Shown here: positions 1 through 64,000 of the stretch, piece after piece | Numbering within the stretch: position 1 is the first letter of the stretch | Layout: the number at the start of each line of letters is the position of its first letter | DNA from: Isurus oxyrinchus | Lineage: Eukaryota | NCBI GenBank assembly: GCA_026770705.1 | Contig: JANJGN010000004.1 | Span: 110,546,001-110,610,000, forward strand | DNA: 64,000 nt | Reading direction: 5' to 3' | Notes under the pieces: model-generated | What the model was told of the DNA's origin: nothing | The model's database searches: none | Seen by the model: only the letters and a program-made list of their open reading frames with translations | Program-made: the position numbers and the translations under genes

Positions 1-762
1 GGGCAGAAGACTGACTCCAGGGATTTGAGGCCCGAAGTCTAGGCTGACACTCCAAAGCAGTACTGTGGGAGTGCCGCACTCTCAGATGAGATGTTAAACA
101 AAGGCCCCACCTGTCCCCTCAGGTGCATGTAAATGCTCCCACAGGACTATTTTCAAGAAGAGCAAGGGAAGTTTTCCCCGGTTTTCTGACCAACATTTAT
201 CCCTCAACCAACATCACTAAAAAAAGATATAAGGGGAAGATGGTTGCATAGTGGTAATGTCACTGGACTAGTAATCCACAGACCCAGTCAAATGCTCTAG
301 GGACACAGGTTCAAATCCCACCACAGCAGCTAGTGGAATTTAAATTCAATTAATAAATCTGGAATTGAAAAGCTAGTCTCAGTAATGGTAACCACGAGAC
401 CATTGTAGAGTGTTATAAAAACCCATCTGGTTCACTAATGTGGGAAGGGAAGGAAATCTGCCGTCCTTACTCAGTCTGCCTACATGTGACTCCAGAGATG
501 CATCATTGTCATTGACTCTTAGCTGCCCGCTGAAATGGCCCAGCAAGCCACTAGGTTCAAGGGCAATTAGGGATGGGCAACAAATGCTGACCTTGCCAGT
601 GACATCCACATCCCATGAAAGAATAAAAATTATCACATTGCTATTTGAGGACCCTTACTGAGTGCAAATTGGCTGCCCCACTTCCTGCATTACAACAGTG
701 ACCACTGTAAAATGCTTTGGCATCTGAGATAGTGGAAGGCGCTATAGAAATGCAAGCACTTT
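1..762 (+). mobile_element. Deu-domain-type tRNA-SINE (AmnSINE1/SacSINE1-like), split by a second SINE at about 232-630
   Basis: Motifs gatgagatgttaaac, tatttatccctcaaccaacatcactaaaa, tatcacattgct, gcaaattggctgc and aaggcgctatagaaatgcaag recur in several copies. Family name is from recall. Confidence 0.75.
232..630 (+). mobile_element. tRNA-derived SINE family A with LINE-derived 3' tail
   Basis: A-box-like tagtggtaat, B-box ggttcaaatccc, tail agggcaattagggatgggcaa...cacatcccatgaaagaat. Homologous copies at about 9505 and 37385. Confidence 0.8.
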
Positions 763-889
763 CATTAGAGTGCTCATCACTCTTCAAGCACATGGAATTC
801 CTCTCACTTTCTAGCACACTAGGAGGATCACGTCAAGAAATATTAGAATTCCAGCCCCTCTCCGTGAAAGGAATGATCCTATGATCCTA

Positions 890-30672
<29,783 letters not shown>

Positions 30673-30798
30673 CGTTAATGTGCCCAACGGACGAAAAGGA
30701 TCACCTAAAACATACAAATGTTTAATTGTTTCTCGTTAAAATAAAGGTAACAAGTTACTTCAGCGCCCCAATGTCAAGATGCACTGCATTAGGGCATG

Positions 30799-31492
30799 GG
30801 ACTGGATTCAATACACCCTGTTGTGGTGGGAAACATGGCGGCTAGGCCCACTTATTCACAGGAGAGGCCACAATGTCAGCCTGCTGGCAGCAGAAAAATC
30901 TCCCACAATTAAGATGGAGACAAGAGCTGACCAATGTGGGAAACTCGGCCCACTGGCAATGAGATTCTTCATTATTGAGCCAATTGACACCAATTATCCC
31001 TGAGCTCACCAAAATTTGGTGGTAGCTCAGAGATTCAGTCAGAGTGGCAAAGCTTTCCTGTGCCCCCCCAAAGGCTGCCAGGCAAACTCTATAGAGTTTG
31101 CCTTTCCTTTGGGGGGGGTAGGGGAGGGTAGAGCCCTTCTTTCAAAGACACGTGCCTGATCAAGCGACCCAGCATTAGTAAGATGGGCAGCCATTGTAAG
31201 CCCCACCCCTGCCCTGGCATCCGACACCCTTTCCCCCCCAACCACTATTCCACCCTCACTCACTCGAGTCCAGGAATCCACTGATGATTCCTGGCAAAGA
31301 CAGTCCAGCGGCTCTTGGTGGACAGGATTTCCATCCTGGGATCCTAAATTCCAGGGAAGGCCTGACACTGCCTGGTTAAGTGCCTGGCAGATACTGAATT
31401 CCATCAGGCCTTCCCCACAGAAGTGATGTGGGTTTCCCCATCGATTCTCCAACTAATGGATGGGACACACATGACAACATTAAATTTCGCCC
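30799..31492. mobile_element. Degenerate MITE-like DNA element
   Basis: Ends GGACTGGATTCAAT ... ATTAAATTTCGCCC, flanked by ATG on both sides. Confidence 0.4.
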
Positions 31493-32019
31493 ATGGATTA
31501 ACAAGATCAGCACCACTGTAGTACCACAACAAACCTAGTATTGTATGTACTACTTGCATTGTGACACCTCACAGATGGAATTAAAAGCTTGCCCGGGGAG
31601 AAAAGGCATTTGCAGGCCTGTTGCAGGGCATCATATAGACACAATGTGTAAAATGCTCAGTATACAAAACCTATGTTTTAACAGGACTGTAGAAGAAATA
31701 CTGTCAAGTATACAGTGTGGTAATAAGACATACCAAGCTCTCAATTTCTTCCAATAATAATTCTGCTTCAAGATTGAGATATCCTATTTCTTAGGAGACA
31801 ATTGCTCTGACAAGAACATAAGATGAAGCACAGTAGCTGGCGTCCGCCAGAAAACCCTTACAGTCAAAACAGGTCCAACTAAAATAAAGCCTCTCAATAA
31901 ATTCCACACATTACAAACTGACCACTGAGTTGATGGCCTTAGAAATTCAAATAATGGTTTGTGCTGACTGACTTTCGTGATAAAATTCCTGCCCTGATTC
32001 TCCAAATAGCTGTTACACC

Positions 32020-32410
32020 ATACATAGAAACATAGAAAATTGGAGTAGAGGTAGGTCATTCAGCCGTTCGAGCCTGCTCTGCCATTCAATATGATCATGA
32101 CTGATCCTCTATCTCAACGCCATACTCCCACTCTCTCTCCATACCCCTTGATGCCTTTAGAGTCCAGAAATCTATTTCCTTCTTAAATATATTCAGTGAC
32201 TTGGCCTCCTCAGCCTTCTGTGATAGAGATTTCCGCAGGTTCACTACTGAGTGAAGAAGTTTCTCCTCATCTCAGTCCTAAATAGCCTACCCCATATCCT
32301 GAGAGTATGACCCCTTGTTCTAGACCCCCCCCCCCCCCCCCCCCCTCCCCCCAGCCAGAGGAAACATCATACCTGCATCCAGTCTGTTCAACCCTGTCAG
32401 AATTTTATAA
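32020..32410 (-). mobile_element. CR1 3' fragment, antisense, with an internal poly-C tract
   Basis: catagaaacatagaaaattggagtagaggtaggtcattcagcc..cgagcctgctc; gtgaagaagtttctcctcatctcagtcctaaat. Confidence 0.85.
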
Positions 32411-32929
32411 ATTTCAAGGAGACCAAATATTTTTAATAACGATGCTTTTGATGGTGAAGTGGATAGGATGGAAATTAATAAACAGTATAGCTTGCTTTGT
32501 CAAGACCAAATCAAGGAGTTAAAATTTGAACAAAAATGGTTATAATTCATAACCATGATCGATACAAAAGGCATATATTGCCAAGTGATCCTACATAAAG
32601 CCATCAAGTCCTGCTAGGGTGCCCAGTATTGAGTTCCATTCACAGATCCTCAGATAATGAAGCAGCCTGTGCCCACATGCAGCAAGACCTAGACAACATC
32701 CAGTCTTGGGCTGATAAGTGGCAAGACACACAAAGAAAAGAGTCATGAATAGTAAGCTGGTATCATCAGTAAACATATCATGGGTCCAAATAGGGGGAAA
32801 AAAGGCAAATGCTGTCTCATCAGCGAACAATTCTCATTGGGCAACTTGGCTATTGATATTCCTCTTTTCATTTATCAAGATATGGCAGAAAGCACTAAAC
32901 ATACGTTATTATAAACTGTACTTTCACAG

Positions 32930-33370
32930 ATACACAGAACGTCAGGTCATTCAACCCCTCAAACCTATTCCATCATTCACTTAGATCATGGTTGATCTGT
33001 ATCTTTGGCTCCATCTACCCACCTTGGTTTCATAACCCTTAATACCATTGCCTAACAAAATTTGTTAATAAAATAGCAGAAAATGCTAGAAAAATTCACT
33101 AGGTCTGGCGGCATCTTTGGAAAGAGAAACACAGTTAACATTTCCAGTTGAACATGGCTCTTCTTTGGAACTGTTAAGTGGTTAAATCTGCTAATCCAGT
33201 TTTGACATTTCCAACTGACTCTCAGTCCCACCAGCTGTATGGGGAGATAGATCCACATTTCCACTGTAATTTGTGTGAAGAAGTGCTTCCTGATAAAACC
33301 CCCTCAATCAGCCAGCCTCTAATTTTTAGGTTATATCACCTTGTTCTACACTTTCACAAGAAGAAATAGT
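32930..33370 (-). mobile_element. Antisense CR1 3' fragment interrupted by a Penelope-like pLTR fragment (about 33068-33175)
   Basis: The CR1 tail resumes after the gaaaatgctag...gaaacacagttaacattt insert. Confidence 0.6.
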
Positions 33371-33749
33371 TTCTATCAACCTTGGTCACTGGGGCCACAA
33401 AACACTTCCAGGTATTGAATGTGATTCTTGTGCTAGGTTATGAACCCAATCTAGTCTTTAGAATCTAGATCAATAGATGTAGAGGAGATGTCTCCACTTG
33501 TAGGGGAGCCCTAGTCACTAATAAATCCAGTAAGGAATTCAGAAGTTTCATTATGCAGAAAGTGGTGAAAATGTGAAACTTACTACTCATATAGATTTTT
33601 GATCTTGATTTGGGGGGTGTGTGCAATCCTGTGCTAATATGTCAATGCAATTTTCACCAAGACATCCCAATTAACTAACTGCAATGGAACATCCACAAAT
33701 ATGTAAACTTCTCCAGAACCTTGCTTAGACAACACTAATGTATAGAACA

Positions 33750-34285
33750 TTAATTAGACTACACTTGGAGTGCTGTAAACATTTCTGTACGTTATAGAAT
33801 GAATGTGGAGGTATTGGAGATGGTGCAAAATAGATTTACTAGAATTATCCCTAAAATGAGATTAAACTCATCAGGAAAGATTGAACAGGCTGCACCTCTT
33901 CTCTCTGGAAAGGTGAAGACTGAGTAGTGGCCAGTTAGAGGTCTTTAAGATTATAAAGATGTTTGATACAATAGACATAGGGAGGATATTTCCATCAATA
34001 TAAGATAGCCCTCAATAAATCAAACAGGGAATTCAGGAGAAACCTCTTCATCCAGAGAGTGTTTAGAACGTGGAACTTGCTACAACTTTAAGTAGCTGTG
34101 GTGAAAGCACAGATACCTGTACATTTAAAGGGAAACTAGATAGATGCATGAGGGAGAAAGGAATAGAAGGATATGCTGATACAGTGAGATGAAAAGGATG
34201 GGAAGAGACTTGTGTGGAGCATAAAACACTGGAGTGGACCAGATGGGCCAAATGGCCTGTTTCTGTGCTGTAAATCCTATAGAAT
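33750..34285 (+). mobile_element. CR1 3' fragment
   Basis: ttggagatggtgcaaaatagatttactagaat...ggagcataaaacactgg..tggaccagatgggccaaatggcctgtttctgtgctgta. Confidence 0.75.
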
Positions 34286-36539
34286 TAATGTAATAACTCA
34301 TCAATTTCTTCAATTAACTTAAACACCTCTATTATAACCGCCCCTTAATCTACTATACTCAAGGGAAGCTTTAATGCAATATCTACCTCTCTCTTTCATA
34401 TTGGAATCCAAACTTTGTCATTTAGGAACTGACTATGCACCAAAACTATTACACCTGCCCACAAACCTCAAATACAATCTAAAACACATTGTCTGGAGGG
34501 ACCATAAGATTTGAAATTTTAATTCATTTTACACAACAACATTGATAAAGCAACAATTCAAAGAAAATTAAAAATTCTCCAAATCAGAGAAAGACCAGAA
34601 AGTTAACAGTGAACAGTGTACTGCACTGAGAATTTTAAAAATAAAGTTATTATTTAAACAATTGTTTGTATCCTGAAGAGTTTTCAGTTAATTATTGGCT
34701 AAAATGATCTCTGTACAGGAATTCATTATTTTCTTCACCCCATGTTAACCCCTGAAATATAATGGCAGCACAAGCAGTCATGAATGCAGCTGATTATTTA
34801 TTCACTTTGCTCATCCATATATTAAAATGTTTACATTAAGAACAACCATAGTAAGATACCTTACAAACGGAATGCGCAGCCCCCAGAGTCAAATCCCGGC
34901 CGTAAACTGCTTTAATCTGGCTCACAGGACCCCTGCCTTCTCTTTTCATCTTTGTGTTTGATTTCAGCTAAGCCTCAATGTTTACTCTCGGCTTTTCAAA
35001 CTTGCTGGGGCTGGAGGACCGATCAAGGCTGCACCCTGATCAGAGGATTTAGCTCTAAGCAAGAAATTAATCTCTAACAGTATACCCAAGGCCCAGCAAG
35101 CTTCAAAGGCTGAGAGTAAACTTCCCAAGTTTTTGGGGAGAGATGGAAAGAGAAGATTGGAAAAGGCCTGATTTCTTTTCCCCCTCACTTTTTGTAGTTA
35201 TGGGAGCTGGTAGTCCTGTGTAATCACACATGACCCACTCTGATCTTAGTGCATTTTTCTGGCTCCAAAGTTGACCACTGTTGCTGATGAGACAACAGTA
35301 GGCTTTGTATTCCACATATCTGAACAGAATAACCTGTTACTTCCAATAAACAACATCCCATATTCAAGTTATTTATCTCTTCAGGTTATTTATCTCTTCA
35401 GAATCACCCTTTCACCGAGAGCAGCTGTTTAAGCTTTTCTTCCAAGTATAAATTTGTGTAGTGCCAGTCATTGAACTAAAAAGACAGAAAATAAGCAAAA
35501 GCAGACTTGGATTTCAATAGCACCTTTCACACCCTCTCAAAGCATTTTATACCCAATGATGTGTAGTCACTGTTGTAGTGCAGGAAGCTCAGCAGCCAAT
35601 TTGTGCACAGCAAGCTCCCACAAACAATGTGATAATATTGGCCAGAACACTCCTGTCACTGTGGTGTTATATTTCATAACTTTGTTCAACTGCTTAATCT
35701 GACCAACTTTCATAAGCCGCTAAGCTGTGCTACACCCAAATTTCCATATCTCCTGAAAGAAAAGAACAGGAAGATAAGAAAAATACATTAAAAATCACTG
35801 AAATCTTTCAATAATCTGCACTGTACCAAAACCAGAAGTTTCAAACTTTAGTACTGCAACACATTTCAGACTGATGCCCATGAGATCTGCAAGGTTACAC
35901 TGATGTCTCTAGAGCTAGACATAACACACACTTCCAACCGTGTCTCACAAATTGTGTTCTACGTTTGTCGACTTACTCATATGAAACAACTTACGAAGAT
36001 ACTGTGCCTTTTCACCTGCAAAAAATGTGTTCCAAGCCAACTCTCAGCCAATGACGTACTTTTTCCCTGCAATCACTATTTACTAAGCAACCCATCTGTG
36101 CCTAACAAGTTCCCACAAATAGCAATTGAAATTAATCATTTTTGTTGCTTTGCTTTTTAAAAAAAAAAATATTTAGGGGACATAGGCATCACTGGCAAGG
36201 CCAGCTTTTACTACCCATCCCAAAGTGCCCTTGAGAAGGTGGCAATAAGTCACTTTCTTCAACTGCTACAGTCTATGTGCAGTTCTCACAGTGCTGTTAG
36301 GAAGGAAGTTTCAGGATTTTGACCCACAACAATACTGGTTGAGATGACTGGAAAAACTATCTTCTTTGTGAAGAGTGTCATGGTAACTTTTATAAATCAG
36401 TTTAACAACTCAGCTGGAAGACGCCAGCAGCAATGCAGCACCCTTTGGTAGTACACCGAAATGTGATCTTCCACAATGGGTTTAACAGTGAGGCTCAAGC
36501 AAACTGCAAACTCAGAGGTAAGAATGTACCAATCGATAC

Positions 36540-37263
36540 TTTTTCAAGAGTTCCCACACACAACACTAGCAGCCCATGAGCAGAAAACGGAGCCTGGTCT
36601 CCAGTTGTCTCCGACCCCTTGCCACTGGACCAAGGCCTTACTCCAGCAAACCCATGTGGCAGCTGGTGTGCAATGGCCACCCCACATTAGAATAACTCAT
36701 GCACAGGCATCTTCCACCCCCTTAAAATGAGCACCAGCACTGCCTCTGCAAGATCTTGCAAATCCATTCACAGGATAGGCGCATCAACATCAGTGTTCTT
36801 GCTGAGGCCAACATCAAAGCACTGACCATGCTCGATCAGCTCTGCTGGCTGGGTCCGCATGTCTGACATGAGACTCCCGAAACTCGCGCTCTACTTGGAG
36901 CTTCGACATGGCAAGCGAGCCCCAGGAGGAGACAGGAAATGCTTCAAGGACACCCTCAAAGACTCCTTGAAAAAGTGCAACTCCCCCACCAACATTTGGG
37001 AATCCCTGGCCCAAGACCACCTGAATTGAGGGAAAGTATCTCGGAAGGTGCTGAACACCACGAGTCTCATCGCCAAGGGCTAGCTGAAGCCAAGCATCAA
37101 CAGTGAAAGGAGTGCGTGACGACCCAGGAACCCCACTCACCCGTTTCCCTACCACTGTGACAAAGACTGAAGGTCAGGTATTGGACTCCTCAGTCATCTG
37201 AGAACTCAGTTTTAGTGTGGAAGCAAGTCATCCTCAGCCCGGAGGGACTGCCTAAGATGATGA
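36540..37263 (+). mobile_element. RTE-clade LINE derivative: C-terminal ORF segment and 3' tail, preceded by a probable RTE 5'UTR
   Basis: Frameshifted translation HQHCLCKILQIH.QDRRINISVLAEANI...QLCWLG...RLPKLALYLELRHGKRAPGGDRKCFKDTLKDSLKKCN...WESLAQD; tail gggactgcctaagatgatga. Confidence 0.8.
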
Positions 37264-37384
37264 GCAGAATCCTGGACTGCTATTTCATGGGAAAACATTT
37301 GGTAGTGCCCAACAGACTTTAAACTCTTACCATCACTGCAAGTTTCAAAAGAGAGAAAATAAAAAATGACCAATGAATCAGAAA

Positions 37385-37745
37385 CATGAGTTCAAATCCC
37401 ACACCAGCAGCTGGGGAATTTAAATTCAAATAGCTAAATAAATCTGAATTATATCAGAAACTACTTGATTGTCATATAAAAACCATCTAGTCCACTCATG
37501 CTGTTGAGGGAAGGAAATCTGCTGTCTTACCCAGTCTTCCCTATGACTCCAGACCTGGTAATGTGGTTGACTATTAACTGCTCCCTGAAATAGCCTAACA
37601 AGCCACTCAGTAGTGCCAAACTGCAATGGCAAAGTATAATAAGCATCACGCATACTGAGGCGGTTGACAAACCACCTAGCTTCTCAAAGACAATAAATTC
37701 CTGCCTTCCCACCAATATGAACATTCCATGAATGAATAAAAGAAA
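37385..37745 (+). mobile_element. tRNA-SINE family A copy, degenerate
   Basis: gagttcaaatcccac..cagcagctggggaatttaaattcaa...aggaaatctgc...ccatgaatgaat. Confidence 0.7.
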
Positions 37746-38744
37746 TAAACACAACCACCCAATCCAAAACACTCTAAACATTTTTTGTGTGAAGATATGA
37801 AATGTTATATACACACAAACTTGCAGTTTGCAACTCTTAGCATTTTAAAAAGAAAACATTTAGCAATAACTCCTCCAAATCTGCTGGAATGACAAACCAG
37901 GAGTTGATGGAATCTGTATCAAATTCTGCTTCAAAGTGAGAATTTAGTGATGATATTTTGTTAGTTTAAGACAGTGAGAACACAGAGTTACATACGCTGC
38001 AAGGAGGTAACACATCAAAGAACACACAACGTTTATCTTCATCTCAACCCAGTGATGTGCTGCTGATTCCTAACACATTTCTGTATTATTTATAATATAT
38101 ACAGACATAGAAGATTTCTTTATCAACTGTTTACATTTTTCCCAGCAGAGGTGTCAATGCAGGCAAGTGATCCAATTCAAGCTGAACAAACATGGTATTG
38201 TACTAAACTCCAAGCAACAGCTAGAATAGGTTTGCTTCATTGTGTTGAAGGGGATCAGAAATTAATGACAGAGAGGCAGACTTAGAGTCATAGAGTTATA
38301 CAACACAGAAACAGGCCCTTTGGCCCATCGTGCCCATGCCAGCCATCAAGTACCTATCTATTCAAATCCCATTTTCCAGCACTTGGCCCATTGCCCTGTA
38401 TGCTTTGGTGTTTCAAGTGCTCGTCTAAATATTTCTTCTTTTTAACATATATATTGCAGCATGTTAAAACCAAATTGTGAAAACTGTCATAACAACATGT
38501 CGCTAAGACAAGGTGCAAACTTATTTCCACTTAATTAGTAAAACTTATTGTCGGTTCTAGCAGGGCTATGTACTATATGGTGCAAAGCATATCTTGCAGT
38601 TGAAACCTTGACCAAGCAGATTCACTTTGTTGATGTACTTCTGAACTTTTCAGTAATTTCTAAACCTGCAGTAAATACCCTTTGCTAGAGGTCAGAGGTG
38701 GCCAGCAATCCTTCCGAGTGGTATTTTACTATCTAAAAAATAGC

Positions 38745-39090
38745 AAACAGCTACACTAACCAACAACCAACCAATTTAAGTTAATCAGTCAAGCTTGTAA
38801 GATGGCTCACTCACACTTGCTAAAAGCAACATGCATTCAACTGCTGGACCCGTTCTTTGCAAAAGGTACTCAAGCCTGTTGTGAGTTACCCAGGAACTTA
38901 GGGAACCTATGGTTCCCCGTTGCTTTCTCCACAGCAATGCTTCAGCCAATCAGAGTCGATTTCCAATTAATCAGCATCCTTTTATCCTGTAGGATAAATT
39001 GTGATTGTTTGAAATTTGGCATTCTTGCATTTGTCCTGATGAGTGCAAGATGAAAAGCTTTAACATGTGTCTCTTCAGCAATATTTAAAC
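38745..39090 (+). mobile_element. Second Penelope-like family: 3' fragment with a hammerhead-like motif
   Basis: FKLISQACKMAHSHLLKATCIQLLDP resembles the C-terminus of a PLE GIY-YIG domain. Followed by CTGATGA (39036-39042) and GAAA (39052-39055). Confidence 0.5.
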
Positions 39091-39127
39091 ATGAATAAAA
39101 TAAATTTGGTATAAAATTGTCATTGCA

Positions 39128-39129
<2 letters not shown>

Positions 39130-39168
<39 letters not shown>
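39130..39168. repeat. (CT)n microsatellite
   Basis: Directly visible. Confidence 0.95.
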
Positions 39169-39171
<3 letters not shown>

Positions 39172-39404
39172 CCCAGGGACCACATCTAAAAGAAAGTATT
39201 AATAAGTGAGAGATGGTTCACCTGCATTCCGAGAGACTTATACAAACCAACAGAGGGTTGATTATACAAACCCATCTGACTGTGAGAGTATCAAAGTGAC
39301 AAGCAGGATCTACCTGGCCAGCTCTCCCTTGCAGCAAGGTTTGATTTTCTGAGAACCTACTCTATTCGCAAATGGCACCATCGCAAATCTCTCCCCACCA
39401 AATC

Positions 39405-39850
39405 CATGGCCACTGGCACTTTCTCCAAGTTCTGCCTGACCCCTGTCACAAGATAGGCCCTGCACACCTGCAGTTATGCCCAGCCATCCAATCACTGGTC
39501 CTGCACCTTGTCCCAACCACTGCCTGTAATATTGCCCCTGCACAGGATTCTGCACTTTCCCCCAGCCTAGTCAGCACTGCAGTCATTGCACAGGATCCTG
39601 CACTTTCCGCCCAGTCCTGTATGCATTGCTGTCATTGAACAAGGTCCTGCACTCTCCCCCCACCATGCATTGCTACCATGGCACAGATCCCGCACCTTCC
39701 CCAACCGCCCTCCCCCCCGTCCCATATGCATTGCTGCCATTTCACAGGATCCTGCATTTTCCCCGCGCGCGCCCCGCCCGCCCGCTACCATGACAGATCC
39801 TACACTTTGCCCCCAGCTCTGTCTGCATTGCTGCCATGGATCCTCCTGCC
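39405..39850. repeat. Degenerate ~45-60-bp minisatellite in ACO1 intron 1
   Basis: About 8-9 recurrences of CACAGGATCCTGCACTTTCCCC...TGCATTGCTGCCATG-like units. Confidence 0.7.
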
Positions 39851-40320
39851 GCCCCCTCAGGGCCGTCGCACGAGCAGGGTTACAACAGCAGAAGAAAAGG
39901 TTAAATGAGAGGTGTCTCAACACTCCAAGCCCTCGAGGTCAACGGCAATAAGTACTGACCTGTTCGTTACCTTATGCGGTCCGGACCGCCGGCTCCGACT
40001 GATCGCCACTTCACACAGGAATCCCTCATTCAGCCGGCAGCCCGGCGCGCATGCGCTCCCTCGCACACCTCGCCACAAACACCCACCACCGCGCATGCGC
40101 CCCAGTCATAAACAAGCAGCGCGCAGGCGCTTCCAGTCAGACAATAGGCCCTGCACACCGCGCATGTGCCTCACGCCGCAGCCCCGCCCACTGTCCGCCG
40201 TGATGTCGTCTGTCACCCGGCGGCAGACGCCTCTTCCGCGCATGAGCGGCGCTGGCTCGTGGAATTGGTTACAGTGCTGGGACCAGACTTGCCAATCATC
40301 CAGGATTGCCCGGGAGCCTT
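39750..40320 (-). promoter_or_regulatory. CpG-island promoter of ACO1
   Basis: CpG-dense block in an otherwise CpG-poor region. NRF1-type GCGCATGCGC at 40047-40056 and 40091-40100, with variants at 40121, 40160 and 40238. GC box GCCCCGCCCA at 40181-40190. CCAAT boxes at 40264 (reverse) and 40292. Confidence 0.8.
39960..40045 (-). other. ACO1: Probable ACO1 non-coding exon 1 (5' boundary approximate)
   Basis: Lies at the edge of the only CpG island upstream of exon 2. Two good donors on the minus strand: AAG|GTAACG (exon end 39971) and CAG|GTCAGT (exon end 39960). Confidence 0.6.
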
Positions 40321-41864
40321 CAGCAATCTTTATCTGGCATAATGATGTGTTCAGCTGTTAACCTGAACCCATTAGCTTGAAGCACTCTGATAGAATGCGG
40401 AGATCTGGAAGAGGAGATATGTTGAAAGGAACACTCGCTGTCAGCCCTTAAGAGCTGATTTCATTCCTTTAATCCTAATATTATTCAAAACACGTGTTTC
40501 ATGGGTGTAATGCTTTCTGTTTTTTTGCTGGACGCCTGAATGAATGAACTGTGAAAATAGACAACTTATTGGAATTTGGAATTGGCTCTGTGTTGTAAAA
40601 AGAAGCGTTTTTAAAACAAAAACACAATAATGTCTTGGAATATGTGCAATGCTGGGCTGGAATATGTATCAAGCCGTGAGGTGGGATGAACCAAAAATTG
40701 CACCAATAACTTAGTGATACTGATAACACTCATAAATCCCGTTACCAATCATATGAAAACTCACTGATAGTCCATATGTAACTGTTTGTAATAAATGTAA
40801 CACTGCAATATTCAATCTGTGACTAGTATAATCTTTATAAACTGCTGATCCAATAACTCCAGTGCTCATTGGCTCCCAGTCCAACAACACCTCACATTTA
40901 AAATTCTTATCCTAGTATTCATAGCTGGCTATGGTCTCACCCTTCCCTATCTCCCTGGTGGAAGCTAGTAGGCAGGACATTACTGTGGGGTTATGAAATT
41001 TAAAGGCCCAACTCCACAACAACCTGGAAGGATTGTTCTCGCCTGCCACTCTCTGGACAGATTAAGATGCAATGCCTGGGTTACTATTACTTGGAGTCTT
41101 TCCCAAGACTCACATTAAGGAAAGGCCTCCTCTGCCTCCTCCACCCCTGTGAGAAGCTCCCAAAATTTATGTGAATTAGAGCAAACCCTCAATTTCCCCA
41201 TCCACCAAGACTTCAATGACATCCCTCAACACCCTCCGAGATCACACACAACCTTTTGGGGCTTGCAAGCTTAACCTTCGACAATGCAACTTTGAAAGCC
41301 AAATAGAGTCCACAAGAAGTCACAAACACCTCTGGTCCCTGGCTTCAATCTTACACTAAGTTCACCGACAAGAATAAGCCGCAAACGTACAAGCTGATGC
41401 AAAAAATTGAAAACTAGACTCTCCAGTATGCAACTGTGGTCACCCAGAACAAACATAATGCATAGTCACTCAATGCCTGATTCACAAATACGAAGAAGGC
41501 ATCACAGAGATGCACTTGATTACTCCTGACTCCATTATCTGGCTTAACCACATGAATGTACAATTTGAGTTGTTACTCTTCAGCTAGGAGAAAGAGGAGA
41601 ACAGCAAGCTAGTGTGTGATCAAAGCCTGCCCAATCTTTCCCGCCCTGACTGGCACTCTACGATCTCTTCCAACTTTGTTCCATGGAAAATGGATTTGTG
41701 GTACTCCACTGAGGCCCATGCTTTTCCCCTCCCTAATCCTCTCCCCTCTTCCCCTGTTAACTTCTTGCTGGGTACGAGTTGTTTGGCAGTATTCACACAA
41801 ATTAACATTATTTGAGTGTGAGGCTTGGGCAATGAATGCCAGTCTATGGAAAATCCCACAACAA

Positions 41865-42670
41865 CTTCTATTTACACAGCACCGTTATCATAATAAAATG
41901 CACCGAGACCCTTCACAGAAGCATTATTGGACAAAATTTGACACTGAGCTACTAAAGCCTGTGACCGAAATCTTGGGGTGAAGGTGATAGCTTTTAAGGA
42001 GCATTTTAAAGGAGTAAAGAGAGGTAGAAAGGTTTAGGGAGGGAATTCAGGACATTTGGACCTTGGCTACTGAAGGCAGGGCCATCAATGGAGCGATTAA
42101 AATCAGGACGGCACAAGAAGCCAGCATTAGATGAACGTAGACATCTCAGGGGAGTTGTGGGACTGAAGGAGATTACAGAGTTGGGAGTGTTGAGGCATGG
42201 AGGGATTTGAAAACAAGGATGAGAAGCTTTAGTCAGGGTGTTGCTTAATCAGGAGCCGAAGTAGGTCAACGAGTGCAGGGTGACAGGTGCTTTGGATGAA
42301 CTCATGTTTATGGAGGGTAGAAGATGGGACACCAGCCAGGTGAATGTTGAAATAGTCAAACCTAGAGGTGCCAAAGGCATAGAGGAGAGTTTCAGCAGCT
42401 GATGAGCTGAGGCAGAGGTGGTATCGGGTAATGTAACAGAGATGGATAGGCATCCTTAGCGGTGGTGTGGATATGTGATCAGCGGCCTATCTCAGGGTCA
42501 AATATAAAATGAAGGCAGCACATAGTCTGGTTCACTCTCAGATGATTGCCAGGGAAAGGGACGGAATCTGTAGCTAGGGAATGGAGTTTGTGTTGGTTTC
42601 GGTTTTCCCAACGTTTAGTTCGAGGATATTTCTGCTGATCCAGTAGGGAGTGTTGGACAGCAGTCTGTCA
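41865..42670 (-). mobile_element. L2 LINE 3' fragment
   Basis: HLCYITRYHLCLSSSAAETLLYAFGTSRFDYFNIHLAGVPSSTLHK resembles the L2 ORF2 C-terminus (LIHAFVTSRLDY.N.LLAGLP). Confidence 0.8.
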
Positions 42671-42829
42671 AGGAATGCTAAAGGGTTGGTAAGGGATTTG
42701 GGAAGGGAAACCACTTGCAAGGGGAGAAATAATAGGAAGCATGATGGCGAGAGAGTGGGACCGATAAGGGATAAAAAGAAAAGAAAGTGAAAAAAACAGG
42801 GAGAAAAAGTGGGAACTCTGCAACAAGTA

Positions 42830-43385
42830 ACTCACCTCCCAGACCCAGTCCACCATCTACAAGGCACAGTCAAAAGTTGATTGAATACTCTCTGCTTGTC
42901 TGGATGAGTGCAGCTCCCACAACATTCAGGAAGCTTGACATCAACCAGGACAAATGAGCTCAATTGATCAGCGTCCCATTCGCTACCTTCAACCTTCTCA
43001 CTCTCCACCACTGATGCACAGTGACAGCAGTGTGTACTATCTAAAAGTGGCACTGCACCAACTCACCAGGGCTCCTTCAACGGCATCTCCCAAACCTATG
43101 GCCTCTATCACCTAGAAGGACAAGGGCAACAGGTACATGGGAACACCACCACCTGGAAGTTCCCCTCCAAGTCACACACCCTCCTGACTTGGAAATATAT
43201 CACCGTTCCTTCACTGTCACTGGGTCAAAATCCTGAAACCCCCTTTCTAACAGCACTGTGGGTGTACCTACACCACGTGAACTGCAGCAGTTCAAGAAGA
43301 TAGCTCACCACCACCTTCTCAGTGGCAATTAGGGATAGGCAATGAATGCTGGCCTAGCCAGTGATGCTCCCAAGAATGAAGAAAA
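42830..43385 (+). mobile_element. LINE 3' end (CR1/L2-group), partner of SINE A
   Basis: Decayed ORF IYKA...EYS..W.SAAPTT.RKLD..QDK; tail caattagggataggcaatgaatgctggcc. Confidence 0.8.
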
Positions 43386-43594
43386 AAAAGGATTGGGCAC
43401 AGGTCCAGAGCAGCCATCAAAACGCAAATATGTCACCAAACTCTATCCCACCCATCTTGTTGGCCACATACGCATATGCCTGTAAACACACAGCACACTT
43501 AGAGCAATTATTGCTGAATAACTCTGGTTTAATTCTCAATCCTCCCATCAGTAGTACTAAGACTAATTGTGGTACTTTGTGGAATAGGGACCAA

Positions 43595-44855
43595 AACTGT
43601 CACCTTCTTCCTTAACCGAGGTTTTCCAACCACGGTGGTTGACAGGGCCCTCAACCGTGTCTGGCCCATCTCCTGCACATCCCTCCTCACACCTTCCTCT
43701 CCCTCCCAGAACCACGATAGGGTCCCCCTTGTCCTCACTTATGTCCCCACCATCCTCTGCGTTCAAAGGATCATCCTCCGCCATTTCCGCCAACTCCAGC
43801 ATGATGCCACCACCAAACACATCTTCCCTTCACCCTTCACCTCCCCCCCCACCCCTCCCCCCCCCCACCCCGGTGGCTTTCCACAGGGATCGTTCCCTCC
43901 GGGACACCCTGGTCCAGTCCTACATCAACCCCTACACCACAACCCCCTCCCACAGCACCTTCCCATGCAACTGCAGAAGGTGCAACACCTGCCCCTTTAC
44001 TTCCCCCGTCCTCACCGTCCAAGGGCCCAAACAATCCTTTCAAGTAAAGTAGCACGTCACTTGCACTTTCCTCAATTTAGTCTGCTGCATTCGCTGCTCC
44101 CAATGTGGTCTCCTCTACATTGGAGAGACCAAACACAGACTGGGTGACCGCTTTGCGGAACAACTTCGGTCTGTCCGCAAGCATAACCCAGACCTCCCTG
44201 TCGCTTGCCATTTCAACTTACCACCCTGCTCTCATGCCCACATGTCCATCTTTGGCCTGCTGCAATGTTCCAGTGAAGCTCAATGCAAACTGGAGGAACA
44301 GCACCTCATCTTCCGCCTAGGCACTTTACAGCCTTCCAGACTTAATATTGAGTTCAATAATTTCAGATCATGAACTCTCTCCTCCATCCCCCACCCCCTT
44401 TCCAATCCCCCTTTTTCCAATAATTTATAATTTTTTTACAAATATATTTTTCTTTTCCCACCTATTTTAAAATTTATTTGCTATTGCTTTATCTCGACCT
44501 TTTAGCCCATTTCAATCCCTTGCCCCCCTGTCCCCCCTAGCTAGGGCCACCTGCCACTAGCTTGTCCTGCTTGCTACCCTTAATGTCCCCATTAACACAT
44601 TCCTTAGATAATATCACCACCGTCAACACCCCTTTGTCCTTTTGTCTATGACACCTTTGGCAATCTCTTCTTTGCCTTCACTGGCCCCCTATCGAGCTCT
44701 ACCTGTCCCACCCACTTCTACCAGCTTATATTTCATCCCATTTCTCTATTTCCTTAGTTCTGATGAAGGGTCATACGGACTCAAAACATCAACTGTATTC
44801 TTCTCCGAAGATGCTGTCTGACCTGCTGAGTTTTTCCAGATATTTCTGTTTTTGT
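43595..44855 (+). mobile_element. Penelope-like element 3' portion: Cys-rich linker, GIY-YIG endonuclease pseudo-ORF and pLTR
   Basis: FPCNCRRCNTCPF...FQVK*HVTCTFLNLVCCIRCSQCGLLYIGETKHRLGDRFAEQLRSV...PVACHFN...KLEEQHLIFRLGTLQPSRLNIEF, stop at 44371-44373; premature TAG at 44050. Confidence 0.9.
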
Positions 44856-45469
44856 CACCTTCTTGGTCTGATTCGACTGCCAGTTGCAACTTTCTTATGG
44901 CTGAGGAAAAAGAACTTAACCAATATTTATTACAAGTGTGTTTTCTCTGCCCTTCTGCAATTTCAGCTCGTTGTACAGGAGCAATGTGCACTTGAACCAA
45001 GAAAAAATGCCTATTTGAGCCATTTCTTACATTGACTCATTGCCCCTGGCAGATAGCCAGCATAAAAAGCACAGTACGTGCAGACTGGAAGCCATGGGTT
45101 GTGAGATTTCATAATATAGCCAACCAAAAAAAAATCATTGGCAGGTTCTTATCAGTGCTTCTTATTTAAATTCTATTTGTTTGTGTCACACTTGGATTTC
45201 ATTTTAAGATTTGGAGTTGTAGAGTGTTAAATCGTTTTGAAAGTTGTTTATACCTACATTTCACAGGAAAGATGATACACAGGAATCTTCGAAAAAAAGC
45301 ATTTCTATTATTGGACAGCGTGTTGATTTTTTTCTTTCAATGCACAGATGTTTTTCACAGTTTAAATTACCCCCACACACCCCCCTCCCTACCCCCATCC
45401 AACGCAGTGAAGGGAGGCAATCTGTTCATATACATCTATCAATGTCTCAGGCTACAAGTGTGGCCCCAA

Positions 45470-45790
45470 AACTTACGGTTACCTGTCATTTTAATTCTCC
45501 CACCCACTCCCACTCTGATCTCTCTATCCCCAGTCTCCCACACTCTTCCAATGAAGCCCAAATGAAGCTCAAGGGTCAATGCTGCCTCTTTTGATTAAGC
45601 ACTTTACAGTATTCTAGACTCAACGTTGAGTTCAGCAATTTCAGATCATAGCCTCTTTTTCAGAGAGCAGCTGTTAATGATGATCCCATTGTTGCCATTT
45701 ACACCTCCCCTAGACCCGTCTTTGTTTCTTTACTTGCCCCATTACCATCCCCCTTGTCTTGCACCAATATCCCATTTGTTATTCAATCTC
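45470..45790 (+). mobile_element. Older Penelope-like GIY-YIG C-terminal fragment
   Basis: Homologous to 44190-44375 (gcactttacag...ctcaacgttgagttcagcaatttcagatcata). Confidence 0.65.
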
Positions 45791-46232
45791 TGCAGCAAGT
45801 AATGAGAAAAGCTAATAGAATGCTGTCATTTATTGCGAGGGAAATTGAATACAAAAGTAGGGACGTTATGCGGACATTGGCGAGACCACATCTGGAGCAC
45901 TGTGTACTGTATTGGTCTCCTTATTTAAGGAAGGATGTAAATGCGTTGGAAGCATTTCAGAGAAGGTTCTAAACAATTACCTGGAGTGGTCTTATGAGGA
46001 AAGGTTGGACAGGCTAGGTTTGCATCCACTGGAGTTGTGATTGAAACATATAAGATCCTGAGGGGTCTTGACAGGTTGGATGTGGAGAAGATATTTCCTC
46101 TTGTGGGAGAATCGAGAACTAAGGGTCACTGTTCAAAAGTAAGGGTTGCCCATTTAGGACAGAGACAAAGAGAAACTTTTTTTCTCAGGGGGTCGTGAGT
46201 CTTTGGAAATCTCTTCCTCAAAAGACAGTGGA
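45790..46232 (+). mobile_element. CR1 fragment
   Basis: KANRMLSFIAREIEYKSRDV..LARPHLEHCVLYWSPYLRKDVNALEAFQRRF. Confidence 0.85.
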
Positions 46233-47465
46233 GGCAGGGAGTGTCCCAGATTTTCACTAAGTGAGGTAGCGGGCAGGAAAAAGAATGTTTTACCTGCTGG
46301 CCTCAATGGTGGCTTTTCACGCTGTAGTGTCCCTTATTAATCATGCATTCCTGGGAAACACACCATTTTGCTGTCAGGCGGCCTCTGATTCACCCGCCAC
46401 ACCATCATCTCGTTGCTTCCGCATGCTGGGCACCATATTTAAAGTGCAACCTCAAGCAGGCCTCTCAGTGTTTCCAGCCCAGGACTGCTGCACAGAAGAC
46501 ATGGCCCAAAAAGGCAAGAAGACTGCAACGCCCCCAATTCAGTGACGGGTTCCTTGGAATGCCTTTTGAACGCTATGGATGCCCACCAAGATGTCCTCTA
46601 CCCCCACTCTGGTCAAAGGCCAGCAAGCAAGAGAACAAATCCAGCATGGGATGTGGTGGCAGCGGTGGTCAGTGCCAGCGCCCGGCAAAAGAGGATAGCC
46701 GCCCAGTGCCAAAAGAGAATGAATGATCTCCTCTGTTCTGCCAGGATAAGTCACTCTTCTCATCACTCTCAACCCACACAGTCACAAACCCATCATAGAT
46801 CCACAGGGATCTCACACCTCAAGGAACAACACCACTAACTCTTACACACATCCTCACATCTCCTTCAGGCTCATATCCTCTGGAGCTCACATCTTCATCC
46901 CATCCATGGCTCCACTCATCGCACAAACATTCCACTCAGTGCCATGCGTCGTGCTCACACTCTCTCCTTCTGATTTCACACAAGAGAAGCTGGCTCATAA
47001 CAGGAGGGAGAGGTCCCAGGCCGGAGGTGGAATGGACCACCATAGGCCCCTCACTCACTTTGAGGAGCGTGTTATCGCACTGAGTGGCGAGGACATGGAC
47101 TCTGCAGAGACCATGAGATCGGCAGCGAACATCCATATGAGGATCCTGCACCACATCATCCCTTACAGCACAAATGTGAATGCTCTCTCTCTTGCTTTTG
47201 ACTCTGCTGCCATGCACTCATTATCTCTACTTTGGTTCACAGGGAGCTCTGTCAAGCGACCGACACCCTCAACCAGCCAGTCCCTCAGCTCTGCCCAGGT
47301 CCTCACCGCCAGCCAAGAGGATACCTCCTCCATTGAAGGGCTAGAAATAAGCAGCCTGGAAGACCCGTCACAGCGCTTACGCACACCCTCTACCAGTGCA
47401 GACTCACTCACCTCGGTGGGACCTAAATCTAGAGCAGGTTTGGGTTCACAATCTGGTGGTCACCA
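46233..47465 (+). mobile_element. PIF/Harbinger-type element, copy 3, retaining a longer multi-exon Myb/SANT (MSANTD-like) pseudo-ORF
   Basis: Same left end as copies 1 and 2. MAQKGKKTA...SLECLLNAMDAHQDVLYP...PAWDVVAAVVSA...AAQCQKRMNDL, then EKLAHNRRERSQAGGG...PLTHFEERVIAL. Right TIR not seen. Confidence 0.75.
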
Positions 47466-47519
47466 CCATTCCCTCCTACCATGCCCACTCTCATTTTGCT
47501 CCCCAGGAGGCAGTCAATG

Positions 47520-47960
47520 ATCCCACAGATCTCTCCCTGCACATTCACCTGGACATTCCCCGTTACTCCTTCCTCCCCCTTATTCCTTCCCCCTTCCTTA
47601 CTCCTTCCTCCACCCTACTCCTTCCACCCTCCCTACTCCTTCCTCTACCCTTACAGCTTCCCCCCTCCTTACTCCTTGCCCCCATTCTGGACTGCTTCCC
47701 CTCCCCCAAAGCCTGATCCCTCTCTGAACTTCTTCGCTTATACTTCCCCCCCCCTTACACCTACCTCCCCAGTTGCCGCATTATCCCTGTTACACCTTCC
47801 TGCCCCCCATACTCCATCCCCTCCCAATCTCACCCACCCGACACATTTGTTCATCCCTCCCAACCTCACCCCCCTTACGCCTTCATTTCCCCCTCCCAAA
47901 CTCATCCCTTGACACACCTTCCTCTCCCAGTCAAACCTAGACCTTCTTCGCCACCCCCTC
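47520..47960. repeat. C/T-rich low-complexity tract
   Basis: Runs of cctactccttcc and ccc; almost no G on the plus strand. Confidence 0.8.
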
Positions 47961-47994
47961 GACAATCATCTGAGGCAGACCATGGCCAAGAGAT

Positions 47995-48300
47995 TGATGC
48001 CCAGTTTGGGTTCCACCAGGGCCACTCATCTCATCAGCTTTGGTTCAAACATGGACAAAAGAGCTGAACTCCCGAGGTGAGGTGAAAGTGACTGCCCTTG
48101 ACATCAAGGCAGCATTTGACTGAGTGTGGCATCAAGGAGACCTAGCAAAACTGGAGTCAATGGGAATCAGGGGGAAAGCTCTCCACTGGTTGGAGTCATA
48201 CCTAGCTCAAAGGAAGATGGTTGTGGTTGTTGGAGGTCAGTCATCTCAGCTCTAGGACATCACTGCAGGAGTTCCTCAGGGTAGTGTCCTAGGCCCAACA
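47995..48300 (+). mobile_element. LINE reverse transcriptase fragment
   Basis: QFGFHQGHS...ALDIKAAFD*VWHQG.LAKLESMGIRGK.LHWLESYL..RKMVVVVGGQSS...TAGVPQGSVLGP. Confidence 0.85.
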
Positions 48301-48469
48301 TCTCCAGGTATCACTGTCATTGTCTGGGAAATTGTGTAAGATACATGTTTGTTACATACATTTCGGTTTATTTTTAAAAGCATTTGTTATCTCATTATCA
48401 TGCACCATTCTCCAGCCAAGAAAGTTCAGGGAAGTGACTCATCCTGTAGTCTCTGCCAACAATATTTCA

Positions 48470-48850
48470 TAGGATTATTCAAGATTAAGAGGGATTTCAG
48501 GAGAGTTTCTAATTAGGGCAAAATTGTTTACAGTGGTGGGTGGGGGAGGTGGGGAAGATGGGAGGGGGTTGGAACCAAAAGATTGAAGATAATTGGCCAA
48601 AAAAACAGAGGGAAGATGAGAATTGTTTTTACATAGCGAGTTGCTGTGATCAGGAAAGTGCTGCCTGAAAAGGTGGTGGAAGCAGATTCAATAGGAGCTT
48701 TCAAAAGGGAGCTGGATCTGTAGTTAAAAATGTGAGTTTTGCAAGGCTAGTGGGGAGCAGGCACAGGAAAAAGCAGGTAGCTAATTCAAAGAGCTGGCAT
48801 AGAAGCAAAAGGCTGAATGGCCACCTTCTGCGCTGTATTATTCTCTGAAT
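48470..48850 (+). mobile_element. CR1 3' fragment
   Basis: ctgcctgaaaaggtggtggaagcagattcaata...gctgaatggccaccttctgcgctgta. Confidence 0.7.
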
Positions 48851-49286
48851 CTAATGCCAAGCCTGTAGACAGGGACAGAAAATCAGAGTGAGTCACACCG
48901 CCTTGTCTTAAAGGCTCCCTATAAACCTTGGCCAAGACCCAGAGGTTAATTATCTGTCCTCCCCACCAGAGAAAATGCTCATGACAAAGAGTCCAAACTT
49001 GTAGAAGAGGTTAATAGAGAGAAAAATAAATACGTACTAAAAAAAGAACATTCTAATAATATGTGATAAATGTAGACATGTAAACCGCAGTTTCTCAGAG
49101 TGAAATTGGAACATTTGGTCCAAACATTTTAAAGGTTATTATGGAACAGATATGTGATTATGGAAAAAGAGACATTAACCCAAATGTTCCTGCTGTGTGA
49201 GAATATGTTGAGCAGAGCACACTAGGTTACTCCATCAGGGCCACCCACCTGGTGCCCAAATTCTGGCTGGATTTAAGTTGGAATTA

Positions 49287-49345
49287 TATAGACTTTGCAC
49301 CACAGAAACAGGCCATTCGGCCTAAAGGTCTCTACAGGTGTATTG
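49287..49345 (-). mobile_element. Extreme 3' tail of a CR1-type element, antisense, running directly into the satellite
   Basis: tatagactttgcaccacagaaacaggccattcggcc matches the reverse complement of the CR1 tail at about 34246-34282. Confidence 0.75.
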
Positions 49346-52300
49346 TTGTAGGTCTGTACAGGCATGTTGTAGGTCTGTACAGGCGTGTTGTAGGTCTGTA
49401 CTGGTGTGTTGTTGTAGGTCTGTACAGGTGTGTGGTTGGAGGTCTGTACAGGCGTGTTGTAGGTCCATACTGGTGTGTTATTGCGGGTCTGTACAGGTGT
49501 GTGGTTATAGGTCTGTACAGGTGTGATGTAGGTCTGTACTGGCGTGTTGTTGTAGGTCTGCACAGGTGTGTTGTTATAGGTCTGTACAGGCGTGTTGTAG
49601 GTCGGTATGGTGTGCTGTTGTAGGTCTGTACTGGTGTGTTGTAACAGGTCAGCACAGGTGTGTTGTAGGCCTGTACTGGTGTGTTGTTGTAGGTCTGTAC
49701 AGGTGTGTTGATATAGGTCTGTACAGGGGTGTTGTAGGTCTGTACTGGTGTGTTGTTGTAGGTGTGTACAGTTGTGTTGTTATAGGTCTGTACAGGCGTG
49801 TTGTAGGTCTGTACTGGTGTGTTGTTGTAGGTCTGTACTGTTGTGTTGTTATAGGTCTGTACAGGTGTGTTGTATGTCTGTACTGTTGTGTTGTTGTAGG
49901 TTTATACAGGTGTTCTGTTATATGTCTGAACAGGCATGTTGCAGGTCTGAACTGGTGTGTTGTTGTAGATCTGTACAGGTGTGTTGTTATAAGTCTGAAC
50001 AGGTGTGTTGTAGGTATGTACTGGTGCGTTGTTGAAGGTCTGTACAGGTGTGATGTTATAGGGTCTGTACAGGCATGTTGTAGGTCTTTACTGGTATGTT
50101 GTTGCAGGTCTGTAACATAGAATGTGCAGTTGTGTTGTTATAGGTCAGTACAGGTGTGGTTTTGTAGGTCTGTACTGGTGCCTTGTTGTAGGTCTGTATT
50201 GGTGTCTTTTTGTAAGACTGTACTGATGTGTTGTTGTAGGCCGGTACTGGTAAGTTGCAGGTCTGTACTGGGATGTTGTTGTGCGCCTGCACAGGTGTAT
50301 TGTTGAAGGTCTGTACTGGTGTGTTGTAGGTCTGAGCTGGTGTGTTGTAGTAGGTCGGCACTAATTTGGTGTTCTAGGTCTGTGTTGGTGTATTGTTGGT
50401 CTGTGCCGGTGTGTTGTTGTAGCTCTTTACTGGTATGTTGTAGTTCCGTACAGATTTGTTGTGCATCTGCACTGGTGTGTTGTTGTAGGTCTGTGCTGGT
50501 GTGTTGATGAAGGTCAGTGCTGGTGTGTTGTTGTAGGTCTGAGCAGGTATGTTCTTGTAGGTCTGTGCTGGTGTGCTGTTGTAGGTCTGTGCTGGTGTGT
50601 TGTTGTAGGTCCGTACTGGTGTGCCGTTGTAGGTCTATGCTGGTGTGTTGTTGTAGGGCTGTGCTGATGTGTCGTTGAAGGTTTGTACTGATATATTGTT
50701 GCAGGACTGGGCTGGTATGTTCTTGCAGCTCTGTACTGTTGTGTTGTTGTAGGTCTGTACCGGTATATTATTGTAGGTCTCTGCTGGTGTGTTGTTGTAG
50801 GTCTGTGCTGATGTGTTGTTGTAGGTCTTTGCTGGTGTGTTGCTATGGGTCTGTGCTGGAGCGTTGTTGCAGGTCTGTGCTGGTGTGTTGTTAGAGGTCT
50901 GTACTGCTGTGTTGTTGTAGGCCTGTGCTGGTATGTTCATGCAGGTCTGTGCTGGTGTGTTGTTATAGGTCTGTGCTGGTGTGTTGTTGCAGGTCTGTAC
51001 TGGTGTGTTGTTGGATTGTGCTGCTGTGTTGTTGTAGGTCTGTACTGGTGTGTTGTTGTAGATCGGCATTATTTGTTTATCGAGGTCTGTGCTGGTGTGC
51101 TGTTGGTCTGTGCCGCTGTGTTTTTGTACGTTTTTACTGGTATGTTGTAGGTCTGTACTGGTTTGTTGTGCATCTGCACTGGTGTGATGTTGTAGGTCTG
51201 TGCTGGTGTGTTGATTAAGATCAGTGCTGGTGTGTTGTTGTAGGTCAGTGCTGGTGTGCCGTTCTACGTCTGTGCTGGTTTGCTGTTGTAGGTCTATGCT
51301 GGTGTGTTGTTGTAGGTCTATACTGGTGTGTCATTGTAGGTCTGTGCTGGTGTGTTGTTGAAGGTCTTTGCAGGTGTGTTGTTGAAGGTCTTTGCAGGTG
51401 TGTTGTTGAAGGTCTTTGCTGTTGTGTTGATGTACGTCTGTGCTGGTATGTTGTTGTAGGTCTGTTCTGATGTGTTGTTGTAGGTCTGTGCTGGTGTGTT
51501 GTTCTAGGTCTGTGCTGGTGTGTTGTTGTAGGACTGTGCTGGTGTGTTGCTGAAGGCCTTTGCAGGTGTGTTGTTGTTGGTCTGCGCTGGCGTGTTGTAG
51601 TAGGTCTGTGCTGGTGTGTTGTTGTAGTTCTTTGCAGGTGTGTTGTTGTAATTCTTTGCTGGTGTGTTGTCGTAGGTCTGTGCTGTTGCTTTGTTGTAGG
51701 TCATTGCAGGTGTGTTGTTGTTGGTCTGTGCTGGCATTTTGTTGTAGGCCTTGCTGGTGTTTTGTTTTAGGACTTGCCAGATGTGCTTTTGGAGGTCGTT
51801 GCTGGTGTGTTGTTGTAGGTCTGTGCTGGTGTGTTGTTGCAGGTCTGTACTGGTGTGTTGTTGGATTGTGCTGCTGTGTTGTTGTAGGTCTGTGCTGGTG
51901 TGTTGTTGTAGATCGGCATTATTTGTTTATCGAGGTCTGTGCTGGTGTGCTGTTGGTCTGTGCCGCTGTGTTGTTGTAGGTTTTTACTGGTATGTTGTAC
52001 ATCTGTACTGGTTTGTTGTGCATCTGCACTGGTGTGTTGTTGTAGGTCTGTGCTGGTGTGTTGATTAAGATCAGTGCTGGTGTGTTGTTGTAGGTCAGTG
52101 CTGGTGTGCCATTGTACGTCTGTGCTGGTGTGCTGTTGTAGGTCTGTGCTGGTGTGTTGTTGTAGGTCTATCCTGGTGTGTCATTGTAGGTCTGTGCTGG
52201 TGTGTTGTAGGTCTTTGCAGGTGTGTTGTTGAAAGTCTTTGCAGGTGTGTTGTTGAAGGTCTTTGCTGTTGTGTTGAAGTACGTCTGTGCTGGTATGTTG

Positions 52301-55300
52301 TTGTAGGTCTGTTATGATGTGTTGTTGTAGGTCCGTGCTAGGGTATTGTTGTAGGTCTGTGCTGGTGTGTTTTTCTAGGTCTGTGCTGGTGTGTTGTTGT
52401 AGGACTGTGCTGGTGTGTTGCTGAAGGTCTTTGCAGGTGTGTTGTTGTTGGTCCGCGCTGGTGCATTGCAGTAGGTCTGTGCTGGTGTGTTGTTGTAGTT
52501 CTTTGCAGGTGTGTTGTTGTAATTCTTTGCTGGTGTATTGTAGGTCTTTGCAGTTGCGTTGTTGTAGGTCTTTGCAGGTGTGTGGTTGTAGGTCTGTGCT
52601 GGTGTGTTGTTGTAGGCCTGTGCTGGTGTGTAGTAGGTCTGTGCTGGTGTGTTGTTGTAGGTCTTTGCTTTGTCTTGTTGTAGGTCTTTGCTGGTGTCTT
52701 GTTGTAGGTCTTTGCTGGTGTGTTGTTGTAGTTCTTTGCAGGTGTGTTTTTGTATGTCTTTGCAGATGTGTTGTTGTAGATCTGTCCTGGTGTGTTGTAG
52801 ATCTGTGCTGGTGTGTTGTTGTAGGTCTTTGCTGGTGTGTTGTTGTAGGTCTTTGCAGGTGTGTTGTTGTAGGTCTTTGCTGGTGTGTTGTTGTAGTTCT
52901 TTGCAGGTATGATTTTGAATGTCTTTGCTGATGTGTTGTTGTAGATCTGTCCTGGTGTATTGTAGATCTGTGCTGGTGTGTTGTTGTAGGTCTTTGCTGG
53001 TGTGTTGTTGAAGGTCTTTGCTCTTGTGTTGTTGTAGGTCTTTGCAGGTGTGTTGTTGTAGGTCTGTGCTAGTGTGTTGTTGTAGGTCTGTCCAGGTGTG
53101 TTGTAGGTCTGTGCTGGTGTATTGTTGTAGGTCTTTGCTGGGGTGTTTTTATATGTCTGTGCTGGTGTGTTGTAAGTCTGTGCTGGTGTGTTCTTATAGG
53201 TCTTTGCTGGTGTGTTTTTGTAGGTCTGTGCTAGTGTGTTGTTGTAGGTCTGTGCTGGTGTGTTGTTGCAGGTCTTTGATGGTGTGTTGTAGGTCTGTAC
53301 TGGTGTGTTGTTGTAGGTCTGTGCTGGTGTGTTGTTGTAGGTCTCTGCAGGTGTGTTGTTGTAGGTCTGTGCTGGTGTGTTGTTGTAGGGCTTTGCTGGT
53401 GTGTTGTAGGTCTGTGCTGGTGTATTGTTGTAGGTCTTTGCTGGTATGTTTTTGTATGTCTGTGCTGGTGCGTTGTAAGTCTGTGCTGTTGTGTTCTTAT
53501 AGGTCTTTGCTGGTGTGTTTTTGTAGGTCTGTGCTAGTGTGTTGTTGTAGGTCTGTGCTGGTGTGTTGCTGGAGGTCTTTGATGGTGTGTTGTAGGTCTG
53601 TACTGGTGTGTTGTTGTAGGTCTGTGCTGGTGTGTTGTAGGTCTGTGCTGATGTGTCGTTGCAGGTTTGTACTGATATGTTGTTGTAGGACTGGGCTGGT
53701 ATGTTCTTGCAGCTCTGTACTGGTGGGTTGTAGGTCTGGACTGGTGTGTCGTTGTAGGTCTATGCTGGAGTGCTGTTGTAGAGCTGTGCGGATGTGTCGT
53801 TGCAGGTTTGTACTGATATGTTGTTGTAGGACTGGGATGGTATGTTCTTTCAGCTCTGTACTGGTGTGTTGTTGTCGGTCTGTACAGGTATATTATTGTA
53901 GGTCTGTGCTGGTGTGTTGTTGTAGGTCTGTGCTGGGGTGTTGTTGTAGGTCTGTGCTGGTGTGCTGTTGTAGGTCTTTGATGGTGTGTTGTTGTAGGTA
54001 TTTGCTGGTGTGTTGCTATGGATCTGTGCTGGAGCGTTGTTTTAGGTCTGTGCTGGTGTGTTGTTAGAGGTCTGTACTGCTGTGCTGTTGTAGGTCTGTG
54101 CTGGCCTGTTGATGTAAGTCTGTGCTGGTGTGTTATAGGTCTGTGCAGGTGTGCTGTTATAATTCTGTACTGGTGTGTTGTTGTAAGTCTGTACTGGTGT
54201 GTTGTAAGTCTGTGCTGGTGTGCTGTAATAGGTCTGCACAGGCGTTTTGCAAGGTCCGTACTGGTGTGTTGTTGTAGGTCTGTGCTGGTGTGTTGTTGTA
54301 GGTCTGTGCTGGTGTGCTGTTGTAGGTCTGTGCAGGTGTGTTGTTGTAGTTCTTTGCAGGTGTGTTGTTGTAATTCTTTGCTGGTGTGTTGTTGTAGGTC
54401 TTTGCTGTTGCTTGTTGTAGGTCTTTGCAGGTGTGTTGTTGTTGGTCTGTGCTGGCATTTTGTTGTAGGCTTTGCTGGTGTTTTGTTTTAGGACTTTGCA
54501 GATGTGCTTTTGGAGGTCGTTGCTGGTGTGTTGTTGTAGGTCTTTGCAAGTGTGTGGTTGTAGGTCTGCGCTGGTGTGTTGTTGTAGGCCTGTGCTGGTG
54601 TGTAGTATGTCTGTGCTGGTGTGTTGTAGTAGGTCTTTGCTGGTGTCTTGTTGTAGGTCTTTGCTGGTGTGTTGTTGTAGTTCTTTGCAGGTGTGTTTTT
54701 GTACGTCTTTGCAGATGTGTTGTTGTAGATCTGTCCTGGTGTGTTGTAGATCTGTGCTGGTGTGTTGTTGTAGGTCTTTGCTGGTGTGTTTTTGTATGTC
54801 TTTGCAGATGTGTTGTTGTAGATCTGTCCTGGTGTGTTGTAGATCTGTGCTGGTGTGTTGTTGTAGGTCTTTGCTGGTGTGTTGTTGTAGGTCTTTGCAG
54901 GTGTGTTGTTGTAGGTCTTTGCTGGTGTGTTGTTGTAGTTCTTTGCAGGTATGATTTTGAATGTCTTTGCTGATGTGTTGATGTAGATCTGTCCTGGTGT
55001 GTTGTAGATCTGTGCTGGTGTGCTGTTGTAGGTCTGTGCAGGTGTGTTGTTGTAGGTCTGTGCTGGTGTGTTGTTGTAATTCTGTGCCGGTGTGTTGTTG
55101 TAGGTCGGGGCTGGTGTGTTGTTGTAGGTCTTTGCAGGTGTGTTGTTGTAGGTCTTTGCTGGTGTGTTGCTATGGGTCTGTGCTGGAGCGTTGTTGTAGG
55201 TCTGTGCTGGTGTGTTGTTAGAGGTCTGTGCTGGTATGTTGTTGTAGGTCTGTGCTGGTGTTCTGTTGTAGGTCTGTGCGGGTGTGTTGTTGTAGGTCTG

Positions 55301-58300
55301 TGCTGGTGTGTTGTTGTAATTCTGTGCCGGTGTGTTGTTGTAGGTCTGGGCTGGTGTGTTGTTGGTCTATGCCGCTGTGTTGTTGTAGGTTTTTACTGGT
55401 ATGTTGTACATCTGTACTGGTTTGTTGTGCATCTGCACTGGTGTGTTGTTGTAGGTCTGTGCTGGTGTGTTGATTAAGATCAGTGCTGGTGTGTTGTTGT
55501 AGGTCTGTGCTGATGTGCCGTTGTACGTCTGTGCTGGTGTGCTGTTGTAGGTCTGTGCTGGTGTGTTGTTGTAGGTCTATCCTGGTGTGTCATTGTAGGT
55601 CTGTGCTGGTGTGTTGTAGGTCTTTGCAGGTGTGTTGTTGAAAGTCTTTGCAGGTGTGTTGTTGAAGGTCTTTGCTGTTGTGTTGATGTACGTCTGTGCT
55701 GGTATGTTGTTGTAGGTCTGTTATGATGTGTTGTTGTAGGTCCGTGCTAGGGTATTGTTGTAGGTCTGTGCTGGTGTGCTTTTCTAGGTCTGTGCTGGTG
55801 TGTTGTTGTAGGACTGTGCTGGTGTGTTGCTGAAGGTCTTTGCAGGTGTGTTGTTGTTGGTCCGCGCTGGTGCGTTGCAGTAGGTCTGTGCTGGTGTGTT
55901 GTTGTAGTTCTTTGCAGGTGTGTTGTTGTAATTCTTTGCTGGTGTATTGTAGGTCTTTGCAGTTGCGTTGTTGTAGGTCTTTGCAGGTGTGTGGTTGTAG
56001 GTCTGCGCTGGTGTGTTGTTGTAGGCCTGTGCTGGTGTGTAGTAGGTCTGTGCTGGTGTGTTGTAGTAGGTCTTTGCTTTGTCTTGTTGTAGGTCTTTGC
56101 TGGTGTCTTGTTGTAGGTCTTTGCTGGTGTGTTGTTGTAGTTCTTTGCAGGTGTGTTTTTGTATGTCTTTGCAGATGTGTTGTTGTAGATCTGTCCTGGT
56201 GTGTTGTAGATCTGTGCTGGTGTGTTGTTGTAGGTCTGTGCTGGTGTGTTGTTGTAGGTCTGTCCAGGTGTGTTGTAGGTCTGTGCTGGTGTGTTGTTGT
56301 AGGTCTTTGCTGGTGTGTTGTTGTAGGTCGTGGCTGGTGTGTTGTTGTAGGTCTTTACAGGTGTGTTGTTGAAGGTCTTTACTCTTGTGTTGTTGTAGGT
56401 CTTTGCAGGTCTGTTGTTGTAGGTCTGTACTGGTGTGTTGTTGTAGGTCTGTCCAGGCGTGTTGTAGGTCTGTGCTGGTGTATTGTTGTAGGTCTTTGCT
56501 GGGGTGTTTTTGTATGTCTGTGCTGGTATGTTGTAAGTCTGTGCTGGTGTGTTCTTATAGGTCTTTGCTGGTGTGTTCTTGTAGGTCTGTGCTAGTGTGT
56601 TGTTGTAGGTCTGTGCTGGTGTGTTGTTGTAGGTCTTTGATGGTGTGTTGTAGGTCTGTACTGGTGTGTTGTTGTAGGTCTGTGCTGGTGTGTTGTTGTA
56701 GGTCTCTCCAGGTGTGTTGTAGGTCTGTGCTGGTGTATTGTTGTAGGTCTTTGCTGTTGTGTTCTTATAGGTCTTTGCTGGAGTGTTTTTGTAGGTCTGT
56801 ACTGGTGTGTTGTTGTAGGTCTATGCTGGATTGTTGTTGTAGGTCTGTGCTGATGTGTCGTTGCAGGTTTGTACTGATATGTTGTTGTAGGACTGGACTG
56901 GTATGTTCTTGCAGCTCTGTACTGGTGTGTTGTTGTAGGTCTGGACTGGTGTGTCGTTGTAGGTCTATGCTGGAGTGCTGTTGTAGGTCTGTGCTGATGT
57001 GTCGTTGCAGGTTTGTACTGATATGTTGTTGTAGGACTGTGATGGTATGTTCTTTCAGCTCTGTACTGGTGTGTTGTTGTCGGTCTGTACAGGGATACTA
57101 TTGTAGGTCTGTGCTGGTGTGTTGTTGTAGGTCTGTGCTGGCGTGTTGTTGTAGGTCTGTGCTGGTGTGCTGTTGTAGGTCTTTGATGGTGTGTTGTTGT
57201 AGGTATTTGCTGGTGTGTTGCTATGGGACTGTGCTGGAGCGTTGTTTTAGGTCTGTGCTGGTGTGTTGTTAGAGGTCTGTACTAGTGTGTTGTAGGTCTG
57301 TGCTGGCCTGTTGATGTAAGTCTGTGCTGGTGTGTTATAGGTCTGTACTGCTGTGTTGTTGTAGGTCTGTACTGGTGTGTTGTTGTAAGTCTGTGCTGGT
57401 GTGCTGTAATAGGTATGCACAGGCGTTTTGCAAGGTCCGTACTGGTGTGTTGTTGTAGGTCTGTGCTGGTATGTTGTTGTAGGTCTGTGCTGGTGTGCTG
57501 TTGTAGGTCTGTGCGGGTGTGTTGTTGTAGGTCTGTGCTGGTGTGTTGTTGTAATTCTGTGCCGGTGTGTTGTTGTAGGTCTGGGCTGGTGTGTTGTTGT
57601 AGGTCTTTGCAGGTGTGTTGTTGTAGGTCTGTGCTGGTGTGTTGTTGTAGGTCTGTGCTGGTATGTTGTTGTAGGTCTGTGCTGGTGTGCTGTTGTAGGT
57701 CTGTGCGGGTGTGTTGTTGTAGGTCTGTGCTGGTGTGTTGTTGTAATTCTGTGCCGGTGTGTTGTTGTAGGTCTGGGCTGGTGTGTTGTTGTAGGTCTTT
57801 GCAGGTGTGTTGTTGTAGGTCTGTGCTGGTGTGTTGTTGTAGGTCTTTGCTGCTGTGTTGCTATGGGTCTGTGCTGGAGCGTTGTTGTAGGTCTGTGCTG
57901 GTGTGTTGTTAGAGGTCTGTACTGCTGTGTTGTTGTAGGCCTTGCTGGTATGTTCTTGCAGGTCTGTGCTGGTGTGTTGTTATAGGTCTGTGCTGGTGTG
58001 TTGTTGCAGGTCTGTACTGGTGTGTTGTTGGATTGTGCTGCTGTGTTGTTGTAGGTCTGTACTGGTGTGTTGTAGGTCGGTGCTGGTGTGTTGTTGTAGA
58101 TCGGCATTATTTCTTTTTCGAGGTCTGTGCTGGTGTGTTGTTGGTCTATGCCGCTGTGTTGTTGTAGGTTTTTACAGGTATGTTGTACATCTGTACTGGT
58201 TTGTTGTGCATCTGCACTGGTGTGTTGTTGTAGGTCTGTGCTGGTGTGTTGATTAAGATCAGTGCTGGTGTGTTGTTGTAGGTCAGTGCTGGTGTGCCGT

Positions 58301-61300
58301 TGTACGTCTGTGCTGGTGTGCTGTTGTAGGTCTATCCTGGTGTGTCATTGTAGGTCTGTGCTGGTGTGTTGTAGGTCTTTGCAGGTGTGTTGTTGAAAGT
58401 CTTTGCAGGTGTGTTGTTGAAGGTCTTTGCTGTTGTGTTGATGTACGTCTGTGCTGGTATGTTGTTGTAGGTCTGTTATGATGTGTTGTTGTAGGTCCGT
58501 GCTAGGGTATTGTTGTAGGTCTGTGCTGGTGTGTTTTTCTAGGTCTGTGCTGGTGTGTTGTTGTAGGACTGTGCTGGTGTGTTGCTGAAGGTCTTTGCAG
58601 GTGTGTTGTTGTTGGTCCGCGCTGGTGCGTTGCAGTAGGTCTGTGCTGGTGTGTTGTTGTAGTTCTTTGCAGGTGTGTTGTTGTAATTCTTTGCTGGTGT
58701 ATTGTAGGTCTTTGCAGTTGCGTTGTTGTAGGTCTTTGCAGGTGTGTGGTTGTAGGTCTGCGCTGGTGTGTTGTTGTAGGCCTGTGCTGGTGTGTAGTAG
58801 GTCTGTGCTGGTGTGTTGTAGTAGGTCTTTGCTTTGTCTTGTTGTAGGTCTTTGCTGGTGTCTTGTTGTAGGTCTTTGCTGGTGTGTTGTTGTAGTTCTT
58901 TGCAGGTGTGTTTTTGTATGTCTTTGCAGATGTGTTGTTGTAGATCTGTCCTGGTGTGTTGTAGATCTGTGCTGGTGTGTTGTTGTAGGTCTTTGCTGGT
59001 GTGTTGTTGTTGGTCTTTGCTGGTGTGTTGTTGTAGGTCTTTGCTGGTGTGTTGTTGTAGGTCTTTGCAGGTGTGTTGTTGTAGGTCTTTGCTGGTGTGT
59101 TGTTGTAGTTCTTTGCAGGTGTGTTTTTGTATGTCTTTGCAGATGTGTTGTTGTAGATCTGTCCTGGTGTGTTGTAGATCTGTGCTGGTGTGTTGTTGTA
59201 GGTCTTTGCTGGTGTGTTGTTGTAGTTCTTTGCAGGTGTGTTGTTGTAGGTCTTTGCTGGTGTGTTGTTGTAGTTCTTTGCAGGTATGATTTTGAATGTC
59301 TTTGCTGATGTGTTGTTGTAGATCTGTCCTGGTGTATTGTAGATCTGTGCTGGTGTGTTGTTGTAGGTCTTTGCTGGTGTGTTGTTGAAGGTCTTTGCTC
59401 TTGTGTTGTTGTAGGTCTTTGCAGGTGTGTTGTTGTAGGTCTGTGCTAGTGTGTTGTTGTAGGTCTGTCCAGGTGTGTTGTAGGTCTGTGCTGGTGTATT
59501 GTTGTAGGTCTTTGCTGGGGTGTTTTTATATGTCTGTGCTGGTGTGTTGTAAGTCTGTGCTGGTGTGTTCTTATAGGTCTTTGCTGGTGTGTTGTTGTAG
59601 GTCTGTGCTAGTGTGTTGTTGTAGGTCTGTGCTGGTGTGTTGTTGCAGGTCTTTGATGGTGTGTTGTAGGTCTGTACTGGTGTGTTGTTGTAGGTCTGTG
59701 CTGGTGTGTTGTTGTAGGTCTCTGCAGGTGTGTTGTTGTAGGTCTGTGCTGGTGTGTTGTTGTAGGTCTGTGCTGGTGTGTTGTAGGTCTGTGCTGGTGT
59801 ATTGTTGTAGGTCTTTGCTGGTATGTTTTTGTATGTCTGTGCTGGTGCGTTGTAAGTCTGTGCTGTTGTGTTCTTATAGGTCTTTGCTGGTGTGTTTTTG
59901 TAGGTCTGTGCTAGTGTGTTGTTGTAGGTCTGTGCTGGTGTGTTGCTGGAGGTCTTTGATGGTGTGTTGTAGGTCTGTACTGGTGTGTTGTTGTAGGTCT
60001 ATGCTGGTGTGTTGTTGTAGGTCTGTGCTGATGTGTCGTTGCAGGTTTGTACTGATATGTTGTTGTAGGACTGGGCTGGTATGTTCTTGCAGCTCTGTAC
60101 TGGTGGGTTGTAGGTCTGGACTGGTGTGTCGTTGTAGGTCTGTGCTGGAGTGCTGTTGTAGGTCTGTGCTGATTTGTCGTTGCAGGTTTGTACTGATATG
60201 TTGTTGTAGGACTGGGATGGTATGTTCTTTCAGCTCTGTACTGGTGTGTTGTTGTCGGTCTGTACAGGTATATTATTGTAGGTCTGTGCTGGTGTGTTGT
60301 TGTAGGTCTGTGCTGGGGTGTGTTGTAGGTCTGTGCTGGTGTGCTGTTGTAGGTCTTTGATGGTGTGTTGTTGTAGGTATTTGCTGGTGTGTTGCTATGG
60401 ATCTGTGCTGGAGCGTTGTTTTAGGTCTGTGCTGGTGTGTTGTTAGAGGTCTGTACTGCTGTGTTGTTGTAGGTCTGTGCTGGCCTGTTGATGTAAGTCT
60501 GTGCTGGTGTGTTATAGGTCTGTGCAGGTGTGCTGTTATAATTCTGTACTGGTGTGTTGTTGTAGGTCTGTACTGGTGTGTTGTTGTAAGTCTGTGCTGG
60601 TGTGCTGTAATAGGTCTGCACAGGCGTTTTGCAAGGTCCGTACTGGTGTGTTGTTGTAGGTCTGTGCTGGTACGTTGTTGTAGGTCTGTGCTGGTGTGCT
60701 GTTGTAGGTCTGTGCAGGTGTGTTGTTGTAGTTCTTTGCAGGTGTGTTGTTGTAATTCTTTGCTGGTGTGTTGTTGTAGGTCTTTGCTGTTGCTTGTTGT
60801 AGGTCTTTGCAGGTGTGTTGTTGTTGGTCTGTGCTGGCATTTTGTTGTAGGCCTTGCTGGTGTTTTGTTTTAGGACTTTGCAGATGTGCTTTTGGAGGTC
60901 GTTGCTGGTGTGTTGTTGTAGGTCTTTGCAGGTGTGTGGTTGTAGGTCTGCGCTGGTGTGTTGTTGTAGGTCTGTGCTGGTATGTTGTTGTAGGTCTGTG
61001 CTGGTGTGCTGTTGTAGGTCTGTGCGGGTGTGTTGTTGTAGGTCTGTGCTGGTGTGTTGTTGTAATTCTGTGCCGGTGTGTTGTTGTAGGTCTGGGCTGG
61101 TGTGTTGTTGTAGGTCTTTGCAGGTGTGTTGTTGTAGGTCTGTGCTGGTGTGTTGTTGTAGGTCTTTGCTGCTGTGTTGCTATGGGTCTGTGCTGGAGCG
61201 TTGTTGTAGGTCTGTGCTGGTGTGTTGTTAGAGGTCTGTACTGCTGTGTTGTTGTAGGCCTTGCTGGTATGTTCTTGCAGGTCTGTGCTGGTGTGTTGTT

Positions 61301-64000
61301 ATAGGTCTGTGCTGGTGTGTTGTTGCAGGTCTGTACTGGTGTGTTGTTGGATTGTGCTGCTGTGTTGTTGTAGGTCTGTACTGGTGTGTTGTAGGTCGGT
61401 GCTGATGTGTTGTTGTAGATCGGCATTATTTCTTTTTCGAGGTCTGTGCTGGTGTGTTGTTGGTCTATGCCGCTGTGTTGTTGTAGGTTTTTACAGGTAT
61501 GTTGTACATCTGTACTGGTTTGTTGTGCATCTGCACTGGTGTGTTGTTGTAGGTCTGTGCTGGTGTGTTGATTAAGATCAGTGCTGGTGTGTTGTTGTAG
61601 GTCAGTGCTGGTGTGCCGTTGTACGTCTGTGCTGGTGTGCTGTTGTAGGTCTATCCTGGTGTGTCATTGTAGGTCTGTGCTGGTGTGTTGTAGGTCTTTG
61701 CAGGTGTGTTGTTGAAAGTCTTTGCAGGTGTGTTGTTGAAGGTCTTTGCTGTTGTGTTGATGTACGTCTGTGCTGGTATGTTGTTGTAGGTCTGTTATGA
61801 TGTGTTGTTGTAGGTCCGTGCTAGGGTATTGTTGTAGGTCTGTGCTGGTGTGTTTTTCTAGGTCTGTGCTGGTGTGTTGTTGTAGGACTGTGCTGGTGTG
61901 TTGCTGAAGGTCTTTGCAGGTGTGTTGTTGTTGGTCCGCGCTGGTGCGTTGCAGTAGGTCTGTGCTGGTGTGTTGTTGTAGTTCTTTGCAGGTGTGTTGT
62001 TGTAATTCTTTGCTGGTGTATTGTAGGTCTTTGCAGTTGCGTTGTTGTAGGTCTTTGCAGGTGTGTGGTTGTAGGTCTGCGCTGGTGTGTTGTTGTAGGC
62101 CTGTGCTGGTGTGTAGTAGGTCTGTGCTGGTGTGTTGTAGTAGGTCTTTGCTTTGTCTTGTTGTAGGTCTTTGCTGGTGTCTTGTTGTAGGTCTTTGCTG
62201 GTGTGTTGTTGTAGTTCTTTCCAGGTGTGTTTTTGTATGTCTTTGCAGATGTGTTGTTGTAGATCTGTCCTGGTGTGTTGTAGATCTGTGCTGGTGTGTT
62301 GTTGTAGGTCTGTGCTGGTGTGTTGTTGTAGGTCTGTCCAGGTGTGTTGTAGGTCTGTGCTGGTGTGTTGTTGTAGGTCTTTGCTGGTGTGTTGTTGTAG
62401 GTCGTGGCTGGTGTGTTGTTGTAGGTCTTTACAGGTGTGTTGTTGAAGGTCTTTACTCTTGTGTTGTTGTAGGTCTTTGCAGGTCTGTTGTTGTAGGTCT
62501 GTGCTGGTGTGCTGTTGTAGGTCTTTGATGGTGTGTTGTTGTAGGTATTTGCTGGTGTGTTGCTATGGGACTGTGCTGGAGCGTTGTTTTAGGTCTGTGC
62601 TGGTGTGTTGTTAGAGGTCTGTACTAGTGTGTTGTAGGTCTGTGCTGGCCTGTTGATGTAAGTCTGTGCTGGTGTGTTATAGGTCTGTACTGGTGTGTTG
62701 TTGTAGGTCTGTACTGGTGTGTTGTTGTAAGTCTGTGCTGGTGTGCTGTAATAGGTATGCACAGGCGTTTTGCAAGGTCCGTACTGGTGTGTTGTTGTAG
62801 GTCTGTGCTGGTATGTTGTTGTAGGTCTGTGCTGGTGTGCTGTTGTAGGTCTGTGCGGGTGTGTTGTTGTAGGTCTGTGCTGGTGTGTTGTTGTAATTCT
62901 GTGCCGGTGTGTTGTTGTAGGTCTGGGCTGGTGTGTTGTTGTAGGTCTTTGCAGGTGTGTTGTTGTAGGTCTGTGCTGGTGTGTTGTTGTAGGTCTGTGC
63001 TGGTATGTTGTTGTAGGTCTGTGCTGGTGTGCTGTTGTAGGTCTGTGCGGGTGTGTTGTTGTAGGTCTGTGCTGGTGTGTTGTTGTAATTCTGTGCCGGT
63101 GTGTTGTTGTAGGTCTGGGCTGGTGTGTTGTTGTAGGTCTTTGCAGGTGTGTTGTTGTAGGTCTGTGCTGGTGTGTTGTTGTAGGTCTTTGCTGCTGTGT
63201 TGCTATGGGTCTGTGCTGGAGCGTTGTTGTAGGCCTGTGCTGGTGTGTTGTTAGAGGTCTGTACTGCTGTGTTGTTGTAGGCCTTGCTGGTATGTTCTTG
63301 CAGGTCTGTGCTGGTGTGTTGTTATAGGTCTGTGCTGGTGTGTTGTTGCAGGTCTGTACTGGTGTGTTGTTGGATTGTGCTGCTGTGTTGTTGTAGGTCT
63401 GTACTGGTGTGTTGTAGGTCGGTGCTGGTGTGTTGTTGTAGATCGGCATTATTTCTTTTTCGAGGTCTGTGCTGGTGTGTTGTTGGTCTATGCCGCTGTG
63501 TTGTTGTAGGTTTTTACAGGTATGTTGTACATCTGTACTGGTTTGTTGTGCATCTGCACTGGTGTGTTGTTGTAGGTCTGTGCTGGTGTGTTGATTAAGA
63601 TCAGTGCTGGTGTGTTGTTGTAGGTCAGTGCTGGTGTGCCGTTGTACGTCTGTGCTGGTGTGCTGTTGTAGGTCTATCCTGGTGTGTCATTGTAGGTCTG
63701 TGCTGGTGTGTTGTAGGTCTTTGCAGGTGTGTTGTTGAAAGTCTTTGCAGGTGTGTTGTTGAAGGTCTTTGCTGTTGTGTTGATGTACGTCTGTGCTGGT
63801 ATGTTGTTGTAGGTCTGTTATGATGTGTTGTTGTAGGTCCGTGCTAGGGTATTGTTGTAGGTCTGTGCTGGTGTGTTTTTCTAGGTCTGTGCTGGTGTGT
63901 TGTTGTAGGACTGTGCTGGTGTGTTGCTGAAGGTCTTTGCAGGTGTGTTGTTGTTGGTCCGCGCTGGTGCGTTGCAGTAGGTCTGTGCTGGTGTGTTGTT
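49326..64000. repeat. GT-rich tandem satellite, 24-bp unit GGTGTGTTGTTGTAGGTCTGTGCT with 21-bp variants and higher-order block duplications; runs off the window
   Basis: Continuous periodicity over more than 14.6 kb (about 600+ units by length). Translations are 8-aa and 7-aa repeats such as VCCCRSVL, CVVVGLCW, YNNTPAQT and TTTHQHRP. Confidence 0.98.

Follow-up and report, generated by a model that had tools for sequence, protein, structure and literature searches.

The locus described here raises the question of whether a giant satellite can still sit at its birthplace, inside the retrotransposon copy from which it grew. Our window, the 64,000-nucleotide stretch C4:110,546,001-110,610,000 of a 4.98-Gb assembly, carries from 49326 to its end at 64000 a tandem array of a 24-bp unit, as called by TRF. 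This array directly follows the antisense tail of a CR1-group LINE, as a sequence-only reading of the window had pointed out. That reading spoke of a 14.6-kb satellite; the array and its start are real, whereas 14.6 kb is only the portion that falls in the window. In contiguous genomic DNA the array continues to ~C4:110,723,944 and measures 128.6 kb, nine times longer, with no N among its 5,467 units. Lengths of 24 bp (4,364 units) and 21 bp (676 units) predominate, and the mean identity to the TRF unit is 87%. The array is also confined to one locus. Searches of the 4.98-Gb assembly place every exact monomer (258/258), every exact dimer (5/5) and every degenerate monomer match (633/633) inside it, all on one strand, and these searches find neither an older source array nor any homologous array outside the locus.

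The host of the array is a single LINE copy, 5'-truncated and without RT, that is interrupted in register. Its 3' end (49282..49325, minus strand) aligns to family positions ~22-66 and consists of a short-repeat tail, the 3' arm of a predicted terminal stem and a small hairpin (49311-49322). The first monomer (49326..49349, minus strand) forms the founder junction, with its bases 1-16 corresponding to family positions 67-82 in the 5' arm of the predicted stem, within the 3' UTR. Past the far end of the array the LINE resumes at L022:~3921-4378; this resumed part is itself a dispersed repeat, for which a first look gave 3,846 candidates. When aligned to the family consensus, the left flank covers positions ~22-82 and the right flank ~70-521, which indicates that the element halts and resumes at the same short segment, with the seed on both sides. 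Since interruption and resumption both fall exactly on the segment that is repeated, the array probably grew on the spot from this element. The sequence-only reading had predicted that CR1 would resume beyond the array and had taken the founder junction to be preserved; the resumption is there, in register, and both junctions survive. The junction and the two sibling tails that it quoted are present as written, the latter at ~15981 (plus strand) and ~34258 (minus strand), and these tails are among 10 hairpin-motif matches in the first 49 kb of the window. No target-site duplication longer than 4 bp was found at the host copy and array.

For comparison with the family we used a 555-bp consensus and a profile built from 29 copies, the best 29 of 40 scored, which were chosen only by their far-side body and with the host copy itself excluded. 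The host copy is 80% identical to this consensus, versus a mean of 86.5% for the 29 profile copies, and the family is very abundant, with 462,472 first-look candidates. On the opposite strand, the consensus reads as an open ORF2 C-terminus with a stop near family position 118, and the seed therefore lies in the 3' UTR. In relatives at ~55% identity, this ORF contains RVT_1. From this anatomy and from C-terminal motifs of CR1 elements, we provisionally place the family in the CR1 group. The tail is a short repeat and not poly(A), which argues against Zenon as that group is characterised in PMC13343379. A protein search and a motif search of the supplement of PMC13343379 gave no match that would name the family. 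The predicted 3' terminal stem-loop has z = -2.7, a value reached by 6 of 500 shuffles, and such 3' stem-loops occur in stringent LINEs according to PMC3747384.

How well the monomer itself matches the element depends on the method of comparison. When the monomer is simply aligned to the 555-bp consensus over its full length, the match is weak (154/5000 and 439/5000 shuffles reach the score), as is alignment to the junction interval only (166/20000 and 738/20000), with p at ~0.01-0.09. With the profile, bases 1-16 of the monomer match best at family position 67, on the right strand and with 20.4 bits; shuffled sequences score 10.6 +/- 2.4 bits, and 2 of 1000 dinucleotide shuffles reach 20.4. 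The last 8 of the 24 bases have no simple alignment to the consensus and have drifted. The claim that the monomer is a piece of the CR1 3' UTR is thus supported for bases 1-16, whereas it does not extend simply to the last 8. The sequence-only reading placed the seed beside the terminal hairpin; folding predicts it to be part of the terminal stem rather than merely adjoining it.

The units differ between the edges and the interior of the array. An A at unit position 9, which the resumed element also has, occurs in 93-95% of the first 35 units and 50% of the last 8, and in 12-35% of units inside. The TTAT of the element is restored by an A at unit position 23, seen in 20-35% of units among the first 35, in 25% among the last 8 and in 0-10% inside. 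We considered whether the edges lie nearer to the family consensus than the interior and rejected this, as the opposite is seen: edge units score 10.5-11.9 bits against the family profile (the last unit 11.3) and interior units 13-14, which counts against a simple gradient. The lower edge scores reflect the family's own bases at position 9, mostly G, or A/G decay. Since the interior outscores the edges, the good match of the monomer consensus is owed in part to reversion or to a variant of later spread.

The seed segment has several features of its own. The sense strand is predicted to fold into a long stem-loop, in which the 5' arm would be the monomer core. In the consensus, a 7-of-8 direct repeat at family positions 66 and 85, 19 bp apart, surrounds the seed; five such 7-of-8 repeats occur in the consensus, so this feature is not unique to the seed. 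The direct repeat is eroded in the host copy, and the units measure 21/24 bp versus the 19 bp expected from its spacing. Two other copies of the family carry their own two-copy duplication of the seed segment, L099 and L101, that of L101 being 19 bp. These are 2 of the 6 matches of a duplication pattern search, the other 4 being unrelated TG-rich repeats, and none of the 6 is a further array from the same seed, in a search limited to two-copy cases, whose pattern misses diverged copies. A separate observation is a 12-bp duplication of the seed segment in copy L088. The idea that the seed is an indel hotspot is unsupported, with 0.28 events per copy versus 0.29 in the next interval (30 copies) and 0.04 in the other 29.

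Within the array, an old edge zone is distinct from the interior. The first ~35 units (49326..50105) form a 69-bp three-unit repeat (24+21+24), with an identity of 0.74 at lag 69 versus 0.62 at lag 24, and it is here that the position-9 A is nearly fixed. The interior consists of irregular higher-order blocks with periods of 3.2, 3.3, 4.6, 5.6 and 6.9 kb, multi-kb blocks being present already in the part within the window. Identity between them is 98-100% in the best 2-kb stretches, and several 2-kb blocks that lie 4.6-6.9 kb apart show 100% identity; these blocks are either recent duplications or partly assembly artefacts. Just inside the array from the edge zone, at 50115..50126 (minus strand), lies the only insertion longer than 4 bp among the 5,467 units. 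It is 12 bp long, holds an octamer matching the 3' tail of the family, and is likely, as we infer, the product of a tail-only retroposition. The octamer adjoins a matching TGTACAG-like word.

Taken together, we put a probability of about 0.88 on the reading that the 128.6-kb array arose inside one truncated CR1-group LINE through local duplication of a 3' UTR segment followed by repeated unequal exchange. In this account, a LINE end of ~520 bp would have inserted and decayed, after which slippage or unequal crossover between short repeats would have duplicated ~19-20 bp. Small slips in the GT/GTT tract could then have produced the 21- and 24-bp units. Finally, unequal crossover or gene conversion would have amplified first single units, next three-unit blocks and last blocks of several kb, so that the oldest units remain at the edges. 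The array is probably neutral, heterochromatic sequence bordering a belt rich in satellites. The birth in place proposed from the window alone is supported by the profile match at the site of interruption, by the lack of any array elsewhere and by the in-register resumption.

The history of the array extends to a close relative, organism B. Words from the flanks are present at 52-65% in 15 of the 16 indexed runs of this organism (24 runs are listed overall), and its contigs run across the left junction in X6 and X11 and across the right one in X11. The right-junction contig of X11 differs by 9 substitutions and 11 gap letters over ~620 bases. High-depth monomer contigs are present as well; we do not use their summed depths as copy numbers. 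As both junctions are common to organism B, the array predates the split between the two lineages. A third organism, C, yielded one 54-bp monomer-like contig and no junction (run X14, a small share at depth ~3), which is too thin to conclude from. An unexpanded orthologue was not found, the only relative with good cover, organism B, already carrying the array.

The neighbouring gene encodes a cytoplasmic aconitase (ACO1/IRP1), with Pfam-matched exons at 3660..17536 on the minus strand; its identification as ACO1-like agrees with a score of 108 bits to IRP1 vs 89 to IRP2. The array lies ~32 kb beyond the last Pfam-matched exon, on the 5' side of the gene. Of the 10-kb blocks sampled along C4, 4 of the 10 between 111.5 and 125 Mb and both of those between 196 and 201 Mb consist wholly of tandem repeat, each with a different unit; none does among the other samples (0/19 at 2-110 Mb, 0/9 at 128-190 Mb and 0/11 beside the array). 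The belt at 111.5-125 Mb includes a 43-bp array of >730 kb (C4:113.78 to >114.51 Mb), a 6-like-unit array at C4 ~116 Mb and a 27-bp array of >540 kb (C4 <=124.80-125.345 Mb), all with unrelated units (loci L154, L156, L160, L181 and L193 for these arrays together). The two largest, the 43-bp and 27-bp arrays, are candidate centromeric satellites, and at the one edge examined of each we found no CR1 3' UTR origin. The blocks at 196 and 201 Mb (L139, L140), near the end of the contig, have 33-bp and 25-bp units. At C4 ~190 Mb, L138:1008-1721 holds a small array, 17.5 copies of a 41-bp unit, that is related to the giant 43-bp array at a distance of 76 Mb, possibly as a seed or as a satellite outlier. 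A chromosome fusion was also considered and left no signature in sampling of GC and telomeric repeats, with no TTAGGG dimer in 51 blocks.

It is highly improbable that the array, having originated in place, was driven to its size by a function, whether by analogy with CR1-derived chicken repeats as a chromosome-specific centromere, or as sequence beside one, or in the regulation of ACO1. Such a role would suit the position of the array near the middle of a 203-Mb contig and at the edge of the tandem-repeat belt, its multi-kb higher-order blocks and its retention in organism B. However, the two much larger arrays in the belt are better centromere candidates, and the higher-order blocks are irregular.

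Even less probable is an origin elsewhere, in which a chance homology of 13-16 bp would have let recombination or conversion bring an existing satellite into the LINE copy. The short, weak match of the plain monomer consensus is what chance homology might leave, and the better fit of interior units than of edge units to the family points the same way. Against this stand the absence of any copy outside the array in the 4.98-Gb assembly, the private position-9 A that the edges share with the host copy, and the independent duplication of the same segment in other copies. Least probable of all is that the flanks are two unrelated LINE fragments or a misjoin, with a true array length that differs: the abundance of the family and the 100%-identical 2-kb blocks, of a kind that assembly errors can also produce, speak for it, yet the flanking parts join in register where the repeated segment lies, the array contains no N, the right junction is matched over 623 bases with 0 differences by a short-read contig from run X1, and the organism B contigs bridge both junctions. 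These points bear on the join of the flanks rather than on the exact length.

Growth in place from a CR1 3' UTR has a parallel nearby. A second giant array, of ~91 kb and with a 42/44-bp unit, is one of the six wholly tandem samples and lies 2.3 Mb away at ~C4:112,997,650-113,088,900 (L175:~7640, L165:~8900), and we followed it at both ends and in 6 interior blocks. In sense orientation, it splits in register the 3' UTR of a CR1-type family other than that of the first array; its right flank completes a small hairpin, and the repeated piece includes the 5' arm of a terminal stem. In gapped alignment to a mixed consensus of 29 copies, the unit falls on positions 95-134 with a score of 36 vs 18 +/- 3, reached by 1 and 0 of 2000 shuffles. 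In an ungapped profile test 24 of 300 shuffles reach the score, and the best match of a longer word is off target. One could imagine that giant satellites start preferentially from the 5' arm of the CR1 stem, that two CR1 families would each have given rise to a ~100-kb single-locus array from that arm within 2.3 Mb, and that the belt is a nursery in which each array forms in place from its own seed, perhaps feeding the centromere. We regard this as doubtful. CR1 3' ends make up at least ~1.7% of sampled DNA (65 motif matches in 450 kb, 4 in shuffles), and a CR1 3'-UTR origin was found in 1 of 6 other arrays, 3 of which were followed up, an outcome expected ~10% of the time by chance, so that these counts show no preference for the stem arm. 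If the proposal were true, the belt would show how LINE pieces of 20-45 bp become satellite DNA.

Smaller CR1-derived arrays are common on small contigs, with 51-bp ORF2 units or 43/44-bp hairpin-plus-tail units. With tandem repeats of CR1 origin turning up repeatedly in this genome, such cases are less of a rarity than the sequence-only reading implied. Other copies of the same LINE family contain 51-bp or 41-bp ORF2 arrays (L042:1923-3302, L051:1954-2540, L058:3-1476), and a dispersed 43/44-bp minisatellite consists of the terminal hairpin and tail of another CR1 family (L051:897-1264, L059:2175-2938, and L112 on C37). In addition, L045 and L048 (on C211 and C8, one chromosome-scale and one a small contig) are near-identical 3.4-kb loci, possibly an uncollapsed haplotype or a recent duplication.

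The mechanism proposed here would fit the known direct-repeat model of TE-derived minisatellites. In PMC6947457 and PMC3389668, this model of minisatellite origin is credited to Haber and Louis (1998) and Alu-derived minisatellites to Jurka and Gentles (2006), and PMC3389668 reports the model for 300 human TE-derived repeats. As in those cases, a short segment with flanking direct repeats (5-10 bp in the published examples) would have been duplicated and amplified in place, and host sequence remains on both sides. Unlike them, the present array has 5,467 units and multi-kb blocks, whereas up to ~100 units are given for minisatellites, most human TE-derived repeats having two. Many TE-derived satellites are catalogued in PMC9659126 and PMC6947457, including CR1-derived chicken and L1 3'-derived cetacean repeats. 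The mouse loci Ms6-hm/Hm-2 (in a MaLR LTR) and (GGCAGA)n (in a B1 SINE) are likewise locus-specific arrays grown within a retroelement copy, as listed in PMC9659126 and PMC6947457. They differ from ours in their hosts, which here is a CR1-group 3' UTR with a 24-bp unit. The units of these mouse arrays are 4-6 bp.

Closer in host are the chicken HinfI repeat (Li and Leung 2006) and Cen2/3/4/7/11 (Shang et al. 2010), which PMC9659126 and PMC6947457 present as CR1-derived satellites that include the 3' UTR. There, a large CR1 piece (3' UTR and part of ORF2) sits inside the unit; here the unit is no more than a piece of ~16-20 bp, and the array has its parent copy on either side. The chicken 41-bp unit forms higher-order repeats (PMC9974502), and tandem repeats increase at a putative centromere in a ray (bioRxiv 10.1101/2025.06.08.657570). 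The common cetacean satellite (L1 3' end) and pea PisTR-A (Ogre 3' UTR) were also born from a retrotransposon 3' UTR, according to PMC9659126; these involve other element classes, whereas the present array is still at its birthplace with both junctions. A literature search, with most subscription papers outside its coverage, found no published description of this particular array.

It is well supported that the array is an unusually large and complete case of a known process, the birth of a satellite in place from a transposable element, with a second example nearby. It adds no new mechanism or function. Most satellites no longer sit where they were born, having lost the site or spread beyond it. 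This locus, in contrast, still holds the parent element with both junctions, an old edge of three-unit repeats and young blocks of several kb, and a close relative shares it. Because all these stages are preserved together and shared, the steps from a two-copy duplication to 100 kb of satellite can be traced and dated across related species, and the second array provides a replicate of the process.
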